From: Nanobdellota archaeon
GTDB lineage: Archaea; Nanobdellota; Nanobdellia; Pacearchaeales; GW2011-AR1
Assembly: GCA_038046005.1 (NCBI GenBank)
Contig: JBBSXB010000001.1
Location: 64,001-128,000, forward strand
Direction of reading: 5' to 3'
Length of the DNA: 64,000 bases
Position numbers and translations under genes: made by a program. The notes under the pieces are model-generated. The model was not told the origin of the DNA. It did no database searches and saw nothing but the letters and a program-made list of their open reading frames with translations. Of the stretch, positions 1 to 64,000 are shown piece after piece. Positions within the stretch are counted from its first letter, which is position 1, and each line of letters begins with the position of its first letter.

Positions 1-1
1 A

Positions 2-718
2 AGAGCCGCCCCAAATTATGAAGGCGTTAGTTTTTTTTATTATTTTTTTCAATTCTTTATTAGAAAATTCAACTTTTGCAATTGTCTCTATCACATCTGC
101 AGTTCCTGCTGCGCTTGTTATGGCCCTGGAAGAACTTTTTGGCATGATTAATCCTGCAGCGGCACAAATTGAGACAACTAGGGGGGTTGTCCTGTTGGCA
201 GGAATTCCACCTATGCAATGTTTATCAACAACAAGTTTGTTTCTTAAAGATAATTTTTCTCCAGTTTCTAAAATTGCTTTAATCAGATAAATTGTTTCCT
301 TAAAGGTCATTCCTTGTTTGTATACGGCAGAAACAAAAAGTGCTAATTCCGGGCCAGACAGAGAGTTATTAACAACATCTTCGATGATTTCTTTTATTTC
401 TTTTTGTGACAGCCTTCCCCGATTAAGTTTTTTCTTTATTAAATCTAAACTGTCTGGGGGTTCTGAAAGTGAAACAATTATTTTTTGGCCCTTTTTTAGA
501 TTAAGCATCTTTGCTATTTCTGAAGAAACTCCAATTTCTCCCTCCCTAATGAATTTTGAAGCTATGTCAACAATTGCAGAAAGTTCTTTAGAAGTAGATG
601 AAGACTTTAATGAAGCCCTTCCCCCTGGAGGCACACCTATTTTGTTCGCTGTTTTTTCATCAATAACCACAACAGGAAATCCAGTAGACCAGTTTAATAA
701 CTTAACTTTTAGTTCCAT
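2..718 (-). CDS. AMP phosphorylase (thymidine phosphorylase family), 5' part; runs off the window start
   Basis: Not in the ORF track. Manual translation from ATG at 718 gives MELKVKLLNWSTGFPVVV...VDKHCIGGIPANRTTPLVVSICAAAGLIMPKSSSRAITSAAGTADVIE, with the DKH-IGG and SSRAITS-AGTAD motifs of archaeal AMP phosphorylase. Confidence 0.92.
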   Translation of the reverse strand, partial: MELKVKLLNWSTGFPVVVIDEKTANKIGVPPGGRASLKSSSTSKELSAIVDIASKFIREGEIGVSSEIAKMLNLKKGQKIIVSLSEPPDSLDLIKKKLNRGRLSQKEIKEIIEDVVNNSLSGPELALFVSAVYKQGMTFKETIYLIKAILETGEKLSLRNKLVVDKHCIGGIPANRTTPLVVSICAAAGLIMPKSSSRAITSAAGTADVIETIAKVEFSNKELKKIIKKTNAFIIWGGS

Positions 719-772
719 CTCTTTTAAAATAAGTAATTTAAATAAAAAAAGAATATTTGTTTTTATATTTAT

Positions 773-1810
773 CTAATCTTTTTTTAGCAAGGTTGAATAA
801 AAATTTTTATGGCCCCCTCTAAGCACTTCAAGAATTATGAGTAAATAAGAAAGTATCAAGGGGCCTAACAAAAGCCCAAGGATGCCAAATACGAATATAC
901 CCCCAGTCATTCCAATTAAGATTATAGCAGAATGTATTTGTAATCTTCGTGAAACAAAAAATGATCTGTAAAAATGTTCAACATTTGAAGCAATTATTCC
1001 GAAAGCAAAAATTCCGAAAGCGTCAAAAGTACGATTGTTAATCAAGAGGTATATGACTACCGGAATCCAGACCAACATAGGTCCTAAGATAGGTAACACA
1101 CCAACAACTATTGCCACTACACTTAATAACAAAGCATTAGGGACACCAAATAAGAACAAACCACTGGACAGAACTACTCCTTGAATGAATCCTATAACAA
1201 TCTGCCCGTAAAGAAGGGAGGCAGTCATGTCCTTCGAATATCTAAATATTTTTTCCTCAACTTCTTTTGAAAACGGGGAAAGACTCTTTACAAACTCAAA
1301 AATTTTGTCTTTGTCTCTAAGAGCAAAATAAAAAGTGAATAACACCACTAAGATGTGAAGCAATATATTCGGCAGATTGAGAATAAAACTTGAAAAAGTA
1401 TTTAATACGGAGTTTGCCACTTTGGGAATAAAAGATTGTATTGTGCCGGCAACCTCAGAAGAAAATTGCTCTGAAGCAAAAAAAGAAGGGGAGATTTGTC
1501 TGAGCAATCCAACAAAATCCATATTTTGAGCGGAAACATAAAATTTGAATGATTGATTTATAAGTATTGGGGTAAAAAGCCAAATTGGGATAACAATCAG
1601 CAAAAGCAAGATAATAGTGACTATCGACGCTGAAAGGTTTGGCATTTTAAAGTGTTTCAAAAGAAATTTGTATATTGGATAAAATATGAACGCAAGAATA
1701 AATCCGATTATTATATCCATGATAATTGGCCTTACAACTATAAAAGAAAGAATCAAAAGTACCACTATAAGAATTATAGTTGAGGTTTTCCTAAATGAGT
1801 TATCTTCCAT
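773..1810 (-). CDS. AI-2E (PerM) family membrane transporter
   Basis: Multi-TM protein with LAFIFYP, FYFALRD and GIFVFGILGLLLGP motifs; probable start at MEDNSF (1810). Confidence 0.85.
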   Translation of the reverse strand: MEDNSFRKTSTIILIVVLLILSFIVVRPIIMDIIIGFILAFIFYPIYKFLLKHFKMPNLSASIVTIILLLLIVIPIWLFTPILINQSFKFYVSAQNMDFVGLLRQISPSFFASEQFSSEVAGTIQSFIPKVANSVLNTFSSFILNLPNILLHILVVLFTFYFALRDKDKIFEFVKSLSPFSKEVEEKIFRYSKDMTASLLYGQIVIGFIQGVVLSSGLFLFGVPNALLLSVVAIVVGVLPILGPMLVWIPVVIYLLINNRTFDAFGIFAFGIIASNVEHFYRSFFVSRRLQIHSAIILIGMTGGIFVFGILGLLLGPLILSYLLIILEVLRGGHKNFYSTLLKKD

Positions 1811-1872
1811 ATTATTATTACTAACTAGAAGTGCATGAAATTTATAAAGGTTTTTGAACAAAAATTTAGATA

Positions 1873-2580
1873 ATGAACTTCATAAAAAAGATATTTGATG
1901 GTAAAATTGATCAAAGTGTTCATCTTCAATTCCAGAAGTTTAGTAAAGGCGAGTTTAAGAGAAGAGCTTTAGTGAGAGTAAAAAATACCGGAGGAAAATT
2001 TAGCATTTCAACAAGCACAGAGTTTGCAAAAGAATTTATTAGAATATGTGCAGAAAAACTTGGGAACAATAGAACTGGTATTACTGGAATAATTGTCTCA
2101 ACCCTTGATCTTACCGGCCAACTAGAATTTAAAGATAAAAAGCAGTTTCAGGGCGTTAAAAAGTATATTATAGACAACGAAATGTCTGGAAAAGAGATTA
2201 TATCTTTATTAGAAAAGTTTCCAAAAGCTTTTTTTGCTTTAACTTTTAGCTTTGGGAATAATATTTTAAAAATAAAGCCGAAGCTTCCTAAATCTGGAAA
2301 ACCTGGATCAAAAGGAGAAGATGAAATAAAACCAGATTTTTGCAAACTTGTCACAGATGATAAAGCTTTAGGGGAAAGTTTTGTTTTTGAAAGCTCCGGG
2401 TTTAAAGAAGCAGCCATAGCCCATGATTTTGTTATAACTGGCATAGTAATTTCGCCTGAATTGAAAAAGAGCAATGATTTTGCAAAAATTAGGGAAGAAG
2501 CGAAAAGAAAGGGCAAGATTGTAAGGAAAGGCAAAATTGATGGAAAAGAATTTATAAGTGAAAAAGATTTTGAAGCTTAG
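1873..2580 (+). CDS. hypothetical protein
   Basis: 235-aa ORF with normal composition and an upstream TATA-like TTTATAAA; family not recognised. Confidence 0.75.
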   Translation: MNFIKKIFDGKIDQSVHLQFQKFSKGEFKRRALVRVKNTGGKFSISTSTEFAKEFIRICAEKLGNNRTGITGIIVSTLDLTGQLEFKDKKQFQGVKKYIIDNEMSGKEIISLLEKFPKAFFALTFSFGNNILKIKPKLPKSGKPGSKGEDEIKPDFCKLVTDDKALGESFVFESSGFKEAAIAHDFVITGIVISPELKKSNDFAKIREEAKRKGKIVRKGKIDGKEFISEKDFEA

Positions 2581-3038
2581 TGCCCCGTTGGTTTTCTGGA
2601 ACTACTACCTCTCCCATTACCTCTTTTGTGGCCGTTAGAGTAATCTATTCTCGTTGTTAATCCATTAGAACGCCCTTCTGTTTCTGAAATTATTCCATAA
2701 TCGCAAAGAACTTCCTCTAACCTCTTAGGGGAAAAACCGAGAATTTTGGCCGCCATTTTTTTATTTTGGCTAACCAAACTATAAATTTTCTTAACTGTAT
2801 CTTTCGGAGGTATTGAGAAACCTTTTCTGGTTGAATAATTATTTTCACTTCTTGCCAATCTAGCAAAAAAATCCTGAGGGATATATTCTTTATGTAAATG
2901 TTCATAAAGCCTGCTAGCTATCATAGGACTATTACCTGCAGCTAATAAAACAGCACGCATAGATGGTGAGTCGTATTTTGTTGAAACCATTAAAAGTCCC
3001 ATGAAATTTAGTTTAAAAATGTTATCCCCCTTCATCAT
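2577..3038 (-). CDS. hypothetical protein with a possible Fis-type HTH
   Basis: Segment SQNKKMAAKILGFSPKRLEEVL resembles the Fis/HTH_8 motif; true start is probably internal. Confidence 0.55.
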   Translation of the reverse strand: MMKGDNIFKLNFMGLLMVSTKYDSPSMRAVLLAAGNSPMIASRLYEHLHKEYIPQDFFARLARSENNYSTRKGFSIPPKDTVKKIYSLVSQNKKMAAKILGFSPKRLEEVLCDYGIISETEGRSNGLTTRIDYSNGHKRGNGRGSSSRKPTGH

Positions 3039-3120
3039 AAAAAGCTTTATAAATCAACTTTTTCTCAGTAATTTATCCAGGGTAGAATTAAAATGATTTC
3101 CGCATCAACAATAGTAAGAA

Positions 3121-4068
3121 ATGCCTACAAGAAAATCACCGAGAAAGGGAAGTTTACAATATTGGCCAAGAAAAAGGGCCAGTAAGTTTTTGCCTAGTGT
3201 CAACTGGAATTCTATAAGCACTGAATCTAAAGGCCTTAAGGGAATTATAGCTTACAAAGCTGGAATGATGTCTGCCCATGTAAAAGACAAGACCCCCGAC
3301 TCCATGACTAAGGGAAAAAAGATTGCTATTCCAGTGACAATTCTTGAATGCCCAAACAACAAAATATTTTCAGTAAGGTTTTACAAAAATGGGATAGTTG
3401 TGAAAGAAGTCCTGGCCGAGAATCTTGATAAAGAATTGTCTAAAAAAATAAAACTTCCCCATAAAAAGTCTGAGAAATTAGAAGATGTTAAGGAAAATGA
3501 ATATGACGACATTAGAGTTATAATTTATTCTGAGGCTAAAAAAACTGAGATAAAAAAAATTCCAGATTTAAGTGAGATTGGACTTTCTGGAGATGTGAAA
3601 GAAAAATTTGAATTTGTTAAAAACCATCTTGGAAAAGATATTTCTGTCGACGATGTTTTCAAAGCCGGAGAATTAATTGATGTTAGAGGTTTAACAAAGG
3701 GTAAAGGTCTTCAAGGGGCTGTGAGAAGATTTGGGATACAGCTTAAATCACATAAATCAGAAAAAGGAAGAAGAAGGGCTGGAAGCCTTGGACCTTGGCA
3801 TCCCGCAAGAGTAACTTTTAGAGTTCCACAAGCAGGACAATTGGGAATGTTTACAAGAGTCACATACAACAACAAAATTGTGAGTATCAAAAAAATGCAA
3901 GACAGCCCCATCAGAAATATTAAAAACTATGGAGATATAAAAACAAATTACATAGTTGTTTGTGGATCTATTCAAGGGCCATCAAAAAGACAGTTAATAA
4001 TTACAAAGCCTTTAAGACCAACCAGAAAACAAGTAAAAAAAGATTATGAGCTTATGGAGCTGTTATGA
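3121..4068 (+). CDS. rpl3: 50S ribosomal protein uL3
   Basis: PRKGSLQYWPRKRA, YKAGM, TKGKGLQG, GSLGPWHP motifs. Confidence 0.98.
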   Translation: MPTRKSPRKGSLQYWPRKRASKFLPSVNWNSISTESKGLKGIIAYKAGMMSAHVKDKTPDSMTKGKKIAIPVTILECPNNKIFSVRFYKNGIVVKEVLAENLDKELSKKIKLPHKKSEKLEDVKENEYDDIRVIIYSEAKKTEIKKIPDLSEIGLSGDVKEKFEFVKNHLGKDISVDDVFKAGELIDVRGLTKGKGLQGAVRRFGIQLKSHKSEKGRRRAGSLGPWHPARVTFRVPQAGQLGMFTRVTYNNKIVSIKKMQDSPIRNIKNYGDIKTNYIVVCGSIQGPSKRQLIITKPLRPTRKQVKKDYELMELL

Positions 4069-4895
4069 AATCAAACATTTTAGATATTGAGGGAAAGAAA
4101 GTAAAAGAAATAAACTTACCTAGTATTTTTTCTGCTCCAATAAGAGAAGACATTGTTGTTAAGGTATTAGAAGCAAAAAAGAGAAAACAGCCTTATGCTC
4201 CGTCACTTACGGGGGGAAAACATCACTCTGCCAGCGGAAAAATGAGGCATAGGAGACATGTTTGGCAAACTCATTACGGAAAAGGAATTTCCAGAATTCC
4301 TAGAAAGGTTATGTCGCGTAGGGGAACGCAATTCAACTGGGTAGGTGCTGAAGTTGCTTCTACAAGAGGAGGAAGAAGAGCTCACCCTCCAAAAGTCATA
4401 TCCATGTTCAGTATAAATAAAATAAACAAGAAAGAACTAAGGATTGCATTAATCTCGGCTTTAAGTGCTACTGCAAAAGCAGAAATTGTTGCATCAAAGT
4501 ACAAAAGATTAGAAGAAAATAAAATATCACATCTTCCGTTTATTGTCGAGGGAAAAATTGCTTCCCTTAAGACAAAAGAGCTTATTTCTTCTGTTAAAAA
4601 AATACTTGGAGATGATTTATTTGAAGTTGCATTAAAAATTAAAACTCAAAGAGCAGGGATAGGAAAAATGAGAGGAAGAAGGTACAAGAGCAATGCTGGT
4701 TTGTTGATTATTGTAGGAAATAATGAAGAGTTAAAAGCTAATGTTTTTGAAATAAAAAATTTAAACAGCTTAAGTGTGAATGATCTTGCTAAAGGGGGAT
4801 TGGGCAGACTTACGCTCTACACCGAACAAGCAATTAAAGAGATTGATAATAAATTGTCTAGTAAACAAAACATCCAATCACAGGAGAATAAATGA
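4065..4895 (+). CDS. rpl4: 50S ribosomal protein uL4
   Basis: GISRIPR, TRGGRRAHPPK, RAGIGKMRGRRY motifs; operon position. Confidence 0.97.
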   Translation: MKSNILDIEGKKVKEINLPSIFSAPIREDIVVKVLEAKKRKQPYAPSLTGGKHHSASGKMRHRRHVWQTHYGKGISRIPRKVMSRRGTQFNWVGAEVASTRGGRRAHPPKVISMFSINKINKKELRIALISALSATAKAEIVASKYKRLEENKISHLPFIVEGKIASLKTKELISSVKKILGDDLFEVALKIKTQRAGIGKMRGRRYKSNAGLLIIVGNNEELKANVFEIKNLNSLSVNDLAKGGLGRLTLYTEQAIKEIDNKLSSKQNIQSQENK

Positions 4896-5167
4896 AACAC
4901 GAACTAGTAGAAGATAAGGACATTATACAATTAAAACCAATAGTCACGGAAAAGGCAGTTATGTTGATTGAATCACAAAACGTGCTAACATTTAAGGTAG
5001 ACAAAAGAAAAACAAAAAAGGACATATCAAAAGAGATTGAAGAAGTTTTAGAAGTTGAGGTGGAAAAAATAAGAACGCATATAAAGAGAAACCACAAGTA
5101 TGCTTATGTCAAATTAAAACCAAAATTCCTAGCTATAGATGTAGCAACGAAGCTGGGGTTGATATAA
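4892..5167 (+). CDS. rpl23: 50S ribosomal protein uL23
   Basis: PIVTEKA...LTFKVD...AIDVATKLGLI. Confidence 0.96.
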   Translation: MKHELVEDKDIIQLKPIVTEKAVMLIESQNVLTFKVDKRKTKKDISKEIEEVLEVEVEKIRTHIKRNHKYAYVKLKPKFLAIDVATKLGLI

Positions 5168-5168
5168 T

Positions 5169-5864
5169 ATGGGAAAAAGAATAATTGTTCAAGCAAGAGG
5201 ACATGGAAGTAATAGTTATAGAGTTAGAAGAAACGCTTTCAAATATAGAATAAAATATCCTAAAAAGTTGGAAGGAGAAGGAGTTATAATAAAATTAGTA
5301 AATTCAACTGGTCACATGGCCCCATTGGCAAAAATTAAATCTAAGGATGAAATTTTTTTCATGCCGGCATTTAAAGGAATGATCGAAAATCAAAGTATCA
5401 AATTTGGGGGAAATGAAGTTAAAATTGGAAATGTAATGACGCTGAGGAATATTCCCGTAAAAACACAAATTTATAATATAGAATCAAGGCCTGGAGATGG
5501 GGGAGTTTTCATAAGAACAGCAGGAACATCGGCTGAAATCAGCAAAGTTGTTGGAGAAAATATTTTTGTTGTAATGCCTTCAAAAAAAGAACGTGTATTC
5601 CATGGAAATTGCAGAGCAACAATTGGATCAATCGCCGGTTCTGGAAGACTTGAAAAACCAATTGTAAAAGCTGGGAAGAATTTTTATATTCGAAAGTCAA
5701 GAAATAAATTGTGGCCTAGAACTTCTGCAGTCAAGATGAACGTCATAGATCATCCTTTCGGTTCTGGTAGAGGGAAAAGAATCAAAAGTAAGATTGCAAA
5801 GAGAAATGCCCCGCCTGGTGCAAAGGTTGGGTTAATAAGGCCTAGAAGAACAGGTAAGCCTTAA
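5169..5864 (+). CDS. rpl2: 50S ribosomal protein uL2
   Basis: MGKRIIVQARG, MNVIDHPFGSG, PPGAKVGLIRPRRTG. Confidence 0.98.
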   Translation: MGKRIIVQARGHGSNSYRVRRNAFKYRIKYPKKLEGEGVIIKLVNSTGHMAPLAKIKSKDEIFFMPAFKGMIENQSIKFGGNEVKIGNVMTLRNIPVKTQIYNIESRPGDGGVFIRTAGTSAEISKVVGENIFVVMPSKKERVFHGNCRATIGSIAGSGRLEKPIVKAGKNFYIRKSRNKLWPRTSAVKMNVIDHPFGSGRGKRIKSKIAKRNAPPGAKVGLIRPRRTGKP

Positions 5865-5871
5865 AATTAAA

Positions 5872-6255
5872 ATGAAAAATAAAGTAGAAAATAAAATCAA
5901 ACGAATTGTATCAAGAAGAGACATAGCAACTTTAACAGAAGGAGGTATTGTTTCAGTAAAATTAAAACACTTTTATCCAAGTGTTAGCATTTATACAACA
6001 ACAGAAGAAGGATTATTTATGGTTGCGGGGAATTACATGACAACTACAAAATTAATAGCCCCTTTAAGAAATAGTTTGTTCAATCCAGAAGGGAGAATAA
6101 TGGAACTCGTCGGTTTTACTAGAAATATGGAGTTTGAAAATGGGGCTTTGATTTTATATGATAAGGCTATAGGAAAAAAATGTTTGCTCCCAGAGAGTGG
6201 AACTCCTTACAATTATTATAAAGACAGATTATCAGTAGAGGGATTAATAAATTAA
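5872..6255 (+). CDS. hypothetical protein inserted between rpl2 and rps19
   Basis: 127-aa ORF filling the gap exactly, with TAAAATG coupling to rps19; no ribosomal-protein motif recognised. Confidence 0.7.
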   Translation: MKNKVENKIKRIVSRRDIATLTEGGIVSVKLKHFYPSVSIYTTTEEGLFMVAGNYMTTTKLIAPLRNSLFNPEGRIMELVGFTRNMEFENGALILYDKAIGKKCLLPESGTPYNYYKDRLSVEGLIN

Positions 6256-6256
6256 A

Positions 6257-6649
6257 ATGGACAAGAAAAAAGATTTCACATACAGGGGAAAAAATATTGA
6301 AGAATTAAAAAAGCTTGAAGTTAGAGAATTTGCAAAATATATTAAATCAAGAGCAAGAAGGGCTGTATTGAGAAATTTCCAGAGTATTGAAAAATTCCTA
6401 ATTCGAGCAAAAGAAAAAATTGAAAAAAATAAGCAGATTAAAACTCACTTAAGAGATTTAGTTATTGTTCCAGAGATGATTGGAATGAAAATTAATGTGT
6501 ACAATGGCCATAGTTTTATTCCTGTGGAAATAAGTGGAGAAATGCTTGGCCATAGGATGGGTGAATTTGCGCTTACTAGAGGAAAAGTAAAGCATGGTAG
6601 TGCTGGAATAGGTGCCACAAAAGGAAGTAAACACAAAGCTAAAAAGTAA
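6257..6649 (+). CDS. rps19: 30S ribosomal protein uS19
   Basis: FTYRGK, KTHLRD, MLGHRMGEFALTR. Confidence 0.97.
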   Translation: MDKKKDFTYRGKNIEELKKLEVREFAKYIKSRARRAVLRNFQSIEKFLIRAKEKIEKNKQIKTHLRDLVIVPEMIGMKINVYNGHSFIPVEISGEMLGHRMGEFALTRGKVKHGSAGIGATKGSKHKAKK

Positions 6650-6651
6650 AC

Positions 6652-7227
6652 ATGACAGAAAATAAAAAACAGACTAAAGAAGAAAAAGTAGATAACAAAG
6701 AATTAGAAAGCACCCCTAGTGAAAAACCCATCTCTAATGAAAGTGAAGTTAAGGAAGAGAAAAAAGAGATTAAAGAAAAACCAAAAAAGGAAATAAAAAA
6801 GAAAACAAGTGCCGTTGTTAATGGAATTAATCTTCACATGTCAACAAAACAAGCCGCTGCAATTTGCAGGTTCATTAAATGGAAAGAAATAAAAAAAGCT
6901 GTTCAAGAATTAAAGGAAGTTTCTCAATTGAGGAGGGCGATACCTATGAAAGGCGAAATACCACATAGGAAAAATATTGGTCCTGGAAGATATCCTCAAA
7001 AAGCGTCTAAGGCGTTTGTTGAATTGTTAAACACTCTTTCGGCAAACGCTGAAACTAATGGATTAGAAAATCCAATAATAGCTAAAGCTGTTGCTAACAT
7101 TGCATCAAGGCCTTATGGGAAATTTGGGGCTGTTAGGAAAAAAAGAAGTCATGTTGAAATAACTGCTATTGATAAAAAAGAAAAAACACATTCAGACAAA
7201 AAAGCAATGGAGGGTAAAAAAAACTGA
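6652..7227 (+). CDS. rpl22: 50S ribosomal protein uL22 with charged N-terminal extension
   Basis: GRYPQKAS, ANAETNGL, SHVEI motifs. Confidence 0.95.
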   Translation: MTENKKQTKEEKVDNKELESTPSEKPISNESEVKEEKKEIKEKPKKEIKKKTSAVVNGINLHMSTKQAAAICRFIKWKEIKKAVQELKEVSQLRRAIPMKGEIPHRKNIGPGRYPQKASKAFVELLNTLSANAETNGLENPIIAKAVANIASRPYGKFGAVRKKRSHVEITAIDKKEKTHSDKKAMEGKKN

Positions 7228-7268
7228 AATTCTTTTAGGATTTCATCAAATCCGTTCATCAACGGAGG
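7225..7268 (+). promoter_or_regulatory. two tandem hairpins in the rpl22-rps3 spacer; the second overlaps the Shine-Dalgarno
   Basis: TGAAATTC-TTTTA-GGATTTCA (7225-7245) and TCCGTT-CATC-AACGGA (7251-7266), overlapping GGAGG at 7264-7268. Confidence 0.55.
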
Positions 7269-7280
7269 TTAAAACATATA

Positions 7281-7949
7281 ATGGAAGAAAAAAAGATTAT
7301 TGATTTGAAAAAAGCAGAATTTGTTTTAAGAGAGTACATCAAAACTTCTCTAGGAAAAGGAAAAGTAAGCCGGGTAAAAATAGAGTATACTCCTGTTGGC
7401 GAAAAAATAATTATTTCAACAAATAAACCAGGATTAATAATCGGGAAGAGAGGAGAAAGAATTGATGAGTTGACCAGAACTGTAAAAACTAGATTCAAAT
7501 TAGAAAATCCACAGATAGAAATAGATGAAATAATGGACCCAGAGTTTGATGCACAAATTGTCGCTGATGAAATAGCTTTGGGTTTAGAAAGATTTGGCCC
7601 AATTAAGTTTAAAGTGATAGCATATAAATCACTTCAGAGAATAATGAACGCTGGGGCTCTTGGAACAGAAATAAGATTAAGTGGAAAACTCCCAGGTGCC
7701 AGAGCAAAAACTTGGAGATTTGCACAAGGATATCTCAAAAAAACAGGAGACAGTGCAAAGGTTGTAGACCGAGCCCAATCAAGAGCCGAACCTAAAACAG
7801 GCACAATTGGAATAAAAGTCAGCATTCTTTCACCATATGTTTTATTGAAAGACAGGATAAACGTCAATGAAGAACTTTTAAATAAATTAAGGGTGAATGA
7901 TGGTTTAATAGAAAGCAACAGCGGAGGAAAGAAAGTTAAGAAAAAATAA
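7281..7949 (+). CDS. rps3: 30S ribosomal protein uS3
   Basis: KH motif KPGLIIGKRG; EIRLSGKLPGARA. Confidence 0.97.
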   Translation: MEEKKIIDLKKAEFVLREYIKTSLGKGKVSRVKIEYTPVGEKIIISTNKPGLIIGKRGERIDELTRTVKTRFKLENPQIEIDEIMDPEFDAQIVADEIALGLERFGPIKFKVIAYKSLQRIMNAGALGTEIRLSGKLPGARAKTWRFAQGYLKKTGDSAKVVDRAQSRAEPKTGTIGIKVSILSPYVLLKDRINVNEELLNKLRVNDGLIESNSGGKKVKKK

Positions 7950-7950
7950 A

Positions 7951-8154
7951 ATGGCAATATTAAAATCAAAAGAAATAGCAAAAATGAAAAATGAAGAATT
8001 GAATAAAAAACTTAAAGAGCTTAAGTTGGAATTAATAAAAGCGAAGGCTGGGGCTTCTAAGGCTGGCACATCAAAGATTAAAGAAATTAAAAAGACTATG
8101 TCTAGGATATTAACAATCAACAAATCCAATGAGGAGGCGTTGAAACACAAATAA
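7951..8154 (+). CDS. rpl29: 50S ribosomal protein uL29
   Basis: Short basic helical protein ending IKEIKKTMSRILT; operon position. Confidence 0.93.
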   Translation: MAILKSKEIAKMKNEELNKKLKELKLELIKAKAGASKAGTSKIKEIKKTMSRILTINKSNEEALKHK

Positions 8155-8156
8155 CT

Positions 8157-8453
8157 ATGGAAATATGTCCAAAGTGTGGATTACCCAAAGAAGCCTGTGT
8201 ATGTGAACAGATAGCAAAAATTTCACAAAAGATAACTGTAACGACAGACAAGAAAACATACGGAAAGATAGTAACTGTCGTCACAGGGTTCGGCGATGGA
8301 GTGGATGTGAAAAAAACCGCAAAAGCTCTAAAAAACGAACTGGCTTGTGGAGGCACCTACAAAGATCGTATGATCGAGCTTCAAGGAGATCATACCAAAA
8401 GAATAAAAGGTGTCTTGGTCAAGTTGGGTTTTGATGAAGAATCCATAAATTAG
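8157..8453 (+). CDS. sui1: translation initiation factor SUI1/aIF1
   Basis: CPKCGLP, LKNELACGGT, IELQGDH. Confidence 0.95.
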   Translation: MEICPKCGLPKEACVCEQIAKISQKITVTTDKKTYGKIVTVVTGFGDGVDVKKTAKALKNELACGGTYKDRMIELQGDHTKRIKGVLVKLGFDEESIN

Positions 8454-8466
8454 AAATACGCGAAAA

Positions 8467-8859
8467 ATGACAAAGAAGGAAACCAAAGTAAAAGAAGAAG
8501 GAATGCTAAAAATAGCTGGTGCTTTATGCAGTGATAGGAACTGCCATGTCCATGGCGGATTAAAGACAAGAGGAAGAATCTTTGATGGATTGGTCATAAA
8601 AAAATTCCCGAAAAGAGTCGCAATAGAATTTGACAGGATGACATATGTAAAAAAATATGAAAGGTATAAAAAATCAAACACAAAGATTCATGCCAGGCTT
8701 CCTGACTGCATGAGTGACAAAATCAATGTTGGAGACTACATTAGGGTGCAGGAATGCAGACCTTTAAGTAAGATAATACACTTCGCGGTTTTAAACAAAA
8801 TCAAAAATAAAGAAGAAGCAACAAAGATTTTGAACAAACAGGAGACTAACTTAAAATGA
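8467..8859 (+). CDS. rps17: 30S ribosomal protein uS17
   Basis: CSDRNCHVHG, KKYERY, ECRPLSK. Confidence 0.96.
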   Translation: MTKKETKVKEEGMLKIAGALCSDRNCHVHGGLKTRGRIFDGLVIKKFPKRVAIEFDRMTYVKKYERYKKSNTKIHARLPDCMSDKINVGDYIRVQECRPLSKIIHFAVLNKIKNKEEATKILNKQETNLK

Positions 8860-9200
8860 AAAGAGCAATTATTTTAACAGGAAGAGAAGGAAACTCTGAG
8901 TTTTACAGTTTATTATTAGAACTAAATTCTAATGCTGTTTTTTACACTCATCGGTTTAAAGAAGGAAATCATCAAGCTTTTTTAGACGAAGTTGCTTCAG
9001 ATTTTGCAGAAAAAATTGCTGAATATAATAAATCTGGAATTTTAGAAGTAGGAAGATTAAATGGTTATAATATAATAGATGGAAAACCTATTGAGGTAGA
9101 TAAAATAGACACAACTTCGTTTGAAAGAAGATTAGAAAAATTGTTAAAAAATTTAAAGGGAGTAACTGCAGTAGAAAATATTGCAAGTTTAAACAACTAA
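8856..9200 (+). CDS. hypothetical protein inserted between rps17 and rpl14
   Basis: 114-aa ORF with ATGA overlap to rps17 and TAAAATG coupling to rpl14. Confidence 0.7.
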   Translation: MKRAIILTGREGNSEFYSLLLELNSNAVFYTHRFKEGNHQAFLDEVASDFAEKIAEYNKSGILEVGRLNGYNIIDGKPIEVDKIDTTSFERRLEKLLKNLKGVTAVENIASLNN

Positions 9201-9201
9201 A

Positions 9202-9603
9202 ATGAAAGCAATAAGTGCACGAGGAACAGAAGGAATGAATTTAGGAGCCTATGCCGTGGCTGCTGATAATAGCGGTGCTAAAATTGTAAAAATCGTCGGT
9301 GTTAAAGGAAGCAAGGCAAAAAAAGGAAAACAAACAGCTGCAAAAATAGCAGATTGGGTTAAGGTCAGCGTAAGAAAAGGTTTGCCAGATATGAGGGGAA
9401 AAGTATTTGATGCTGTTGTTGTAAGACAAAAAAAACCATATAGAAGGCTTAGCGGGGAAAGAATTGCTTTCGAAGATAATGCAGTCGCTATACTAAAAGA
9501 TGAAAAAGGAAATCCAAAAGGGACACAAATTAAAGGTCCAGTAGCAAGGGAGGTTATGGAGAGATGGCAGCAAGTTGCTAAAATCGCTTCACTAGTCTAT
9601 TAA
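9202..9603 (+). CDS. rpl14: 50S ribosomal protein uL14
   Basis: ADNSGAK, FEDNAVA, KGTQIKGPVARE. Confidence 0.98.
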   Translation: MKAISARGTEGMNLGAYAVAADNSGAKIVKIVGVKGSKAKKGKQTAAKIADWVKVSVRKGLPDMRGKVFDAVVVRQKKPYRRLSGERIAFEDNAVAILKDEKGNPKGTQIKGPVAREVMERWQQVAKIASLVY

Positions 9604-9604
9604 A

Positions 9605-10030
9605 ATGAAAAATAAATTTTATAAAAATTGGAAAGCATCAAAGAATCCAAAAAAGCAGAGAAAATATTCAGCTAATGCTCCAATCCATTTAATAAAAAAA
9701 ATGATAAGTGTAAATCTTTCAAAGGAATTAAGGAAAAAGTATGGAAAAAGAAATGTTCCAATTAGAAAAGGCGATACTGTAAGAATCATGGTAGGGAAAT
9801 TAAGAAATAAAGAAGGGAAAGTAAGCAAGGTAAAGAGAAATGACTTGAAGGTTTATATTGAAGGTGTGCAGGTAAAAAAAAGAGATGGGTCTAAAGCAGA
9901 TATTCCCACCAGGCCTTCAAATTTAAAAATAATTGAGTTGATTTTGGATGATAAAAAAAGAATAAAGTCTATTGAAAGAAAAGCAAACATTCACAAAGAA
10001 GAAAGTAAAAACAATAAGGAGAAAAAATAA
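9605..10030 (+). CDS. rpl24: 50S ribosomal protein uL24
   Basis: PKKQRKY, LSKELRKKYG, KOW motif RKGDTVRIMVG. Confidence 0.96.
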   Translation: MKNKFYKNWKASKNPKKQRKYSANAPIHLIKKMISVNLSKELRKKYGKRNVPIRKGDTVRIMVGKLRNKEGKVSKVKRNDLKVYIEGVQVKKRDGSKADIPTRPSNLKIIELILDDKKRIKSIERKANIHKEESKNNKEKK

Positions 10031-10031
10031 A

Positions 10032-10679
10032 ATGCATTTGAAAAGACATAAGTCGCCAAAAAAATGGCCAATAAAGAGAAAGGGAACAAAGTATATAGTT
10101 AAACCAAACTTTAGCACTAACCAAGGGGTTCCAGTATTAATTGCATTAAGAGACATGTTAGAGCTTGCAAAAAACAGAAAAGAAGTAAAAAAAGCTATTC
10201 GTGAAAAACAGGTTTTGCTCAATGATAGAAAAATAAAAGACGAAAAAAATAATGTCTTACTCTTTGATGTTATATCAATAGTTCCGACAAACAAAAATTA
10301 TAAGTTGCAATTATCAAATTTCGGAAAGTTTATGTTTGAAGAAGTTAAAGACGCAAAGTGGCAGCAAAAAATAGTCAAAGTAGTAGATAAAAAAATCCTT
10401 AATGGTAAAAAAGTGCAGATTAATTTAAACGATGGCCATAATTTCTTATATAATGGCCAATTAAATATTAATGATTCTGTTGTTTTCGGCTTCAAAGAAA
10501 AAAAGATAATAAAAGTCCTTCAATTAAAAGAGAAAGCAAAAGCTATTGTTTACGCTGGAAAACACGCAGGTAAAGAAGGAGTTATTGAATCACTAGACAA
10601 TAATAAAAAAATGATTGAATTAGATGTGGGTGGCAGCAAAATTAATGTTTTAATTAAACAGATTATGGTGGTAGAATAA
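10032..10679 (+). CDS. rps4e: 30S ribosomal protein eS4
   Basis: Start MHLKRHKSPKKWPIKRK at 10032; QINLNDGHN; AGKHAG. Confidence 0.95.
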   Translation: MHLKRHKSPKKWPIKRKGTKYIVKPNFSTNQGVPVLIALRDMLELAKNRKEVKKAIREKQVLLNDRKIKDEKNNVLLFDVISIVPTNKNYKLQLSNFGKFMFEEVKDAKWQQKIVKVVDKKILNGKKVQINLNDGHNFLYNGQLNINDSVVFGFKEKKIIKVLQLKEKAKAIVYAGKHAGKEGVIESLDNNKKMIELDVGGSKINVLIKQIMVVE

Positions 10680-10680
10680 A

Positions 10681-11190
10681 ATGACTAATAAAAAAGAAAA
10701 TATTATGAGAGAAATAAAAATAGAAAAAGTTGTCTTTAATGTCGGAGGAATGGGAGAAACCTTAGAAAAGGGTTTTAGGTTATTAAAATTCCTAACAGAA
10801 AAAAATCCTGCCAGGATGAAATCAAATAAAAGAATTCCAACTTGGGATATAAGGCCTAATTTGGCTGTTGGGGCAGTAGTAACTGTAAGAAAAGACTTGG
10901 ATAAAATTTTGAAAAGAATGCTTACTACAATTGATAACACCTTAAAAAGAAAGCAGATTAGCGAGAATAATTTTTCTTTTGGAATAAAAGAATATATCGA
11001 AATTCCAGGAGTGGAATATCAAAGAGATATTGGGATTATGGGATTGGACGTCACTGTTGTTTTTAAAAGAGCTGGTAGAAGAGTTGGGATAAAAAAAATC
11101 AAAAAAGGAAAAATTCCGAAAAAACAAACCATATCTAAAGAGGAAATAATTAAATTTATGGAAGAAAAATTCCAGACACAATTTATTTAA
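10681..11190 (+). CDS. rpl5: 50S ribosomal protein uL5
   Basis: MREIKIEKVVFNVG, FSFGIKEYIEIPG, GIMGLDV. Confidence 0.97.
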   Translation: MTNKKENIMREIKIEKVVFNVGGMGETLEKGFRLLKFLTEKNPARMKSNKRIPTWDIRPNLAVGAVVTVRKDLDKILKRMLTTIDNTLKRKQISENNFSFGIKEYIEIPGVEYQRDIGIMGLDVTVVFKRAGRRVGIKKIKKGKIPKKQTISKEEIIKFMEEKFQTQFI

Positions 11191-11243
11191 AATGAAGTTA
11201 AATACAAAATTTTTAATCAAAGTAAATAAGGAGATAAATTTAA

Positions 11244-11474
11244 ATGACAGCAAGTGATTGGAAAAAAATACTCAAACAATTAAAAAATAAGCCAGCAGTA
11301 ATGGAGAAATTTATTAAGCACTGCAAACCTAAAGAAAGAAAAACGGGTATAGCTTCAAGAAAGTGTGAGAGATGTGGAAGGTTTGGAGCACATATAGGTT
11401 CTTACGGTTTGAATTTGTGCAGACATTGCTTCAGAGAAATTGCTCAAGAAATAGGCTTTACAAAATATTCATAG
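11244..11474 (+). CDS. rps14: 30S ribosomal protein uS14 (zinc type)
   Basis: CERCG...LCRHCFRE. Confidence 0.96.
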   Translation: MTASDWKKILKQLKNKPAVMEKFIKHCKPKERKTGIASRKCERCGRFGAHIGSYGLNLCRHCFREIAQEIGFTKYS

Positions 11475-11481
11475 GAGAAAA

Positions 11482-11862
11482 ATGAGTCACGATATTGTTG
11501 CAGATGCACTAAACATGATAAATAATTCCCATAAGGCGGGAAAAGAAAATGTAAAGGTAAAGATAATTTCAAATCTTTTAATCGAAGTTCTAAAGATAAT
11601 GAAGAAGAAAGGAGCTATAAAGAAATACAAAATCGAAAGTAAAGAAAAGTCTCTAGAAGTTTCTATAGGTGATTTAACAGAATGCAAAGCAGTAAAACCA
11701 AGATTTACCGTTAACAGAGATCAATTAGAAAAATACAGAAGAAGATACCTCCCATCAAGAGATATGGGGACATTAATAGTCTCAACTAATAAAGGCCTTA
11801 TGACGCACGAAGAGGCTGAAGAAGAGAAAATAGGAGGTTGCATAATAGCATTCTTTTATTAA
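11482..11862 (+). CDS. rps8: 30S ribosomal protein uS8
   Basis: DIVADAL, IVSTNKGLMTH, IGG. Confidence 0.97.
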   Translation: MSHDIVADALNMINNSHKAGKENVKVKIISNLLIEVLKIMKKKGAIKKYKIESKEKSLEVSIGDLTECKAVKPRFTVNRDQLEKYRRRYLPSRDMGTLIVSTNKGLMTHEEAEEEKIGGCIIAFFY

Positions 11863-11863
11863 A

Positions 11864-12406
11864 ATGAAAAAAGAAATATTCAAAGAAATGGTTATTCCTG
11901 AGGGAGTTAATGCAAAGGTAGATGGAAATGTACTAAATATCAGTGGTAAAAATGGAGAGATTACAAGAAAAATGAATTTAAATAAATTAGAGTTCAAAAT
12001 TTTTGATGGAAAAATTATTATTGGAAGAAAAAAGGCAACAAAAAACGAGAAGAAAATAATTAATACAATGGCAGCACATATAAAAAATATGATTGATGGA
12101 GTGCAGAAAAAATTTGAGTATCAATTGAAAATATGCTTTAGTCACTTTCCATTCACTGTAGAAACAAAAGGTAATGAAGTGTTAATAAAGAACTTTCTTG
12201 GAGAAAAAGTCCCTAGAAAAGTAAATATGCTAAAAGATGTTGAAATAAAAATAGACAAACAGAATATTACAATAAAGTCTGCAGATAAGGAATTAGCGGG
12301 ACAAGCAGCAGCTAACCTTGAAGAGGTTACAAAGGTTAAAAACAGAGACAGAAGAGTGTTTCAAGATGGCATTTATATAACAAGCAAAGCTGGGAGAGAA
12401 ATATAA
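11864..12406 (+). CDS. rpl6: 50S ribosomal protein uL6
   Basis: HFPF, NFLGEK, DRRVFQDGIYI. Confidence 0.97.
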   Translation: MKKEIFKEMVIPEGVNAKVDGNVLNISGKNGEITRKMNLNKLEFKIFDGKIIIGRKKATKNEKKIINTMAAHIKNMIDGVQKKFEYQLKICFSHFPFTVETKGNEVLIKNFLGEKVPRKVNMLKDVEIKIDKQNITIKSADKELAGQAAANLEEVTKVKNRDRRVFQDGIYITSKAGREI

Positions 12407-12780
12407 TGACAAAATTTTTAAGAAGAAATTCTGATAAGTTTTCAAAGCTAGGATTAAGGAAAAAGAAAAAGCAAGTGTGGAGAAGCCCTAAGGGAAGACA
12501 TAACAAAATGAGGAAAAAAAGGAAAGGGTATCCTGCAGTTGTTAGTATTGGCTACGCAACAAATAGAAAAACAAGAGGAAAGATTGATAACAAAAATCAA
12601 ATTGAGGTTAATAATATCAAAGAATTGGCCGGATTAAAAAATAATGATATTGTCTTGATTGGAAAAATTGGAAAAAGGAAAAAGATAGAAATAGTAAAAA
12701 AGCTTAAAGAAATGAAAATTTCTGTTTCCAACCTCAATATAAACAAATTCCTAAAGAAGAATATGGGGGAGAAAAAATGA
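12406..12780 (+). CDS. rpl32e: 50S ribosomal protein eL32
   Basis: KFLR...WRSPKGRHNKMR...VSIGY. Confidence 0.94.
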   Translation: MTKFLRRNSDKFSKLGLRKKKKQVWRSPKGRHNKMRKKRKGYPAVVSIGYATNRKTRGKIDNKNQIEVNNIKELAGLKNNDIVLIGKIGKRKKIEIVKKLKEMKISVSNLNINKFLKKNMGEKK

Positions 12781-13181
12781 ACTTAAAAAAGAAAAAAGCA
12801 TTGGCTGCAAAAACTCTTGGAGTTGGAAAGGGAAGAATCGTTTTCTTAGTGCCAAGATTAGATGAAATAAAGGAAGCAATAACAAAACAAGATATGAGAG
12901 ATCTTCATAAAGAGGGAGCAATACTAATAAAAACAATAAAAGGAAGAAAAACAAAAAAGAAAAGCGGAAGAAGAGGTTATGGGAAAGTGAAAATAATTGT
13001 TAACACAAGGAAAAAAGATTATATTGTACTAACTAGAAAATTCAGAGGAATGGTTAAAGATCTCTTGAATAAAGGAATAATTTCAAAAGAAAACTCTTTA
13101 GAATTGAGGAAAAAAATAAAGAATAAGCAGTTTAAAAGTAAATCGCATTTTAATGAACAATTAAAAGTAAAGGAGTATTAA
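12777..13181 (+). CDS. rpl19e: 50S ribosomal protein eL19
   Basis: MNLKKKKALAAKTLGVGKGRI...EAITKQDMR. Confidence 0.94.
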   Translation: MNLKKKKALAAKTLGVGKGRIVFLVPRLDEIKEAITKQDMRDLHKEGAILIKTIKGRKTKKKSGRRGYGKVKIIVNTRKKDYIVLTRKFRGMVKDLLNKGIISKENSLELRKKIKNKQFKSKSHFNEQLKVKEY

Positions 13182-13655
13182 ATGGAAAAAGAAAAAGCAC
13201 TAAAAGATTTTGAAGAAGGGTTCGGCAGATTAAAGCAAGAACTTAAGTTTAAAACTAATTTGGATGAAATTGATGAAATTTTCTTTATTAGAGATGTTAT
13301 ACTTCAAGATGGATTTGTAAGCAAAAATTTATTCAGGCAAATGGCCTACAGGATTGCAGAATTTTATCTAAGATGGAATGATTATTTGCATGGTTTAATA
13401 ATGCCAAACCCTCAAAATATTTTAAGTTTAAGCGAAAGTAAGATTTTTAACCAAGAAGAGAAAAAGATTATAACAAACATGATAAAAAAGATAATGGAAT
13501 TGAACAGCAAGAATATTCTTATAACTTTGACTAGGGATAAAGCAGAAGAAGGGAAGTTTATTGATTACAGTGTTAATATGTGGAAAAGTGAATTACAACC
13601 AGAGATAATAAAATTAATTAAAAAAATAAATAAAGAATGGGGAGAAAACAAATGA
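13182..13655 (+). CDS. hypothetical helical protein inserted between rpl19e and rpl18
   Basis: 157-aa ORF abutting the rpl19e stop, with ATGA overlap to rpl18. Confidence 0.75.
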   Translation: MEKEKALKDFEEGFGRLKQELKFKTNLDEIDEIFFIRDVILQDGFVSKNLFRQMAYRIAEFYLRWNDYLHGLIMPNPQNILSLSESKIFNQEEKKIITNMIKKIMELNSKNILITLTRDKAEEGKFIDYSVNMWKSELQPEIIKLIKKINKEWGENK

Positions 13656-14137
13656 GAATCCAGAAGAAAAGAAGAAAAGAATTCAAAACAAACTATTTGA
13701 AAAGACTAGAAATGCTCAAAAGCGGAATACCAAGAGTTGTCTTTAGAAAAACAAACAGATATTTGATTTCACAATATGTTGAAAGTAAAGAAGCACAAGA
13801 CAAAATAATATTTGGAATTGATTCAAGAAAAATTTTAAATTACGGCTGGCCAAAAAATCTAGAAGGAAGTTTAAAGGGCGTTACTGCTGCTTATTTTTTA
13901 GGATTATTGACTGGAAAAAAGATTATCAAAGACAAACTTAAAACACCAATAATTGATTTTGGGCTTTATAGAGTATTACCTAAGACCAAACTGCATTCTT
14001 TTGTTAAGGGAATGATTGATGCTGGAGTTAAGATTAAAGACAAAAAAGAAAATTTTCCGGAGGAAGATAGGGAAAAGGGGAAACATATAACAAGTCTTAA
14101 ATTTGAAGAGATTAAATCAAAAATAGAAAAATCGTAA
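13652..14137 (+). CDS. rpl18: 50S ribosomal protein uL18
   Basis: KTNYLKRL, RVVFRKTNRY, AAYFLGLL; probable ATG at 13652. Confidence 0.95.
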   Translation: MRIQKKRRKEFKTNYLKRLEMLKSGIPRVVFRKTNRYLISQYVESKEAQDKIIFGIDSRKILNYGWPKNLEGSLKGVTAAYFLGLLTGKKIIKDKLKTPIIDFGLYRVLPKTKLHSFVKGMIDAGVKIKDKKENFPEEDREKGKHITSLKFEEIKSKIEKS

Positions 14138-14138
14138 G

Positions 14139-14987
14139 ATGAAAAAAACAGATAAAAAACAAGTATTTGAAGATGTAAAGAAAACTGTAGAGGCCTATGG
14201 GGCATTTTCAGAAGAAGAAGCAATCAAGAGTGCAAAAAATCCAGAGGAGATTACTGTAAAGTTGATTGATGAAGACATCAAGGATAAAAAAGTTGAAGAG
14301 ATAATTGAAGAGACAGAAAAAAAGGTTATTGGAGAAAAGATTAGAGAAGAAATTGCTGGATGGAGACCAAAGACAAAGCTTGGAAGAGAAACAAGAGAGG
14401 GAAAAATAAAAAATATAGACGAAATATTAGAAAATAATAGAAAAATATTGGAAGAAGAAATTGTTGATTATCTGCTTGGTTTAAAGTCCGACTTAATTTC
14501 TATTGGACAATCAAAGGGAAAGTTTGGTGGAGGAAAAAGAAGGGCTTGGAGACAAACACAAAGAAAGACCGAAGAAGGTAATGTGCCAACTTTTTCCACA
14601 ATGGCTGTTGTTGGAGACGAAAATGGGCATGTTGGAGTTGGAATGGGGGAAGCAAAAGAAACTCTTCCTGCAAGAGACAAAGCAATAAGAAAGGCTAAGC
14701 TTAACATCATGAAAGTCGGGAGAGGGTGCTCGGCATTTGACTGTAATTGCAACGAACTCCACACTATTCCATTTAAAGTTGAGGGAAAAACTGGAAGTGT
14801 GAGAATTATTTTAATTCCGGCTCCACAGGGCACTGGTTTAGTTGTGGGAAAAGAAATAAAGAAGGTTTTAAAATTAGCTGGAATTAAAGACGTTTATAGC
14901 AAAACTTTTGGACAAAAAAGAACCTCATTCAATCTTGTCAAAGCGTGTGTTAATGCTCTTGAAAAAACAATGGTGAAGAAAAAATGA
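14139..14987 (+). CDS. rps5: 30S ribosomal protein uS5 with acidic N-terminal extension
   Basis: WRPKTKLGR, VVGDENGHVG, PAPQGTGLV. Confidence 0.97.
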   Translation: MKKTDKKQVFEDVKKTVEAYGAFSEEEAIKSAKNPEEITVKLIDEDIKDKKVEEIIEETEKKVIGEKIREEIAGWRPKTKLGRETREGKIKNIDEILENNRKILEEEIVDYLLGLKSDLISIGQSKGKFGGGKRRAWRQTQRKTEEGNVPTFSTMAVVGDENGHVGVGMGEAKETLPARDKAIRKAKLNIMKVGRGCSAFDCNCNELHTIPFKVEGKTGSVRIILIPAPQGTGLVVGKEIKKVLKLAGIKDVYSKTFGQKRTSFNLVKACVNALEKTMVKKK

Positions 14988-15040
14988 AAGCAAATCAAAG
15001 ATTTTCATTCATTCGAAATTATAGGAGATTATTCAAATGA
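14984..15040 (+). other. intergenic hairpin/mini-ORF element (18 codons, MKANQRFSFIRNYRRLFK)
   Basis: ATGA overlaps with both the rps5 stop and the rpl30 start; similar elements at 11192, 53447 and 54524. Confidence 0.55.
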
Positions 15041-15459
15041 TTGTAGCAATAAGAATCAAAGGAGATGTAAACATAGACCCTAGAATAAAGGAAACACTTT
15101 ACAGAATCAGGCTTAGAAGAAAATATTCTTGTGTGGTCATTAAACCAGATCCCGTTAGCCTAGGGGTCATAAAAAAACTAACAAGTTTTATTGCATATGG
15201 AGAGATAAATGAAGAAACTTTGCACAATTTAATTGAAAAGCGAGGAAAACCGATTGACAAAAAAAAGAAAATAGATGTAAAAAAAGTTGTTGAAGAAATT
15301 AAAAAAGGGAAAAAATTTGAAGATTTAAACTTGAAACCATTTTTCAGGCTTCATCCTCCAAGAGGAGGAATAGACAGTGGAAAACACTTTGGAGTCAAAA
15401 AAGGAGTTTTGGGAAATAACAGAGAACATATTAATAAATTAATAGAGAGAATGTTGTAA
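15037..15459 (+). CDS. rpl30: 50S ribosomal protein uL30
   Basis: IRIKG, FRLHPPRGG, INKLIERML. Confidence 0.96.
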   Translation: MIVAIRIKGDVNIDPRIKETLYRIRLRRKYSCVVIKPDPVSLGVIKKLTSFIAYGEINEETLHNLIEKRGKPIDKKKKIDVKKVVEEIKKGKKFEDLNLKPFFRLHPPRGGIDSGKHFGVKKGVLGNNREHINKLIERML

Positions 15460-15460
15460 T

Positions 15461-15925
15461 ATGAAAACAAAAAAACGTAAAAAGTCGTCAAGAATGCACG
15501 GCAGAGGAATGGGCAGCAATGGAAGAGGATTTAGAAAGAAAGGAAAGGGTAAGGGTCATCGAGGAGGAAAAGGGATGGCTGGAACAGGAAAAAGAGCTGA
15601 CCAAAAAAAAACTCTCGTACAAAAGCTTTATGGTCACGAATATTTCGGAAAACAAGGAATAACGAGCAGAGGAACAAGAAGAGATAAAAGAAAGAAAATA
15701 AATTTGAGGGACATATCAAATAACCTGAATAAATATGGGAAGAAAAGCGGAGATAAATGGGAGATAAATTTAAGCGAATACAAAATACTTGGTGAAGGGG
15801 AAGTCACTCACAAACTTGTAATCAAGGCAAAAGAAGCTTCACAATCTGCAATTGAAAAAGTTGAAAATGCTGGCGGTTCTATAATCCTTTCCGGAAAAAA
15901 AGAAAAGATTGAAAAAGAAGGGTGA
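15461..15925 (+). CDS. rpl15: 50S ribosomal protein uL15
   Basis: GHRGGKGMAG, YKILGEG, SAIEKVENAGG. Confidence 0.96.
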   Translation: MKTKKRKKSSRMHGRGMGSNGRGFRKKGKGKGHRGGKGMAGTGKRADQKKTLVQKLYGHEYFGKQGITSRGTRRDKRKKINLRDISNNLNKYGKKSGDKWEINLSEYKILGEGEVTHKLVIKAKEASQSAIEKVENAGGSIILSGKKEKIEKEG

Positions 15926-15943
15926 ATTTAAGAGTGGATTAAA

Positions 15944-17377
15944 ATGAACTTTAAGCAGATATTTAATTACATACCTGAGGTGAAAAAACCTGAGGAAAAA
16001 AAGCTCAGCTTTAATGTGAAGCTTAAGTGGACTCTTATTATTCTTGCAGCTTTTTTCGTTTTGGCAAATATTTCTCTTTTTGGATTAAGCCAAAATTCAC
16101 TTTCCAGGTTTGAATATCTTGCAATAATTCTTGGAACAGATTTTGGAAGCATAATATCGTTAGGAATAGGTCCGATAGTTATGGCTTCGATTATTTTGCA
16201 ATTATTAGCTGGGTCGGGAATTTTGAATATTGACCAGACTACAGAAGAAGGGAAAAAATTTTTCCAAGGAATACAAACACTTATGGTGTTTTTCTTCATA
16301 ATATTCGAGGCATTAATATACGTAATAATGCAAGGTCTTCAGGCGGCGCCAGGACTGACGGAAGTCGTTATATTTCAACTGATTCTTGGAGGATTAGCTA
16401 TATTCTATATGGATCAGGTGACCACAAAATGGGGATTTGGAAGCGGAGTTAGTTTGTTTATTGCTGCAGGAGTCTCATGGAGGCTTATGACTGGAGGATT
16501 TCAGTTCATAAATCAGCAAGGAAGAAATTGTCTTTTAGATTTCAACAACACTCCTTGTGCGGGAAAAGTTCTTGTTTTACTCCAATCAATTGTAAATAGA
16601 GCCCCTATTGAGTTGACATCTGCTTTATCTGCAATACTTGCTACTATAGCAATAACATTGCTTGTTGTCTGGGCTCAATCTCTTAAAGTTGAAATTCCAC
16701 TCTCGTTTGGCAGAATAAGAGGATATACTGTAAAATGGCCTCTTGCATTCTTTTACGCATCAAATATTCCAGTAATTCTTACAGCTGCCTTGGTTGCAAA
16801 TATGCAGCTCTTTGGGGGGTTAATTGAAAACGCTGCTACAAGCTGTGCTCAAGGAACTTGTTCTGCGTTAGCAGGTTTTGCGTCACATTTAACATTTTTA
16901 GGAACTTTCATTAATGGACAACCGGTGTCAGGATTAGCATTTTGGGTCGGCTCAAATAATATTTTAGACTTAATAATCAGAGGCGGACTTTTACCTAGAT
17001 ACTTGCTTCAAGGACTTACACATATAGTGTTTTTTATGGGTTTATCAATGATATTCTCTGTTTTTTGGGTTAAAACATCTGGGATGGACGCAAAGGCCCA
17101 AGCACATAAAATTTCTGCTTCAGGATTACAAGTTTCTGGTTTCAGACAGGATGAAAGAATTCTTGAATCTATATTGTCTAGGTATATAATGCCTTTAACT
17201 GTGATGGGGGGAGCTGCTGTCGGACTCTTAGCTGCAACAACAGATTTGCTTGGGGCTTTAGTTTCAGGAACAGCAATATTATTAGTCGTAATGATAATGT
17301 TCCAGTTCTATCAGAGCATTGCGCAGCAACATCAGACAGACATGAATCCTGCAATAAGAAAATTCATGGGTAGCTAA
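15944..17377 (+). CDS. secY: preprotein translocase subunit SecY
   Basis: LGIGPIVMASIILQLL, WGFGSGVSLFI, YASNIPVIL, SGTAILL. Confidence 0.98.
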   Translation: MNFKQIFNYIPEVKKPEEKKLSFNVKLKWTLIILAAFFVLANISLFGLSQNSLSRFEYLAIILGTDFGSIISLGIGPIVMASIILQLLAGSGILNIDQTTEEGKKFFQGIQTLMVFFFIIFEALIYVIMQGLQAAPGLTEVVIFQLILGGLAIFYMDQVTTKWGFGSGVSLFIAAGVSWRLMTGGFQFINQQGRNCLLDFNNTPCAGKVLVLLQSIVNRAPIELTSALSAILATIAITLLVVWAQSLKVEIPLSFGRIRGYTVKWPLAFFYASNIPVILTAALVANMQLFGGLIENAATSCAQGTCSALAGFASHLTFLGTFINGQPVSGLAFWVGSNNILDLIIRGGLLPRYLLQGLTHIVFFMGLSMIFSVFWVKTSGMDAKAQAHKISASGLQVSGFRQDERILESILSRYIMPLTVMGGAAVGLLAATTDLLGALVSGTAILLVVMIMFQFYQSIAQQHQTDMNPAIRKFMGS

Positions 17378-17451
17378 GCTTTAAAAAAGAGATTCTCTTA
17401 ACACTAAAATGAACAAAATAAAAAAGGGAGTAAATTCCTTTTCTAAATAAA

Positions 17452-17988
17452 ATGAATAAAGAAGGAAGTTTCAAACCTGTAGTCATAGTATTGGTGATTT
17501 CTATGCTCATCGCTTTTTTTTGGAATAGTTTGACTTTTCTTAAAGATGGAGTGCATGCAGTCTTAAACCCCACTCTTGGTGCTTTGATAAATTGGAATGT
17601 TAACATTGGAATGTCAATTGTAGTTTTGTTGATAACTGTTGTCACAACTGTGGTTCAAAAGTATACAACAGATCAAGAAGCCTTAAAAGATTTGAAAAAG
17701 CAGCAAAAAGAAATGAATGAAAAGGCCAAACAGCACAGAAGCGACCCGCAAAAAATGCTCGAGATACAGAAAGAAATGGCTCCTTTAAGCATAAAGATGA
17801 TGAAGCTTAGCATGAGGGCATTTGTATTTACCGCAATTCCTTTGCTTTTGTTCATCAGATGGTTTGTGGACTTCTTCACAAGCATAGGAAATCCAAAGAT
17901 ATTCGGATTTTTCAGCTGGCTTTGGTTTTACATATTGTTCAGCCTTATTGTAAGTGCAATCCTTAGAAAGATTATGAAAATTGTCTAA
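17452..17988 (+). CDS. DUF106 / EMC3-TMCO1 (Oxa1 superfamily) membrane protein
   Basis: TM, coiled coil (TDQEALKDLKKQQKE), TM, then WLWFYILFS; usual position after secY. Confidence 0.88.
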   Translation: MNKEGSFKPVVIVLVISMLIAFFWNSLTFLKDGVHAVLNPTLGALINWNVNIGMSIVVLLITVVTTVVQKYTTDQEALKDLKKQQKEMNEKAKQHRSDPQKMLEIQKEMAPLSIKMMKLSMRAFVFTAIPLLLFIRWFVDFFTSIGNPKIFGFFSWLWFYILFSLIVSAILRKIMKIV

Positions 17989-18016
17989 GGGACTTTGTTT
18001 ACAAAGTGATTTCTGT

Positions 18017-18772
18017 TTAAAAAGTTGCTAGATAATTTTCATATTGGATTTTTATTAATTTGTAACCATACTTTTTAAAAAATTGAATTACTTCTTTATA
18101 ACAATTGTCATTTATCTCAATAATCACATTTTTTATTCTTTTTTTTGAGAAAAGATTTATTCCACCCTTTAAAATATTAAATTCTGAACCATCAACATCT
18201 ATTTTAATCAAATCAATTTCCTTATTCTTAAAAAGATTATCCAATGTGTCTGTTTTAACTATTTCGAATCCCTCACGTAGCCAATTATTAAACTTCTCTC
18301 TGCCTTTTCTGTTGCTTAATCCTACCCTAATTGGATAAACATTCTTGAGATTATTTAGGGATATGTTTTTATTCAATGTAATAAAATTCTTCTTATCAAC
18401 TTCTATCGGAAACACCTCTGCATTAGGATTAACTTTACTAGCAAGAATAGTATATTTTCCTATATGTGCCCCCACATCTACAATAACTTTACTTTTCTTT
18501 GCAATTTTTTCAAAAACTTTTCCAGTTTCAAACTCATAAGAACCTGAAACAATATGCAGGTCAAGGCATTTCTCCTTGCATAAAAATAAACCATAACCAT
18601 TGTCTATTATTGTGGGTTTCATTAAAGTGTCTCCCATTGAAAATCTATCTTTCTTAAGAATCAACTTTTCAATTAGCCTACAAAACAAATATTTTAACTT
18701 TTCTTTTTGAACCGAAACATTATCTAAGAAACTGTTGCCCTTTAATTTAATAAATGATTGTAATTTGTTCAT
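18017..18772 (-). CDS. FkbM-family SAM methyltransferase
   Basis: VDVGAHIGKYT, TLDNL, LIKIDVDGSE. Confidence 0.88.
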   Translation of the reverse strand: MNKLQSFIKLKGNSFLDNVSVQKEKLKYLFCRLIEKLILKKDRFSMGDTLMKPTIIDNGYGLFLCKEKCLDLHIVSGSYEFETGKVFEKIAKKSKVIVDVGAHIGKYTILASKVNPNAEVFPIEVDKKNFITLNKNISLNNLKNVYPIRVGLSNRKGREKFNNWLREGFEIVKTDTLDNLFKNKEIDLIKIDVDGSEFNILKGGINLFSKKRIKNVIIEINDNCYKEVIQFFKKYGYKLIKIQYENYLATF

Positions 18773-18832
18773 CTTTTCTATATGCATAATTGTGCAGAAG
18801 TGATATTTAAAATTATCGGTATAATTAAACCT

Positions 18833-19051
18833 ATGTCAAGAGATAGTATTTTGGACATTACGGAAAAAATATTAAAAAGGCTCTCTAACAAGAAAGAGCA
18901 TACAATAAACAATATTTCAAATGAATTAAAGATTCAATGGAGAACTTCTGTTAAAGTTTTGGAATTTCTTGAAAGGATAGGTTTAGCTAAAGAAAGAAGG
19001 GGTAAAATAACTTACAAACAAGAGAGGTTGTTTAGTATTAGGAAGAAATAG
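18833..19051 (+). CDS. small winged-HTH protein
   Basis: TINNISNELKIQWRTSVKVLEFLERIGL pattern; probable ATG at 18833. Confidence 0.7.
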   Translation: MSRDSILDITEKILKRLSNKKEHTINNISNELKIQWRTSVKVLEFLERIGLAKERRGKITYKQERLFSIRKK

Positions 19052-19152
19052 TTTTTATATAAATTCTTAGACATTTCTGTTTAATAAACCAAGCTTTTAA
19101 ATAAAATCTTGTCTAAGGAAAGTTTTATAATCTCTTATTTCTCTTTTCGATT

Positions 19153-19548
19153 ATGGAAAACCCCGAACAGGAATTAATGTTCAAATTAAGTTACTTTGAA
19201 CAGCAGATTAAGCTATTGCAGAATCAACTGGAGGCTGTTGAGCAAGCCTTGTTTGAGCTGTCCAATCTGAGCGACGGGCTGAATGAAATGAAAAATGGAA
19301 AGGACAGAGAAATTTTAGCGAGTGTTGGAAGAGGCATATTCGCAAAAGCAAAACTTTTATCTGACGAGCTTATTGTAGATGTTGGCGGAAAGAATTTTGT
19401 GAAGAAAAGCATTCCAGATACACAGAATATTATTGAAGCTCAATCTGAAAAATTAGAAATGATAAGGAAAGAGCTGGAAGATAATTTGGAAAAGGTTAAT
19501 GAAGAAGTCACCAAAACTTTTGAAGAGGCTCAGAATAAGAGTGGATAA
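19153..19548 (+). CDS. pfdA: prefoldin alpha subunit
   Basis: Coiled coils flanking EILASVGRGIF...IVDVGGKNFVKK. Confidence 0.93.
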   Translation: MENPEQELMFKLSYFEQQIKLLQNQLEAVEQALFELSNLSDGLNEMKNGKDREILASVGRGIFAKAKLLSDELIVDVGGKNFVKKSIPDTQNIIEAQSEKLEMIRKELEDNLEKVNEEVTKTFEEAQNKSG

Positions 19549-19555
19549 AAAAAGG

Positions 19556-20371
19556 CTACTTAGCTTTTCTCACAAACTCACTATAGCTTAATATTCCAAG
19601 CTCACTAATTATCTTTGTTATATATTTTTTAGGCACAAATTCAAATGCAGGATTTTTTATCTTTACATTTCTTGGCACTTTATCCCAAACTTCATTCAAA
19701 GATCTTTGTTCAATTGGAATCTTGTTTTTTGAGAACTTCCAAGAATCAGCGATGATATAAACAGGGACTTTATGGTCATATGCTATTTCTGCAAACATCC
19801 CACTTCCAATTTTGTTTATTATTCCATTTTTTAATAATGCGTCTGCCCCAAGAAATACTTTATCAACTTGAGTGTTTCCCTTTCCTCTGATGATAGCAAT
19901 TCTTGCCCCAGAGTCAGCATATTGTGTAACTTTTATCCCAGCTTTTGCAAGTTCTTTAGCGGTTTTTCTACCTTGATACAAAGGACGAGTTTCAGTATTA
20001 TAAACCTCAAAATTTTTTCCTTTCTTTTTTGTATAAATCAAAGAATTGACTACGTTAGTTGAATGGCAATGTGTAAAAATTTTGTCCTTGTTTTTTATAA
20101 TTTTCAGAACATTGTTATTAATTTCATTTTGTGCCTTATCAAAGTGGAGAACAATTTCATCGTAAGATGATTTTTTGGATAAATCAAGAACCTTAGACAG
20201 CATTGGTTCTGTTGGTCTTGCTAAAAGAAGTTTTTTCTTTGAATTTAAGTTTGGAAGTAAAGAATAAGCTTTCAAAGCAGCTTTTGCAATGTTTCGGGCT
20301 CCTTGAATTTTGACTGATTTTATATCATTTATGATTTTATTAAGAAATCTCTTTTTTGTTAGCAAATCCAT
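19556..20371 (-). CDS. ribose-1,5-bisphosphate isomerase (eIF-2B alpha/beta/delta family)
   Basis: IQGARNIA, RPTEPML, THCHS, ETRPLYQG, GAD, NKIGS, NPAFE. Confidence 0.88.
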   Translation of the reverse strand: MDLLTKKRFLNKIINDIKSVKIQGARNIAKAALKAYSLLPNLNSKKKLLLARPTEPMLSKVLDLSKKSSYDEIVLHFDKAQNEINNNVLKIIKNKDKIFTHCHSTNVVNSLIYTKKKGKNFEVYNTETRPLYQGRKTAKELAKAGIKVTQYADSGARIAIIRGKGNTQVDKVFLGADALLKNGIINKIGSGMFAEIAYDHKVPVYIIADSWKFSKNKIPIEQRSLNEVWDKVPRNVKIKNPAFEFVPKKYITKIISELGILSYSEFVRKAK

Positions 20372-20431
20372 TTTTTAATAATGCAAAAAGAATATAAAAA
20401 GGTTTTTAAAAGTAATCAATGTCAAGTTTAA

Positions 20432-21211
20432 ATGCACTATAAAGAGATAATGCTCCATAGACTTAGAGACTTAGACTCAATTTTAAGAGCTAAAAAGAAA
20501 ACTAAACTGTTTTTGTATGTATTTCTAAGACAAGTTTTTAAGTTAATTGGAATAAATGAAGAAAGAATAAAATCTTTGATTGAAAAAAACGAGTCTAAAG
20601 TTTTTGGAAATATTTTTTATGTTAGAGAAAAAACTTTAGACTTTCTGTTTGTATCAAAGTATTACGAACCAGAAACAACTAATTTTATAAGAAAAACAAA
20701 AGGCGATGTTTTTATTGATGTTGGAGCGCACATTGGAAGATATGCTGTTTTGAGTTCTGAAAGTTATAAAAAAGTTTATGCCATAGAACCTCATCCAGGG
20801 AATTTTAAATCTCTTAATAAAAATGTAAAACGCAATAATTTGAAAAACGTTTTTTGTTTAAATTTTGCTGCTTCTAATTTTGAAAAAACACTTTTTTTGG
20901 AAGATTTAAACATAAATACTGGAACAGTGAAAATTGATCCAGATGGTAAAATTAAGGTTAAGGCGAAAAAACTAGACAACTTGATTAAAAAAAATTCTAT
21001 AAACGTCAGAGATTTGGGTTTGGTGCTCATTGACGTAGAGGGTCATGAGATTGAGGTCTTAAATGGTGCAAAGAACATGTTAAAGATAGGCAAGGCAAAA
21101 CTTATAGTAGAAACTTTTGACTTAGAAAAATTGACCAGATTTCTTGAAAAGTATGGTTACAAAAAAAGAAGAATTTTCGATTACTACAATTATTTATTCG
21201 TAAAAGAATAA
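20432..21211 (+). CDS. FkbM-family SAM methyltransferase
   Basis: IDVGAHIGRY, IEPHP, IDVEGHEIEVLNGA. Confidence 0.9.
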   Translation: MHYKEIMLHRLRDLDSILRAKKKTKLFLYVFLRQVFKLIGINEERIKSLIEKNESKVFGNIFYVREKTLDFLFVSKYYEPETTNFIRKTKGDVFIDVGAHIGRYAVLSSESYKKVYAIEPHPGNFKSLNKNVKRNNLKNVFCLNFAASNFEKTLFLEDLNINTGTVKIDPDGKIKVKAKKLDNLIKKNSINVRDLGLVLIDVEGHEIEVLNGAKNMLKIGKAKLIVETFDLEKLTRFLEKYGYKKRRIFDYYNYLFVKE

Positions 21212-21249
21212 TTACGAAACTTTAAAAATTCTTCCTGCGTGCTAGAGAA

Positions 21250-22110
21250 ATGCTTGAGTCTATTATAAATCCAAAGAATGTTGAAAAGGGATCGTGGAAA
21301 ATGCTTTTTATAGGTTTAATATACGGTTCTCTTTCATTATTGTTGGTTAAATGGTTTTTTGGAGGAGATGTCGTCCTTTCAAAATTTTCAGGAATGATAA
21401 CTGTGACTTTTTGTGTCATGTTTTCTCTGCCATTTATGTATTACCTAATAAAACAAGAAGAGGAAGAAGATGAGGAGATTGAAGGATTTTTTAGTGTATG
21501 GAAAATGCACAAAAATGCAGTGTACTCATTCATGTGGCTTTTTTTGGGATTTATAATCTCTTTCGCATTGTGGTATATGATTTTGCATGACTCTAATTTG
21601 TTCAATGCTCAGGTAGAAACATATTGTTTGATAAATAGCCCGGGAAACATAGAAGGGTGTGTCGCGAGGTATAATATAGAGAATACTGTTTCGACGACAG
21701 GAGCCGCAACTAAAGAGCTAAGACTTCTTTCAATTATAGAGAATAATGTCTATGTTATGATATTCACCCTTATCTTCTCTCTTATTTTTGGTGCTGGAGC
21801 AATATTTGTTTTGGCTTGGAATGCAAGCGTCATATCTGCTGCAATTGGAATCTTTACAAATTATAAGATTAGTGAGATTCCATTTGGACTTCTGAGATAT
21901 ATGATTCATGGGTTCCCTGAAATAACTGCTTATTTTATAACTGCTTTGGCTGGGGGAATATTTGGTGTTGGGATAATAAGGAATGGGGTAAAAAGCCCCA
22001 AATTTTTAAGAATAGTTGAAAATGTAGTTGTTTTACTTTTTATAGCAATACTTATCTTAATTGTTGCAGGAATTATTGAAGTGTATTTCACCCCCATACT
22101 CTTTAATTGA
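21250..22110 (+). CDS. SpoIIM/DUF95-family membrane protein
   Basis: LAWNASVI, HGFPEI, AGIIEVY. Confidence 0.8.
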   Translation: MLESIINPKNVEKGSWKMLFIGLIYGSLSLLLVKWFFGGDVVLSKFSGMITVTFCVMFSLPFMYYLIKQEEEEDEEIEGFFSVWKMHKNAVYSFMWLFLGFIISFALWYMILHDSNLFNAQVETYCLINSPGNIEGCVARYNIENTVSTTGAATKELRLLSIIENNVYVMIFTLIFSLIFGAGAIFVLAWNASVISAAIGIFTNYKISEIPFGLLRYMIHGFPEITAYFITALAGGIFGVGIIRNGVKSPKFLRIVENVVVLLFIAILILIVAGIIEVYFTPILFN

Positions 22111-22157
22111 TAGGACAAATAAGTAATCTTTAAAAATAATCTTTTAATTTTATATTA

Positions 22158-23156
22158 ATGGAGATGCTTTTGATTCTTACAATTTTTATAAGTTTTAGTG
22201 TTACGTTTCTGATAATCCCGTACTGGATAAGAAAAGCTAGAGAAAATGGAATGGTTGCAAGAGACATGCACAAAAATGGAAAAGATGGTGTTGCAGAACA
22301 TGGAGGAATTCCTGTTTTGTTTGGGTTGACAATCGGAATTTTGTCTTATATTGCTTTGAAAACATTTTATTTCAAATCAGATGGTGAAACGATTTTTATT
22401 TTTGCATTGCTAAGTTCTGTTTTGATTAGTTCTATTGTTGGCCTTATGGACGATCTTCTCGGTTGGAAAAAAGGATTATCTAAAAAAATAAGACTTATTG
22501 CCATAGCTTTTGCAGCAATACCACTAATGGTAGTAAATGCGGGAGTAGATTCAGTTAGTTTACCTATTATTGGAGGGGTTAACTTTGGATTATTATTCCC
22601 TCTAGTGATTATACCTTTAGGGATTGTTGGAGCTACAACAACTTTTAATTTTTTAGCAGGTTATAATGGATTGGAATCGAGCCAAGGAATTTTAATTCTA
22701 GGGGCTTTAGCTCTGGCAACATACATTACTGGAAGCAGTTGGGTGACTATTATTTGTTTATGTGGTGTAGCCTCACTTAGTGCCTTTTACATATTTAACA
22801 AACATCCTGCAGACATATTTCCAGGAAATATTTTAACTTATCTCACTGGAACTATGATTGCAGCAGTAGCGATTATAGGTAATGTAGAAAAAATAGCAAT
22901 AATTTTCTTTATCCCTTACATTATTCAGACTGTATTGAAAGTAAGAGGAGGATTAAAAAAAGAGAGTTTTGCTGGTTTAAACAAAGATGGAAGTTTAGAA
23001 ATGCCATATGACAAAGTATATGGATTAGAACATATAGCAATAGTAGTGTTAAAAAAAATAAGACCAAGCAAAAAAGTTTATGAAAAAGACGTTGTTTATT
23101 TGATAAACATTTTCCAGATTATATTTATTGCAATTGGATTTTTGACAATCTTATGA
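22158..23156 (+). CDS. aglH: UDP-GlcNAc:dolichyl-phosphate GlcNAc-1-P transferase (GPT/MraY family)
   Basis: DMHK, GLMDD, NFLAGYNGLE, IFPGN; adjacent to aglB. Confidence 0.88.
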   Translation: MEMLLILTIFISFSVTFLIIPYWIRKARENGMVARDMHKNGKDGVAEHGGIPVLFGLTIGILSYIALKTFYFKSDGETIFIFALLSSVLISSIVGLMDDLLGWKKGLSKKIRLIAIAFAAIPLMVVNAGVDSVSLPIIGGVNFGLLFPLVIIPLGIVGATTTFNFLAGYNGLESSQGILILGALALATYITGSSWVTIICLCGVASLSAFYIFNKHPADIFPGNILTYLTGTMIAAVAIIGNVEKIAIIFFIPYIIQTVLKVRGGLKKESFAGLNKDGSLEMPYDKVYGLEHIAIVVLKKIRPSKKVYEKDVVYLINIFQIIFIAIGFLTIL

Positions 23157-23224
23157 TTATTGTTCTGTGAATTATACCTTACAAAATCCATAAACCTTTA
23201 AAATGCCTTATTCTTAATGTCTAA

Positions 23225-26188
23225 ATGACCGACGAAGAAAATAATGTTGGAAAAGAAAGCGAGAAAAAAGAATTTAATGAACATGTTCACCACAAAAAAA
23301 GCAGTGATGAAATTGATTTTTCCAAGTTTGTTAATGTGGTAAATAAAAATAATTATGTTTTAGTTTTTTCTATGCTTTCTCTTTTAGCACTAATAGTCAG
23401 CATTTTAAGTCTTGCAAAAGCAAATGTTGGAATCAGCGTTGTTAACAATCTGATTAATTTATTTCCTACTTGGATTTTTTTGTTTCTTTTTGCAATGCTG
23501 ATTTTATCATCTATATGTGCTTACTTTGAAAAATATGCAATAATGTTTTTGCCATTGTTGATATGGATTATGTTTACAACTGCTTATGTAAGAACATCAA
23601 ATTTAAGCCAGCTCAAAGATATAACTACTGGAGGCTATACTCTTGGACCAGATTTAGATCCATTCTTATACTTAAGAAATGCTCAAGAAATTCTGAGAGG
23701 AACTCTCCAAAATCCTGACCCCATGAGATATGTCCCGCTTGGTTCACAAAACTACGCATTTGGTAATTTAATGCCTTGGGCACTTGTTTTTGTGTTTAAG
23801 ATATTTTCTATATTTAGCAAAGTATCTCTAGAATATGCGGCAAACGTAACGCCCGTAATTTTCTTTTTAATATCGATGGTTGGGTTTTTTCTATTTAATA
23901 GAAGCATTTTTTCAATAAAATTTTCAAAAAACTTCGCAACAGCCGTAGCTATATTAGCTAGCGCCATTTATGCATTTTTGCCACAAATGCTCCATAGAAC
24001 AACTGGTGGAATCCCTGAAATTGAAAGTTTAGGAATGGTTTGGTTTTGGTTTGCGTTGCTATTTTTTACACTTGCTTGGAAAAATAAAGATAAGAAAAAC
24101 TGGATAATTTACGGTGCTATAGCCGGAATCTTCACAGGATTAATGTCTTGGACTTGGGGAGGGTATAGATATTTGTATATGGCCATAAGTGCAACTTCGT
24201 TTGTGTTCTTTTTATTTGAAAAAAATAGAAAAAAGAATTTTTACATATTCTTATCATGGGCAATTCCTGCCTTAATTCTAGAATTTTTAAGACTTAAAAG
24301 TTTATCAGCAATGATAATTAAAGTGAGTGATACTGGCTCGGCTATATTTATACTGTCCATATTCCTTGTTGATGTTTTAGTTGTAAAGACAAAACTAAAA
24401 GAAAGATTCTTCAAAAAGATACCTTTAAATGGAAGTCTGTTAAGTATAGCTATAGATGTTTTGCTCATAATAATATTCTTATTAGTGCTTAATCCTAGTT
24501 TCTTGATAAATTCTACTTCAGGATTGATCCAAGGATTACTTTATCCATTTGGAAGAGGAAGAGTGGGAGTGACTGTTGCAGAAAACAAAGTCCCATATTT
24601 TTCAGAGATATTGGGCAATTTTGGAAACTTATTTTGGATTTTCCTCTTAGGAAATTTAGTAATATTTTGGGAATCTGCAAAAGAACTGAATAAAAAGAAA
24701 AGAATAACTCTCACAGCATTCTTTGTGTTATTACTTGCAGGATTATCTTTTTCTAGAATTTCGACAAGCAATTTATTGAATGGAAATAATCTCTTTTCAG
24801 ATGTTTTTTACTTAAGTGGAATTATTTTATTTGGTGGTGCCATGGTTTATACTTGTTATAAAGCAAAAAGATTGAATGATGAGAGCACTTTGGATGGGTT
24901 AAAAAAAATAGGAGTTGCTGAAGTTTTAATTTTAGCACTTTCATTTTTTGCATTAGTCTCTACACGTGGGGCGATTAGATTATTTTTTATAATAGCCCCA
25001 TTAATTACAATAGTTGTTGCATACATTCCTGTTAGGATAACCAAATCAATAAAAGACAACAGAGAAAAAGGGAAAAAGAATAATCTTGTTCTTTGGATTT
25101 TGTTTTTCGTATCAATACTAGCAATCCTAGGAGTTGGTATAAATAATGCAAACAGCACTTATGCCGAAGCAAGGTCTACAGTTCCAGGCATTTATGAACA
25201 ATACTGGCAAAACGCAATGGCTTGGGTTAGAGAAAATACTACTGAAGGAAGTGTATTTGTTCATTGGTGGGACTATGGGTATTGGGTGCAAACTATTGGA
25301 GAACGACCGACAGTAACAGATGGGGGGCACTACATTGATTATTGGGATCATTTAATTGGAAGATATGTTTTAACTACTCCTTACCCAGAAACAGCACTTA
25401 GTTTCATGAAAACACATAATGTATCTTATTTGTTGATAGATGAGACTGATTTGGGAAAATACTCTGCATACTCTAGCATAGGAAATGATCAAGACAATAA
25501 TGACAGAATGTCCTGGATCTCGATGATGTTGCTAGACCAAAAACAAACTCAAGAAACTAGCAATTCCACAATAATGGTTTATGCTGGAGGAAGCGCACTT
25601 GATGAAGACTTAATCTACAACCAAGGGGATAAAGAAATTTTTCTTCCTGAAGGAAAAGCAGGTTTAGCCGCGGTGATAATTGAAAACAAAAAATCAAATG
25701 AAAGCAGCCAGATTGGACAGCCAGTAGGAATTTTTGTGTATAATGGGCAACAGTTCAGAATTCCGATAAAAAGAATTTTCTTGAACAATAAGCTGATTAA
25801 TTTTGATGAAGGAATAAATGCCACTGTCTTTTTGATTCCAACACTAGAGAACGCTCAAAATGGGGGTTTAAGAATAAACAATCTTGGGGGAATTATTTAT
25901 TTGTCTAGAAAGGTGCAAGATGGTCTTTTTGCACAGCTTTATCTTATGGATGACCCTTCAAAAGAGTATCCAACTCTAAGCTTAGCCCATGTTGAACCAG
26001 ATCCATTAATAGGCAACATTAAGTCACGTGGAGCGGCAGATTTAGGGGATTTTATATATTACCAAGGATTTAGGGGTCCAATGAAAATCTGGAAAGTCAG
26101 TTACCCAGATAGCATAATTAGCCGAGAGGAATTCTTGAGAACTGATGGATTATTTGGAGAATTTGATAACCTGACTTTTACAAAATAA
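23225..26188 (+). CDS. aglB: oligosaccharyltransferase (STT3)
   Basis: DLDPF, TVAEN, WWDYGYW, multi-TM N-terminal half. Confidence 0.96.
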   Translation: MTDEENNVGKESEKKEFNEHVHHKKSSDEIDFSKFVNVVNKNNYVLVFSMLSLLALIVSILSLAKANVGISVVNNLINLFPTWIFLFLFAMLILSSICAYFEKYAIMFLPLLIWIMFTTAYVRTSNLSQLKDITTGGYTLGPDLDPFLYLRNAQEILRGTLQNPDPMRYVPLGSQNYAFGNLMPWALVFVFKIFSIFSKVSLEYAANVTPVIFFLISMVGFFLFNRSIFSIKFSKNFATAVAILASAIYAFLPQMLHRTTGGIPEIESLGMVWFWFALLFFTLAWKNKDKKNWIIYGAIAGIFTGLMSWTWGGYRYLYMAISATSFVFFLFEKNRKKNFYIFLSWAIPALILEFLRLKSLSAMIIKVSDTGSAIFILSIFLVDVLVVKTKLKERFFKKIPLNGSLLSIAIDVLLIIIFLLVLNPSFLINSTSGLIQGLLYPFGRGRVGVTVAENKVPYFSEILGNFGNLFWIFLLGNLVIFWESAKELNKKKRITLTAFFVLLLAGLSFSRISTSNLLNGNNLFSDVFYLSGIILFGGAMVYTCYKAKRLNDESTLDGLKKIGVAEVLILALSFFALVSTRGAIRLFFIIAPLITIVVAYIPVRITKSIKDNREKGKKNNLVLWILFFVSILAILGVGINNANSTYAEARSTVPGIYEQYWQNAMAWVRENTTEGSVFVHWWDYGYWVQTIGERPTVTDGGHYIDYWDHLIGRYVLTTPYPETALSFMKTHNVSYLLIDETDLGKYSAYSSIGNDQDNNDRMSWISMMLLDQKQTQETSNSTIMVYAGGSALDEDLIYNQGDKEIFLPEGKAGLAAVIIENKKSNESSQIGQPVGIFVYNGQQFRIPIKRIFLNNKLINFDEGINATVFLIPTLENAQNGGLRINNLGGIIYLSRKVQDGLFAQLYLMDDPSKEYPTLSLAHVEPDPLIGNIKSRGAADLGDFIYYQGFRGPMKIWKVSYPDSIISREEFLRTDGLFGEFDNLTFTK

Positions 26189-26236
26189 CTTTCTTAGATA
26201 CATAAAGCTTTAAAATGAGTTTAGTTAAATTTTAAT

Positions 26237-27349
26237 ATGCAAACGAATCATTCTAGAATAGCTGTTGTAATTGGCACAAAAGCTGAGTTGATTAAATGTA
26301 TGCCCATAATGGTAGAACTGCAAAAGCAAAAGAAGGATTACTTTTTTATACATACTGGCCAACATCCACTAGGCAAGATATGCAAAGACTTTGGAATAAA
26401 AAAACCAGATTTTGTATTGAGTCCCGAGCCCAAAATAAGCACAAAATTTTGGTCAAAAATTAACAGAATTTCTTTTTTGTGGTTTTTTTCAATGATTTTC
26501 AAGATTAAAGAGGTTATAAAAAAGATAAATCCAAAATATGTTGTTTACCATGGCGACACTATGAGCACTGCTGCAGCTGCAATAGGGTCCAGTAAAATTA
26601 TTAATCCTTTAAAAAAATGGACAAACGTACATCTGGAAGCTGGCTTAAGATCAGGCTCATTGTTTGAGCCTTTTCCTGAGGAAATATCAAGAAGAATTTC
26701 AGACTCTTTTTCTGATATCCTCTTAGCAGTATCAGATCTTACAGAAGATAACCTAAGAAAAAGCTATGGGAATAAAAAAATAATCTTAAAGACTGGCAAT
26801 ACTATTATTGATTCATCTTTGTATACTTACAAAAAAATAGAAAAAAAATTTAAAAAAGAAAAAGAAGGGTATGTGTTGATCAATATTCACAGACATGAAC
26901 ATCTAAGAAATAAAGAGAATTTAAGAAAAATTGTAGAGGTCATTAACTCTATAAAAACAAAGGGAATCTGGCCGCTTCATGATAATACAGAATATTATCT
27001 TAAAAAGTATGGTCTTTTTGAAAAAATTAATAGAAAAAAAATTTTGATAACACCTTTAAAGACTTATGAAGAGTTTATTTTTCTTCTTGCAAATTGCAAA
27101 TATCTCATTGCTGATGGTGGCTCAATCCAAGAAGAAAGCCTTGTTTTTAAAAAACCTTGTTTAGTTCTAAGAAATAGAACTGAAAGACAAGAAGGACTTA
27201 AAACGGGAATTAATTTTCTCACAATGGATGTAAAAAAAGCAAAGGAAATAATAAAAAGTTTAGACAACAACAAGATAAAGATTAAACCTTTCAAAAATCC
27301 GTACGGAGAACCGGGCTTAAGTAAAAAAATAATTGAAATACTAAGATGA
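26237..27349 (+). CDS. wecB: UDP-N-acetylglucosamine 2-epimerase
   Basis: GTKAELIK, HTGQH, HGDT, HLEAGLRS, PFPEE, DGGSIQEE, TERQE. Confidence 0.92.
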   Translation: MQTNHSRIAVVIGTKAELIKCMPIMVELQKQKKDYFFIHTGQHPLGKICKDFGIKKPDFVLSPEPKISTKFWSKINRISFLWFFSMIFKIKEVIKKINPKYVVYHGDTMSTAAAAIGSSKIINPLKKWTNVHLEAGLRSGSLFEPFPEEISRRISDSFSDILLAVSDLTEDNLRKSYGNKKIILKTGNTIIDSSLYTYKKIEKKFKKEKEGYVLINIHRHEHLRNKENLRKIVEVINSIKTKGIWPLHDNTEYYLKKYGLFEKINRKKILITPLKTYEEFIFLLANCKYLIADGGSIQEESLVFKKPCLVLRNRTERQEGLKTGINFLTMDVKKAKEIIKSLDNNKIKIKPFKNPYGEPGLSKKIIEILR

Positions 27350-28446
27350 AAAAAATTAAGGTATACCTCCAATTTCCATGGAATATTTCTGATTCACAAT
27401 ATTACAAAAGTTTGATAGAAAATCCCCCAGAAGGAGTAGAATACAAAAACACCACATCAAGAATTGGCATGATATCTTCGGGGAAAAAATTAGCCTGGTT
27501 TAATTTTTTGAAAAGACAAATAAGAAGCTGGACCAAAAAATTTGGAATGGTTATTGTTAATTCCCACCTCACAAAAACAAATGGAGATTTTGATTTAATA
27601 CATTGTGCTCATTGTCTTAGTAAAAATTTAGACAAACCTTGGGTGGCAGATTTTGAATCATGGTGGCAAATGTGGATTTCTGGGAGAGACAGCATAAGAG
27701 GAAGAGACAAAGTTTTAGAAATTTTAAAGAGAAAAGAATGTAAAAAGATACTAACCTGGACTCCGGCTGCAAAAGTCGAGATAGAAAAAAAATTTCCAGA
27801 AATTAAAAATAAGTTAGAAGTGGTAACTTTTGCTATGCCTTTTAGAAAAATAAAAAAGAAAAATAAAAAAGAAAAAGTTCTTTTATTTGTGTCAAGGTAT
27901 TTCTTCCATAAGGGAGGATTGCATGCACTAGAGGTTTTTGATAGAATAACCAAACAAGAAAAAAATGTTAGGGCTATATTGGTCTCAGATGTCCCAGAAA
28001 ACATAAAAGAAAAATATTCGCTCAATAAAAAAATACAGATACATGGACTAATGTCTAGTTCTAAGATAATAAAAGAAATTTTTCCTATGGCAGACATATT
28101 TGTTTATCCGGGTTATAGTGACACATTTGGGTTTGTTTTTGTAGAAGCATTATCTTTTGGCTTGCCAATTGTGACCGTGGAAGGTTTTTCTAGAAATTTT
28201 ATTGTCAAAGATGGTGAAACAGGATTTATAATAAAAAAAGACGCAGAGATTGAAATAGAGGCTTTAGGGAAAAAAGAAGAAATTATTGTTCAGAGGATGG
28301 TTGAAAAAACATTAACAATATTAAAAGATGAAAAACTGAGAAGGAAAATGTCACAAAATTGTATAGAAGAAGTTAAAAATGGTAAATTCTCTATAAAAGA
28401 AAGAAATAGTAAGCTGAAAAAAATTTATGAGGGAGCTATAATATAG
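27346..28446 (+). CDS. glycosyltransferase family 4
   Basis: KGG, DIFVYP, DTFGFVFVEALSFGLP. Confidence 0.9.
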   Translation: MKKIKVYLQFPWNISDSQYYKSLIENPPEGVEYKNTTSRIGMISSGKKLAWFNFLKRQIRSWTKKFGMVIVNSHLTKTNGDFDLIHCAHCLSKNLDKPWVADFESWWQMWISGRDSIRGRDKVLEILKRKECKKILTWTPAAKVEIEKKFPEIKNKLEVVTFAMPFRKIKKKNKKEKVLLFVSRYFFHKGGLHALEVFDRITKQEKNVRAILVSDVPENIKEKYSLNKKIQIHGLMSSSKIIKEIFPMADIFVYPGYSDTFGFVFVEALSFGLPIVTVEGFSRNFIVKDGETGFIIKKDAEIEIEALGKKEEIIVQRMVEKTLTILKDEKLRRKMSQNCIEEVKNGKFSIKERNSKLKKIYEGAII

Positions 28447-28450
28447 CAAA

Positions 28451-29710
28451 ATGGACAATACAATTGAAGCTGTTAAAAATTGCAGAGCTTGTGGAGCAAA
28501 TAATTTTGTGCCGATACTATCTTTAGGAAATCAATTTATTACTAACTTTGTTTCGTCAGAAAAGGAACAAGGAGAAAAAGTCCCATTGGATTTGATTTTG
28601 TGCAATGATTGTAAAGTTATGCAGCTGAGACATAGTGCTCCTCCAGAAGCCATGTGGGGGGATCAATATTGGTATAAATCTGGAATTAGCAGCACTATAA
28701 AAGCAGATTTAAAAGATATTGCTGAAAAAGCCCAACAATTGGCCAAGTTAAATAATAATGATATTGTTATTGACATTGGATGCAATGACGGAACTATGCT
28801 AGATTTTTACAAGGGGAAAAATCTTAGTTTAGTAGGATTTGAGCCGTCTAAAAATGTTGCAAGAGAAGCTTCAGCAAAGGGACATAAAGTTATAAATGAT
28901 TTTTTTAACGCTGAGAGTTTTAAAAAGGAGTTTGGCAATAAAAAAGCAAAAATAATAACAGCTATCTCCATGTTTTATGATCTTGAAGATCCAAACAAAT
29001 TTTTAAAAGACATAGTATCTGTGATGGACAAAGAGGGGATATTTATAATACAACAAAATTATTTGCTTACCATGTTAGAACAAAACGCTTTTGATAATAT
29101 TTGCCATGAACACAGAGAGTATTATTCTGTTTACTCACTAAAGAAACTCTTGAATAAACACAACTTAGAGATATTTGATGCCGAACAGAATAGCATAAAT
29201 GGTGGAAGTGTAAGAACCTACATAAGACTGAAAAATAATAAAAATGTTAATGGATTTTCTGGAGCAGAAGAAAGGTTAAAAAAAATAGAAGAAGCTGAAA
29301 TGAAAGCTAAATTAGACTCTGAACTCCCATACAGAAAATTTGCATCTAGGGTTGATGGTATAAAAAATAAGTTAATGGATTTTTTAAAAGAGGAAAAGAA
29401 AAAAGGGAAAAAGATATGGATCTACGGGGCTTCCACAAGAGGAAATGTTATACTACAATACTTTGGCCTTGGACCAAACCTAATTGATTGCATAGCCGAC
29501 ATGAACCCAGACAAATGGGGTAAAAAAACCGTTGGCTCTTTAATCCCAATTGATTCTCCAAAAAAAATGAGAGAAGCAAATCCAGATTTTTTAGTAGTGA
29601 ACACTTGGCATTTTTTGGATGAGATAGTTAATCAAGAAAAAGAATATTTTAACAAAGGGGGTAAATTTGTCGTCGCTCTCCCAGATTTCAAGACCATTGA
29701 TAAGACTTAG
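28451..29710 (+). CDS. NDP-hexose C-methyltransferase
   Basis: N-terminal CRAC/CNDC zinc site, DIGCNDG, FDNICHEH, YGASTRG. Confidence 0.88.
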   Translation: MDNTIEAVKNCRACGANNFVPILSLGNQFITNFVSSEKEQGEKVPLDLILCNDCKVMQLRHSAPPEAMWGDQYWYKSGISSTIKADLKDIAEKAQQLAKLNNNDIVIDIGCNDGTMLDFYKGKNLSLVGFEPSKNVAREASAKGHKVINDFFNAESFKKEFGNKKAKIITAISMFYDLEDPNKFLKDIVSVMDKEGIFIIQQNYLLTMLEQNAFDNICHEHREYYSVYSLKKLLNKHNLEIFDAEQNSINGGSVRTYIRLKNNKNVNGFSGAEERLKKIEEAEMKAKLDSELPYRKFASRVDGIKNKLMDFLKEEKKKGKKIWIYGASTRGNVILQYFGLGPNLIDCIADMNPDKWGKKTVGSLIPIDSPKKMREANPDFLVVNTWHFLDEIVNQEKEYFNKGGKFVVALPDFKTIDKT

Positions 29711-30552
29711 TTCTCAATCAATCTTTTCTTAATCACACTTAATCCCTTTTCGAAAGTAGTAAACTTTATTCCTAGACCATTCATCTTAGCAGTGTTTAAA
29801 GTTGCATTTTCCGGAATCTTTATCGCAACTGGCTGTGATTTATTTATTTTTATTAAAGAATTTTCTCTAACAATTGACTCAAGATTTCCTAGCAACTCAA
29901 TTATTTCCATTTTATCCGGACCTGCTAAATGGAAAATCCCTTTTTTATTTCTTTTTACCAGTTCCATCATTAATCTCGGAACATCATCCACAAAAATAGG
30001 TTGCCTGAGTTGATGAGGTTCCCGTAATTCTATAAAATTACCAGACAAAACTGTATCAAAAACCCCATTTTTTTTATCTTTTCCATTATACCCATACATA
30101 ATATCTACTCTAAGGATAATTCCTTTTGGGTTTTTCAAGATTTCTTTTTCGGCCATAATTTTTGTTCTTGCATACTCATTTATTGGGCTGGTTTTATCAT
30201 CTTCATTATAATTGCCAGTTTTCCCATCGAATAAATAAGAAGAAGACATAAAAACCATCCAGGCTCCAATTTCATTAGCGACCTCTGAGATATTCTTGGC
30301 CGTTTTATAGTTTAGGTCTTCGGCGAGGCGAGGATTATTCTCGCACTTAGTTGAGCTCGTCAAGGCAACTGTGTCTAAAATGACTTCTGGTTTATACTTT
30401 AATAGGAATTTTCTTACCTCAGAAATGTTCAAAACATCCAATTTATTTTCTGAAGAATTTTTTCCAGCTTTCACCACTTCATTGTTTTTTGATAAAATTT
30501 CTGCTGCTTTCGTTCCCAAAAAGCCATCTGCGCCGATTATGGCTACTTTCAT
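29707..30552 (-). CDS. RmlD-like NDP-4-keto-sugar reductase
   Basis: GADGFLG, SSSYLFDG, YARTK. Confidence 0.85.
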   Translation of the reverse strand: MKVAIIGADGFLGTKAAEILSKNNEVVKAGKNSSENKLDVLNISEVRKFLLKYKPEVILDTVALTSSTKCENNPRLAEDLNYKTAKNISEVANEIGAWMVFMSSSYLFDGKTGNYNEDDKTSPINEYARTKIMAEKEILKNPKGIILRVDIMYGYNGKDKKNGVFDTVLSGNFIELREPHQLRQPIFVDDVPRLMMELVKRNKKGIFHLAGPDKMEIIELLGNLESIVRENSLIKINKSQPVAIKIPENATLNTAKMNGLGIKFTTFEKGLSVIKKRLIEN

Positions 30553-31646
30553 TTTAAAGCGTGATAAATTTTTTTGTATTTTCTGGCAATTGCAGACAAT
30601 CCATTTTCCTTAAGGTAGTTAACACATTCTTGTTCCATTCTTTTAAGGTTTCGTGGTTTTATTGAATCTTTTATAACTCTTGGATAATCTTCGTCATCTT
30701 TAGCTATAGCAATTCCCTTAAAATGTCTTGACGCCTCATTAAAGAATTTTATATTGCTTACAATTATTGGCCTCTTTGCAGCTATTGAATGTGCAAAGAT
30801 TCCACTCCCAATTCCCCCCCTATATGGAAGAAGAACTAAATCTGCTGCTGCAAAATATTTCCACCATAAAGGGTTCTTATCAGTTATGTCAAAAATATCA
30901 AAACGCACAAACTTTTCTAATTTTTTTTGTTTAACAATCTGTTTATTTTCCTCAATATAATCTCTTACTCGGTCCGTATTTCTATCATTTACAGAACCTG
31001 GATTTGCAACAACAAGGGTTGTTCCACCTATTTTATCAGCTTGGTTGATGATAATATCATGGCCGTGATCAGGCACCATACTCCCCATGAATAAATAAAC
31101 TGGGCCAGATAATTTTAATTCCTTTTTTGTTTTTAATTTGTCATAAGAAGGCACATTCTCTATTATTCCTTGTGGAAGAACAGCTATTTTTGAAGGAGAA
31201 AAATTATACTCCTTGACTAATATATCCTTAAAAAACTCTGCATGAACAACAACCATATCTGAACACCAATTTATAACTCTATTTTGAGTGAAATACAGAA
31301 ATTTTCTAAAAAACGTCTTTAGTTTGCTACCTTTAAATTTTTCTTTTTTGGATAAAACTGTATGCATTGTCGTAATAACCCTACATTTACAAAAAGAAAA
31401 CAAGAAATAAAGGGCAAAAAATGGAAGGCCATAACCTCCGAGCAAGTTATATTCGTGTTGTATATGAACAACATCATATTTTTTTATTTCCTTAAATTTT
31501 TTGAATATATTGAATGGAGAACCGGCAGTATAATTTATGTTACTAATATCTTCTCCCTGTTGTTTAATACTATCAACAAGAGTTACAGAATAACCTGAAA
31601 TCGCTTTTTCAGATTCTCTCGTTGGAAAAACCATTGCTATTTTCAT
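30549..31646 (-). CDS. glycosyltransferase family 4
   Basis: HIQHEY, TMHTV, ADLVLLPY, SGI. Confidence 0.85.
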   Translation of the reverse strand: MKIAMVFPTRESEKAISGYSVTLVDSIKQQGEDISNINYTAGSPFNIFKKFKEIKKYDVVHIQHEYNLLGGYGLPFFALYFLFSFCKCRVITTMHTVLSKKEKFKGSKLKTFFRKFLYFTQNRVINWCSDMVVVHAEFFKDILVKEYNFSPSKIAVLPQGIIENVPSYDKLKTKKELKLSGPVYLFMGSMVPDHGHDIIINQADKIGGTTLVVANPGSVNDRNTDRVRDYIEENKQIVKQKKLEKFVRFDIFDITDKNPLWWKYFAAADLVLLPYRGGIGSGIFAHSIAAKRPIIVSNIKFFNEASRHFKGIAIAKDDEDYPRVIKDSIKPRNLKRMEQECVNYLKENGLSAIARKYKKIYHALK

Positions 31647-31669
31647 TTTGTTATTAGAGTTAATATCGT

Positions 31670-32656
31670 TTAATGAATATTACTTTTTGAGTGTTGAATT
31701 TTTATTTTCCAGTAATCAATTGTTTTTTTTAATCCTTCCTCTGGTGAGACTGTCTGTTCCCAATGCAGGATTTTTTTTGCTTGCGTACTATCCAGAACTA
31801 AATAAGGCTGGTCTGACGCCAATGGTCTATTTGGGTATCCTGGAGGGAATTCCCTCAAGTGCAATTTGCTTTCAGGAAATCCTATAAGTTTAGCAATTTT
31901 CAGCGCCCACTCTTTATTTGTAATTCCTTTTCCCCCAGAGATATTAAACGCGCTTCCTTGAATGTTTTTGGTTTTCATGGCTAAAAGGTAAGAATTAACA
32001 TGATCCTCAACATACATGTAGTCTCTTATGGAATCTGGAGCACCTATGTAGATATCTTTTCCTTTGATCATCTCTGTTATGAGGTACTCGGTAAAAAAAC
32101 CCGGATCGTATTTTCTTCCAAACGTGTTGCTATTTCTTAAAATGACCACATTGAAATTATAAACTTTATTTAGCATCCTCATGTAAATATCCATTGCTGC
32201 TTTGCTTACAGCGTATGGACTTGAGGCTTCTAATGACATATCTTCTGTGAAAGGAGTAAACTCTTTTATCCCATAAACTTCTGCTGTTGAGGCTACTACT
32301 AGCCTAACTTTTTCAGGGCCATAAAGCTCAAGAATAGCCTCAGCCATATTCACTGACCCGAGATAATTTACTTTCTGGTATGCAATAGGATGTTCAAAGC
32401 TTAATCTTACTGGGGATAAGGCTGCAAGATGAAAAACAACATCAGGATTAACTTTTTGAAGAGAGTTTTTTATGGAGGTATAATCTACAATGTCGCATAC
32501 GATTATTTTTATTTTGTCTTTAATGTCTTCTATGCTTTCTAAATTTCTTCCGATTACATGCCTAACAATTCCGAAAACTTCATGGCCTTCATTCACTAAT
32601 TTATGGGCCAATTCGCTTCCTATAAAACCAGTGATTCCAGTAATCATAACTCTCAT
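31670..32656 (-). CDS. NAD-dependent NDP-sugar dehydratase (GDP-mannose 4,6-dehydratase-like)
   Basis: TGITGFIG, HLAALS, STAEVYG, SPYAVSK. Confidence 0.88.
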   Translation of the reverse strand: MRVMITGITGFIGSELAHKLVNEGHEVFGIVRHVIGRNLESIEDIKDKIKIIVCDIVDYTSIKNSLQKVNPDVVFHLAALSPVRLSFEHPIAYQKVNYLGSVNMAEAILELYGPEKVRLVVASTAEVYGIKEFTPFTEDMSLEASSPYAVSKAAMDIYMRMLNKVYNFNVVILRNSNTFGRKYDPGFFTEYLITEMIKGKDIYIGAPDSIRDYMYVEDHVNSYLLAMKTKNIQGSAFNISGGKGITNKEWALKIAKLIGFPESKLHLREFPPGYPNRPLASDQPYLVLDSTQAKKILHWEQTVSPEEGLKKTIDYWKIKIQHSKSNIH

Positions 32657-32696
32657 GAGATTGAGTAAGACTTATGATTTATAAGCTTTATTGACA

Positions 32697-33176
32697 TCAA
32701 GTAATGTTTAACCTAGACAGCAAATTATCAAGATATTTTTTTGATCCTTCTATGTCAGATTCTAATGGGGCCCACGGGGCGAATTCTTTGTAGATTTTAG
32801 GGTCGTATGGGCCTTGGGTTATTTCCAAAATCACTGCAGGATTATCAATAACAACTAATGAGTGGAAATTTTTTTCCGGGATGTAGACTAAAGATGATAC
32901 ATCCCTAGAAGATTCCGAGACAATTTCGTAGTTTTTTATATCTCCTTCGTCTGTGAAATAGATCGGAGCAAGCTTACCTCTGAGAACTAACCAGTATTCA
33001 TCTAATCTTTCACCATGCCTATGGGGCCTGACGTAAGTTCCTGGAAGCATTGCATTTAGTAAAGGTCTTACTCCCGTGTAATCTGCTGGTTTCAAAGCTT
33101 TAGCCTTCCTTAACCGAGGGTCTTTTCTAGCTTCTTCTAACAAATCATCAATAATTTTTTGGTTGACTGATTCCAT
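32697..33176 (-). CDS. WbuC-family cupin
   Basis: LNAMLPGTYVRPHRH, FHSLV, KEFAPWAP. Confidence 0.88.
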   Translation of the reverse strand: MESVNQKIIDDLLEEARKDPRLRKAKALKPADYTGVRPLLNAMLPGTYVRPHRHGERLDEYWLVLRGKLAPIYFTDEGDIKNYEIVSESSRDVSSLVYIPEKNFHSLVVIDNPAVILEITQGPYDPKIYKEFAPWAPLESDIEGSKKYLDNLLSRLNIT

Positions 33177-33272
33177 AAAAAGTCCTACAAAAATGAGTTT
33201 TTAAAGATTTGGACTTCTAAGAGTATATTCTAATTACACAATCTTTTTAAAGAATTATTAGTAAGGTAATTT

Positions 33273-33983
33273 ATGATATTTAAAACAGCAGTGATTATTG
33301 CTGGGGGGAAAGGAGAAAGACTGGGAGATATTGGAGAAGGACTACCAAAACCACTTGTAAAAGTTGAAGGAAAACCAATTTTAGAAAGAATAATCTTGTG
33401 GTTGAAAAAGAATGGTGTGGAAAAAATTGTGATAGGGGTTGCCTACAAAAAAGAAATGATTAAAGATTATTTTGGTAATGGTAATAGACTTGGTGTAAAA
33501 ATAATTTACACAGAACATGATGAGAATGGGGGAACTGAAGACGCTTTTAGGACTGCAATAGAAAAGTCTAAGATTGATGATGAAAATTTTTACGCATTGA
33601 ATGGTGATCAAATCACAGATCTTCAACTTGAAGGGGTTACAAATAAACATTTAGTTTCACACGCAACAGTAACCATGATTACCACTAATCTAAGGACCAA
33701 CTTTGGAATTGTGCAGATTGATGACAAGAATAGAATTGCTAACCTAAAAGAGAAGGGAGAAGTGAAAGGATTGCTCATCAATACCGGAATTTATGTTTTC
33801 AATAAAAAAATAAAAAATTATTTGGTCGGGGGAAACATAGAAGAAAAGGCTTTTAGAAAGCTGATAGAGGAAAAAAACATGATTTCATTTTACTATGACG
33901 GGCTGTGGACCAGCTTTAATGACAAAAAAGAACTCGCAGTAGCTGAAAAAGCAATTAGGGAATTTAGCGGACTGATTGATTAA
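33273..33983 (+). CDS. sugar-phosphate nucleotidyltransferase
   Basis: AGGKGERL, PKPLV, NGD, INTGIYVF. Confidence 0.9.
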   Translation: MIFKTAVIIAGGKGERLGDIGEGLPKPLVKVEGKPILERIILWLKKNGVEKIVIGVAYKKEMIKDYFGNGNRLGVKIIYTEHDENGGTEDAFRTAIEKSKIDDENFYALNGDQITDLQLEGVTNKHLVSHATVTMITTNLRTNFGIVQIDDKNRIANLKEKGEVKGLLINTGIYVFNKKIKNYLVGGNIEEKAFRKLIEEKNMISFYYDGLWTSFNDKKELAVAEKAIREFSGLID

Positions 33984-35100
33984 AATGAAAATCGGAATTG
34001 TGGCAGACGGCCCAAAAATATCGGGAAGCATGAAGTATATATTACAGCTTTATTCTAGAATTAGAAAAAAAGAAAAAACTTCACTTTTACATTTGGCATA
34101 TGAGGGCAGATTAGATTTAAAAGGCTTAGACGTTGAAGAATTAAAACCTATAAAACTACCTTTTTTTAGTTATTTTTTTAACTTTGGAATTTATTATCCG
34201 ATAAAAACTTGCTTTAAGTCACTGTCAAATTCTTTTGATATTATTCACTTTTCAAGGCACTATCCATTTTTTATCCTTTGGCATAAAATTCTAACAAAAA
34301 AAAAGATAGTTATTACATCGCATGATCTTTGGAAGTTAAACCATAGATATTTATTATTTTTAACAAAAATTCTTAAAAGAGTGGACAAAATAATTACTGT
34401 CTCCAATGCAACAAAAAAAGAGCTGGTAGATTTGGGGCTAAATGAAGAAAATATTGAAGTAATTTATCATGGGGTTGATAAAACAATTTTTAAGCCAATA
34501 GGTAGAGATAAAGCATTTAATCTTTTAACTAAAACAAAACTTCATGACAAGGTAAAAATTTTAAAAAATGCAAGTAAAATATTTTTAAGTGTGAGTAATG
34601 ATACTGAAAGAAAAAATACATCTAGGGTGTACGAAGCATTTTCAAAATACCTCAAGAAGGATGATAAAGCATTACTAGTAAGAGTGGTCTCGGCCACTAA
34701 CAAGAAAATTATAGAATCTCAGACTAAAAGATTCAGCAGTAATGTATTATTTTTGCAGGGATTGTCTGAGGAAGAAATTAGTTTGATGTACAATATTTCG
34801 GATTTGTTCGTTTTTCCATCAATTTGTGAAGGGTTCGGTATGCCTTTACTGGAAAGTATAAGCTGTGGAACCCCTTGTGTTACATCAAACTTCCAGCCGA
34901 TGACCGAAGTTGTCGGTGAATCTGGGATTTTAGTGGATCCTTACGATGTTGATTCCATTTATCAAGGTCTAATTTTGTGCCTAAAGAACAGAGATGTTCT
35001 TTCAAAAAAATCTTTAAAAAGGGCAGAACTATTTTCATTAGATAAAACTTTTCTTAAAACGTACGAGGTTTACAAAGATTTACAACAGGCCACAAAATAA
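33976..35100 (+). CDS. glycosyltransferase family 4
   Basis: TVSNATK, RKN, FVFPSICEGFGMPLLE. Confidence 0.9.
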   Translation: MIKMKIGIVADGPKISGSMKYILQLYSRIRKKEKTSLLHLAYEGRLDLKGLDVEELKPIKLPFFSYFFNFGIYYPIKTCFKSLSNSFDIIHFSRHYPFFILWHKILTKKKIVITSHDLWKLNHRYLLFLTKILKRVDKIITVSNATKKELVDLGLNEENIEVIYHGVDKTIFKPIGRDKAFNLLTKTKLHDKVKILKNASKIFLSVSNDTERKNTSRVYEAFSKYLKKDDKALLVRVVSATNKKIIESQTKRFSSNVLFLQGLSEEEISLMYNISDLFVFPSICEGFGMPLLESISCGTPCVTSNFQPMTEVVGESGILVDPYDVDSIYQGLILCLKNRDVLSKKSLKRAELFSLDKTFLKTYEVYKDLQQATK

Positions 35101-35101
35101 A

Positions 35102-36157
35102 ATGAAAATTCTTATGATTGCTACATATTACTTGCCCCGAGTTGGGGGTGGAGAGGATACTATAAAAAATTATTGCAGGATTTTTAAGAAAAAAGGGCAT
35201 TATGTAGAGGTAATAACAAAAAAATATGATATGTCGCTTAAAGACACTGAAATAATTGAAGGTGTCAAGATTCATAGAGTCCCTTACCACAGAAGTAACA
35301 AGCTAGGATTGGTTAAATTTTGGAGATGGATGTGGAAAAATAGAGCGAAGTTTAAGGATTTTGATGTAGTCATGTACAATGATTTTTCAACTTTTTATTG
35401 GTATTTACCACTTAAATTTTATTTTAAAAAACCAGATGTTATTTTGTACTACGGGTATGAGGGTTTTCCGATAAAAATAAAACACAAAATATTAAGAAGA
35501 ATTGCAAAAGAGTTTACAAAGAAAAGCATTAATGGAGGAAGATATCTTGATAAGTATTACGGATTTAAAACTGATGATTATATTTATGAAGGTGTAGGGG
35601 ATATAGAAAAAGTTCCAGTTAGTAAGAAAAAAAATAAGGCGGTTTTTATAGGCGGTCTTAGAAAAGACACATCTATATTGGAATATTTGAAATTCTTGAA
35701 GATTTTGAAGCAAAATCATGGCATTAACCTTGGCTTAGATGTCTATGGTGGAGGAGATTTGGATAAACTGGCAAAAACATATGCCAAAAATAATAAATTA
35801 AATGTTATTTTTCATGGAGTTGTTCCAAATGCAAAGAGGTTCATTCCAATGTATAAATACGGATTTGCAACTCAATGGGGTTCAATAATGGACTGCATGA
35901 GGTCTAGAACATTGATCTTTGCGCTTTGTAAACTTCCAATTACATTAGACTATGACAGAGAGATTCTTGATGAAGGGCGATATGGAATAATCAGTACAGA
36001 TCCTGGGGAAATGGTTGATAAGTTTATTAAGTGTTACAAAAATGAAAAACTGTTTAAAGACATAACAGCTCAAGCTTATGACCACTCAAAAACAAGAACA
36101 TGGAATAAAATAGCTGGAAAGATACTAACCATATTGGAGCAAGCCATCAAGAGTTAA
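35102..36157 (+). CDS. glycosyltransferase (GT4-like)
   Basis: MKILMIATYYLPRVGGGE N-terminus; FIGGL. Confidence 0.8.
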   Translation: MKILMIATYYLPRVGGGEDTIKNYCRIFKKKGHYVEVITKKYDMSLKDTEIIEGVKIHRVPYHRSNKLGLVKFWRWMWKNRAKFKDFDVVMYNDFSTFYWYLPLKFYFKKPDVILYYGYEGFPIKIKHKILRRIAKEFTKKSINGGRYLDKYYGFKTDDYIYEGVGDIEKVPVSKKKNKAVFIGGLRKDTSILEYLKFLKILKQNHGINLGLDVYGGGDLDKLAKTYAKNNKLNVIFHGVVPNAKRFIPMYKYGFATQWGSIMDCMRSRTLIFALCKLPITLDYDREILDEGRYGIISTDPGEMVDKFIKCYKNEKLFKDITAQAYDHSKTRTWNKIAGKILTILEQAIKS

Positions 36158-36188
36158 TTTAAAACATTTTTAAGCGTTAAGATTTTAA

Positions 36189-37295
36189 TCAATCAGTTTT
36201 GTTAAAAAAATCATCCAAACAACCACACACTCTTTTCTGATCATCCAGAGTTAACTCACCATGAAGAGGTAGAGAAAGAAGATTGTTGAATAGTAAGCTA
36301 GAATTTGTTAGCCCCCCCATATTTTTCAGATTTGCAAACGCTGGTTGAGTATGAAGCGCAAACGTTCCTATTTGGGATTCTATACCCTCACTGTGCAGAT
36401 AGGAAATCACAGAGTCTCGTATTCCGTTTTCTTTTAGGAGCACAGTATAGGATTGAAAATTATGTTTATTCCCTTCTGAAACATATGGTATTGTAAGGTA
36501 GCCTTTTTCCTTTAAAAGTTGGTTATATGAAAACGCTTTTTCTATTCTTCCGGTCACAATTTTTTCTAATTTTTTTAATTGTTCCAAACCTATTGCTCCA
36601 AGGATGTTGCTAAACTTATAATTTGATCCCAAGGTTACAAATCGACCTTCTTCCATCCCAAAATGTTTGAAAGAATGCATTTTATTGTAAAGAATCAAAT
36701 TGTCGGTGGTTATCATCCCCCCTTCACCAGTAGTAATTACCTTCCTGGGATGAAGACTAAAACAGGTAAGATCAGCAAGCGAACCCACCTTACACCCATC
36801 CAATTCTGACCCAAGGCTACATGCAGCATCTTCAATCAAAGGGATCCCAGCATTTTTTGCAAAGTCATAGATTTCTTTGTCTAAAGGATTTCCCCCCCAT
36901 GATACTGGCATAATTGCTTTTATTTTTGGAGTAATAGCTTCCTTTATTGCTTCGAGGGTTACGTTTCGTGATTTGACATCAACGTCAACAAGAATTGAAT
37001 CGGCTCCAACAAGCATTACAGCTTCTGCTGTTGCAGGGTAGGTAAAATCTGGCATTACTACTTCATCTCCAGGGCCAATATTAAGAACTCTTAATGCTAG
37101 TTCAAGAGCAATGGTACAATTTGGAACCGCCACAGCATATTTTGCACCGACACTTTTTGCAAATTCTTCTTCAAATTTTTTAGTCACAACACCTTCAGTC
37201 AAAAATTTAGAGTCAAAAACTGCCTTTACTGCATTCAACTCTTCATCCCCCATTGTGGGTCTTGATAAGTGTATGTATTTTTGATTCTGTCCCAT
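36189..37295 (-). CDS. DegT/DnrJ/EryC1/StrS sugar aminotransferase
   Basis: IEDAACSLG, SLHPRKVITTGEGG, LSLPLH. Confidence 0.93.
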   Translation of the reverse strand: MGQNQKYIHLSRPTMGDEELNAVKAVFDSKFLTEGVVTKKFEEEFAKSVGAKYAVAVPNCTIALELALRVLNIGPGDEVVMPDFTYPATAEAVMLVGADSILVDVDVKSRNVTLEAIKEAITPKIKAIMPVSWGGNPLDKEIYDFAKNAGIPLIEDAACSLGSELDGCKVGSLADLTCFSLHPRKVITTGEGGMITTDNLILYNKMHSFKHFGMEEGRFVTLGSNYKFSNILGAIGLEQLKKLEKIVTGRIEKAFSYNQLLKEKGYLTIPYVSEGNKHNFQSYTVLLKENGIRDSVISYLHSEGIESQIGTFALHTQPAFANLKNMGGLTNSSLLFNNLLSLPLHGELTLDDQKRVCGCLDDFFNKTD

Positions 37296-37357
37296 TGGTT
37301 CTTTAAAAGACTACTATTTAAAAGGATATCTGTTTTGAGGACACAAATGTTTAAAAT

Positions 37358-38134
37358 ATGTATAATCTACAAAAAATAATGAAGAATAACCCTTCAAATC
37401 TCAAGCAGGTATGGGAAGAATATTACGAAGAGGAAAGTGACACTGCAATAAAAGATAAGCCTTTTTTCTTGCTGGAAACAGAAACGATAGAAAAAGAAGT
37501 TGGAAAAATTGCAGAGAATAAAAAAAAGTTGAGTATCTTGGAGTTAGGATGTGGAACTGGCTTTTTAGCAAAAAGATTGATAAAAACTGTCTTCAAAAAT
37601 CAAGAGTACACTTACACTGGAGTAGACATATCAAATAAGGCAATTGATAAAGCAAAAAAAAGAAAAATACCCAAGACTTTTTTCATGGAAGCTGATTTTT
37701 TTAATTTTTTTGAGAAAAGCACAAAAAAATATGATTTAATAATCTCCCAGAGATCCATAATGGCATTATTAAAAAAGGAAGAGCAACTAAAACTTTTAGG
37801 TTTAATTAACTCTAGGCTGACAGATAAGGGCATCGGACTGTTTACAGAGTGTCTACATGAAGCTTCTGAAGAAATAAATGATTATCGAAAACAATTAGGG
37901 ATTGAGCCATTTAAAAAAGTTTGGCACAGTAGATACCTGAGAATTGACGAAATAAAACAAATTTTTGAAAAATACAAGATTGTTGACTTTTGCTCTACTT
38001 ACTGGCTAATAACAAGAATTATCTACCCTTATTTTAAAGAACCAAAACATAACACCCGTTTGTCTAAAGTTGTAGCAGAGTTCCCAGAGTCGGGAAAATA
38101 TGGGCTGGTTAAACTAATAATTGTTCAAAAATGA
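37358..38134 (+). CDS. class I SAM methyltransferase
   Basis: ILELGCGTG, GVDIS. Confidence 0.85.
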   Translation: MYNLQKIMKNNPSNLKQVWEEYYEEESDTAIKDKPFFLLETETIEKEVGKIAENKKKLSILELGCGTGFLAKRLIKTVFKNQEYTYTGVDISNKAIDKAKKRKIPKTFFMEADFFNFFEKSTKKYDLIISQRSIMALLKKEEQLKLLGLINSRLTDKGIGLFTECLHEASEEINDYRKQLGIEPFKKVWHSRYLRIDEIKQIFEKYKIVDFCSTYWLITRIIYPYFKEPKHNTRLSKVVAEFPESGKYGLVKLIIVQK

Positions 38135-39012
38135 AATCTATTTTGATAACTGGCGGAAGCGGTTTAGTTGGAAGTAATGTTGCTAAATTTTTTAATAATA
38201 AAGGTTATAAAATTTTTACGGTTGATTTGAAAGAAAGTTCATTTAACAACCATATTGTGTGTGACTTGAGCAAAAAAGAAAATTTAGTAAAGCTGCCAGA
38301 GAAAGTTGATTATGTTTTTCATTTTGCGGCGCATGTGGATGAGAAAGATGAAAATAAGGAGTATTTACTAAGAAATAACGTACTTTCTACATTAAATGTA
38401 TTAGAATATGCTCTTAAAAATAAGGTTGAAAAAGTTGTTTATTCCTCAAGCAGTGCAGTCTATGGAAAGACTGAAGAGTACCCAATAAAAGAAGATTTCT
38501 CAAAAAAGCCCCAGTCAATTTACGGAATATCAAAATATTTTGGAGAAGAACTTTGTAATCTCTATCGGAAAAGAGGGTTGCAAATAATATCATTCAGATT
38601 AGGTTATGTTTTGGCTCCAGTAATCCCAGAAAGGTATTTTATTTACAGAATTATGAAAAAACTAAACAATAATGAGTGTATCACAATCACAAATGGAGTC
38701 AAGAATAGCATGTCATTTGTTGATGTGGAAGACATAGGGGCTTTTTGTGAGGAAGGGTTGAATAAAGACCTAACTGGGAATTTTAATCTGACAGGCCAAA
38801 GAGAAGTGAATTCAAAAGAGGTCATAGATCTTCTAGTTAAAATGTTTAAAGAATATTCTGGAGAAATTAAAGAGGAAGAAAATAATTCAATCATGAGAAA
38901 TTGTTTTTCCAATGAGAGACTTTACTCGACGTTTAATCAGAGGTATAGGCTCGGTATTGAGGATTCTTTAAACAGAATAGTCGCTAGTTTTAAAGACGGT
39001 CTAACGGAGTAA
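38131..39012 (+). CDS. NAD-dependent epimerase/dehydratase
   Basis: ITGGSGLVG, SSSAVYG, YGISK. Confidence 0.88.
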   Translation: MKSILITGGSGLVGSNVAKFFNNKGYKIFTVDLKESSFNNHIVCDLSKKENLVKLPEKVDYVFHFAAHVDEKDENKEYLLRNNVLSTLNVLEYALKNKVEKVVYSSSSAVYGKTEEYPIKEDFSKKPQSIYGISKYFGEELCNLYRKRGLQIISFRLGYVLAPVIPERYFIYRIMKKLNNNECITITNGVKNSMSFVDVEDIGAFCEEGLNKDLTGNFNLTGQREVNSKEVIDLLVKMFKEYSGEIKEEENNSIMRNCFSNERLYSTFNQRYRLGIEDSLNRIVASFKDGLTE

Positions 39013-40045
39013 ATCTTGCTTTTAAAGGAACCATATATTTCATGAATATAACTTCTGCAGGAGTTTTCATCTTTGTATAGAGTTTGTCTGTAAGTGAAAA
39101 ATGGGTGACTCTGTTCCCAAACTTAACACTACTTGCATTTGCTACAGTGATCAAAAGAACATCTGAAGAAGAGCCTTCGATATTTGAGATTACAGTTTTT
39201 GGATCTTGTGTTAATAAGATTTTGAATTGATAGTCTCTTGTGGACAGAACATCTTCCCTCGAAGAAGCATCTTGTCTTGTGTCAATAGTATAACCACTGT
39301 ATTTATTAAGATCACGACCAAATTCTCCTAAAAAGTTGGACATCAAGTTTAATTTTTCTTGTATATCCAGATTTTTATAAGAAGAAAAACCTTCAACCAC
39401 TTTTGCAGGATTACCTCTAGCAAGCGAGTTTGGGAGGACATCTTTTGTCACATTACTCTGGAAAAGAACAATTGCCCTATCTCCGATGGTTACTCCAGGA
39501 GAAACATAAACCGAACCTGTAAGCCAAACATCATTTCCTATAGTGACGGGCGCAATAGAATTAACAACGCATCCTTCCAATAGTTCTCCATGGTATCCAT
39601 GAGAGTATATCTCTGAGCGAGCCCCAATACCAACATTATTACCAATTGTTAACCCTCCAGATGAATTAAGAATAGCATCGCTACCTACCCAGAAATTATG
39701 GCCTATTGAAAGAGGTAAGTGACCTTGAAATCTAACTCCGTCCTGGACTGTCGCATAATCACCAATAGATAATTTAGGAAGGTAAATCTTACAATTTTCC
39801 CACACATCACAAAAATCCCCAAGACTCAATGATTCAAGGTTAATTTTTCTAGAAGAAACAACATTAACTCCTCTCCTGATTCTGGTCCCATCACCAACAT
39901 AAATTTTCTCTCCAGCTAGTGAAACTCCATCTTCAATTATGACATCTTTTCCAATGTATAAATTGGCTGCTTCAATGTAAGCTCGCTTAGACACTTTTGC
40001 AGAATTATCAACGTATGAATTCGTTGCCTTTATATTTTGGGGCAT
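38990..40045 (-). CDS. hexapeptide-repeat sugar acyltransferase
   Basis: LbH repeats (IGDY, IGHN, IGNNVGIG, IGNDVW), GNPAK. Confidence 0.88.
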   Translation of the reverse strand: MPQNIKATNSYVDNSAKVSKRAYIEAANLYIGKDVIIEDGVSLAGEKIYVGDGTRIRRGVNVVSSRKINLESLSLGDFCDVWENCKIYLPKLSIGDYATVQDGVRFQGHLPLSIGHNFWVGSDAILNSSGGLTIGNNVGIGARSEIYSHGYHGELLEGCVVNSIAPVTIGNDVWLTGSVYVSPGVTIGDRAIVLFQSNVTKDVLPNSLARGNPAKVVEGFSSYKNLDIQEKLNLMSNFLGEFGRDLNKYSGYTIDTRQDASSREDVLSTRDYQFKILLTQDPKTVISNIEGSSSDVLLITVANASSVKFGNRVTHFSLTDKLYTKMKTPAEVIFMKYMVPLKARFTPLDRL

Positions 40046-40099
40046 AGATTAAAAGGAGTAACGGCATTTAAAAAATTATGTGTTTTTAAAAATGGTTAA

Positions 40100-41080
40100 T
40101 TAAGAATTTTTCGATTCATCTCTCCATTGAATTAATTTTGTTAAACCATAAGGTAAACTGTATACTGGTTTGAACCCCAACATTTCTTCAGTTTTTTTAG
40201 TACTACCAATCCTGTTTTTCACAAGAAGTCTTGCGTCACCTTCACTATAGGGGTTAAATTTAACAGTCAAATCTGAATTCTTCAATTTAAGTATTAGGTT
40301 GCATAATTCTCTAATTGTTGTTTGAACACCCGTACCAACATTAAAAAATTCATCGGATAAAGGTGATTTAAGCGCAACAATATTGTACCTGGCAACATCT
40401 TCAACATAAACAAAATCGTAAGCCTGGGTGCCATCTCCATTTATAATTGGTTGTTCATTTGCATCTATTTTGTTAAGCATTATAGGCACAACTCCAGAAT
40501 AAACCGAGTCTTGATTTTGTCCTGGGCCATAAACATTCATGTACCTTAACCCAACATAATCTAAACCAAACCTATCATGAAAAGCTCTGCACATTGCTTC
40601 ACCAGAAATTTTAGTAGCCCCATAAAAATTCCTATTGTTGAAAGGATGATTTTCACTCATTGGAATTTCAACTGCATCACCATAAACAGAAGCGGAAGAA
40701 GAGTAAATAAGTTTACTTATCTTATTTTTTACACAAGATTCAAGAACATTAAACGTTCCTTCTGTATTTACCTTAAAGGCAGTTCGCGGAAAATCTTTGC
40801 AGTGAAGAAGCCACATAGCCGCCAAATGAAAAACATAGTCTACCCCTATCATTGCATCATCGAGGGTGTCTAGATCATTTATGTTGCCACCATTAGGGTA
40901 TATAACGCAACGTGAATCCAACAATAATTTTTCTAGATTTTCCATTTTGCCTCTAGAAAAATTATCATAGACTACTACTTTGCCAACATTCTCTTTAAGA
41001 AGTTCAGAAACAACATGTGAACCAATGAAACCAGCACCACCAGTGACCAAGATTTTTGCCCCATTCAGATTGTTTTCCAT
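40100..41080 (-). CDS. NAD-dependent epimerase/dehydratase
   Basis: VTGGAGFIG, SSSASVYG, YGATK, LRYMNVYGP; probable start MENNLNG. Confidence 0.9.
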   Translation of the reverse strand: MENNLNGAKILVTGGAGFIGSHVVSELLKENVGKVVVYDNFSRGKMENLEKLLLDSRCVIYPNGGNINDLDTLDDAMIGVDYVFHLAAMWLLHCKDFPRTAFKVNTEGTFNVLESCVKNKISKLIYSSSASVYGDAVEIPMSENHPFNNRNFYGATKISGEAMCRAFHDRFGLDYVGLRYMNVYGPGQNQDSVYSGVVPIMLNKIDANEQPIINGDGTQAYDFVYVEDVARYNIVALKSPLSDEFFNVGTGVQTTIRELCNLILKLKNSDLTVKFNPYSEGDARLLVKNRIGSTKKTEEMLGFKPVYSLPYGLTKLIQWRDESKNS

Positions 41081-41156
41081 TTTAGTGAGATTAAACACTT
41101 TGCCTAGTAAAAAAAGAATGTTTAAAAGATTTTCGGTATAAAAACGAATGTATTAG

Positions 41157-43046
41157 CTAAATGTTAGTTGTAGAAACATTCATCTCTTTATACACTCCAT
41201 TATCAATATAAAGATTATGCCAAACTTCAAAACAGAGCATGTTCCAAATGAGGTTGTATTTTCTTGTTAATTTTGGAGAAGGTGGAGAAGAAAGTATTTT
41301 TTTTATGTAATCTTGATTGATCATTCCCTTTTTAACTAAAACTCCATCAATCAATTTTTGTTGTGCTAAATCCCTCACTTCACTTATATAAGTTTCAAAA
41401 TTAGTTGGACCAAAACCTTGTTTAGGTCGATTGATGGAATTTAACCCGATTTTTTCCCGCATAACTTTTTTTAGAAGATATTTTCCCACACCTCCATTGA
41501 TTTTTAATGAATGGGGAATCGAAAAAGCAAAATTTATTAAAGTTTTGTTTAAAAAAGGTACTCTGGATTCTAGAGAATTAGCCATAGATGTAACATCGTC
41601 AACGAATAGGAAATCATCAACCATCTTGACCTTAAAGTCTGCTTTTAACATTTGAGTTAAAACATCATTATTGCCCTTGAAAAATTGCTGGTATTTTGAT
41701 GTTAAATTACTCCATGTAAAATTTTTAAGGGTTTTTCCATATATATCTGAGTATTCTTCTGGAAAGATTTTGTCTAGCGACTTTGAAAGCAAGTAGAAAT
41801 CCGCCTTTTTATTTTGTTTGAGTAGAGAAGACAAAACTTGGCCCAATTCTGCAAAAGAAAGATCATCGGAACTATTTTTTATTTTGGAAATAAGCAGATC
41901 AAATTGCTCTTTAGAAAGAATAACCTTTTGGTCGTTGTTCAAAGCATATAAATACTTGTGATAGTATCCTGCAAAAAGTTCGTCAGAACCAAGTCCACTC
42001 AATACAACTTTAACATGCTTAGATGCTTCCTTTGCAATATAATAAGGATATAAGTTTCTTTTAGGAGTATCAGCATACCAAATAAGCTTAGGAAGTTCTT
42101 CCAAAAAATTGTCTGAGATTATTATGTTTCGATGATCCACATTTAACTTTGACGCCATTTCTTGTGCATGCTTAAATTCATCATTATCTTCGTTGAAACC
42201 CATACAAAAAGTTTTTATTTTGTGGGATGAAAATTTAGAAGCATAATAAGTTATTGTACTACTATCTATCCCACCAGAAAGGTAGACACCAATTGGTACG
42301 TCACTTATTAAATGGGATCTTACTGATTCTTCTAAAAGTTTGGACATATTTTTTTCATAATAAGAAAAATCGTAGTTTGTTTCCTTAACTTTTAAATCCC
42401 AATATTTAACTATTTTTACCCCATTCTCGGAAATTTTTATAAAGTGGCCCGGAAGTAATTTTTTTATTCCTTTAAAAAGTGTTCCCTCGAAGGGGATAAA
42501 TCTGAAGTTCAAAAATTCGTGTGCCGCATTAAGGTCCACTTCCCTTTTTATTTCATCATTTTGTAATATTGCTTTAATTTCTGAAGCAAAAAATAACTTG
42601 TTATTTTGCAGGATATAGAACAGAGGTTTGATCCCAACAGGATCTCTTACTAGGTATAAATTTTTTTTGCTGGTGTCCCATAATGCAATAGCAAACATTC
42701 CTTCAAAAAGATCAAAGCAGTTCTCCCCATATTGCTCATAAGCATGCACTATTGTTTCCGTATCGGAATGAGTTTTGAAAATATGGCCTTTCTTTTCCAA
42801 TTCCCATTTTAATTTCAAAAAATTATAAATTTCTCCATTATACACTACCCAGATTGTACCATTCTCATTAGAGATGGGTTGTTTTCCATTAGAAAGATCG
42901 ATAATACTCAATCTTCTGTTACCCAGTCCAACAATTTTATCAGAATAATATCCGTAATCATCTGGCCCCCTGTGAACTAGGGAGTTGGTCATTTTTTTAA
43001 GAAGAGGCATATCTTCTGTCCCATAAAAACCAGCAATTCCGCACAT
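41157..43046 (-). CDS. asnB: asparagine synthase-like amidotransferase (glycan amidation)
   Basis: MCGIAG, HRGPD, RLSIID, NGEIYN, LSGGIDSS, ESRVPFL. Confidence 0.93.
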   Translation of the reverse strand: MCGIAGFYGTEDMPLLKKMTNSLVHRGPDDYGYYSDKIVGLGNRRLSIIDLSNGKQPISNENGTIWVVYNGEIYNFLKLKWELEKKGHIFKTHSDTETIVHAYEQYGENCFDLFEGMFAIALWDTSKKNLYLVRDPVGIKPLFYILQNNKLFFASEIKAILQNDEIKREVDLNAAHEFLNFRFIPFEGTLFKGIKKLLPGHFIKISENGVKIVKYWDLKVKETNYDFSYYEKNMSKLLEESVRSHLISDVPIGVYLSGGIDSSTITYYASKFSSHKIKTFCMGFNEDNDEFKHAQEMASKLNVDHRNIIISDNFLEELPKLIWYADTPKRNLYPYYIAKEASKHVKVVLSGLGSDELFAGYYHKYLYALNNDQKVILSKEQFDLLISKIKNSSDDLSFAELGQVLSSLLKQNKKADFYLLSKSLDKIFPEEYSDIYGKTLKNFTWSNLTSKYQQFFKGNNDVLTQMLKADFKVKMVDDFLFVDDVTSMANSLESRVPFLNKTLINFAFSIPHSLKINGGVGKYLLKKVMREKIGLNSINRPKQGFGPTNFETYISEVRDLAQQKLIDGVLVKKGMINQDYIKKILSSPPSPKLTRKYNLIWNMLCFEVWHNLYIDNGVYKEMNVSTTNI

Positions 43047-43097
43047 TGAAATGAGAATCCTAAAGGCTTTTTAAAGTATGTTATTACTAAACGCCAC

Positions 43098-44459
43098 CTA
43101 ATTAAAAGGCAGCTGATATTTTTTAAACCGCGACCATAGAACTAACATTCCCAAATAAAAAAGATTGCTGATTACTGTAGAGACAGTAACTCCATACACT
43201 TTGGCTAGGCTTCCAGAAGAAGCTAAAAGAAAAATAGCTGCTATGTTTAGTAAGATATTTAAGATTATTGAAAAGACTAGTGAAAAAATAACTTTTCGCA
43301 GTTTTCCCTGTGAAATGTAAAGAGAAGAATAAAGTGAGATTATCGGGGATATCAACAGCACGACAGAGAATATTCTAAGAATGTTTGCTGATGAAATGTA
43401 TTCTTCGCCAAAAATGATTTTTACTAAAAGAGGAGAAAAAACTAAAGTGAATAAAAATGCGAATATTCCAAGCAAAATGGTAATATTACGAGCTTTTTGA
43501 AACCCTTTATATAATCTTTTGCCTTTCAATTTTATAAATAGGGGAAAAAGAACACTTGAGAATGTTAACAGAGGGATAGCAGAAGTAATCAAACTCAAAG
43601 CTGCCCTGTAGTAGGCAATAAATTCTGCGTCAACGAATCTCCCGAGAATTATTATGTCTATATAACCAAACAAAAGCCCAGAGAGAGTTAAAGCAGATAA
43701 AGATATGATAAATTTGTTAACAATACTCTTTTCATTTTTTTTCAATCCATCATTTCTTTTTTTTAGAAAGTTAATTTCTTTTTTGGCACTAAAAAAAATA
43801 TACAAAAACACAGTCAAATAGGAAAAAGAAAGTCCAAGGATTACTGAGGCTATCAAAATATCCGAAGAAAGACGTGATATAAAAAGTAGTATTAGTAATG
43901 GCACTATGATAAGACGTAAAACTTGAAAAATAATTTCTTGGAAAAGACCTTTTTTAAAATTGTTTAAAGCCGGAAAAAGGCTTGCAAAAAGAGAATTCAG
44001 AGAATTAAAAGCGATATAAAAGCTTCCAGCAATTAAAGCATAAAATATGGGTTTTTCATAGTAATAATTTGCTATAAAATATGATAATAAGATCATAATG
44101 AGGATTAATGAGGAGGTTAGAATAACTTTAGTTTTTAATAAGTAAGAAAAATATGCTTTAGACTTTTTTTCAGCCCTTGATGAAACGACGAATTTTATTA
44201 AAGTTTGCCCAATACCGAGATCAGAAAATAATGCAAAAAGAGATATTGTTGAAAGTGCTAAAGAATACAACCCAAAAAGTTCAGGCATTAACAATCTTGC
44301 AGTAATTATCGTAAATATCAGAGAGCCTATTTTAGAAACTAAAATTGTTGCGGTGGTCCAGCCTGAATTTTTAATTGCCTGGCCGGTATTGCCAGAAAAA
44401 TTTCGCTTCTTTATCCTTATCAACACATCTTGCAAAAAAAAAGGTGTTTTTTTTAACAT
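43098..44459 (-). CDS. Wzx/MOP-family oligosaccharide flippase
   Basis: ARLLMPELFGLY, DLGI, about 12 TM segments. Confidence 0.88.
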   Translation of the reverse strand: MLKKTPFFLQDVLIRIKKRNFSGNTGQAIKNSGWTTATILVSKIGSLIFTIITARLLMPELFGLYSLALSTISLFALFSDLGIGQTLIKFVVSSRAEKKSKAYFSYLLKTKVILTSSLILIMILLSYFIANYYYEKPIFYALIAGSFYIAFNSLNSLFASLFPALNNFKKGLFQEIIFQVLRLIIVPLLILLFISRLSSDILIASVILGLSFSYLTVFLYIFFSAKKEINFLKKRNDGLKKNEKSIVNKFIISLSALTLSGLLFGYIDIIILGRFVDAEFIAYYRAALSLITSAIPLLTFSSVLFPLFIKLKGKRLYKGFQKARNITILLGIFAFLFTLVFSPLLVKIIFGEEYISSANILRIFSVVLLISPIISLYSSLYISQGKLRKVIFSLVFSIILNILLNIAAIFLLASSGSLAKVYGVTVSTVISNLFYLGMLVLWSRFKKYQLPFN

Positions 44460-44524
44460 AATTTAAACAAAAGCTTAACACTTTAAAAAATGATCTTATT
44501 ATAAATAATGTTTTTTTCTATATT

Positions 44525-45319
44525 TCACTCTTCAATTTTTCTTATAAGGTCTGTAAATGCAGGTCTTGTGATTAAGACACCTGCGGTGATTCCTATTAAT
44601 GTTGTAACTGCAAAACCTTTAAGCAAGCCTGCTCCAGCCCACAATAAAGGCAACAATGAAACAAAAACAGTGAAATAAGAACCGAGTATAATTGCAAATG
44701 CTCTCTTCATTTTTTCTTTAAGACTAAGGACCTTTCCATGTTTAGCCTCATCTATGACCACAATTTGCTGATCGACTCCAGTACCAATAGTTGCAAGTAT
44801 TCCTGCAATTCCGGGAAGGTCAATATTCCATTTTATCAAAGCAGCAATTCCCAGAATTATTATCACTTCAGAAAAGCTTGTCAACAACAATGCAAGAGAA
44901 GTTTTGATTTTTTTGTATCTTACAAAGATTATTATAGAGACTGCCAAGAAAGAGGCGATGCCTGTAATAAAAATGGCCCGTGTAAAATCCTTTCCATCAT
45001 TATCTCCTTGGTACATACATCCGCTGCCAAGATGAACAAAGTAAATTCTTCTTAGTGCACATTCTGTGGATAAGTTTATCGCAGCGCTTACATTTGACTG
45101 TAGAGTTTCCTCTTTATGTTTTTCACACCAGTCAATGTTGGGTTTACCAGTTTTGCCAATAGCATTTATAACAACTGATGGTTTTGTTTCATCTAAGAAA
45201 GAGGCTAGATCTTTAATATTCGTTGGATCGACAATTTCTCGGTCAACTATTTCATAACCTAAACTGCTAGAAATTCTCGTACCCAAAAATCCTTTGCCAA
45301 AAACAATTTGTTCATCCAT
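44525..45319 (-). pseudogene. chimeric ORF: N-terminal RmlD-like (NRS/ER-type) sugar reductase fragment fused to a SecD C-terminal fragment
   Basis: Residues ~1-108 (FGKGFLG, NAIGKTGKPNIDWCE, HLGSGC) are reductase-like. From GKDFT onward the sequence aligns with the C-terminus of the SecD at 46422-47942 (IAGILATIGTGVDQQIV, GLLKGFA, ITRPAF). Confidence 0.85.
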
Positions 45320-46326
45320 CTTTCAAAGGTCTCCACCAAGATTCATTTTCTCTATACCATTCCACTAAATTTTTTAAACCTGTGTTAAAATCTGAATGTT
45401 TTGGCTCAAAACCTAGCCCTCTAAATTTTGAATCATCTATAGAATATCTAAAATCATGACCCTTTCTGTGATCTACTCTTTGCACCATTTCTTCACCAAC
45501 CCCAAATATATCGAGAAGTGTTTTAGTAACGTCAGTATTTGTTCTCTCATTTCTTCCCGCAATGTTATAAATTTCTCCAGGTTTTCCTTTTTGGGATAGA
45601 TGTCATATTGCTCTACAGTTATCCTTTACATCCAGCCAATCTCTAACATTTAATCCAGGATTTTCTAGAGACCACATCAAGGGAACTTTCTTTCCATCAA
45701 TAAGATGTGTTATAAACAAAGGTAAAAATTTTTCAGGAAATTGAAAAGGGCCGTAGTTGTTTGCACTTCTTGTCACAATTACTGGAAGGCCATGAGTATA
45801 AAAATAAGATCTTGCAAGATGCTCCGCTGCTGCCTTTGTTGCAGAATAAGGGCTTCTAAGGTTTAGCACATCACCTTCTTTTGAAGATGGGCTAAACTCA
45901 TCTAGACTTCCATACACTTCGTCTGTTGAAACTTGTAAAAAAAGACTAACATTACTTTTCAAAGAAGCTTCTAATAGATTACGCGTACCCCTAACATTTG
46001 TTTCAACAAAAGAAGAAGAATCACCAATACATCTGTCAACATGAGTTTCTGCCGCAAAATGAAAAACTATATTAGGTTTATATTCATTAAAAATTTCAGA
46101 CACTTCTGGTGAACAAATGTCTACTTGCTTGAATTTATATCTTGATCGCTTCCCAGTCCCAAGGCCTAATATGCATGCACTCTAAATTTCTTCCCTGCCC
46201 CGCGTATGTTAGATTATCAACATTGCAAACTTGGTTTTCTTCTTTAAATTCTGGGTCGTGAAGTAAATACTCAATAAAGTTGCTCCCTATAAACCCGCTT
46301 CCGCCTGTGACTAGAATTCTTGGCAT
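45312..46326 (-). pseudogene. rmlB: dTDP-glucose 4,6-dehydratase pseudogene
   Basis: VTGGSGFIGSNF, FAAETHVDR, STDEVYG, SPYSATK, NNYGPFQFPEK, RKGHDFRY. Frameshift near 46175 (TGCATGCA) and in-frame TGA at 45603-45605. Confidence 0.88.
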
Positions 46327-46421
46327 TTTAAAAGCCAACAAAAAAAACTATTTAAAGTATTATGTAGCAGGAATATATATTATTCACTTCTAGATTTTAT
46401 TCTACAAAATCAGCTATTTTT

Positions 46422-47942
46422 CTATTCGTGTATCCTTCTAACAATATCTGCAAATGCGGGCCTCGTGATCAATATTCCAACAGTAACACTTAGTATAGTT
46501 GTTAAAGCAAATCCTTTTAACATTCCTGCCCCTGCCCAAAATAAAGGGAGCATTGCTGCTATAATTGTGAAGAAAGCTCCAAAAATAATGAACAGGGCCC
46601 TTTTTATCCTTTCTTTTGCACTTAAATGTTTATTAGAAGTAGCTTCATCTAGTATAACAATTTGGTCGTTTACCCCCGTTCCCATTCCAGCTATTATTCC
46701 CGCGATACTTGGAGCGTCTAAATTCCAGCCTATTAAAGCAGCAATTCCCAAAGTTATGAATGCTTCTGAGAACATTGTTAAGATTACAGAAAGGGTTAAT
46801 TTTATTTTCCTGTATCTAACAAATAAAATAATTGAGATTATTACAAATACTAAAATTCCCAAAAAGATTATGTTCTTGGTAAACTCTTTCCCAAGATTAG
46901 GAGATAAAGTGTCCAGCTTGACAATTTCCAGTTTATAAGGAAGACTCCCAGTTATCAGTATAGTTTGAAGATTATGCATTGATTCTTCAGCAGCAGTATA
47001 AGCATCTTCTTCTGTTGCACCAGAGCCAGAACCAGAAATAGATATTTGTGTTGTGACTCTTCCCTTAAGGCTGTCCCCAATTAAAAGAGTGTCAACAAGA
47101 TTGTCATCTAGATAAAGGTCTAAATTTTTAGACAAATAACTTCCCTGCGCAGTTAAGTTTACGCTAAGATTTTTTGTTAAGTCAGCATGTCTTTGTGCTG
47201 CTTGTTCACTTAGATAAACTGAAAATCTGAAACTACAGAAAAATCCTCCAGATTGCGAGGGAAAACAGCTTTCCACTCCTGCACAAGTTGCATCATTTCT
47301 GCAAACAGAGGTTATGTCTTTGTCTCCGCCTACAAAAGCGGTGTCGTTCCCTATTTTAGCTTCAAATTTCCCTTGTTGGGAAATAAGAGTTTCCAAATCT
47401 TTAGGTGTTGCACCAGCTATTTCAATTAATACAAAATTATTTCCGCTCAAATCTGAAACTGGAGCAATAACCACATCCGCAATTCCATAAACATTAAACC
47501 TATTACTGATTACATCCACAAGATCTGTCATTTCTGAAGAAGTAAGATCTTTCTCCTTGGCTTTTATCAAAGCCCTAGACCCTCCAGAGAGATCAAGTCC
47601 CGTCTTGATATTTGTTTTAGGGATAGAAGAGACTGTTAAACCCAAAGATTGATTAGAGTAAACAATAAACTCTCCCTCATTTGTTGTTATTATTGTTTTT
47701 AAATATTGATTTGAATAATTTTTAGCGCCGACAATTTTGGAAAAATCTTCTACACTAGAAATTTTTTCACCATCAATAAAAGTAATAACCTGGCCCTGCC
47801 TAAGCCCCTCCGATAATTCTGTGGAATTTCTTTCAACACTTGTTATCACAACCCCCTTTTCTAAAGACTTCCAAGGAGCGATTATTAAAAAGGCCAAAAG
47901 TAAAACAGTTAGCAAAATCCAAATCCTAAGCCCTAATTTCAT
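46422..47942 (-). CDS. secD: protein translocase subunit SecD (archaeal)
   Basis: GLDLSGGS, GSLP, IAGIIAGMGTGVNDQIVI. Confidence 0.94.
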   Translation of the reverse strand: MKLGLRIWILLTVLLLAFLIIAPWKSLEKGVVITSVERNSTELSEGLRQGQVITFIDGEKISSVEDFSKIVGAKNYSNQYLKTIITTNEGEFIVYSNQSLGLTVSSIPKTNIKTGLDLSGGSRALIKAKEKDLTSSEMTDLVDVISNRFNVYGIADVVIAPVSDLSGNNFVLIEIAGATPKDLETLISQQGKFEAKIGNDTAFVGGDKDITSVCRNDATCAGVESCFPSQSGGFFCSFRFSVYLSEQAAQRHADLTKNLSVNLTAQGSYLSKNLDLYLDDNLVDTLLIGDSLKGRVTTQISISGSGSGATEEDAYTAAEESMHNLQTILITGSLPYKLEIVKLDTLSPNLGKEFTKNIIFLGILVFVIISIILFVRYRKIKLTLSVILTMFSEAFITLGIAALIGWNLDAPSIAGIIAGMGTGVNDQIVILDEATSNKHLSAKERIKRALFIIFGAFFTIIAAMLPLFWAGAGMLKGFALTTILSVTVGILITRPAFADIVRRIHE

Positions 47943-48892
47943 TTTATTCCTCTTTTGTCACAGTACCATTTAATTATACTGGCGTTTGTGAGCCATGTGT
48001 TGAAGATATCTGCGCATAAACCGATAGCCAGTATTAAAAAAATCTGCCTAAATGAATCTGGAAGACCGGTGACTAGGAAAAAAGCAGGAAGTACGGCTGC
48101 CAAGGCAGTTAAAGTCATTAATATACCTGTTTTGAATGCACCGTAAATTCTTTTGTTCAAAGAATCTTCATGAGATTTTAATGCCCTAGATGTTAGCAAT
48201 ATGTCTGTATCAACAGAATAACCTATAAGCATTAAGAAAGCTGCAATTCCTGCGGCAGATATTTTTACCTCGAAAAAGTTTAATACTGCTAAAGGCATAA
48301 CTATGTCTGCAAAGACTGCAAATATGACTGCAATGCTTGGAATAAATGTTCTAAAAAGAAATAATATAACAAAAGACATTAAGATAAATGATATTATAAG
48401 AGCCATTATTAATTGCTTGTAAAAACCTTGACTCAAAGTTGATCCGGTAAACTCTATTGTAGAATTTGCATCTGTTAATTCATAACCAAGTACTTTTTCA
48501 ATTTCTAGTTTTAATGTTTGTGGTTCTGCCGAGCTTTCAATTATTAGTGCAATTTGTTTTTGGGATGTAATATCACTAAGACTTGTGAATGATACATCTG
48601 GAAATTTTGTTTTTAGTCCTGTTTCTAAGACTTCCCTGTTTATGTTTCCTTGCAATGTTATGGATGACCCACCTGAGAGAGAAACATCTTTGTAAATGAA
48701 ATCGCCATGATTTTGATAGAATATAACTAAATAGACCAGACATAAAGCCAGGACAATTAGAGGAATTAAAAGCAGAGTCTTATGGTGTTTGTCATACCAA
48801 TGTTTATGTTCTTTGAATGTTTTATGTTTTTGCTCTTGCGCATGCTCTTTTTTTTCTTCTGTTTTTTCCGCGTGTTGCTCGCTGTTTTCCAT
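47939..48892 (-). CDS. secF: protein translocase subunit SecF (archaeal)
   Basis: LSGG, IAAFLMLIGYSVDTDILL, DIFNTWLTN. Confidence 0.94.
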   Translation of the reverse strand: MENSEQHAEKTEEKKEHAQEQKHKTFKEHKHWYDKHHKTLLLIPLIVLALCLVYLVIFYQNHGDFIYKDVSLSGGSSITLQGNINREVLETGLKTKFPDVSFTSLSDITSQKQIALIIESSAEPQTLKLEIEKVLGYELTDANSTIEFTGSTLSQGFYKQLIMALIISFILMSFVILFLFRTFIPSIAVIFAVFADIVMPLAVLNFFEVKISAAGIAAFLMLIGYSVDTDILLTSRALKSHEDSLNKRIYGAFKTGILMTLTALAAVLPAFFLVTGLPDSFRQIFLILAIGLCADIFNTWLTNASIIKWYCDKRGIK

Positions 48893-48921
48893 TTTTTAAT
48901 ATAATAAATTGCCTTATTAAA

Positions 48922-48992
48922 TGCGCCGGCCGGGAGTCGAACCCGGGCAATTTGCTTGGAAGGCAAATGTCATACCGTTAGACCACCAGCGC
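48922..48992 (-). tRNA. tRNA-Gly(TCC)
   Basis: Cloverleaf GCGCTGG...CCGGCGC-A; anticodon arm TTTGC-CTTCCAA-GCAAA; GTTCGACTC T-loop. Confidence 0.95.
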
Positions 48993-49046
48993 GAGTAAAT
49001 TACAAATATAGCAGCGAAAAACAAGTTTTAAAGGTTTTCTGTAAAG

Positions 49047-49475
49047 TTAAAGAATATTGTGCTTCTTGAGAAATTCCAGATGAGTGGGAATTATATTATT
49101 TATTTCATTTTTTGTAAGAATTAACTCGCTCGCCTCATCATTAAGGAAAATTTTTCCGGGTTTTAATCCACAAAGAAAAACCAGTGAAATTGCATGCTGA
49201 CCGCCCCTTTTCCAATCATCAAATTCCATAAATCCTAAAAATTTTTTAACATCTAAACCAATTCCTAACTCTCTGCCTGAAATTCTTTGAATTGATTCTT
49301 GGACAATTTCACCAAACAAGACAGTTCCTCCAGGAAGATGCCATTTTCCTAAGTAGGGAGGGATTGACCTTTTAGTTAGTAAAATTCCTTCTTTGCTTTT
49401 TATAATTAGATCAACACAAAGTCTGGGAACCTTTGAGTAAATTTCCTTAAATTCTTCAGGCGAAAGTTTTTTCAT
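49047..49475 (-). CDS. NUDIX hydrolase (GDP-mannose hydrolase-like)
   Basis: VPRLCVDLII, WHLPGG...GE...RELG. Confidence 0.85.
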   Translation of the reverse strand: MKKLSPEEFKEIYSKVPRLCVDLIIKSKEGILLTKRSIPPYLGKWHLPGGTVLFGEIVQESIQRISGRELGIGLDVKKFLGFMEFDDWKRGGQHAISLVFLCGLKPGKIFLNDEASELILTKNEINNIIPTHLEFLKKHNIL

Positions 49476-49508
49476 TCTACGAAGATGAAAATTTATTTTA
49501 AATAATTA

Positions 49509-49583
49509 TGCCCGAGACAGGAGTTGAACCTGCGACCCCAAGGTTAGGAACCTTGTGCTCTATCCAGGCTGAGCTACCCGGGC
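49509..49583 (-). tRNA. tRNA-Arg(CCT)
   Basis: GCCCGGG...CTCGGGC-A; anticodon arm CAAGG-TTCCTAA-CCTTG. Confidence 0.94.
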
Positions 49584-49593
49584 TTAAACTAAA

Positions 49594-49677
49594 TGCGGAG
49601 TACAGGATTTGAACCTGCGCAGGCACTAAGCCAATGGAGCCTTAATCCATCCCATTTGACCACTCTGGCAACTCCGC
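49594..49677 (-). tRNA. tRNA-Leu(AAG)
   Basis: Long variable arm TGGCTTAGTGCC, A73; anticodon arm ATGGA-TTAAGGC-TCCAT gives AAG at 34-36. Confidence 0.88.
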
Positions 49678-49803
49678 GTAAAAACCTACGGTTTTTTATC
49701 CCTCAAGCAACTTCCTCTCTTTGCCTCCAAAGGAAGTTTTAACAAAATTATCAAATATTAGCTGTATAAAAAGCTTTATAAATGCTATAAATCATAAACT
49801 TTT

Positions 49804-49917
49804 GGAGACGGCCATAGTAGATTGGAAACACCTGGTCTCTTTCCGAACCCAGAAGTTAAGCTTTCTACGCCGTTGGTGTTAGTGGCCGAAAAGCTGCGAA
49901 GCTTCGGTGCTGTCTCT
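49804..49917 (+). rRNA. rrf: 5S rRNA
   Basis: GGAGACGGCCATAG pairs with GCTGTCTCT; contains CCGAACCCAGAAGTTAAG; upstream TTTATAAA box. Confidence 0.92.
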
Positions 49918-49973
49918 CATTTTTTTTCTTAAGTTTTCGCAAAGAATATAAAATAGTTTTAATTGATATAATA

Positions 49974-50285
49974 ATGAAGAAAAAAATAACAAAAAAAGAA
50001 GCTGAGAAACAAGTAGAAGAATTCTTCCATAATATTCATGAAAAAAGTTCTAAGGATGTCAAAAAAATAAAAAGACTTGCAATGTCATACAATATAAAAC
50101 TTGGAGAAAAAAGAAAATTATTCTGCAAAGAGTGCTTTACCCCTTACAAAGAACCAAGTGTTAGAATCAAAAATGATTTTATAACAATAACCTGCGACAA
50201 GTGTGAGCATAAAAACAGATGGAAATTTGAAGGGGAATTAGACCTTAGCTCAATGACTCATGAAGAAGATGAATGTGAGTGTTGA
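49974..50285 (+). CDS. rnp4: RNase P protein Rpp21-like
   Basis: KRLAMSYNIKL...RKLFCKEC...ITCDKC zinc ribbon. Confidence 0.8.
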   Translation: MKKKITKKEAEKQVEEFFHNIHEKSSKDVKKIKRLAMSYNIKLGEKRKLFCKECFTPYKEPSVRIKNDFITITCDKCEHKNRWKFEGELDLSSMTHEEDECEC

Positions 50286-50486
50286 CTAACTCTTCTTGAA
50301 TTTTCCAATCAATTCTATGTAATCAGCTTGTCCTAGCAACATTGATCTGCAGCAATATCTTTCAATTCCGAGTTCTTCGAAAACTTTTTGAGCAGACTCT
50401 CCGTTTTCATTAACTCTTTTCTTGAATTCTTCCCATAAATGTCCTATGGGTTTACCGCATGAAAAGCATCTGACTGGAACTATCAT
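50286..50486 (-). CDS. rpoN: RNA polymerase subunit Rpo10 (N)
   Basis: MIVPVRCFSCGK...LGIERYCCRSM. Confidence 0.97.
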   Translation of the reverse strand: MIVPVRCFSCGKPIGHLWEEFKKRVNENGESAQKVFEELGIERYCCRSMLLGQADYIELIGKFKKS

Positions 50487-50560
50487 AATAATAAACCTGG
50501 ATGTTGGTTTTTAAAGTTTACTATAGATAACTTTAAATAAAATGAGTGAAAAATAATATC

Positions 50561-51303
50561 ATGACTCCAGACAAGTTAATAGAACTAAAAAATGTTGCAA
50601 AGTATTATGAGATGGGCTAGGCGACAGTCAAGGCTCTTGACTCCATTAATTTAGTAATAGAAAAGGGGATTTTGTCGCAATTATGGGGCCCAGCGGATCT
50701 GGAAAAAGCACAGCAATGAATCTAACAGGAAGTCTTGATTTGGCGACGAAAGGAGATATTTTTCTTTCCAATGAAAACATTGAAGATATGACTGAATCTG
50801 AACTGGCACAGCTGCGCGGGAAAAAAATAGGATTGATTTTTCAGCAATTTAACCTTATCCCAAATTTAACTGCGAAAGAAAATATAATGCTGCCAATGTT
50901 ATTCCAGGGCATTAGCAAAGACGAAAGAGAAAGAAAAGCTAAAGAACTTTTGAAGCTTGTAGAATTGACCGACAGAGAAGAACATTACCCAAACCAGCTT
51001 TCCGGAGGGCAGCAACAAAGAGTGGCGATTGCTCGTTCTTTGGCTAATGATCCAGAGATAATTTTAGCAGATGAGCCCACGGGAAATTTAGACAGCAAGA
51101 CCGGTAAAAAAGTCATGGAATTTCTAAAAAAACTTAATGAAAAAGATAGAACAATAATAATTGTGACGCACGATCCAAATTTAGCTAGAGAGTATGCAAA
51201 AACAATTTATTCTCTAAGAGATGGAGTAATTGAGTCAGTTGAGAGAAAAACAAAAAATTCTTGGAAAAAAATAAGGGAAGAGAAAAACAAAAAAGGGGGA
51301 TAA
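50561..51303 (+). pseudogene. LolD/MacB-type ABC ATPase, disrupted
   Basis: ATG at 50561 (LIELKNVAKYY); in-frame TAG at 50618 and a frameshift near 50665 before GPSGSGKS; LSGGQQQR and ILADEPTG intact. Confidence 0.85.
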
Positions 51304-51338
51304 ACTGTCAAAATTGATTCTGGCTTTTAATTTTTACA

Positions 51339-52557
51339 ATGATTAAAGATTATTTTACACTTGCTTTTGGGAGTGTCAGGCATAGGGGGTTAAGAAGTTG
51401 GCTCACGATGCTTGGGGTTTTTATTGGAATCGCTGCAGTTGTTTCATTAATCTCCATGGGCCAAGGATTGAAAACAGCCGTTACTGGCCAATTTGGAGCT
51501 TTATCAGTTGACAAATTAACTATCCAGAACAAAGGAACAGCATTTGGGCCTCCTGGAAGCACTGTTGTTGAAAAATTAAATGACGGGGATGTAAGAATAA
51601 TAACAGAGGCTAGGGGGGTTGATAAAGTGGTCACGAGGCTGATAAGAGTTGTAAATTTAGAGTATAATAAAGTTGCAGAGTTTACGTATATGGGAGACAT
51701 TCCCAATACTCAAGAAGGAGCAAATTTGGTTTATACAAGTCTTAATGTTGGCGCAAAAGAAGGCAGACTTTTAAAACCTGATGACAGTGGAAAAGTCTTA
51801 TTGGGAAATAATTTTGAAAACAACCAAAATTTTGGGAAGAAAGTTCAAGTTGGGAAAACAATAAAATTAAACGGAAAAGATTTTGAGATTGTTGGAATTC
51901 TTGAGAAAAGCAGCAGTTTACAAATTAATGGAGTAGCTTTAACCACAACTAAAGATTTGGAAGATTTGCTCAATATAAAAAATGAGTATGATTTGATTAT
52001 TGCACAGGTAACAGATCAAAATGAGATAGAAAGTGTTGCAGCAGATATTGAGAACAGACTAAGAAAAGCTCGGAATGAAAAAGTTGGGGAAGAAAGTTTT
52101 AGTGTACAAACGCCCATTGAGGCATTGGGTTCTGTCACAACTATACTAGATATTGTCAACATAGTGGTTGTGGGTATTGCAATGATTTCATTGCTCGTCG
52201 GAGGAATTGGAATTGCAAACACAATGTACACAAGTGTAATTGAGAGGAGAAAACAAATAGGCGTAATGAAAGCTGTTGGAGCAAGAAATAAAGATATTTT
52301 ACATATTTTTGATTGAGTCTGGGCTTTTGGGTTTCACTGGAGCAGCTATGGGGGTTTTATTGGGATTTTTAGCGAGCAAAATGATAGAGTACATTGCAAT
52401 TAATATGTTAAAAACAAATTTGCTTCAAGTTGCCGCGCCAGTTTACCTTATTTTAGGGTGTTTAACTTTTGGTTTTTTAATTGGGGCTATATCTGGGACT
52501 TTCCCAGCAATAAGAGCGTCAAAAGTTAACATTGTTGATGCTTTGCGTTACGAATAA
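51339..52557 (+). pseudogene. MacB/FtsX-type ABC permease, frameshifted
   Basis: LRSWLTMLGVFIGI, GGIGIANTM, ERRKQIG. Frame change in T-runs near 52300; the C-terminus FLIESGLLG...DALRYE is in another frame. Confidence 0.85.
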
Positions 52558-52644
52558 TTAAAAAATATTAACAAACAGTGAACACAAATCTTTATAAATA
52601 GGATTTTACTTTGAAAGACTAATAAAAAGAAGTTGGAAAATAAA

Positions 52645-52836
52645 ATGAAAAAGTGTATTTATTGCAGTGCCGAAATTCCTTCTGAGAGTGTAATTGATTT
52701 CTGCCACAGATGTGGTGTTGGTGTTTGGGGAGAAAAAATGTTCAAAGCAATACTTCAAAATATGGAGGATGCAAGAGCTAAAGGAGACCTTTGTGATCCT
52801 GGAAACACAAGAGGCGAGATTTCTGGAAGAAGATAA
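52645..52836 (+). CDS. small CxxC...CxxC zinc-finger protein
   Basis: MKKCIYC...FCHRCG; TATA-like box upstream. Confidence 0.7.
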   Translation: MKKCIYCSAEIPSESVIDFCHRCGVGVWGEKMFKAILQNMEDARAKGDLCDPGNTRGEISGRR

Positions 52837-52874
52837 ATCAATAGTTTTTTAAAGGAACTTTTTCTGACTAATTC

Positions 52875-53138
52875 ATGAGAAAAAAACCTGTTAAACAAAA
52901 GGGAAAATTAAGCTTTAGTAGGTACTTTCAAGAGCTGAATCCAGGAGATTTTGTTTCAGTTATAAAAGAGCTGTCAGTTCCATCAACCTTCCCAAAAAGA
53001 CTTCAAGGCAGAACTGGAGTTGTTGAAGGAAAAAGGGGAAGAACCTATGTTGTAAATATAAAAGACCAGGAAAAAAGTAAGAAATTTTTGATAGAAGCCA
53101 TACATTTAAAAAAAATAAAAGCTATGGAGAAAGCATGA
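52875..53138 (+). CDS. rpl21e: 50S ribosomal protein eL21
   Basis: FQELNPGDFV, QGRTGVV, HLKK. Confidence 0.93.
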   Translation: MRKKPVKQKGKLSFSRYFQELNPGDFVSVIKELSVPSTFPKRLQGRTGVVEGKRGRTYVVNIKDQEKSKKFLIEAIHLKKIKAMEKA

Positions 53139-53440
53139 TAAAAAACACCGAAGCCATAAGTATGGCAGAATCAATAGAATATTTAAAAGAAGCAAAAGAT
53201 GAAGGAAAAGAAACAATTGCTTTTATAAAAAAGTTCAACAAACTTTCACCAAAAGATGGAAAAGAAATGAGGGCAAAATTGGAGAAAGCAGATATTATAA
53301 AACTTGATGAAAAAAGCATAAGCAAGATAATTGATGTTTTACCAGAAAATGCTGAAGAGATAAACAAAATTTTTGTAGGAGTAAGTTTAGATGAAGAAGA
53401 GAGCAAAAAAATAGTAGAAATTGTAAAGGGGATTAAATGA
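53135..53440 (+). CDS. rpoF: RNA polymerase subunit Rpo4 (F)
   Basis: KIIDVLPENAEE; position between rpl21e and DUF655. Confidence 0.88.
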   Translation: MIKNTEAISMAESIEYLKEAKDEGKETIAFIKKFNKLSPKDGKEMRAKLEKADIIKLDEKSISKIIDVLPENAEEINKIFVGVSLDEEESKKIVEIVKGIK

Positions 53441-53446
53441 CACCAC

Positions 53447-53503
53447 ATGAAACAACATCAAAGATTTTCATTCACCAAGATAAAAGCGAGAGGATTAATT
53501 TAA
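53447..53503 (+). other. intergenic hairpin/mini-ORF element (18 codons, MKQHQRFSFTKIKARGLI)
   Basis: ATGAAA-CAAC-ATC-AAA-GAT-TTTCAT hairpin; its TAA abuts the DUF655 ATG. Confidence 0.5.
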
Positions 53504-54037
53504 ATGAAAGAGGAATATGCAATAATACTAGAATTTTTACCAAATGGCTATCCTTTAGAGAGAAAAATGATGCCGATAGCACAAGCTATAGGAAAAAGTC
53601 ATTTAACTCTTTTGGAGCTAGTTCCCCGAAGAGGAATTTCTTTGGAAATTGGGGAAGAAGTTTATATTGGTGAAGGTAAAAGACCAAAAGTTTATTATAT
53701 TTTTGGTAGGTTGGACCGGGAAAGACTTACCGAAACTGCAAAATCACAACTACAGGAGTTTATAGAAAAGGTAGTAGCTGAAAAGGAAAAAGATTATGTT
53801 GCGTTTTTCAATAAAGCTGAAGCGATAAATAAAAGAATACACCAGATTGAGTTAATTCCAGGATTGGGAAAAAAACACATGCAAGAAATAATAAAACAAC
53901 GAGAAGAAAAATTATTCGAGTCATTCGAAGATTTGAAAAAAAGAATACCAAATCTTCCAGACCCTAAAAAAGCAATAGAGAAAAGGATTTTTAAAGAGCT
54001 GACAACAATCGAGAGATATAATTTATTTGTAATATAA
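53504..54037 (+). CDS. DUF655 RNA-binding protein
   Basis: KEEYAIILEFLPNG, LTLLELVP, HQIELIPGLGKK. Confidence 0.92.
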   Translation: MKEEYAIILEFLPNGYPLERKMMPIAQAIGKSHLTLLELVPRRGISLEIGEEVYIGEGKRPKVYYIFGRLDRERLTETAKSQLQEFIEKVVAEKEKDYVAFFNKAEAINKRIHQIELIPGLGKKHMQEIIKQREEKLFESFEDLKKRIPNLPDPKKAIEKRIFKELTTIERYNLFVI

Positions 54038-54038
54038 A

Positions 54039-54527
54039 ATGGAAGTAAAAATACAAACACCAAAAGATGAAGGAAGAGTAGTTAGAATTTTGTCAAAAGA
54101 TATAGAAGGAAAAATGAAGATGTATGTGGGGTTGACAAAAATAAAAGGAATATCTTGGAGTTTGTCGAATGCTATTTGTAGAAAACTTGGAATTGATAAA
54201 AATAGAAAGATAGGATCTTTGAGTGATGAAGAGATAAAAAAGGTTTCTGAGTTTGTGAAAAATCCAGATTTACCAAAGCAAATGTTTAACAGACAAAAAG
54301 ATTTTGAAAGCGGAGAAAACAAGCACCTTGTTGGAAGCGATTTTGACCTGAGAAGAGATTTCGATATAAAGAGACTTAAACAAATTAAAAGTTATAGAGG
54401 GGCAAGGCACACAAGCAAACTGCCGGTAAGAGGACAGAGAACCAAAGGCCACTTTAGATCAAACAGAAAAAAAGGTTCTGGAATTAAAAAGAAAGTTACA
54501 GTCGAAACTAAAAAAAATATAAAATGA
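54039..54527 (+). CDS. rps13: 30S ribosomal protein uS13
   Basis: LTKIKGI, SYRGARH, LPVRGQRT. Confidence 0.97.
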   Translation: MEVKIQTPKDEGRVVRILSKDIEGKMKMYVGLTKIKGISWSLSNAICRKLGIDKNRKIGSLSDEEIKKVSEFVKNPDLPKQMFNRQKDFESGENKHLVGSDFDLRRDFDIKRLKQIKSYRGARHTSKLPVRGQRTKGHFRSNRKKGSGIKKKVTVETKKNIK

Positions 54528-54583
54528 AAGCAAATATAAAATTTTCATCCATTAGAAATGAAAAGGGAGAATATTCCAAATGA
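54524..54583 (+). other. intergenic hairpin/mini-ORF element (19 codons, MKANIKFSSIRNEKGEYSK)
   Basis: ATGA overlaps with both the rps13 stop and the rps4 start; shares ATGAAAGCAAAT and ATTTTCAT with the 14984 copy. Confidence 0.55.
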
Positions 54584-55065
54584 AGAGAAAACACAAGACA
54601 TATTCAAGGCCAAAAAGACCTTTTGATAAAGTAAGAATTGAAGAAGAAGGAAAAATAAAAGAAGAATTTGGACTCAAAAATAAAACTGAGATATGGAAGG
54701 CTGAAGCTAGGGTAAAAGATATAAGAGAAAAAGCGAAAAAGCTTATTAAATCATCTCACGAAGATCAAAAAGTACTTTTTGCAAAACTTCAAAAATTGGG
54801 TTTCAAAGTTAGCTCAATTGGTGAGGCATTGTCATTAGACAAAAAAGATTACCTAAATAAAAGACTTCAGACAATTGTTGCAAGAAAAAAAATTGCGCCA
54901 ACAATCAAATCTGCAAGACAATTAATAACACATAGAAAAATATTAGTTGATGAACGAATAGTTGACAGTCCCTCTTATATTGTTCCTATTGATCTTGAAA
55001 ATAAAATATCTATCAGAAAAAATAATAAAGTTAAGGTCGCACAAAAAATCGGAGTAGAAGAATGA
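54580..55065 (+). CDS. rps4: 30S ribosomal protein uS4
   Basis: PKRPF, FGLKNKTEIW, RLQT, ARQLITH. Confidence 0.96.
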   Translation: MKRKHKTYSRPKRPFDKVRIEEEGKIKEEFGLKNKTEIWKAEARVKDIREKAKKLIKSSHEDQKVLFAKLQKLGFKVSSIGEALSLDKKDYLNKRLQTIVARKKIAPTIKSARQLITHRKILVDERIVDSPSYIVPIDLENKISIRKNNKVKVAQKIGVEE

Positions 55066-55535
55066 CTGAACAAGAAGTTGCAGAACTGAAAAAAGATGAA
55101 GTGGTTGAGTCTGACTCTGAAGAAAAAAACAAAGATAAGGAAAAAGTAAAAAAGAAAGGACAAGAGATAGAGGCAGTTGTGAATATTTATACTTCTTTCA
55201 ATAACACAATAGTTCATGTGACTGACATGTCTGGAAAAACCATAACAAAGGTTACTGGGGGTATGATAACAAAACACGACAGATTAAAGGCTAATCCGAC
55301 AATAGCAATGTTTATTGCAAAAAGAGTTTCAGAAAACATAAGAGAGCTTGGAATAAAATCTCTTTATATAAGAATAAGAGCAAAAACAAATAGTCCTGCG
55401 CCAGGCCCAGGGGCTAACGCATTAATAAAAAGTCTCTCTAGAGAAGGATTTAAAATTTTGAATATTCTTGACACAACAAGGATGCCTAGAGGCGGACCAA
55501 AGAAAAAAGGAGGAAGAAGAGGAAGAAGAGTTTAA
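55062..55535 (+). CDS. rps11: 30S ribosomal protein uS11
   Basis: SFNNTIVHVTD, PGPGA, GGRRGRRV. Confidence 0.97.
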   Translation: MTEQEVAELKKDEVVESDSEEKNKDKEKVKKKGQEIEAVVNIYTSFNNTIVHVTDMSGKTITKVTGGMITKHDRLKANPTIAMFIAKRVSENIRELGIKSLYIRIRAKTNSPAPGPGANALIKSLSREGFKILNILDTTRMPRGGPKKKGGRRGRRV

Positions 55536-55588
55536 ATCTTCCAAAACGGTTTACTTTGTGAAAACGTTTAGAGGAAGAAGAGTTTAAA
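55518..55588. repeat. 19-bp direct repeat flanking a 33-nt hairpin-forming insert
   Basis: AGAGGAAGAAGAGTTTAAA at 55518-55536 and 55570-55588. Confidence 0.8.
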
Positions 55589-55611
55589 AAGCTCTTTTAT
55601 CAATTTTTAGT

Positions 55612-56328
55612 ATGGAAATAATAGAAAAGAAAGAAAATAAGATAATTTTTAAGGCAAAGATGGACACAAGCTTAAGCAACGCTATAAGAAGATATGTTTT
55701 TCACATTCCTGTTTTAGCGATTGATGAAGTGGAAATACACAAAAATGATTCTGCCCTATATGACGAAACAATAGCCCACAGAATAGGATTGATTCCATTA
55801 GACTCAAAAAAAGTTTCTCAAAAAAAAGAAGTTAATCTGAAGCTTGATGTTAAAAAAGAAGGCATTGTGTACAGTGGAGAATTTCATGGAGACGTAAAGC
55901 CAGCATATGACAAAATCCCAATAACTTCTTTAGGTAAAGGGCAAGAGATAGAATTAACAGCAATAGCCAGAATGGGCCAAGGAAGCACTCATGCAAAATT
56001 TTCTCCAGGGTTTATGACCTATAGAGAAGCTATGGAAGTTAAGGTTGATAAAAATATTCCGAAAGAATTTTTGGATGAATTGCCAGAACAAGTTGTAAAA
56101 AAAGGAGAAGCCATTGTTTATGATCCTTCTGTCTTGGAAAAAGTTGAATATTGTGCAGAAATAGCAAATAAAAAAGATAAAGAGTATGTAAAAATAACTC
56201 CTAGTGGCGAAGTGGTATTGAGTGTTGAAAGCTTTGGGCAAATTACTCCCGAAGAAATTTTTAAGAAAGCCATGGAAGCTTTAAAAGATGATATGGAAGA
56301 CTTATCTAAATCTATTTCAAAATCTTAA
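55612..56328 (+). CDS. rpoD: RNA polymerase subunit Rpo3 (D)
   Basis: NAIRR, NDSALYDETIAHRIGLIPL, HAKFSPG, VESFGQ. Confidence 0.96.
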   Translation: MEIIEKKENKIIFKAKMDTSLSNAIRRYVFHIPVLAIDEVEIHKNDSALYDETIAHRIGLIPLDSKKVSQKKEVNLKLDVKKEGIVYSGEFHGDVKPAYDKIPITSLGKGQEIELTAIARMGQGSTHAKFSPGFMTYREAMEVKVDKNIPKEFLDELPEQVVKKGEAIVYDPSVLEKVEYCAEIANKKDKEYVKITPSGEVVLSVESFGQITPEEIFKKAMEALKDDMEDLSKSISKS

Positions 56329-56375
56329 TTCTAAAGGTTTTTATATATAAGAGACGCGTTTTTTATAGACAATCC

Positions 56376-56459
56376 GCAGGAGTAGCGAAGTGGTCAAACG
56401 CGTAAGACTCAAAATCTTATGGCTTAGTGCCTTCAGAGGTTCGAATCCTCTCTCCTGCA
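56376..56459 (+). tRNA. tRNA-Leu(CAA)
   Basis: GCAGGAG...CTCCTGC-A; anticodon arm TAAGA-CTCAAAA-TCTTA; long variable arm. Confidence 0.95.
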
Positions 56460-56504
56460 TTTTTGAGAAAGAAAAAATTTAAAAGAGAGAGAGTTAAATT
56501 ATAC

Positions 56505-56833
56505 ATGGGAGAAAAGAGAGAATGGAGTAAACTAGCTGTTTGGAGTTTTGTTTTAGTTATTTCATCAATAGTTCTTATGAGTCTAGCATATATTTTAGAG
56601 ATAATCAGTTCAGACAGATACTACTCATTTTATTCCGAATTTCCTGCATTTATATTTTTATTTGGGCTTCTTCCATTATATCTAACTTTAGTGGGCTTAT
56701 TTTAGCAATAATTTCGCTGAAAAAAATAAAAAAAGAAAATTTAAGAGGAAGGGTTCTTGCCTGGATTGCGATAGTCATACCTGTTATAATATTTTCTATA
56801 CAAATAATCATGATTTTCCTACCTTCACAATAA
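56505..56833 (+). pseudogene. DUF4190-like small membrane protein, frameshifted
   Basis: SKLAVWSFVL... then GLILAIISLKKIKKENLRGRVLAWIAIV in another frame; shift at GGCTTATTTTAG near 56700. Confidence 0.65.
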
Positions 56834-56889
56834 CACCCAAATCGAACATTTTATAAACCCATTTCTTCTCCAAATTTTACAACCTGCGA

Positions 56890-56926
56890 GCTAACGCGAT
56901 AGTAGGCAAAAACTACTTCTGTTAGC
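56890..56926 (+). promoter_or_regulatory. structured 5' leader of the rpl18e-rpl13-rps9 operon
   Basis: GCTAAC/GTTAGC and AGTAG/CTACT stems between a TTTATAAA box (~56850) and the ATG at 56934. Confidence 0.5.
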
Positions 56927-56933
56927 AATTAAG

Positions 56934-57302
56934 ATGAAATCGAAAACAAAAATTAATAAACAATTACAGAGAAAAACAAATTCAAGTTTAGTTGAAACTG
57001 TAAGAGGCGCTGCAAAAAATGAAAAATGGAAAGAAGTTGCAAACATTCTTTCTTATCCTAGAAGACAAAGAACAGAAGTGAATCTTGATAAATTAAGCTC
57101 AGAATCTAAAGTGGGAGAAGTTGTAATTATTCCGGGAAAAGTTCTTTCTAATGGAGAAATAAATAAAAAAATAAAAGTGGCGGCATTTTCTTTTTCACAA
57201 AAAGCCAGGGAAAAGTTATTAAGTGCTGGCTGTCAAGTTTTAAGTATTGAAGAAGAAATTAAAAATAATCCAGAAGCAAAAGGAGTGAAGATTCTAAAAT
57301 GA
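56934..57302 (+). CDS. rpl18e: 50S ribosomal protein eL18
   Basis: PRRQRTEVNL, IPGKVLSNG, AAFSFS. Confidence 0.96.
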   Translation: MKSKTKINKQLQRKTNSSLVETVRGAAKNEKWKEVANILSYPRRQRTEVNLDKLSSESKVGEVVIIPGKVLSNGEINKKIKVAAFSFSQKAREKLLSAGCQVLSIEEEIKNNPEAKGVKILK

Positions 57303-57688
57303 AAATAATCGATGGAAAAAATGCAGTTCTTGGAAGACTTGGAGCTTATGTCGCCAAAGAGGCATTAAAGGGAGAAGAAATTGTGGTTTTAAATTGTGAA
57401 CAAATTATAATTACTGGGAATAAAAAAGAGATACAGGAAAAGTTTAGGGAAAAAAGAACAAAGATTGGAAGCGGGCAAACAGGGCCAAAACATTCAAGGC
57501 TTTCCCACTTGATTGTAAAAAGGGCAATAAGAGGAATGTTGCCAAGAGCCAGTATGGGACGAGGCAGGGAAGCGTTTAAGAGAATAAAATGCTATTCTGG
57601 GGTTCCAAAAGAATTTGAACAGGCAAAAAAAATATCTCTTGATGAGAAAAAAAGTAAATTTATATTAGTCAAAGAAATTGTAGAATGA
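57299..57688 (+). CDS. rpl13: 50S ribosomal protein uL13
   Basis: IIDGKNAVLGRL, KRAIRGMLP. Confidence 0.96.
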   Translation: MKIIDGKNAVLGRLGAYVAKEALKGEEIVVLNCEQIIITGNKKEIQEKFREKRTKIGSGQTGPKHSRLSHLIVKRAIRGMLPRASMGRGREAFKRIKCYSGVPKEFEQAKKISLDEKKSKFILVKEIVE

Positions 57689-58086
57689 AAAAAATAGTCA
57701 AATCAGGAAAAAGAAAAATGGCAGTTGCAAGAGCAGTGTTAGTAGACGGAACAGGAAAAATTATGATAAATAAAAAAGACTACAAAAATTTACATATTTT
57801 TGACAAACTTAAAATTGAAGAACCTTTGAGAATCTATCAGGCAATGATTGGAGATTTAAATTTTGACGTCGAGATATTTGTAAGAGGTGGTGGAGAAAAG
57901 GGACAAATAGAGGCTGCGAAAATTGCTTTGTCCAGATCGATTATTGAATTTGCAAAATCTGCCGAATTAAGAAAAGCATTCATAGAATATGACAGAAGTT
58001 TACTTGTTGCAGATGTAAGAAGAAAAGAAGCTTACAAACCTGGAGACAGTAAGGCAAGAAGTAAAAGACAAAAGTCGTACAGATAA
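57685..58086 (+). CDS. rps9: 30S ribosomal protein uS9
   Basis: GKRKMAVARA, VRGGG, ARSKRQKSYR. Confidence 0.97.
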   Translation: MKKIVKSGKRKMAVARAVLVDGTGKIMINKKDYKNLHIFDKLKIEEPLRIYQAMIGDLNFDVEIFVRGGGEKGQIEAAKIALSRSIIEFAKSAELRKAFIEYDRSLLVADVRRKEAYKPGDSKARSKRQKSYR

Positions 58087-58866
58087 TCAATCTTTTATTT
58101 TATTTATTCCCAGCGTTTCAAATTTATTCTGGACATGATTAAACAGCGTCGAGGAAATCAAAGGTTGATGCACTCCGGGATGTGTTTGATTATCAAATTT
58201 TACTTTTCCCAAATAAGCCTGATTAGTGAGAATTTTCTTTAGGCCGTTTACAGAAAAACCATATTTTTTTGACAGCTGTGTTAAACTTATTTTCTGGTTT
58301 AAAAAATCTTGGAATACTTCATTGACAAGGTAAGAATTTTCTGCTGGAATAAGTTTTTTATCGACCATTTTATAGCCAAATGGTGCCCTCGTTATTGGAT
58401 TTCCATCACGGGCTTTTTTATCCATACTGAACTTTGTTCTTTCCCCAGTAACATTTCTTTCAAATTCTGCAAAAGCAGATATTATATGAAACATTAACTT
58501 TCCTGAAGCGCTTGTTGTTTCAATTTTGTCCTGCAAAGATATGAAATCAACACCCCATTGTTTTAGTTTTTCTATGGTTTCTATTAAATCTCGCAAAGAA
58601 CGGGAAAATCTATCAAGTTTGTATACGAAAATTGCCTGGAATTTGTGATTTCTCGCATCTTCAAGTAACTCAACTATTTCTGGCCTACCTTTGATATCTT
58701 TGGCAGACTTACCTTCGTCTTTGTATATTCTTAGAACTTCGTAACCTAAAGCAGAAGCATAGTTTTTAAGTGCTTCTTCTTGTGCCGACATCGAAATTCC
58801 ATGCTTGACTTGTTCTTCTGTTGAGACTCTTATGTAAATTGCTGCTAGGGGTTTTATTTGATTCAT
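58087..58866 (-). CDS. serine recombinase (catalytic domain plus recombinase domain, no zinc ribbon)
   Basis: YIRVSTEEQ, DEGKSA, RP, KLDRFSR, FAEFER, APFGY, ILTNQAYLG, HQPLIS. Probable start MNQIK at 58866 (ATGA overlap with the upstream gene), 259 aa. Confidence 0.93.
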   Translation of the reverse strand: MNQIKPLAAIYIRVSTEEQVKHGISMSAQEEALKNYASALGYEVLRIYKDEGKSAKDIKGRPEIVELLEDARNHKFQAIFVYKLDRFSRSLRDLIETIEKLKQWGVDFISLQDKIETTSASGKLMFHIISAFAEFERNVTGERTKFSMDKKARDGNPITRAPFGYKMVDKKLIPAENSYLVNEVFQDFLNQKISLTQLSKKYGFSVNGLKKILTNQAYLGKVKFDNQTHPGVHQPLISSTLFNHVQNKFETLGINKIKD

Positions 58867-59513
58867 GCTTTCACGCCTATCAAAACCGTCCAAACAGGAC
58901 CAACAGATTTAATTTTCAGGTCTTGGCAATAATTTGAAAGAAGAACCTTAATGTTAGTTAAGTCTACTCTATCAAATGAAGCTTTGTCTAAGACAGTTTT
59001 GTCTTCCTTTATAGACATAACCTTAAAGCCCAAGTAGGAATAATATTTTCTTAAAAAGGTTGTTGTTCTTTTGTCTCTTTTCCAAGTGAATATCAAAATT
59101 GTGCCTCCTCTTTTTGTTACTCTTAAAATTTCTCTTAATAGTTTCTCTTTGGAATCAATGCTTCCAATGAGATTATAAGCCGCATAAGTTACGTCAAAAA
59201 AATTGTCTGGAAAAGTCATGTTGAAAGCATCCATGTTTAAAATCTCAACATTAGGAGAGTTTGCAAGATTTTTTCGAGCAATTTTTAATACTGATTCGTT
59301 ATTATCTATGCCAACAAGTTTTTTCACGAACTGAAACAACTTGTCTGCAGGTCTACCTGTCCCACAACCAACATCTAGGACAACTTTGTTTTGGCATATT
59401 TTTTTTAAAAGGTTGAACTCATATTTGAATGACTCTTTAGCCTCCTTTAATGGTTTTTCTACTGCTTTTACTTGCTCTCTGACATACTCTTGACCATAAT
59501 CTCTCTTTTCCAC
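58863..59513 (-). CDS. class I SAM methyltransferase (UbiE/Methyltransf_11-like)
   Basis: VLDVGCGTG, GID, FPDNFFDV, RVTKRGG. Confidence 0.87.
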   Translation of the reverse strand: MEKRDYGQEYVREQVKAVEKPLKEAKESFKYEFNLLKKICQNKVVLDVGCGTGRPADKLFQFVKKLVGIDNNESVLKIARKNLANSPNVEILNMDAFNMTFPDNFFDVTYAAYNLIGSIDSKEKLLREILRVTKRGGTILIFTWKRDKRTTTFLRKYYSYLGFKVMSIKEDKTVLDKASFDRVDLTNIKVLLSNYCQDLKIKSVGPVWTVLIGVKA

Positions 59514-59521
59514 ATACTTAT

Positions 59522-59581
59522 TTGTGCACTTAGGTTTAAAAAGTTATTGTGCACGTGGATTTAGGACACCCTAAGTGCGCG
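59522..59581. repeat. palindromic recombination-site-like repeat, degenerate copy 1
   Basis: TTGTGCACTTAGGTT (59522-59536), TTGTGCAC (59547) and CGTGGATTTAG-GACACC-CTAAGTGCGCG (59554-59581). Confidence 0.7.
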
Positions 59582-59682
59582 TTTTTAACGAGGGAAATGT
59601 GGTTTTTGAGGATTTTGGGAGTAATTTTATGAACTAAGATAAGCAAAGTGAAGAGAAGAAATATCTAAATAGCGTAAATAGA

Positions 59683-59988
59683 TTATTCTGCTTCTTTAGA
59701 GATTACTTTAACTAAGTCATATCTTGAAGAACTTGCGTCAGCTGGCGGATTTTTAATTTTTGTTATTTTTACTTCAAGAACATATGAATATCCTTCTTCA
59801 TAATCAAATCCATCAATAGAATTATAGAAACGTTCCCCATTCACTATCAAACACTTCATTGGGACTCCACCAACACAATCAACCTTATTTGGACCAATAG
59901 TAATGGTTTCAGTACTAGGAAAAGTTGTAAAGAGTAGTATTATTATAAAAATTATAATGTAAAACCACCATTTTTTTAGTAAATTCAT
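59683..59988 (-). CDS. DUF4377 domain protein with N-terminal membrane anchor
   Basis: VDCVGGVPMKCL, IDGFDYEEGY, NPPADASS. Confidence 0.85.
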   Translation of the reverse strand: MNLLKKWWFYIIIFIIILLFTTFPSTETITIGPNKVDCVGGVPMKCLIVNGERFYNSIDGFDYEEGYSYVLEVKITKIKNPPADASSSRYDLVKVISKEAE

Positions 59989-60050
59989 AATTAGTTTAAT
60001 AAAACAGAGTTTAAAATATTTCCCCTAAAATTTTCCAATTTCTTTTGTGA

Positions 60051-60083
60051 CCTGCCATGGTTGTGCACTTAGGTTGGCTAAGT
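60051..60083. repeat. 33-bp palindromic repeat, copy 2
   Basis: CCTGCCATGGTTGTGCACTTAGGTTGGCTAAGT. Confidence 0.9.
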
Positions 60084-60163
60084 GAATACGCAAAATACAG
60101 AGATATTAGAAAAAAAATTGAAATAAGTTTAAAGAAAAAATAAAATTAAAGATCGAACTGGAA

Positions 60164-60331
60164 CTATTTCTTTCTCGATTGATAGTTTCTCATCAATTTG
60201 CCTACACCTACAATGAGCCAAGCCAAAGCAATTAGCCATGCGGAAAGTGTTATACCAATATCAAGGCCAATAAGTGGTAGTATAAGTAAAACACCGACTA
60301 ATGTGACAAGCCAAGCTGTTACCTTTGCCAT
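60164..60331 (-). CDS. 55-aa two-TM membrane protein
   Basis: Below the ORF-track cutoff. Manual translation MAKVTAWLVTLVGVLLILPLIGLDIGITLSAWLIALAWLIVGVGKLMRNYQSRKK; strong SD AGGAGGG upstream. Confidence 0.75.
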   Translation of the reverse strand: MAKVTAWLVTLVGVLLILPLIGLDIGITLSAWLIALAWLIVGVGKLMRNYQSRKK

Positions 60332-60516
60332 TTCAACCCTCCTTTGATATACCCTAAAGAAAACAAGGGTTATAAGGTTTTTGCTAGCTTGAAGATTAGA
60401 GATTCAATTGTGTTATTAATTTGTAAAACATACAATTAATGCGGCGAGAGTTGGAATATTCTGATAACAATAATCTTACAAATTTCGCGCCATTTTTCGA
60501 CATCAATCTCTTTAGG

Positions 60517-60549
60517 CCTGCCACAGTTGTGCACTTAGGTTGGCTAAGT
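60517..60549. repeat. 33-bp palindromic repeat, copy 3
   Basis: CCTGCCACAGTTGTGCACTTAGGTTGGCTAAGT, 31/33 identical to 60051-60083. Confidence 0.9.
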
Positions 60550-60581
60550 ATATGCTGAGCTAGTTAAGACATGTAGAAAAT

Positions 60582-60710
60582 GGTTGTTTAAACATGTGTT
60601 TTTGTGTTTAATCGACGGAAAAATTGATTAGAAATCGCTAAGAAAAACAGGTGTTGATTAGGGTGTTTGTCCGTTTAAACAGTGTTTATGGTTGTTTTAA
60701 ACAGCTGTTT
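60582..60710. repeat. cluster of TGTTT/AAACA (GTTTAAACA-type) motifs
   Basis: TGTTTAAACA at 60585, AAAACAGGTGTT near 60643, GTTTAAACAG at 60673, TGTTTTAAACAGCTGTTT at 60693. Confidence 0.65.
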
Positions 60711-60878
60711 TGCCATTAAAAATAGGGAAAAACATCATATTTTAAGACAAAAACATGCTAAAAAATAAATGAATTTCCCTCCAAAAAATTGGGTGCGAGA
60801 TAGATAAAAATTGAGGTAAGATGAAATTTACGACGTAAAAAAAGAAATATTTATAAAGGTTGAAAATCTAAATTGAGT

Positions 60879-61511
60879 ATGTTTGATTGGTTCTTTAAAA
60901 AAAGAGAGAAAAAAGAGTTAAAACACATAGAAGAAGATACAAAAAAGGGTTTTGAAAGTGTCAAAAAAGATATAACAGCTGTAATAGGATGGATCAAACA
61001 CCTAGATTCTGAGAAAAATCTGCAACAAAAAGAGATTGAAGACATAAAAGAGGATTTGTCGACGGTAAAAAATGACATTGAAAGCATTAAAAATATCATA
61101 ACTATGATGAATGAATTAAAACCTCAAGGAGTGTTTAAAACAAACAGACAGGTGTTTAAAGAACAAACACCTGTTTATGCTGTTCAAACAGTTGACCAAA
61201 CAGGCGTTCAAACACCAAATTTAAACCAATTTTCAGTAACTGAAAGAGCAATTCTATGGATTCTCTTAAACTCAGAAATGAAACTGGGATATGAAGATCT
61301 AGCTGCAATGTTGGGAAAAGAAAAGTCCACCATAAGGGGGCAGATAAATAGTATAAAACAAAAAAGTGAAAATTTGATAAGTGAAATTACTGAAAAAAAT
61401 GGAAAAAAGAGAGTATATATAAGTGAAGAAATGAGGGAAAAAATGCTGAAAAAGTCAAAAGTGAGAGTTGGAAATAAGAAAAAAACTGAGAAAAAAGAAG
61501 AAAAAGTCTGA
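60879..61511 (+). CDS. coiled-coil plus C-terminal winged-HTH protein
   Basis: KKGFESVKKDI, heptad region, Q/T linker, FSVTERAILWILL...YEDLAAMLGKEKSTIRGQINSIK; TATA-like box at 60850. Confidence 0.8.
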   Translation: MFDWFFKKREKKELKHIEEDTKKGFESVKKDITAVIGWIKHLDSEKNLQQKEIEDIKEDLSTVKNDIESIKNIITMMNELKPQGVFKTNRQVFKEQTPVYAVQTVDQTGVQTPNLNQFSVTERAILWILLNSEMKLGYEDLAAMLGKEKSTIRGQINSIKQKSENLISEITEKNGKKRVYISEEMREKMLKKSKVRVGNKKKTEKKEEKV

Positions 61512-61712
61512 AAAGTAAGGAAAAATCAATAAAAAACGATTAAAAAAACAAAAAGTGAGAGTTAAATTACAAGAAAAACAATAAAAAATAAATTACTAAG
61601 TGAAAAGTGAGATGAAAAAATAAAAATGAATTTAAAAAGATTACAAAAGTCTGAAAATGAGAGATACAATAAATGGTAAAAACATAGTTAAAAATAGAAA
61701 AATGAGAGAAAA
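61457..61712 (+). repeat. A-rich tract with AAAA(G)TGAGA / AAAAGTCTGAAAA repeats
   Basis: AAAAGTGAGA at ~61457, ~61551 and ~61603; AAAAGTCTGAAAA at ~61502 and ~61645; AAAATGAGAG at ~61654 and ~61699. Confidence 0.65.
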
Positions 61713-61853
61713 ATAAACTTTGAAAAATTGGACTAACTTGAAAAATTAAAAAATAGGCTTTTTAGGGGCTAAAAAGACAAAATTTATAGGTATGAAAAAA
61801 TAAACAAGAAGAAAATGTTCTATTAGAAATTGTTTTGTTGAACGAATAACTAT

Positions 61854-62585
61854 TTACAATTCTCTAAGTTTTAATATTGTTTGAAGGGAGGCAATTTTCT
61901 TTAAGCCGGCTGAAACGTTTAAATGGACATTCTTATTGTTAAGTTTGATTTTATCGACGGGAATTCCCTTTGAGATGATCTTACTGATATAATCTCTTAT
62001 GGAGCTTTCAGTAAGGTTAAGCTTCAGGGCAATGGCCTTATAATCAGCATATCCTTGCTCTTCCTCTAGCTGGTATAATGTTGAAAATACTAAAATTTCC
62101 TTTTCTGTAAGCTTCTTGAATTTCAGCCTTATTTCTTTTTTTAAGGTATCTAAAGATTCAAGTATTTTGGAGGCATCGTGAAGGGTAGTTTTGGGAATCT
62201 CTAAAGGAAAAATCAAGCTATTTTGTGTCTGTTGGTCTGTCTGTTGGTCTGTCTGTCTGTCTGCTGGAACCCCATCATTTCCTATGGAAATAGCTTGATT
62301 TTGGGGTTTTAAAGCCTTAAAAGACTCATTATCTGCTGGGCTTTGTGTTGAGGTTGTCTTATTCTCCAAACTATGTGATGGAGTTAAAAAAGTTGAATTT
62401 TGAAGTATTTTAGAAGAAATAGAAATTAATTCCCTGTTTAAATCCTTTAACTCTCTAACCTCTTCCCCTAAATTGGAAAGTTTCCAATTCAACTCCACTA
62501 GGTTGGTTTTTAGAGAATTTAACTCGTAACTAAGAGAAGAGATGTCTTGTTTAACTTTTTGAAAGGCCTCTTTTATCTCATCCAT
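61854..62585 (-). CDS. coiled-coil plus C-terminal winged-HTH protein (similar layout to 60879)
   Basis: IKEAFQKVKQDI, coiled coil, DRQTDQQTDQQT linker, LTEKEILVFSTLY...YKAIALKLNLTESSIRDYISKI. Confidence 0.8.
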   Translation of the reverse strand: MDEIKEAFQKVKQDISSLSYELNSLKTNLVELNWKLSNLGEEVRELKDLNRELISISSKILQNSTFLTPSHSLENKTTSTQSPADNESFKALKPQNQAISIGNDGVPADRQTDQQTDQQTQNSLIFPLEIPKTTLHDASKILESLDTLKKEIRLKFKKLTEKEILVFSTLYQLEEEQGYADYKAIALKLNLTESSIRDYISKIISKGIPVDKIKLNNKNVHLNVSAGLKKIASLQTILKLREL

Positions 62586-62634
62586 TTTAATTTATAATAA
62601 AAAGAGTATAAAAAGATTATAGTAATGGAGAATA

Positions 62635-62913
62635 TTAAAAATTTTGAGGTTGACTTTTTTTATAGGAGGAATAAGCTTCATCGCTTAATTTCCACCGGGA
62701 TCTTCTTAGATAGACTTTTCCGAGTGGATTTTTGTTTACCTCTACAATAAGTTTCTTGGCTTTCAGATCCTTGAGAAGTCTTTTAACAAATTCCTCATCC
62801 CGAGCTATTTCTCTTGCTACATAATACGTAAACATAGGTTGGGGTGAAACAGAATAGAGAAAAGCTAGAATCTGTTCGCATATCTTCTGCTTTTTCTCTT
62901 TTGATATGTACAT
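62635..62913 (-). CDS. small winged-HTH protein
   Basis: EQILAFLY...FTYYVAREIARDEEFVKRLLKDL...RSRWKL; probable ATG at 62913 with a TATA-like box ~25 nt upstream. Confidence 0.7.
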   Translation of the reverse strand: MYISKEKKQKICEQILAFLYSVSPQPMFTYYVAREIARDEEFVKRLLKDLKAKKLIVEVNKNPLGKVYLRRSRWKLSDEAYSSYKKSQPQNF

Positions 62914-62971
62914 TAAAGGAAAAATAAAAGGGTTTATATAAAGGTTTTTGAAAGAAAGATTATTATGGGGG

Positions 62972-63388
62972 TTAATTCTCAATCTCGTCCTTTTTTAAAG
63001 AAGGTAATTGAATATGGAGGGGTATGCCCAGCTCTTCTTCTAATTGAAGCGCCTTGAGGGTCGATTTCCTTAAAATAGAGTTAAGGATAAAGAGATTGAA
63101 GGCTTCTGGAGCATTTTTATCCTTCCATGTACTCAACACTTCTTTGGATATTTTAGGGTCAACAGAAACAAGAGTATTTCCCTCAAAAAAGATCTTGGCG
63201 AAGTCCGGTTCATAATTAAGAGAAAAACTGAATTTCAAGTTCAAAAGAGATTCTTTAGAGTTAAATATATCTGCCTTAGCTTCACTGATATCGAGTATAT
63301 CCATTTTGGTGTTTATATTTACACCTTTAAAGTTGGTGGAATTTCGTTCCGCGTTTATCCTTGTAAAATTAAATCCTAAGAGTTTCAT
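62972..63388 (-). CDS. archaeal hypothetical protein (possible SecB-like fold)
   Basis: Alternating beta pattern (GFNFTRINAER, LKFSFSLNY, IFFEG) followed by a helix and GIPLHIQLP; the fold is inferred only. Confidence 0.6.
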   Translation of the reverse strand: MKLLGFNFTRINAERNSTNFKGVNINTKMDILDISEAKADIFNSKESLLNLKFSFSLNYEPDFAKIFFEGNTLVSVDPKISKEVLSTWKDKNAPEAFNLFILNSILRKSTLKALQLEEELGIPLHIQLPSLKKDEIEN

Positions 63389-63427
63389 ACTAAATGGTAA
63401 AGAAAATTATTTTTAAATATTTAGGTA

Positions 63428-63697
63428 CTAAATTAAGTCTTCCTCAGATACTATAACAAAATCGCCTATGGCGATTATAGCACTATAAGGGACTAATAAG
63501 TCATTTGAAGAAGTTTTTTCAAGATTTAAGTTCCTCGTGTAAGGTGTTGCATCTTTAACAACTAAACTGATAAGCTCACCAGATCTAGTCTCAAAGGTAA
63601 CATCTTTGACAAAACCAAGTCTTTTACCCTCTTTCGTGACAATCATCTTGCCTAAAAGCGCACTAAATGGATTTTTATTGTCTTGCATGTTAAGCAT
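63428..63697 (-). CDS. PRC-barrel domain protein (CdpB-like)
   Basis: LLGKMIVTKEGKRLGFVKDVTFETRSGEL...VPYSAIIAIGDFVIV. Confidence 0.88.
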   Translation of the reverse strand: MLNMQDNKNPFSALLGKMIVTKEGKRLGFVKDVTFETRSGELISLVVKDATPYTRNLNLEKTSSNDLLVPYSAIIAIGDFVIVSEEDLI

Positions 63698-63825
63698 AGA
63701 AGAGATTTGTTTATAAATTTTTCTGTACCAACAAATAGATTTGAAAGAATATAGATAACTGGATTAATGGAAGATAATAACGAGCAGACACACTCCTTGA
63801 TTTCGTTTGGAAAAGATTTATAAAG

Positions 63826-63950
63826 GATTTTTTAATTTTTTTTGTTTTTGTTTTATTTATAAATTTTTCTATAATAATATAATATAATATAATATAATTA
63901 ACTTATCTTGAATTATTATTATTATTATTATTATTATTAATTTGTATTAA
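63826..63950. repeat. extremely AT-rich tract with (AATAT)n and (ATT)n tandem repeats
   Basis: T-runs, then ataataatataatataatataatataatt and aattattattattattattattattattaa. Confidence 0.8.
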
Positions 63951-64000
63951 GCCGCTAATTTTATTGTGGGATTTAAAAGAACAAAATGCTAATCTGGAGT

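Follow-up and report, generated by a model that had tools for sequence, protein, structure and literature searches.

Four spacers of the window (the whole 64,000-nucleotide stretch of DNA analyzed here) contain copies of one short repeat, which is placed precisely on the start codon of a gene in the same orientation. We consider it probable (~0.68) that this repeat is a small insertion element restricted to one family of Pacearchaeales-type DPANN archaea and that, as its sequence suggests, it keeps translational coupling intact through a relay mini-ORF and a hairpin carrying a Shine-Dalgarno motif.

Copies of the repeat in the window

The four spacers had been described as related in an earlier note on this DNA, and all of them proved to be copies of one repeat (two canonical, one partly eroded, and one eroded), located on the forward strand. 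The genes were called as crude ORFs, and the flanking genes named before were confirmed by Pfam (L5, S14, S5, L30, Rpb4/RpoF, DUF655, S13, and S4). The canonical copy at the S5-L30 junction (positions 14984 to 15036; 53 nt; 54.5 bits) is preceded by the gene for ribosomal protein S5 (14139 to 14987, forward strand) and followed by that for L30 (15037 to 15459, forward strand). Its 18-codon mini-ORF (14984 to 15040) has its ATG on the S5 stop codon (ATGA) and its TGA on the L30 ATG (15037). Hairpin 1 of this copy (14984 to 15012) includes the mini-ORF start codon and consists of nt 1 to 12 paired with nt 18 to 29 across a 5-nt loop, with two internal mismatches. The tail (15013 to 15036) contains GGAG at 15024 to 15027 and corresponds to the hairpin 2 region of the family, in which the Shine-Dalgarno motif lies in or beside the loop. 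The other canonical copy (54524 to 54579; 56 nt; 44.6 bits; GGGAG at 54565 to 54569) lies between the genes for S13 (54039 to 54527) and S4 (54580 to 55065), both on the forward strand, and its 19-codon mini-ORF (54524 to 54583) has an ATGA overlap at either end. The S5-L30 and S13-S4 copies are thus the two with ATGA overlaps at both ends, as noted before, and the peptides of all four mini-ORFs read as they did then.

The partly eroded copy occupies the Rpb4(RpoF)-DUF655 junction (53447 to 53503; 57 nt; 43.0 bits). The TAA stop codon of its 18-codon mini-ORF abuts the DUF655 ATG (53504). A sample of 68 loci anchored on S4 includes 8 with the same junction-specific variant. The copy at the L5-S14 junction (11192 to 11243; 52 nt; 35.1 bits) had been called weaker, and it indeed has three mismatches and a frame that is uncoupled from the S14 ATG, its 21-codon ORF (11192 to 11257) entering S14 by 11 nt. 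Canonical copies are found at this junction in five other genomes.

A degenerate 28-base pattern, with up to three mismatches allowed, matched the window five times (the four sites and one spurious match at 53068), whereas 0.51 matches were expected and none of 100 shuffles reached five; the similarity of the spacers is therefore better than that of shuffled sequence, as the earlier note had demanded. A fifth copy was identified elsewhere in the genome, on a different contig, where it is flanked by two nonribosomal genes without a Pfam family, so the repeat is not confined to ribosomal-operon spacers, the setting described in the earlier note. The five genome copies scored 35 to 54 bits and the next match 10 bits, with a model built from those same copies.

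Distribution among archaea

Further copies, sought by nhmmer and pattern scans, were found not only in this genome but also in its relatives. Within the same family, the 28-base core (up to three mismatches) was detected in 54 of the 401 genomes searched and in 37 of 191 genera, and a reversed-pattern control gave no matches in these genomes. The core was not found in 45 genomes of eight sister families. A pattern scan of public genomes yielded at least 124 stretches; among the matches listed, 112 were labeled archaeal and 12 were chance bacterial matches. Two matches in viral contigs were both due to chance, having neither the tail nor ATGA. Since the collection patterns fix most arm positions, conservation of the hairpin arms in the collected set is partly by construction. 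Most copies are 47 to 62 nt long, and one to eight copies per genome were seen, with at least eight in the genome of one relative. A literature search, with most subscription journals outside its coverage, found no print description of the archaeal element.

Position at start codons

Among the matches listed, 77 of 129 copies start at the stop codon of the upstream ORF, 51 of them as ATGA. Upstream of the 52 other copies, the sequence TT[AT]TAAA ends at a distance of 18 to 28 nt in 15 cases (at exactly 21 nt in 11) versus 0 of 77 controls. The apgM gene has both filled and empty genomes: the empty ones have a TATA box, ~21 to 22 nt, and the gene ATG, and in the filled ones the element ATG is at the distance where the empty genomes have the apgM ATG. 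As the element ATG takes the place of the original start, the element inherits the gene's way of getting ribosomes. The downstream genes start with ATGAAA in 77% of cases and with ATGAAAG in 44%, compared with baselines of 20% and 3.5%, respectively, for the 873 crude genes of this genome. The idea that position 8 of the element is copied from the target gene was rejected, being true of one apgM copy and false for three others.

The proposed relay reading frame is conserved

The open frame from the element ATG comprises 16 to 21 codons, and its stop codon overlaps or abuts the downstream start codon, usually as ATGA. Of the 135 archaeal matches listed, 116 have a mini-ORF stop that lies -1 to +4 nt from the beginning of a same-strand ORF of 50 or more amino acids, and 107 of them have the ATGA overlap with the downstream start; the stop-at-start arrangement was absent from all 13 control matches (bacterial or spurious). 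Most of the 19 matches without an adjoining ORF start precede a tandem copy or a short L41e-like gene, and 3 are reverse-strand echoes of the palindrome. The ATG-to-ATG lengths (44, 47, 50, 53, 56, 59, 62, 65, 77, 110, and 122 nt) equal 2 modulo 3 in 110 of 116 copies among the matches listed, which is the frame conservation that the earlier note had asked to be checked.

The frame was also assessed in the S4-anchored sample, which was chosen by the S4 gene and not by the element. A single ORF bridges 15 of 17 element-bearing spacers, the remaining two being tandem chains, whereas 1 of 54 S11-RpoD control spacers is bridged. Eroded S13-S4 spacers retain a bridging frame with an unrelated peptide in L174, L176, and L210 and do not in L208 (n = 4), and in L221, where the copy is recognizable, a +1 shift is compensated downstream. 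The maintenance of the frame across length variants and eroded copies supports the relay ORF for translational coupling, one of the three readings offered earlier.

The last third of the element contains a GGAG-type motif within a small hairpin. We take this motif to be a Shine-Dalgarno sequence on general grounds; the 16S rRNA gene was not found in this assembly. At all four window sites, GGAG or GAGG is present 8 to 12 nt ahead of the downstream ATG, in agreement with the earlier observation, and some copies elsewhere (e.g., L005, L036, and L043) have no GGAG.

Turnover and spread

In the 68 S13-S4 loci, a 4-nt overlap is the commonest arrangement (27 loci), and the element is present in ~11; this presence pattern requires at least nine changes on a 69-row tree. 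The orthologous junctions, which the earlier note had proposed to compare, include sites that are filled in one sister genome and empty in the other: in the pairs L195/L180 and L217/L204, a clean 56-nt block is present in one and absent from the other, and the flanks are otherwise nearly identical. Tandem arrays with a spacing of 56 to 62 nt were also seen. Tail identity between copies at different junctions of the same genome is 0.70, compared with 0.57 ± 0.02 for shuffled labels (0 of 1,000 as high); for copies that share a junction but come from different genomes, it is 0.61. Filled and empty sites, tandem arrays, and the likeness of tails within genomes all support the suggestion that the repeat is a tiny mobile element that keeps coupling.

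Both ends of the copies carry a direct repeat ranging from ATGA to about AAATGAAA(G), up to ~10 nt, which is indistinguishable from the termini of the element itself. The terminal inverted repeats that characterize MITEs were not found, since the inverted repeat is internal to nt 1 to 29 and the two ends of the element are not inverses of each other. In the five element-bearing genomes searched, TnpA (PF01797) was detected in two and TnpB (PF07282) in one; neither was found in the genome studied here, which is 98% complete. A link to IS200/IS605 or REP/RAYT systems was considered and rejected, the four regions compared around the TnpA genes having no element-like sequence (best nhmmer E value, 0.4), and no mobilizing enzyme was found.

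Hairpins and RNA structure

The earlier note had described a bulged hairpin formed by ATGAAA and TTTCAT. The hairpin is present but longer than proposed, nt 1 to 12 pairing with nt 18 to 29 with two fixed mismatches. Its predicted fold is weak (-1.1 and -3.5 kcal/mol for two 29-nt pieces); the S5-L30 29-mer alone gave -3.5 kcal/mol with a z score of -2.0, and full-length copies fold no better than their own shuffles.

Hairpin 2 was named from reading the sequences and then scored by counts. Its covariation, calculated for the 56-nt and 50-nt length classes (the S5-L30 copy, at 53 nt, belongs to neither), was 0.104 versus 0.048 for shuffles in the former and 0.185 versus 0.063 in the latter; none of 500 shuffles scored as high in either class. 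However, it was still high (0.147 and 0.142) when the partners were slid by -1. Subfamily structure can inflate such values, and RNAalifold predicted hairpin 1 alone (-1.18 kcal/mol) and not hairpin 2 for the 50-nt class.

The reading as a shared regulatory RNA or processing site, another of those offered earlier, gained no positive support: Rfam gave no match, the copies decay and turn over between close relatives, and many unrelated genes lie downstream. Specifically, Rfam 15 had no match at the gathering threshold anywhere in the window; with E values up to 1 allowed, the surroundings of three copies were likewise without a match, the L5-S14 copy being covered at the gathering threshold only.

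Proposed mechanism and alternative explanations

In the proposed mechanism, the element would spread by insertion at ATGA(AA) start contexts. A ribosome due to start the gene would start the mini-ORF instead, read through the element, terminate on the ATG of the gene, and reinitiate there. Ribosomes would be supplied either by the upstream gene, through a 4-nt overlap of its stop with the element ATG, or by a leaderless transcript whose 5' end lies ~21 nt after the TATA box. If the mini-ORF is actually translated, as its sequence organization suggests, translation through the element with reinitiation would leave the translational coupling of the gene uncut by the insertion. In the available part of one report (PMC10666635), gaps of ~20 nt nearly abolish termination-reinitiation in Haloferax and Escherichia coli, from which it follows that a bridge would be needed. 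The element would be near-neutral selfish DNA in which selection mainly holds the relay frame open.

The most serious alternative, which we nevertheless regard as unlikely, is a cis-regulatory leader of the host, in which hairpin 1 would serve coregulated ribosomal-protein, RNA polymerase, and glycolytic genes as a shared operator or RNA-binding site, and the mini-ORF and Shine-Dalgarno hairpin would be the expression platform. Hairpin 1 is kept at zero to three mismatches over 37 genera while the tail drifts, which is far more conservation than a relay needs; it also pairs with the AUG of the mini-ORF itself, which could hinder initiation, and this hints at another function. Ribosomal-protein genes make up 61 of the 115 downstream genes among the matches listed, with 11 cases of apgM and 4 of RpoB, and junctions recur across genomes (L14 in 13, L23 in 11, and apgM in 11). 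The ribosomal-protein and apgM counts fit a regulon as well as they fit a bias toward overlapped, conserved operons, but other downstream genes are unrelated (pilin-like, glycosyltransferase, ERCC4, ParA-like, and others). The tails at the same junction are slightly more alike than the background (0.61 versus 0.57), indicating that some copies have been inherited over long periods, and the covariation of hairpin 2 would also suit a leader. On the other hand, sister genomes differ both in whether a given junction is filled and in which junctions hold the element, vertically inherited copies drop hairpin 1 but retain the bridging ORF, tandem arrays occur, the core is absent from 347 of the 401 family genomes (up to three mismatches), and Rfam has no match.

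A functional micropeptide (MKANIKFSFI...) produced in many copies and active within the cell (on the ribosome, for instance) is very unlikely. The frame is always open, residues 1 to 10 are alike in most copies, and codon 6 encodes Lys or Arg in ~95% of 110 distinct cores, but the conserved residues fall on the conserved hairpin arms, so that nucleotide conservation accounts for the likeness of the peptides. Substitutions in the core are mostly nonsynonymous (A/V/T/G/E at codon 3 and S/P/L/V at codon 8), the C-terminal half shifts with the register of GGAG (GG, RR, or GE), and nested in-frame inserts of 18 to 66 nt are tolerated. Frame-shifted or eroded copies (L221, L174, L210, and L176) stay open while encoding an unrelated peptide; hence, the peptide that the earlier note had treated as shared is not the conserved unit.

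It is barely plausible that the element is an internal promoter cassette, with AAATATAAAA within hairpin 1 serving as a TATA box for a Shine-Dalgarno-led transcript of the next gene. The loop region of the commonest variant does resemble the TATA boxes of the family, and its spacing to the tail would set the transcript start just ahead of GGAG. This explanation leaves the preservation of the frame and the ATGA overlaps unaccounted for, however, and many copies already lie ~21 nt behind a canonical promoter. An internal BRE/TATA promoter in hairpin 1 was rejected: nt 13 to 17 are the most variable stretch of the core and often read CAAAG, AGGAA, or GTGAA, which are not TATA-like. Finally, chance resemblance among A+T-rich spacers, to which the 33% G+C content of the genome and full-length hairpins no stabler than shuffles might point, is refuted by the excess of window matches (5 versus 0.51 expected), by the 54 genomes with the core against 0 control matches in 401, and by the lack of any other element feature in the 13 chance or spurious control matches.

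Comparison with known systems

The best reading by analogy is that the insertion element is an archaeal counterpart of the mycobacterial MIRUs, which, according to the available parts of two reports (PMC12548453 and PMC3184786), insert at start codons and have a coupled internal ORF with -4 spacing. As far as those parts describe MIRUs, both are short dispersed repeats (40 to 100 bp) located at start codons or operon junctions and co-oriented with the genes, with an internal ORF that is coupled at -4 spacing and whose ends overlap the neighboring genes. Both also have filled and empty sites among relatives and tandem arrays, and both have been read as insertions with little effect on expression. 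The short direct repeats at the two ends of MIRUs may have a counterpart in the terminal repeat of the archaeal element, which is inseparable from its own termini. The archaeal element differs in belonging to a different domain of life and in its A+T-rich sequence; the two are likened by design, and homology is not expected. Its numbers are also smaller, at one to eight copies seen per genome versus ~40 to 50 in the same accounts of MIRUs. Unlike MIRUs, it has a subset of copies at the 5' ends of leaderless transcripts, length classes in 3-nt steps, a hairpin 1 conserved in its letters, and a covarying hairpin 2 with the GGAG motif.

In synthetic bicistronic designs, a short upstream ORF has the sole task of bringing the ribosome to an overlapping start, and the leader ORF contains the Shine-Dalgarno sequence toward its 3' end. 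A short ORF also delivers ribosomes to a coupled gene in leader mini-cistrons, as described in the accessible part of PMC12548453. The archaeal element resembles these systems in its short upstream ORF, which would likewise only bring ribosomes to an overlapping start and whose 3' portion contains the Shine-Dalgarno sequence of the downstream gene, but the element is natural, dispersed, and apparently mobile, whereas the others are leaders of single genes or engineered cassettes.

Correia, ERIC, and BIME sequences are small nonautonomous repeats of the same broad kind, and Rickettsia palindromic elements, which are in frame, survive by holding the reading frame open. MITE and REP sequences are small nonautonomous prokaryotic repeats cotranscribed with genes (PMC3184786, in the part available). 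With MITE, Correia, ERIC, and REP/BIME sequences the archaeal element shares a short hairpin-forming structure, patchiness among relatives, and tolerance within transcription units, and with Rickettsia palindromic elements it shares persistence through an open frame. It differs from all of these in that neither terminal inverted repeats nor a matching insertion sequence was found, in lying outside genes strictly at start codons and in one orientation, and in having its own start, stop, and Shine-Dalgarno motif.

Implications

Over 100 independent spacers constitute a natural experiment in which a gap of 50 to 60 nt between coupled genes is tolerated only with an open bridging frame in register. 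This need for a bridge agrees with the reporter-gene finding on short gaps in the available part of PMC10666635. The MIRU strategy would be extended to archaea and to leaderless transcripts, which suggests a general route for selfish DNA into the operons that are most densely packed and most essential in very small genomes.

A broader proposal, which is tentative and which we think rather doubtful as a whole, is that start-codon relay elements form a general, convergent class of selfish DNA in the streamlined genomes of both prokaryotic domains, with the 56-nt family as the minimal archaeal form and hairpin 1 as a putative site for an insertion machinery that recognizes the ATGA(AA) context, and that the initiation of core genes is rewired. 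If this were true, leaderless or overlapped starts would become Shine-Dalgarno led and mini-ORF coupled, affecting ribosomal proteins, RpoB, and apgM.

For annotation, the element accounts for spacers in DPANN ribosomal operons that look odd and for mini-ORFs there that have gone unannotated. It could also be used to mark strains, and it could offer a compact natural cassette for coupling genes in the design of archaeal expression.

Element copies in the genome and its relatives

All four spacers of the earlier note were found as first described when the window sequence was inspected, and Pfam confirmed their flanking genes: the spacer at 11192 lies between L5 and S14, that at 14984 between S5 and L30, that at 53447 between Rpb4 (RpoF) and DUF655, and that at 54524 between S13 and S4. 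These 50- to 60-nt spacers are conspicuous because the other genes of the window are densely packed, overlapping or abutting. Their similarity exceeds that of shuffled sequence: allowing three mismatches at most, a degenerate 28-base pattern had five matches in the window (the four spacers and one spurious site), whereas 0.51 were expected and none of 100 shuffles reached five. Further copies exist outside the window, in relatives and in the same genome (875 kb, 33% G+C), where a fifth copy is located on a different contig between two genes without a Pfam family. The proposed ribosomal-operon setting thus stands for the four window copies and not for the fifth, whose surrounding genes look, from their N-termini, like a pilus or secretion cluster. 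When the five copies were made into an nhmmer profile, it matched them, by construction, at 35 to 54 bits; the informative part is the gap to the next match, no other match in the genome exceeding 10 bits. On the plus strand, a 78-codon ORF (53437-53673) starts at an ATGA overlap with the Rpb4 stop, crosses the element, and continues into DUF655 in a different frame. Rather than a gene, it is most likely a side effect of the erosion at the 5' end of the 53447 copy.

The 28-mer core (up to three mismatches) was identified in 54 of 401 genomes and 37 of 191 genera of the same GTDB family, and in an order-level sample in 10 of 105 genomes of the family and in none of 45 genomes from eight other families, counts that miss diverged copies and in which absence from an incomplete genome is no proof. 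The reversed pattern had no match in any of the 401 genomes. A scan of public genomes with the loop left free in the pattern gave at least 124 stretches; among the matches listed, 112 were in records labelled Pacearchaeota, Nanoarchaeota, Woesearchaeota, or archaeon and 12 were in bacterial records, which were used as chance controls. No viral copies of the element were found.

Conservation of the reading frame

The frame was analyzed in the 135 archaeal matches left after removal of duplicates, N-containing matches, and those lying too close to a locus end. In 116 of them, the frame from the element ATG closes at the start (-1 to +4 nt) of a same-strand ORF of 50 aa or more, with an ATGA overlap in 107 of these copies; none of 13 control matches ends its frame at the start of such an ORF. 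Most of the 19 misses precede a second tandem copy or a short arginine- and lysine-rich gene, and three are reverse-strand echoes of the palindrome; true exceptions are few (loci L022, L096, and L105). In L086, L092, and L118, the gene directly downstream of the copy is very short and has a high content of arginine, lysine, and tryptophan; by our reading, this gene and the short arginine- and lysine-rich gene after the misses look like that for ribosomal protein L41e.

The ATG-to-ATG distances are 44, 47, 50, 53, 56, 59, 62, 65, 77, 110, and 122 nt and equal 2 modulo 3 in 110 of the 116 copies, so indels were accepted solely in steps of three. An element-independent sample was drawn from 68 loci of the family anchored on the S4 protein and took in all spacers of 30 nt or more at five junctions. 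Here, a single ORF bridges the upstream stop and the downstream start in 15 of 17 element-bearing spacers, the other two being tandem chains, and in 5 of 18 spacers without an element match, some of which are visibly eroded copies. At the control junction S11-RpoD, which never holds a recognizable bridged copy, 1 of 54 spacers is bridged. Frame preservation, which the earlier note had named among its checks, extends across length variants and to three of four eroded S13-S4 spacers: L174, L176, and L210 retain the bridge with unrelated peptides, and L208 does not. The recognizable copy in L221 has an early +1 frameshift that is compensated downstream, so that the peptide is altered and the ATGA register kept, and nested in-frame inserts of 18 to 66 nt are tolerated. 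Selection therefore appears to act on an open frame in register and not on the peptide.

Hairpins and tail

Hairpin 1 is an imperfect inverted repeat formed by the first 29 nt of the element, in which nt 1 to 12, with the ATG first, pair with nt 18 to 29 around a variable loop of 5 nt; the two mismatch positions are fixed. It is kept almost letter-perfect, yet vertically inherited copies can lose it and retain the bridge. Its RNA fold is predicted to be of low stability, with -3.5 and -1.1 kcal/mol for two 29-mers; at full length, the copies are no more stable than shuffles. RNAalifold independently recovered hairpin 1 (-1.18 kcal/mol), without compensatory pairs.

The tail is variable in sequence and length and in most copies includes a motif of the GGAG type. 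The two flanks of the tail can pair as hairpin 2, with the motif in or beside the loop. This structure, absent from the RNAalifold prediction, was named from reading the sequences and then scored for covariation: both-sided changes, in counts inflated by subfamilies, occurred in 6 of 7 pairs in the 56-nt class (52 sequences) and in 6 of 8 pairs in the 50-nt class (29 sequences). Base-pair covariation was above that of shuffles in both classes (0.104 versus 0.048 and 0.185 versus 0.063, respectively; 0 of 500 shuffles as high in either), with partners slid by -1 also scoring high (0.147 and 0.142). Long variants have an extra G+C-rich hairpin nested, always in frame, in the hairpin 1 loop or in the tail (L215:1246-1322, the S13-S4 spacer of L184, L177:1335-1488, and element copies L056, L148, L160, L119, and L159).

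Turnover and spread

At the S13-S4 junction of the 68 loci, the genes overlap by 4 nt in 27, the spacer is -1 to +5 nt in 18, 8 to 32 nt in 7 (some resembling tail remnants), and 43 to 83 nt in 10, and 6 were not resolved by the script. A quick-search tree (69 rows) of S13, S4, and S11 in concatenation requires at least nine changes in element presence at S13-S4 and five at Rpb4-DUF655. Orthologous junctions are filled in one genome and empty in its sister: in two sister pairs, the genomes are distinguished by a clean 56-nt block within near-identical flanks, and in one of these pairs the empty outgroup favors gain. The gained copy has a tail nearly identical to that of the S4-S11 copy in a close relative. 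In another pair, the element is at S13-S4 in one genome and at Rpb4-DUF655 in the other. Tandem arrays of two or three units at 56- to 62-nt spacing occur in at least nine loci. Locus L222 of one relative has copies at Rpb4-DUF655 (a tandem pair), DUF655-S13, and S4-S11, with S13-S4 empty, and is reported with copies at four consecutive junctions of one operon.

Tail identity was 0.70 between different junctions within one genome (52 pairs), compared to 0.57 ± 0.02 with genome labels shuffled, and 0.61 at the same junction across genomes (229 pairs); 0 of 1,000 shuffles were as high in either case. Copies are thus partly inherited in place, with spread or conversion inside a genome having the stronger influence on them.

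Insertion sites and promoters

The start of the element coincides with the stop of an upstream ORF (50 aa or more) in 77 of 129 copies, as ATGA in 51. Among the other 52, the motif TT[AT]TAAA ends 18 to 28 nt before the element ATG in 15 (exactly 21 nt in 11), and a looser motif gives 22; at 18 to 28 nt, TT[AT]TAAA was found in 0 of the 77 operon-internal copies. Six of the 52 come after another copy, and 24 fit neither test, partly because some loci are short. Upstream of the phosphoglycerate mutase gene apgM (L256 to L264) and in many other loci, a strongly conserved promoter-like motif (AAATTTTTATAAAG) ends ~21 nt before the ATG, which implies that first genes of the family have leaderless transcripts. 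Among nine apgM loci of the family, three are empty, with the family promoter followed after ~21 to 22 nt by the gene ATG, a start that we read as leaderless. Two have a canonical copy whose ATG is at the same promoter distance as the gene ATG of the empty loci, one has a diverged but bridged copy, and three have other or remnant leaders.

Ribosomal proteins account for 61 of 115 downstream proteins (L14, 13; L23, 11; L4, 6; S4, 5; S14, 5; L18, 4; and others); the remainder include ApgM (11), RpoB (4), and DUF655 (3) and are otherwise varied or without a Pfam family. This bias may reflect the abundance of overlapped ATGA(AA) starts in ribosomal operons, easier exchange via conserved flanks, or function. 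Among the 115 downstream genes, 77% open with ATGAAA and 44% with ATGAAAG, against 20% and 3.5% of 873 crude genes of this genome; with a single count for each gene family (n = 50), the downstream figures are 80% and 42%. As the element itself also opens with these bases, either target preference or target duplication on insertion could be involved. The L4 genes of the family natively start with nearly the same 11 to 15 bases as the element (MKAK/MKAN...), and in the L3-L4 copies (L005, L035, L063, L072, and L112) the direct repeat between element start and gene start reaches 11 to 15 nt; this junction may be the place of origin.

GGAG is present at -20 to -4 in ~10% of the 873 crude genes, so Shine-Dalgarno-led starts are the exception in this genome, whose assembly lacks a 16S rRNA gene. 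Since, in addition, the last 8 bases of the tail precede just three genes, the tail is not a generic ribosome-binding context.

Relation to known elements and proposed mode of action

The element is not a MITE, as it has no terminal inverted repeats; the tests also spoke against an IS200/IS605 derivative and gave no match to any Rfam family. IS200/IS605 transposases are encoded in two of five element-bearing genomes and not in this one, and the surroundings of their genes do not resemble the element.

In design, the element matches the mycobacterial MIRUs as two reviews summarize them; the primary paper on these is reportedly that of Supply et al. from 1997. MIRUs are described as mobile, inserted at start codons, and equipped with an internal ORF in -4 coupling, an arrangement believed to minimize the effect on the target gene (PMC12548453), and as 40 to 100 bp long, transcribed within a polycistron, and known from filled and empty sites, with tetranucleotide direct repeats and ORF ends that overlap neighboring genes (PMC3184786). 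The archaeal element has a host and a base composition unrelated to theirs, as presumably is its sequence, and it adds the leaderless case, a 3-nt length ladder, and the two-hairpin layout. The literature searched, with subscription journals largely outside its scope, contained no description of it. The observation is confirmed, and the element is an archaeal counterpart of the MIRU-type design.

Sequence evidence supports two of the readings of the earlier note taken together, a mobile element and a translational relay. From its position, frame, overlaps, motif, and polymorphism, all observed directly, we infer that ribosomes that would start the gene, whether through termination-reinitiation or from a leaderless 5' end, would begin the mini-ORF instead, terminate on the ATG of the gene, and reinitiate there, aided by GGAG. 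The element would also act as a natural version of the bicistronic leader cassette (PMC12548453). A bridge would be needed because, in experiments on Haloferax and E. coli, coupling is almost lost across gaps of ~20 nt (PMC10666635; see also PMC6728339).

Follow-up and report, generated by a model that had tools for sequence, protein, structure and literature searches.

A resident serine recombinase in the XerA slot of DPANN archaea, and an adjoining array of variable single-gene units

In a Nanobdellota archaeon (GTDB lineage Pacearchaeales) and its relatives, a short serine recombinase, here called REC, and the tyrosine recombinase XerA are complementary in distribution and share one chromosomal slot. 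The window analyzed, i.e. the whole stretch of 64,000 nucleotides (contig JBBSXB010000001.1, positions 64,001 to 128,000), comes from a genome of 874,611 bp in 15 contigs. In the reading that we favor, though with slightly less than even confidence, REC is a resident, autoregulated enzyme that took over the slot of the Xer/dif system and probably its job as well, and sites bound by its Recombinase (RD) domain delimit cassettes that turn over, most likely via site-specific recombination. The features of the locus are collected in Table 1.

Table 1. Features of the recombinase slot in the window
Feature	Position	Strand	Remarks
REC, short serine recombinase	58087..58893	-	Pfam Resolvase 1.4e-42, Recombinase 1.1e-07
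SAM-dependent methyltransferase	58863..59513	-	Pfam Methyltransf_11 1e-20; variable 'leader' cargo, from composite site to REC
Half-site CCTAAGTGCACAA behind TATA-like TTTTTAAA	59522..59544	-	9 nt before the first start codon of the operon
Second TTGTGCAC	59547-59554		Part of the composite site
Type A site	59559..59576	.	18-bp palindrome, 6-bp centre; candidate crossover and autoregulatory site
Degenerate type B site	59633..59649	-	3' end of the DUF4377 unit; fourth site, overlooked earlier
Cassette gene DUF4377	59683..59988	-	Pfam DUF4377 4.6e-24; hydrophobic segment at N-terminus
Type B site 2	60051..60083	-	17-bp palindrome 60067-60083, then GCACAAC and GGCAGG on the REC-proximal side
Cassette gene TM55	60164..60331	-	ORF, 55-aa membrane protein; no Pfam family
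Type B site 3	60517..60549	-	F2-proximal end of the array; palindrome 60533-60549
F2, coiled-coil and winged-helix protein	60873..61511	+	Divergent from the array; weak family matches

The slot is bounded by a conserved F2-F3-F4-PRC-cdc6 block on one side and by rps9 on the other, and it adjoins the replication origin of this tiny DPANN archaeon. F2 is its conserved left anchor, lying upstream in 57 of 81 related loci and being present in XerA loci too; both anchors and the same position are found in 44 of the 81. As judged from the genomes compared, the slot is common in Pacearchaeota and Woesearchaeota-type archaea. The label 'DPANN' that had been given to the DNA from its sequence alone is reasonable, because the MAGs that contain the related loci bear the titles Pacearchaeota, Woesearchaeota or Nanoarchaeota.

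The alternation of the two enzymes is seen in a census of 201 genomes of the order that are at least 85% complete, in which related genomes are not independent data points: 35 have REC without XerA, 10 have both, 10 have neither, and 146 have XerA without REC. REC is thus present in 35 of the 45 genomes that lack XerA. Since XerA accompanies REC in 10 of the 45 REC genomes, the replacement is a statistical tendency, not an absolute rule. The same slot of relatives contains XerA, with a dif-like site (TTCGCAYAA-N6-TTRTRCGAA) beside xerA; this XerA passes the NCBIfam XerA_Arch model (246.7 vs a cut-off of 220) and falls below the cut-off of the integron integrase profile (210.5 vs 265). The genome of the window has no XerA-grade match (its two tyrosine recombinases give 56.5 bits and no match against XerA_Arch) and no dif-like site at up to 2 mismatches. 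Recombinase states were viewed on a tree of 3 ribosomal proteins, with loci sampled non-randomly. Between two sister genomes (L039 and L123), only the 315 nt that code for the RD are kept across the swap (76.8% identity), and the RD-coding part and the flanks diverge at an equal rate.

The complementary distribution and the shared slot argue for a functional analogy with Xer/dif, and REC may primarily serve to resolve chromosomes at a single site of its own. Both systems have one core site per genome, and REC occupies the slot of XerA mostly where XerA is missing. Xer/dif is defined by a XerA-type tyrosine recombinase and a 28-bp dif, whereas the chemistry of REC is that of a serine enzyme.

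The sequence-only reading had placed a serine recombinase directly after rps9, and the annotation bears this out. The REC open reading frame abuts the rps9 stop (58086/58087), and Pfam assigns its 268 residues a Resolvase domain (PF00239, residues 17-164) followed by the RD (PF07508, residues 192-259). The true start is likely the ATG at 58866, which from the sequence would form an ATGA overlap with the stop codon of the upstream gene. REC has the Resolvase-type catalytic domain and the Ser and Arg residues of the serine recombinase superfamily: S24 aligns with the Ser in the VST motif of TP901-1, and all 12 orthologs compared share S24, R22, R95 and R98 without variation. An RD behind the catalytic domain is the arrangement of large serine recombinases, and the PDB matches were to the catalytic domain of TP901-1 integrase (1.6e-25) and the RD of A118 integrase (1.4e-08). 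REC ends 9 residues past the RD match and therefore has no zinc-ribbon or coiled-coil domain; neither a zinc ribbon with an embedded coiled coil, the part that controls attP/attB synapsis in large serine recombinases, nor a further Pfam family was found beyond the RD. Orthologs are 251-290 aa long, with the exceptions of one of 446 aa and one match in a 457-aa open frame (G054).

The closest sequence relatives of REC are CcrAB/SCC, XisF and the TP901-1 and A118 integrases. SCC elements form stacks of cassettes between direct repeats at a single site near the origin. One alternative is that an integrated plasmid, provirus or SCC-like island extends from rps9 to about 60550, with REC as its integrase and the direct repeats as att sites of tandem integrations. 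REC is indeed akin to the large serine integrases, Ccr and XisF, though below the family cut-offs (NCBIfam CcrB 135.2 vs 900, CcrC 130.5 vs 900, XisF 110.7 vs 375), the accessory genes are flanked by direct repeats, and the identity of REC correlates modestly with that of host ribosomal proteins (r=0.41-0.52, compared to 0.82 for S9 vs L13). Such an origin is nevertheless very improbable, given the constant position and flanks described above, the equal divergence of the RD-coding part and its flanks in sister genomes, the even GC content across the region, and the lack of replication, capsid or transfer genes at the locus. A two-peptide-word pattern scan of 2.9 million viral contigs, which relatives without both words would escape, found just 3 distant relatives of REC (24-34% identity), and a virus-borne origin of the gene was rejected on this ground. 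Integration linked to a tRNA was also rejected, since the locus has none; the closest is tRNA-Leu at 56376-56459. In the islands of large serine recombinases, the recombinase is carried on the cassette, whereas REC is a resident 268-aa protein encoded outside the cassettes. It is single-copy in the genome and, on mean identity to the window's protein (REC 72%, S9 67%, L13 63%), is a resident gene that is better conserved than rps9.

The candidate core site of REC lies upstream of the methyltransferase gene, which is probably co-transcribed with REC in one operon. The segment 59522-59581 had been taken as a third copy of the same repeat that separates the accessory genes, and this assignment has to be given up: it is a composite of a type A palindrome, a second TTGTGCAC and a run of half-site and TATA-like sequence. 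The type A palindrome is present in 66 of 81 loci, and in most relatives its arms reach about 26-28 bp, including the TTTATAT run. A CCTAAGT-like half-site follows exactly 24 nt past type A in 55 of these 66 loci, and 25 nt past it in 6 more; the Shine-Dalgarno sequence and ATG come next. When up to 1 mismatch is allowed, 8 of 11 REC-positive genomes contain type A in a single place, the REC locus, and 1-mismatch matches occur in 2 of 30 REC-negative genomes. Type A is placed on the promoter of the REC operon, and the overlap of the composite site with the recombinase promoter implies autoregulation.

This organization resembles that of the resolvase-res systems (Tn3/gamma-delta, Sin, beta), which likewise have a composite site of fixed geometry, with differently spaced subsites, just upstream of the recombinase gene and over its promoter; direct repeats are also shared, and resolution is the proposed outcome. 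Resolvases have a small C-terminal HTH and are borne on transposons or plasmids, whereas REC has PF07508 and is chromosomal and syntenic. Also unlike res, the REC locus has extra sites, interspersed with genes over 1-2 kb. Type A bears no relation to the dif-like sequence of the XerA loci. Site and recombinase gene adjoin here, unlike in the Thermococcales, for which Cortez et al. 2010 (PMC2958812) describe a dif that is not adjacent to xerA.

The accessory genes beyond the composite site are separated by type B sites. The two 33-nt copies (sites 2 and 3) differ at 2 positions, as expected from the 31/33 identity reported earlier, and recomputing the core spacings gave the same 539 and 466 bp. 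Exact copies of the 23-nt core TTGTGCACTTAGGTTGGCTAAGT lie at 60061-60083 and 60527-60549, with 0 matches expected from 100 shuffles. Genome-wide scatter of the repeats was not seen: the 874,611 bp of the genome contain GTGCACTTAG just 3 times, each time at this locus. Type B consists of one strongly conserved half, a 5-bp centre and a one-sided GCACAA tail. Of the 99 sites whose spacer is 5 bp, 56 are followed by GCACAA and 3 are preceded by TTGTGC, and the array is therefore polar and direct; every type B copy is a direct repeat, and the single-gene units between copies measure 250-600 bp. The repeat recurs beside orthologous recombinases in the 81 related loci. The density of ACTTAG-N-CTAAGT sites in four successive 500-bp bins upstream of REC is 0.89, 0.73, 0.46 and 0.26 per locus (80 loci), compared to about 0.05 elsewhere. 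A loose palindrome pattern also matched the conserved 3' end of F3 in several loci (at -2976 in that of the window), and these matches were set aside as coding sequence.

A hairpin of 6-7 bp is possible at each intergenic site, and the repeats could in principle be transcript-level elements (terminators, processing hairpins or small RNAs) or remnants of chance or duplication. This explanation is hardly credible, however. The hairpins (-3.7 to -5.4 kcal/mol) are not stabler than those of shuffled sequences (z = -0.72 and +1.17), no Rfam match was found for the repeats at E<=1, and it is the sequence of the sites rather than their pairing that is conserved, tied to RD-domain genes in more than 100 loci. 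An attC-like folded site was rejected because the hairpins are weak and no stabler than shuffled sequences.

The Pfam search agrees with the earlier naming of the accessory genes as a SAM methyltransferase, a DUF4377 protein and a 55-aa protein, the last being without a family. When related loci were compared, recombinase and sites proved to be conserved together while the genes between sites vary in number, identity and sometimes order. There are 151 inter-site intervals, 77 of them 250-600 bp long, and 65 of these 77 contain a co-oriented ORF of at least 40 aa. The arrays are short (1-5 sites), their units bring their own upstream regions, and 126 of 199 array genes (66 arrays) are without a homolog in other arrays. 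In the arrays of other loci, TM55 homologs come first or second; for DUF4377, a search of the order's 200 other genomes found no homolog at E<=1e-5. The best database relatives of the DUF4377 protein are about 50% identical and from metagenomes, and so its donor cannot be named. Gene order is permuted for TM55 and c10 (L025 vs L138) and for c9 and DUF5654 (L097 vs L131), and in a 1-kb metagenome contig, different genes accompany three sites that have the identical palindrome. Of 39 arrays, 24 have a family member as their F2-proximal gene and 16 as their recombinase-proximal gene, a weak form of the cassette-age polarity expected for insertion on the recombinase side.

The boundaries of variation fall at the sites. 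Homology among three close relatives stops 3-6 nt from the palindromes. In a genome of the same genus as that of the window, other sequence stands in place of the DUF4377 unit: homology is lost at 60051 and returns at 59637, inside the degenerate site; unrelated ORFs of 75 and 230 aa replace the methyltransferase, with homology stopping at 59515 and resuming at 58855. A comparison of L057 and L068 gave the same picture, homology ending 3 nt after one palindrome and resuming 6 nt before the next, between flanks that are 82% and 92% identical. Eight public sequencing runs were examined as assembled contigs, in which neither a cassette circle nor an empty junction or other excision product was seen. 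Two joints in one of them (58855>59519 and 59608>60494, run X5) were considered as excision products and rejected, since they match the same-genus breakpoints and belong to a related organism in the sample.

The likeness to integrons consists in the fixed position of the recombinase, whose promoter carries a primary site, in a variable, co-oriented array of single small genes with their sites, and in mostly orphan cargo. However, integrons use the tyrosine recombinase IntI with its characteristic insert, whereas the enzyme here is a serine recombinase, and attC acts as a folded single strand of conserved structure and variable sequence, whereas the sites here are 17-bp duplex palindromes with weak hairpins. 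The upstream regions carried by each unit and the limit of 1-5 sites per array are also unlike integrons. In the Acinetobacter pdif modules, copies of a housekeeping-type recombinase site likewise flank single-gene modules; pdif pairs are inverted, whereas the sites here are all direct repeats. The main text of the paper on archaeal integrons by Ghaly et al. 2022 (PMC9668308) does not contain the word 'serine'.

A different account of the same arrays is a real possibility, though one that we lean against. REC would be a chromosomal resolvase that replaced Xer/dif and acts at type A only; the type B sites would be operators or architectural sites of RD proteins that repress or organize the small genes, and the variation would be ordinary island turnover, for example by homologous exchange anchored on the site regions, which are conserved over 25-75 nt. 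Type B arrays that vary just as much do occur in XerA loci together with RD-only proteins that have no serine catalytic domain; the N-terminus of these proteins is usually just a coiled coil or zinc ribbon, with 3 of 27 HNH-like by a crude Cys/His motif regular expression. The serine catalytic domain is therefore unneeded for the upkeep of the arrays, and the serine enzyme is only a presumptive driver of them. Sites that act by binding alone would also fit the position of the repeats, which precede TATA-like boxes and the next start codon, the latter by about 80-200 nt, and the similarity between sites that extends 16-75 nt past the palindrome. Res sites contain accessory and crossover subsites, and the odd spacer of type B and the even spacer of type A recall this distinction. 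In addition, the REC-rps9 interval is variable yet nearly free of sites (none in 44 of 52 loci), and so the slot must turn over genes by other means too. What is difficult to reconcile with binding alone is that unrelated, often unique genes each have the same site, with none outside the locus, and that gene order is permuted in some pairs. Breakpoints 3-6 nt from 17-bp palindromes leave a very short stretch for homologous exchange, and operators do not require the uniform orientation seen here.

The favored reading, of a resident recombinase whose sites delimit exchangeable cassettes, can be put as a mechanism. We infer that REC binds the sites, cuts at type A and/or type B, resolves dimers and moves cassettes. 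The RD of REC would bind ACTTAG/CTAAGT half-sites, and type A with the half-site 24 nt away, on the promoter of the REC operon, would be both crossover site and operator, as in res. Because XerA and dif are missing from the genome, REC acting at type A is probably the resolver of chromosome dimers. Two type B sites that recombine would release the unit between them as a circle, a unit would be inserted when the reaction runs backwards, and together these would lead to the gain, loss and reshuffling of cassettes among relatives. The odd 5-bp centre of type B does not sit easily with the symmetric 2-nt staggered cut that serine recombinases make; the even centre of type A is canonical.

The sequence-only reading had proposed a gene-capture array driven by the serine recombinase. 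The linkage of sites to the recombinase, the variable genes and the breakpoints at the sites speak for that proposal, and its simple form is weakened by the same arrays beside XerA, by the role of REC as an alternative to XerA and by sites that are not attC-like. A more far-reaching version, which we consider rather unlikely, is a two-state locus in which the RD module and its sites are kept and the catalytic partner is repeatedly exchanged, XerA/dif alternating with a fused serine domain; the serine state would combine dimer resolution with an integron-like cassette platform.

A literature search, outside supplementary files, found no paper that describes this locus system, and we know of no earlier non-tyrosine chromosomal dimer resolvase. 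If the two-state version is true, REC would be the first such enzyme, as far as is known, and the platform would be the first integron analogue that works with a serine recombinase, in this case beside the replication origin of ultra-small archaea. Gene-cassette capture would then extend beyond tyrosine recombinases, and chromosome dimer resolution beyond Xer-type enzymes. A compact serine recombinase of about 260 aa with short, defined sites might also serve as a tool. That XerA and REC have repeatedly replaced each other in place, with the RD alone retained, is a clean natural case of non-orthologous replacement by domain swapping. For the DPANN archaea, with genomes below 1 Mb, the cassette platform would mean that they own a dedicated device for sampling small foreign genes beside the replication origin.

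Pfam upheld the sequence-only reading of the serine recombinase, SAM methyltransferase and DUF4377 genes beside rps9, and placed the neighbouring 55-aa ORF in no family. The ATG of the recombinase (REC) at 58866 and the methyltransferase stop overlap as ATGA when read from the sequence, and this suggests that the two genes would form a coupled operon. The same reading had described three copies of one repeat. Two of these do share a 23-nt core in exact copies (0 expected, from 100 shuffles), and the start-to-start distances of 539 and 466 bp within the repeat family were reproduced. The supposed first copy is a different object, a composite site, and there is also a degenerate fourth site. Genome-wide scatter of the repeats, named beforehand as part of what would refute the cassette proposal, was not seen: all three occurrences of GTGCACTTAG in the entire assembly (874,611 bp, 15 contigs) are at the REC locus.

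Features of the REC locus, its surroundings and related loci (window positions unless a locus or contig is named)
Feature	Position	Remark
tRNA-Leu(CAA), then 92-aa and 97-aa ORFs	56376-56833	ORFs overlapping, hydrophobic
REC	58087-58893(-)	Pfam Resolvase and Recombinase domains
SAM methyltransferase		Pfam match
DUF4377 protein		Pfam match
Type A palindrome	59559-59576	at REC operon promoter
Degenerate fourth site	59633-59649
23-nt core, exact copies	60061-60083; 60527-60549
55-aa ORF (TM55)	60164-60331(-)	no Pfam family match
GTTTAAACAG / AAACAGCTGTTT-type palindromes	60583-60720; also L107:4500-4600	between last type B site and F2 start
F2	60873-61511(+)	left anchor of slot
GTCTGTTG-type tandem repeat	62227-62266	in F3
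PRC-barrel gene	63428-63697	adjoins origin
AT-rich gap	63700-64000	GC 0.24
orc1/cdc6, PolD small subunit, HAD-like gene, PolD large subunit	L001:8309-15123 (window 64309 onward)	past window end
Non-XerA-grade tyrosine recombinases	G000:C4:41866-42984; G000:C11:29966-31066	window genome
Candidate dif directly upstream of xerA	L107:5164-5187; L111; L114; L117
Near-perfect dif-like sites in REC loci	L096:7450-7473; L093:4055-4078	70-130 nt upstream of type A
HNH nuclease-Recombinase domain fusions	L123:8193-8825(-); L124; L125; L135:9037-9636(+)	directly after xerA

Full-length REC orthologs were found in 11 of 41 related genomes (the window genome counted), with partial matches in others, and palindromic ACTTAG..CTAAGT sites recur beside the orthologs. 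A scan of species-representative genomes added 80 REC loci from Pacearchaeota, Woesearchaeota and Nanoarchaeota MAGs. Recombinase and sites are conserved together, as the cassette proposal had required: sites per locus number 0.89, 0.73, 0.46 and 0.26 in the four 500-bp bins upstream of REC, and about 0.05 elsewhere. The usual gene map is cdc6(-), PRC, F10, F4, F3(+), F2(-), site-gene units, REC(+), variable genes, rps9(-). Of 81 loci, 57 have F2 upstream, 52 have rps9 downstream and 44 have both.

The sites are of two types. Type A is an 18-bp palindrome with a 6-bp centre, whose arms frequently reach 26-28 bp, and it was found in 66 of the 81 loci. A CCTAAGT half-site lies exactly 24 nt past it in 55 of these 66 (25 nt in 6 more), and after it come a Shine-Dalgarno sequence and the start codon that opens the REC operon. 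In 8 of the 11 REC-positive genomes, type A at no more than one mismatch is confined to a single place, the REC locus; 2 of 30 REC-negative genomes have one-mismatch matches. Type B sites, which separate the single-gene units (cassettes), have a 5-bp centre and a strongly conserved REC-proximal half. GCACAA follows the site in 56 of 99 cases and its mirror motif precedes it in 3, and this one-sided tail makes the arrays direct repeats of single polarity.

The catalytic domain of REC is nearest to TP901-1 integrase, and its C-terminal 'Recombinase' DNA-binding domain (RD) to A118 integrase. Models of Ccr and XisF match REC over the N-terminal half of their profiles only, far under cut-off, and REC has no room for a zinc-ribbon/coiled-coil domain. 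The catalytic residues are invariant among orthologs. Across loci picked by REC similarity, and therefore biased, REC is better conserved than S9 or L13, and its identity correlates moderately with theirs (r=0.41-0.52). The observations are consistent with REC being resident and autoregulated and recognising ACTTAG/CTAAGT half-sites through its RD domain. Type A, which has the crossover-site geometry of serine recombinases, is placed on its promoter. The res site of resolvase systems sits upstream of tnpR, on the promoter, and type A resembles it in this respect. Full-text searches of article main texts found no published description of the REC locus. A review describes archaeal serine recombinases as seen in transposons and never fully investigated (PMC8371274).

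Inter-site intervals are 250-600 bp long in 77 of 151 cases, and in 65 of these 77 there is a co-oriented ORF 40 aa or longer. Gene content between sites varies among relatives, as predicted: 126 of 199 array genes are without a homolog in the remaining arrays (66 in all, 54 REC and 12 XerA). Nameable cargo is mixed (HAD hydrolase, DUF5654, RRM, MGMT-like, M23 peptidase, 2'-5' RNA ligase, HIT, P-loop kinase), and the DUF4377 gene of the window has no homolog at E<=1e-5 among 200 other genomes of the order. Shared families sit at varying ranks and orders; TM55 and family c10 are reversed between loci L025 and L138, as are family c9 and DUF5654 between L097 and L131. A scan for the exact palindrome returned a 1-kb metagenome contig where three identical sites accompany other genes, and another contig with F2, one site and a 99-aa gene.

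Homology with a same-genus genome runs from 62696 to 60051 and is absent across the DUF4377 unit. A matching stretch at 59637-59515 begins within the degenerate site and spans the composite site; homology is absent again across the methyltransferase and is back at 58855 in REC. In a close trio (L057, L068, L078), the segments between sites are, independently of one another, either homologous or unrelated; L057 and L068 cease to match 3 nt past one palindrome and match again from 6 nt ahead of the next. Cassettes are delimited by type B sites, and the breakpoints fall close beside these; such a pattern favours site-specific exchange. Archaeal integrons work with IntI and folded attC sites (PMC9668308). 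In the groundwater sample of public sequencing run X5, a second, related organism is present at similar depth (window 58000-61000), and the methyltransferase and middle-cassette positions are exactly where its array differs.

XerA holds the same slot in relatives, flanked by F2 and rps9 and oriented alike, and passes the NCBIfam archaeal XerA model. The two tyrosine recombinases of the window genome (366-372 aa) fail that model and are probably integrases of other elements. Among the 41 relatives, 8 of the 11 with full-length REC have no strong XerA-like gene. In a census of 201 genomes of the order, each at least 85% complete, REC occurs without XerA in 35 and with it in 10, while XerA alone is present in 146 and neither in 10; the odds ratio is about 51, with related genomes not independent and MAG absences provisional. 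On a tree of S9, L13 and L18e from 79 non-randomly sampled loci, the REC/XerA label requires 18 changes, at least 9 of them forced by well-supported branches. Sister loci L039 (REC) and L123 (XerA with an HNH-RD gene) have flanks 79-86% identical and share the final 315 nt of the RD-coding region (76.8%), and all sequence from the first cassette to the retained RD part is unrelated. The shared slot and complementary distribution argue that REC could replace Xer.

Five of 12 loci have a dif-like site (TTCGCAYAA-N6-TTRTRCGAA, at most 4 mismatches) at 60-150 nt upstream of xerA, and two further loci have half-sites at -17. In L110 and L112 a half-site lies between TATA box and xerA start. Twenty further loci (L123-L142) were selected for adjacent XerA and a gene for an RD protein without the serine catalytic domain (RD-only). 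Twelve of them read F2, type B arrays, dif-like site, XerA; a dif-like site (at most 3 mismatches) was flagged in 13, apparently upstream of xerA in most. Allowing up to 2 mismatches, the window genome shows none. Of the two REC-locus genomes with such a site, one has XerA elsewhere and the other none over cut-off. The Thermococcales dif is 28 bp long and away from xerA (PMC2958812), whereas the candidate dif of these archaea is directly upstream of xerA.

The array region is a replication origin neighbourhood, with even GC content. On one side is rps9, the last gene of the ribosomal-protein cluster, which lies upstream of the locus; this cluster includes tRNA-Leu(CAA), followed by the two hydrophobic ORFs. 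Past the array come F2 (divergent, coiled-coil and wHTH), the small conserved genes F3, F4 and F10, the PRC-barrel gene and, just beyond the window end, orc1/cdc6 and both PolD subunits. The AT-rich gap preceding these last genes, together with the orc1/cdc6 region, is likely the origin, some 4 kb away from the array. A preprint title reportedly connects PRC-domain proteins with FtsZ-based archaeal division. The GTTTAAACAG / AAACAGCTGTTT-type palindromes, kept in a XerA locus too, may be an F2 operator or an origin-related element. The F3 repeat codes for a QTDQ repeat.

In RD-only proteins the Recombinase domain follows N-termini of various kinds. By a crude Cys/His regex over the first 90 residues, 27 of 52 are coiled coil or lack a Cys motif, 17 have a zinc ribbon, 5 a single CxxC and 3 an HNH-like motif; the 27 include one REC truncated at its 5' end (L066, 195 aa), which is not an RD-only protein. 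Pfam confirmed HNH and Recombinase in one protein at L123, and at L135 the HNH match is sub-threshold (19.1 bits, cut-off 21.4). To our knowledge, this domain architecture has not been described. Type B sites are present where XerA loci carry an RD-only gene, and were not found in five XerA loci that have none (L114-L118). That arrays also occur beside XerA, where RD proteins are mostly non-catalytic, speaks against REC as driver of the cassettes, as do the odd type B spacer and the fact that no recombination product turned up in assembled contigs. Type B sites might instead serve for binding only, a reading that we hold somewhat less likely than the combined one. The combined reading we advance tentatively as a serious possibility: REC would be a putative resident, RD-guided recombinase that both replaces Xer and exchanges cassettes site-specifically.

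Follow-up and report, generated by a model that had tools for sequence, protein, structure and literature searches.

We find that two convergent genes of a Nanobdellota archaeon, here called A and B, carry conserved DNA elements within their own coding sequences close to a probable replication origin, and we propose that they form an origin-linked pair whose genes also serve to carry cis-acting DNA sites. Taken whole, this explanation has in our judgement an even chance of being right. It starts from DNA-level conservation, a match to the origin recognition box (ORB), a recognizable fold, synteny with orc1 and the position of the genome's least stable duplex, and we infer from there which proteins pair with which sites and how initiation might be affected. 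All coordinates refer to the window, the whole stretch of 64,000 nucleotides that was analysed, unless they are given on its contig, C1.

Two convergent genes in a conserved array next to orc1

The genes concerned and their neighbours are:

60879-61511, plus strand: gene A, 210 aa; coiled coil, disordered linker, winged helix
61512-61853, no strand: A-rich spacer between A and B, 342 bp
61854-62585, minus strand: gene B, 243 aa; coiled coil, disordered linker, winged helix
62635-62982, minus strand: 115-aa protein (shorthand wHTH or w115); Crp-family Pfam match at E 0.12, below the cut-off
62972-63388, minus strand: 138-aa unknown protein; conserved order
63428-63697, minus strand: 89-aa PRC-barrel protein; PRC match at E 2.2e-9

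An earlier note on this DNA had described two convergent genes across an A-rich gap of 342 bp, with a common layout of N-terminal motif, coiled coil, linker and winged helix-turn-helix (wHTH); the open reading frame coordinates bear out the first and alignments and AlphaFold models the second. Starts at 60873 and 60879 are both possible for A, and the ATG at 60879 agrees with homologues and yields the 210 residues given. In the F..VK.DI motif near the N-terminus, F25, V28, K30 and D31 are invariant in A, and F7, V10 and D13 in B. The N-terminal motifs align in hhalign over 49 columns (probability 78%, E 1.8e-5), a plain BLASTP comparison of the two proteins falls short of significance (E 0.14), and certain distant ORFs are matched by both profiles. 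That A and B are distantly paralogous DNA-binding proteins working as an origin-linked pair is part of the whole explanation, and we hold it with the same even confidence.

The model of A has a helix over residues 2-79, pLDDT<50 over 84-112 and a winged helix over 120-190; that of B has a helix over 2-62, pLDDT<50 over 64-89 and 94-134, and a winged helix over 135-241. The long predicted helices and the MarR/Lrs14-like winged helix agree with dimeric DNA binders. A complex prediction for A 1-82 with B 1-62 scored 0.11 (mark 0.32), which speaks neither for nor against binding. Profile searches found no AAA+ ATPase domain in A or B, which are therefore not initiators of the Orc1 kind. Against PDB sequences, profile searches with A and B gave just weak HTH or coiled-coil matches; a protein atlas returned only unnamed Nanobdellota clusters, and PHROGs nothing meaningful.

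The array is conserved: A faces B, the genes for the 115-aa, 138-aa and PRC-barrel proteins follow in the direction of B, and then come orc1, in the direction of A, and PolD. B is convergent with A in 78/80 close loci, each of the three genes that follow is present in 69/80 with order unchanged, and orc1 is next in 55/80, most misses being contig ends. Among distant relatives, A and B lie tail-to-tail in 38/39 locus records (10 of them re-fetches), and in each of four distant genomes the pair is 6-15 kb from the sole Cdc6_C match. The earlier note had asked whether orc1/cdc6 is present: the genome's only such gene, orc1 (C1:128309-129520, the sole Cdc6_C gene), lies 1.7 kb from the A/B locus. 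Across sampled genomes A, the narrower of the two, occurs in 49/301 and B in 108/301. Site-specific recombinase genes lie upstream of A.

An origin recognition box and a tandem repeat inside gene B

Three elements lie within B:

62269-62291, minus strand: full ORB (dyad and G-string), codons 99-106 (ISIGNDGV); published motif, fixed codons
62227-62268, minus strand: short tandem repeat (CAGA/GACA, GTCT on the plus strand), directly after the ORB; translated DRQT/DQQT
61949-61963, plus strand: TTTTATCGACGGG copy, codons 208-212, on the strand opposite to B; repeat family D20

The common ORB motif of 20 nt was taken from the accessible portions of PMC4164010 and PMC1868953, and the B box also agrees with the euryarchaeal ORB consensus given there. 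At 62269-62288 (minus strand) the box has 3 mismatches to the motif and is joint-best genome-wide among 8 matches at <=4 mismatches, itself included. An ORB at <=3 mismatches is present in 61/63 close and 58/65 distant B genes, and 26 of these 65 distant genes have a box with 0-1 mismatch to the pan-archaeal ORB including the G-string. Only 2/293 control ORFs match, both antisense ORFs over one B gene fetched twice (L096 = L131), so that 0 are independent. Over the 81 close loci (1.04 Mb), three places account for 158/169 matches at <=4 mismatches: B, the PRC-orc1 intergenic region and the DNA upstream of A. The B box itself is intragenic, and in distant loci there is no other ORB and no inverted partner within +/-5 kb of it.

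Aligned by codon, 63 B and 64 A orthologues from ~63 species indicate that it is the DNA that is held constant. The B linker codons are nearly fixed (TCC 63/63, GGA 60/60, GGG 62/63, GAC 60/60, CAG 62/63), with TCC making up just 11% of Ser codons. Mean excess codon identity in B is 0.50 in the linker versus 0.04 (p 1.5e-9), with the codons of conserved winged-helix residues at or near expectation. Of the distant B genes, 52 translate the box as SS[TI]GNEGV and 6 use a different frame (VP.E.KG). The TTTTATCGACGGG site prefers rare codons (CCC 44/57, GTC 39/43). Fifteen short B-like ORFs (169-207 aa) have neither linker nor ORB.

The tandem repeat always follows the box, and its unit differs by lineage (CAGA, CATT, CAAT, CAAA, CACT and others); in the close family its codons are conserved and the B reading frames are open. 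B was also compared with phase-variable contingency genes, whose coding tetranucleotide tracts vary in length within populations and give out-of-frame variants; public contigs end at 62231-62268, in the tract itself. In the putative recognition helix of B, the residue that follows Arg goes with the unit (D where the unit is GACA, T for CATT, S/G/A for CAAT and H for CAAA). A tree test reduces this pairing to just 1-2 independent pairs on supported branches, too few for significance, and does not separate it from shared ancestry.

Palindromes and repeats around and inside gene A

The elements associated with A and the spacer are:

60585-60710, no strand: palindromic repeat array upstream of A, with TGTTTAAACA (60585-60594), AAACAGGTGTT (60645-60655), GTTTAAAC (60673-60680) and AAACAGCTGTT (60699-60709)
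60607-60621, plus strand: upstream copy of the TTATCGACGG-type motif; repeat family D20
60773-60805, plus strand: degenerate ORB-like element upstream of A, aligned by eye with relatives; a weak part
60830-60859, plus strand: putative promoter of A, made up of a CGACG motif and, after it, a TATA-like box rich in A/T; conserved arrangement
61056-61070, plus strand: TTGTCGACGG copy in A, codons 60-64; positional peak at +100, rare codons
61128-61235, plus strand: palindrome/repeat array in the A linker, codons 84-119, of (G)TTCAAACAGGT / AAACAGSTGTT type
61458-61709, plus strand: five AAAGTGAGAG-type direct repeats, at 61458, 61552, 61604, 61655 and 61700

All three repeat classes that the earlier note had placed upstream of, within and between the genes were found, and they are conserved in orthologous loci, so that on this point the refuting condition set by that note does not apply: TGTTTAAACA is kept in 65/81 upstream regions and AAAGTGAG in 60/79 spacers. 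Copies of an 11-nt repeat family lie upstream of A (60590, 60645, 60699) and within it (61146, 61198). AAACAGSTGTT at <=1 mismatch occurs 14 times in the window versus 4.0 +/- 2.4 in shuffles, of which 0/100 attain 14, and 8/14 matches fall within 60590-61208. In relatives the motifs of the upstream array are found at -300 to -100 of A and almost nowhere else (1.04 Mb, 81 loci), and TATCGWCG peaks at -300 (41 loci), -100 (16 loci) and +100 (50 loci). The last peak coincides with the TTGTCGACGG copy, where the rare Ser codon TCG is used at codon 61 in 55/57 sequences and at codon 62 in 36/44 Ser-bearing ones. Full ORB-like elements occur at -115 to -134 of A in some relatives; counted over loci, an ORB-like element lies upstream of A in 5/77 by the published motif (<=4 mismatches) and in 11/81 by a loose pattern. 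Downstream of these elements, 60830-60859 is probably the promoter of A, judging by an arrangement conserved in the upstream regions, with the TATA-like box ~20-30 bp before the ATG.

The A linker array is made of 10-12 bp palindromes, which in this family recur upstream of A, and has near-fixed synonymous sites (CAA 64/64, 63/63 and 63/63 at Q103, Q107 and Q111; TTA 56/58 at L115), and mean excess codon identity is 0.37 in the linker (23 columns) versus 0.14 (107 columns; p 1.8e-7). In distant lineages the repeat DNA is read in two frames, SKQ/KQLS and VQT/QTAV, within one gene. An 8-mer present >=4 times is found in 26/41 A-type genes versus 15/275 control ORFs, and the motif differs by lineage (AAACAG-CTGTTT type, GTTCATGAAC, GGACATGTCC). 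The repeats upstream of A are missing from distant genomes. Within this genome the motifs are nearly confined to the A/B locus, so neither A nor B looks like a global regulator.

The first AAAGTGAGAG-type copy lies in the final codons of A (KVRV) and the other four in the spacer. At 2 mismatches the motif is not enriched in the window (15 found, 14 expected); it carries weight because it is conserved in other genomes, where it occurs on a single strand only, at +400 to +800 of A, and, in distant lineages too, beside the B stop codon. Just past that stop codon (61844-61853) there is a conserved GAATAAC-type element. The spacer measures 61-590 bp in close relatives and 0-385 bp in distant ones, with 0-90 bp in many lineages.

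Taken together, A codons 84-119 and B codons 99-120 have repeated putative sites in linker-coding DNA, fixed synonymous sites and encoded segments with pLDDT below 50. The Q/T-rich low-complexity linkers of the earlier note are thus present, but as translated DNA elements: an ORB with a tandem repeat in B and palindromes in A. They appear to be conserved because their DNA is a putative binding site, and it is very probable that the embedded elements are sites for DNA-binding proteins.

Two other sources of the linker conservation were considered and rejected: chance low complexity or codon bias, by the codon fixation, the control ORFs and the excess identity; and an ORF overlapping B on the opposite strand, where there is none of >=40 aa. 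As a separate observation, contigs from four DNA runs end at 61154-61250, 62230-62295 and 63824, and summed contig depth is up in the bin 61126-61246 in all four runs (X1: 292.6 vs ~157). We do not count this as evidence; the rise would suit co-occurring relatives with common DNA.

A probable origin between the PRC-barrel gene and orc1

The intergenic region before orc1 contains:

63698-64000, no strand: probable oriC, left half; runs on to ~64308, past the window
63786-63814, minus strand: ORB-like element in the probable oriC
63870-63949, no strand: AT-rich unwinding element; lowest duplex stability
window-equivalent 64173 and 64271, plus strand: two ORBs just before orc1

The least stable 80-bp duplex anywhere in the genome is found in this region, ~1.1 kb past B, with ORBs on either side and in both orientations. 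ORBs are present here in 43/56 loci (51 plus-strand and 23 minus-strand matches), and PolD genes lie downstream of orc1. The unwinding site is most likely this PRC-orc1 intergenic region, 1.6 kb from the B box, and not the A/B locus, which is therefore probably not the origin itself. The earlier note wished to see whole-genome skew consulted; on the 171-kb contig C1 neither GC nor AT skew has an inflection, so no independent signal sites an origin here.

What the A/B locus might do

We suggest that the A/B locus is probably an origin-linked accessory module rather than an origin. Orc1 would bind the box inside B, and coiled-coil dimers of A and B would occupy the arrays within and around their own genes; at 1-2 kb from where oriC unwinds, Orc1, A and B would together build an accessory nucleoprotein assembly. 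Such a complex might tune initiation by holding or delivering Orc1, and might also throttle transcription of A and B. The steps differ in strength. Going by the motif, Orc1 is the likely, by no means certain, ligand of the B box; binding of the arrays by A, B or both is a fifty-fifty proposition; and that replication control is the purpose, and not simple autoregulation or segregation, falls a little short of that. Distant genomes have a lone ORB in B and no repeats upstream of A, which makes a role as an accessory to oriC harder to see there.

The strongest competitor, which we think improbable yet deserving of weight, is plain transcriptional autoregulation: A and B would be MarR/Lrs14-like repressors, the repeats their operators and the box a B operator or a roadblock site for Orc1 in the part of a transcription factor, with no role in replication. 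The winged-helix fold is generic, the motifs are locus-specific and sit directly 5' of A's TATA-like box, and a lone ORB is what distant loci have; moreover, Orc1 paralogues are able to regulate transcription in Sulfolobales, according to the accessible part of PMC6061795. However, a pan-archaeal ORB with its G-string, at 0-1 mismatch in 26/65 distant genes, exceeds what an operator needs, the linkage to orc1 and oriC is kept over many families, and operators in a coding linker across 16 family codes would be unusual.

Less probable again is a segregation or division-coupling module near the origin, in which the arrays would be a centromere-like site of A and B and the neighbouring genes would tie the origin to the division machinery. 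Repeat arrays do adjoin DNA-binding genes, the operon-like run of B, 115-aa, 138-aa and PRC-barrel genes is kept, the recombinase genes upstream of A could fit, and PRC-barrel proteins function in archaeal cell division (10.1101/2023.03.28.534520, as far as its accessible text goes). But the main text of that paper describes no orc1 neighbourhood and names Orc1 and Cdc6 0 times, and a canonical Orc1 box in B would be left without a reason. The parA/segA gene that the earlier note had asked about does not adjoin: the conserved array of related loci has no ParA/SegA-type NTPase gene, and ParA-like (AAA_31) genes are on contigs C7 and C8 only.

Slightly less probable still is the version of the earlier note in which the A/B locus is the origin, A and B are its initiators, and replication starts either in the A-rich spacer or in the DNA upstream of A. 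The genome's joint-best ORB match does sit in B, the spacer is A-rich with direct repeats, and ORB-like elements lie upstream of A in the minority of loci counted above. Yet the least stable duplex of the genome and the ORBs in two orientations are in the PRC-orc1 region, the spacer coming no higher in that ranking than the 99.6th percentile; the spacer shrinks to 0-90 bp in many lineages, distant loci have no inverted ORB partner near B, the skew has no inflection, and A and B have no ATPase domain. Of the "initiator or segregation module" proposed there, the link to orc1, the conserved repeats and the sites inside a gene have held up, but the origin proper, ParA and AAA+ have not. Selection on RNA or peptide (a structured mRNA, a translational pause, or a short peptide such as the xQT repeats or GNEGV) is very unlikely: the peptides are conserved in the close family and the dyads could in principle form small hairpins, but the A and B elements are also read in other frames, the same motifs lie upstream of A's TATA-like box and of orc1, Rfam gives no match (L002 1-7000, E up to 1), the peptides are in segments with pLDDT<50, and the fixed synonymous sites rule out pure peptide selection and so largely refute the peptide version.

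If an origin-linked accessory module is what A and B form, these intragenic conserved signals hint at undescribed wiring of chromosome replication control. To our knowledge, replication control in DPANN is essentially unstudied, because almost none of these archaea have been cultured. A survey of complete genomes from the phylum takes orc1 as the point to which genomes are rotated and has no origin analysis in its accessible text (10.64898/2026.05.13.725050), and among the papers listed by a literature search on origin recognition boxes in DPANN and Woesearchaeota there was none on ORBs in these archaea and none on an intragenic ORB. The model would be open to test in vitro, without culturing, by means of short DNA probes and the proteins Orc1, A and B, all three of them small. 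The linkers are also a clear natural case of dual coding and a caution for annotation and evolutionary-rate analyses, and an ORB with a tandem repeat inside a wHTH gene could serve as a marker of the origin neighbourhood in fragmented metagenome bins.

Comparison with known systems

As in archaeal oriC regions with ORBs, the B box fits the published motif, more ORBs and an AT-rich element lie upstream of orc1, and PolD lies downstream. Here, however, the best box is in-frame within a conserved gene rather than intergenic. It lies 1.6 kb from the unwinding element here, other families have it 4-15 kb away from orc1, and a short tandem repeat always follows it.

A and B share a C-terminal winged-helix fold with MarR, Lrs14 (AbfR2) and ArsR proteins (Foldseek E 2e-4 to 4e-3; AbfR2 6cmv, TM 0.54 by target), but differ in having a long disordered linker and, at the N-terminus, a coiled coil of 60-80 residues. 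They reach no family cut-off in Pfam (HTH_36 at 19.4 bits and HTH_11 at 15-19 bits, both vs 25) or NCBIfam (Sta1 at 18.8 bits vs 80, and a weak Lrs14 match).

Centromere-binding modules such as ParB/parS, SegB and ParR/parC likewise have arrays beside the gene of the presumed binder and near the origin, but here an adjacent NTPase partner is missing and one of the elements is an ORB. Bacteria have clusters of DnaA boxes outside oriC (datA, DARS) and bipartite origins flanking dnaA. By analogy, initiator sites distant from the unwinding site may regulate initiator availability here too, in another initiator system, with the sites in coding sequence and DNA-binding proteins encoded on the spot.

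The origin of phage lambda consists of iterons in the part of gene O that codes for the linker between two domains. The earlier note had drawn this parallel for binding sites within a protein's own gene, and it seems apt, since the linker DNA of A and B is under codon constraint: in both cases site repeats lie in the linker-coding part of a DNA-binding protein's gene, the peptide is tolerant and the sites vary with lineage. The differences are that a cellular chromosome and two genes are involved here, that one element is a host-type Orc1 site and that the unwinding element probably lies at another place; neither A nor B has sequence similarity to lambda O or reaches the threshold of a Pfam or PHROG family. 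It is tempting to extend the analogy, in a form that we ourselves consider doubtful, to an archaeal chromosomal counterpart of the lambda origin in O: an ancient two-gene module, present in a large part of Nanobdellota (DPANN), that would provide assembly sites for Orc1 and its own two proteins, with the linker peptides as mere by-products, and that might have begun as a captured replicon and now act as a switch that licenses or times the single origin, or else be a second, non-canonical site of helicase loading.

Genes A and B and their relatives

The earlier note had described two convergent genes, A and B, each encoding a helix, a linker and a winged helix, and proposed that with three classes of short DNA repeat they form a candidate replication-origin or segregation locus. 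The window is C1:64001-128000. The gene coordinates bear out the convergent arrangement, with 342 bp between the two:

60879-61511, +, gene A (an ATG start at 60879 suits all homologues; the ORF list puts it at TTG, 60873)
61854-62585, -, gene B

Alignment-based AlphaFold models reproduce the described layout, with a helix at residues 2-79, pLDDT below 50 at 84-112 and a winged helix at 120-190 in A, and a helix at 2-62, pLDDT below 50 at 64-89 and 94-134 and a winged helix at 135-241 in B. By Foldseek, the C-terminal domain of A groups with the MarR, ArsR and Lrs14 (AbfR2) regulators. Neither protein reaches a family cut-off in Pfam or NCBIfam, where weak HTH matches in the C-terminal thirds are the only ones; nothing in those collections supports any other family, and nothing in the phage families of PHROGs supports a lambda O family. 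A and B do not match significantly by BLASTP (E 0.14). We take them to be distant paralogues, because their N-terminal F..VK.DI motif and coiled coil align in a profile-profile comparison (probability 78%, E 1.8e-5) and several distant ORFs match both profiles.

At E ≤0.001 the databases hold 2640 relatives of A and 1771 of B, in Nanoarchaeota, Woesearchaeota and Pacearchaeota records. A is present in 49 of 301 sampled genomes of the phylum (11 of the 12 in its family). For B the figure is 108 of 301, or 106 of 299 once two genomes marked as unpublished, G242 and G243, on which no other result depends, are left out. In distant families, where A is 24-45% identical, the tail-to-tail pair is retained in 38 of 39 locus records, 10 of the 39 being re-fetches of the same places; in the single exception A and B overlap by 10 nt.

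Repeats in and around the pair

All three repeat classes of the earlier note are there in the window. The upstream and intragenic class is enriched (14 matches against 4.0 expected, 8 of the 14 within 0.6 kb), and the spacer class shows no enrichment by window statistics alone. Both are conserved in orthologous loci, with TGTTTAAACA upstream of A in 65 of 81 close loci and AAAGTGAG in 60 of 79 A-B spacers. Across the 1.04 Mb of these 81 loci the motifs are nearly restricted to set positions: relative to A, the palindrome class sits at -300..-100 and +200..+400, TATCGWCG at -300, -100 and +100, and AAGTGAGA, always on the same strand, at +400..+800, while ACAGACAGAC is confined to the interior of B. 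The upstream array copy is found solely in the close family.

Other elements accompany these. A GTGCACTWAGG-type element (60529-60549) has 82 matches in the 81 close loci with constant strand, lies at -300..-400 of A in 33 loci and has no match in Rfam; it might represent the terminus of an unannotated RNA or one more site for a protein. Right after B's stop codon many relatives carry a AGTTATTCG-N5-CGAATAACT-type inverted repeat (61839-61853 here, where it is reduced to one arm; same place in fetched loci L003-L082), and the 8-mer AGTTATTC occurs in 43 of 79 spacers; the inverted repeat could form a terminator hairpin or serve as a further dyad site. Two to four copies of ATGTGCTGGAA (TTCCAGCACAT on the other strand) flank the palindrome block upstream of A in relatives L005-L009, L018, L022, L027 and L030, with 50 matches in total, mainly at -400..-100, and degenerate copies only in this genome.

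An origin recognition box in B and a dyad array in A

On B's strand, the linker element of B consists of the dyad TCCA..GGAAA and, after a short spacer, GGGGT. This pattern fits the origin recognition box (ORB, the archaeal Orc1/Cdc6 site), both in the common archaeal form given by Ori-Finder 2 (PMC4164010) and in the euryarchaeal consensus that Norais et al. quote (PMC1868953). This genome holds eight ORB-motif matches at ≤4 mismatches, among which the site in B (3 mismatches) is joint-best and two others are boxes just upstream of orc1.

Table. Best mismatch count per gene against the 20-nt ORB motif.
Gene set; n; mismatches (genes); genes with ≤3
Close B genes; 63; 0 (7), 1 (23), 2 (23), 3 (8), 4 (2); 61
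Distinct distant full-length B genes; 65; 0 (9), 1 (17), 2 (22), 3 (10), 4 (6), 6 (1); 58
Control ORFs of 150-330 aa, same loci; 293; mostly 6-8; 2

Both matching controls are antisense ORFs over one B gene fetched twice (L096 = L131). By our own tally the distant box-bearing genes span 16 family codes, and in 6 of the 58 the box is read in another frame. In L117 and L118, two B genes of the own family, the best copy is out of the usual frame; about 40 nt further on comes another, degenerate one that is in it. After the box there is always a short tandem repeat, its unit varying by lineage (CAGA, CATT, CAAT, CAAA, CACT, CACG and longer units) and its peptide accordingly (DRQT, HSFI, QSIN, NKQT, HSLT and others). 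Linker and box are both missing from fifteen shorter B-like ORFs (169-207 aa). In B's putative recognition helix, the residue next to the conserved Arg on its C-terminal side tracks the repeat unit, with one or two independent contrasts on supported branches in a phylogenetic test, which was not significant.

The linker of A consists of arrayed 10-12 bp dyads, here of the AAACAG-CTGTTT / GTTCAAACAGGT type, in many other families GTCCAAACAGCT (read in one gene as both SKQ/KQLS and VQT/QTAV) and in still more distant ones GTTCATGAAC or GGACATGTCC. Of 41 A-type genes, 26 contain an 8-mer at least four times; among 275 control ORFs, 15 do.

In both genes the linker codons are nearly invariant. The codon alignments comprise 64 A genes and 63 B genes, out of 81 each; an anchor-based start finder dropped the others. 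In B the codons are TCC (63/63), GGA (60/60), GGG (62/63), GTT (59/59), GAC (60/60), CAG (62/63) and ACA (63/63); in A they are CAA (64/64, 63/63 and 63/63), GTT (62/64) and TTA (56/58). At conserved degenerate columns, mean excess codon identity is 0.50 in the linker of B against 0.04 elsewhere (p 1.5e-9), its winged helix having residues just as conserved and codons at expectation, and 0.37 against 0.14 in A (p 1.8e-7), whose non-linker columns retain a modest excess.

In four public DNA runs, summed contig depth rises over A's linker element (61126-61246), about 2- to 5-fold in three of them, with contig breaks in the same place, at 62230-62295 and at 63824. The rise in depth would fit the presence, in the same sample, of relatives that share A's linker DNA.

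Neighbourhood and candidate oriC

The check for orc1/cdc6 proposed in the earlier note found one gene, the sole Cdc6_C match of the genome, about 300 bp past the window end. Between B and this gene lie three genes on B's strand and an intergenic region:

62635-63388, -, 115-aa protein (marginally HTH-like; marginal Crp-family match only, E 0.12) and 138-aa protein, neither with an assigned family
between these and orc1, -, 89-aa PRC-barrel protein
63698 to ~64308 (= C1:128308), PRC-orc1 intergenic region, 611 bp, straddling the window end
63786-63814, -, ORB-like element in this region
C1:128173 and C1:128271, +, two ORBs immediately before orc1
C1:128309-129520, 403-aa Orc1/Cdc6 gene

Downstream of orc1 are genes for a 516-aa metallophosphoesterase, presumably the PolD small subunit, for an NT5C-type nucleotidase and for the PolD large subunit. 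A has 170 confirmed genomic relatives; among the best 80, whose loci were fetched, B is convergent on A in 78, the 115-aa, 138-aa (both between B and the PRC-barrel gene) and PRC-barrel proteins are each present in 69, orc1 in 55, the putative PolD small subunit in 54 and the large subunit in 51; gene order never varies, and the misses are mostly at contig ends. Four distant genomes each yielded a single Cdc6_C match, located 6-15 kb away from A/B. Site-specific recombinase genes also accompany A in close and distant loci: a serine recombinase (58087-58893, -; Resolvase, E 1.4e-42), encoded no more than 8 kb upstream of A in 51 of the 80 close loci, and a tyrosine recombinase of Xer-like type (Phage_integrase, E 1e-46), whose gene stops some 30-55 bp short of A in two distant lineages (L089 5835-6644; L084 4097-4924).

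The PRC-orc1 intergenic region contains (ATA)n/(ATT)n tracts and, at 63870-63949, the 80-bp duplex window with the lowest stability in the entire 875-kb genome, with ORB-type elements to either side. The layout is the classical archaeal one for an origin, and the region is our best candidate for the unwinding site and probably the canonical oriC. GC skew is positive along the entire 171-kb contig, with no inflection, and gives no independent support to any origin position.

Discussion

We infer that the linkers of A and B are conserved because their DNA is functional. Selection on the peptide and chance are both excluded as causes by the fixed synonymous sites and the reading of the elements in alternative frames. 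The elements might act as RNA or as DNA; we favour a role as DNA, since the same motifs also precede orc1 and the TATA-like box of A, and are dyads of the kind that dimeric proteins bind.

The earlier proposal that A/B is itself a replication origin is unlikely: the candidate unwinding element and inverted ORBs are in the PRC-orc1 intergenic region, other lineages can do without the A-B spacer, the box is solitary in distant loci, and there is no skew signal. A partition locus is also unlikely, as no ParA-type gene adjoins the pair.

With functional linker DNA, and a favoured role as DNA, we therefore propose that A/B is an origin-linked accessory module. Orc1 might occupy the box in B while coiled-coil dimers of A and B occupy the arrays that lie within and beside the genes encoding them, and such an assembly could adjust initiation at the nearby origin and feed back on transcription of A and B.

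Our literature search returned nothing combining an origin recognition box with DPANN, and no account of an ORB inside a gene or of the A/B protein pair, although preprint supplements may hold neighbourhood tables. In its available portion, a 2026 Nanobdellota preprint (10.64898/2026.05.13.725050) merely rotates genomes to ORC1, and the main text of the PRC-barrel paper (10.1101/2023.03.28.534520) mentions neither Orc1 nor Cdc6.

Among known systems, the closest conceptual precedent for A/B is found in phage lambda. There, ori-lambda lies inside gene O.
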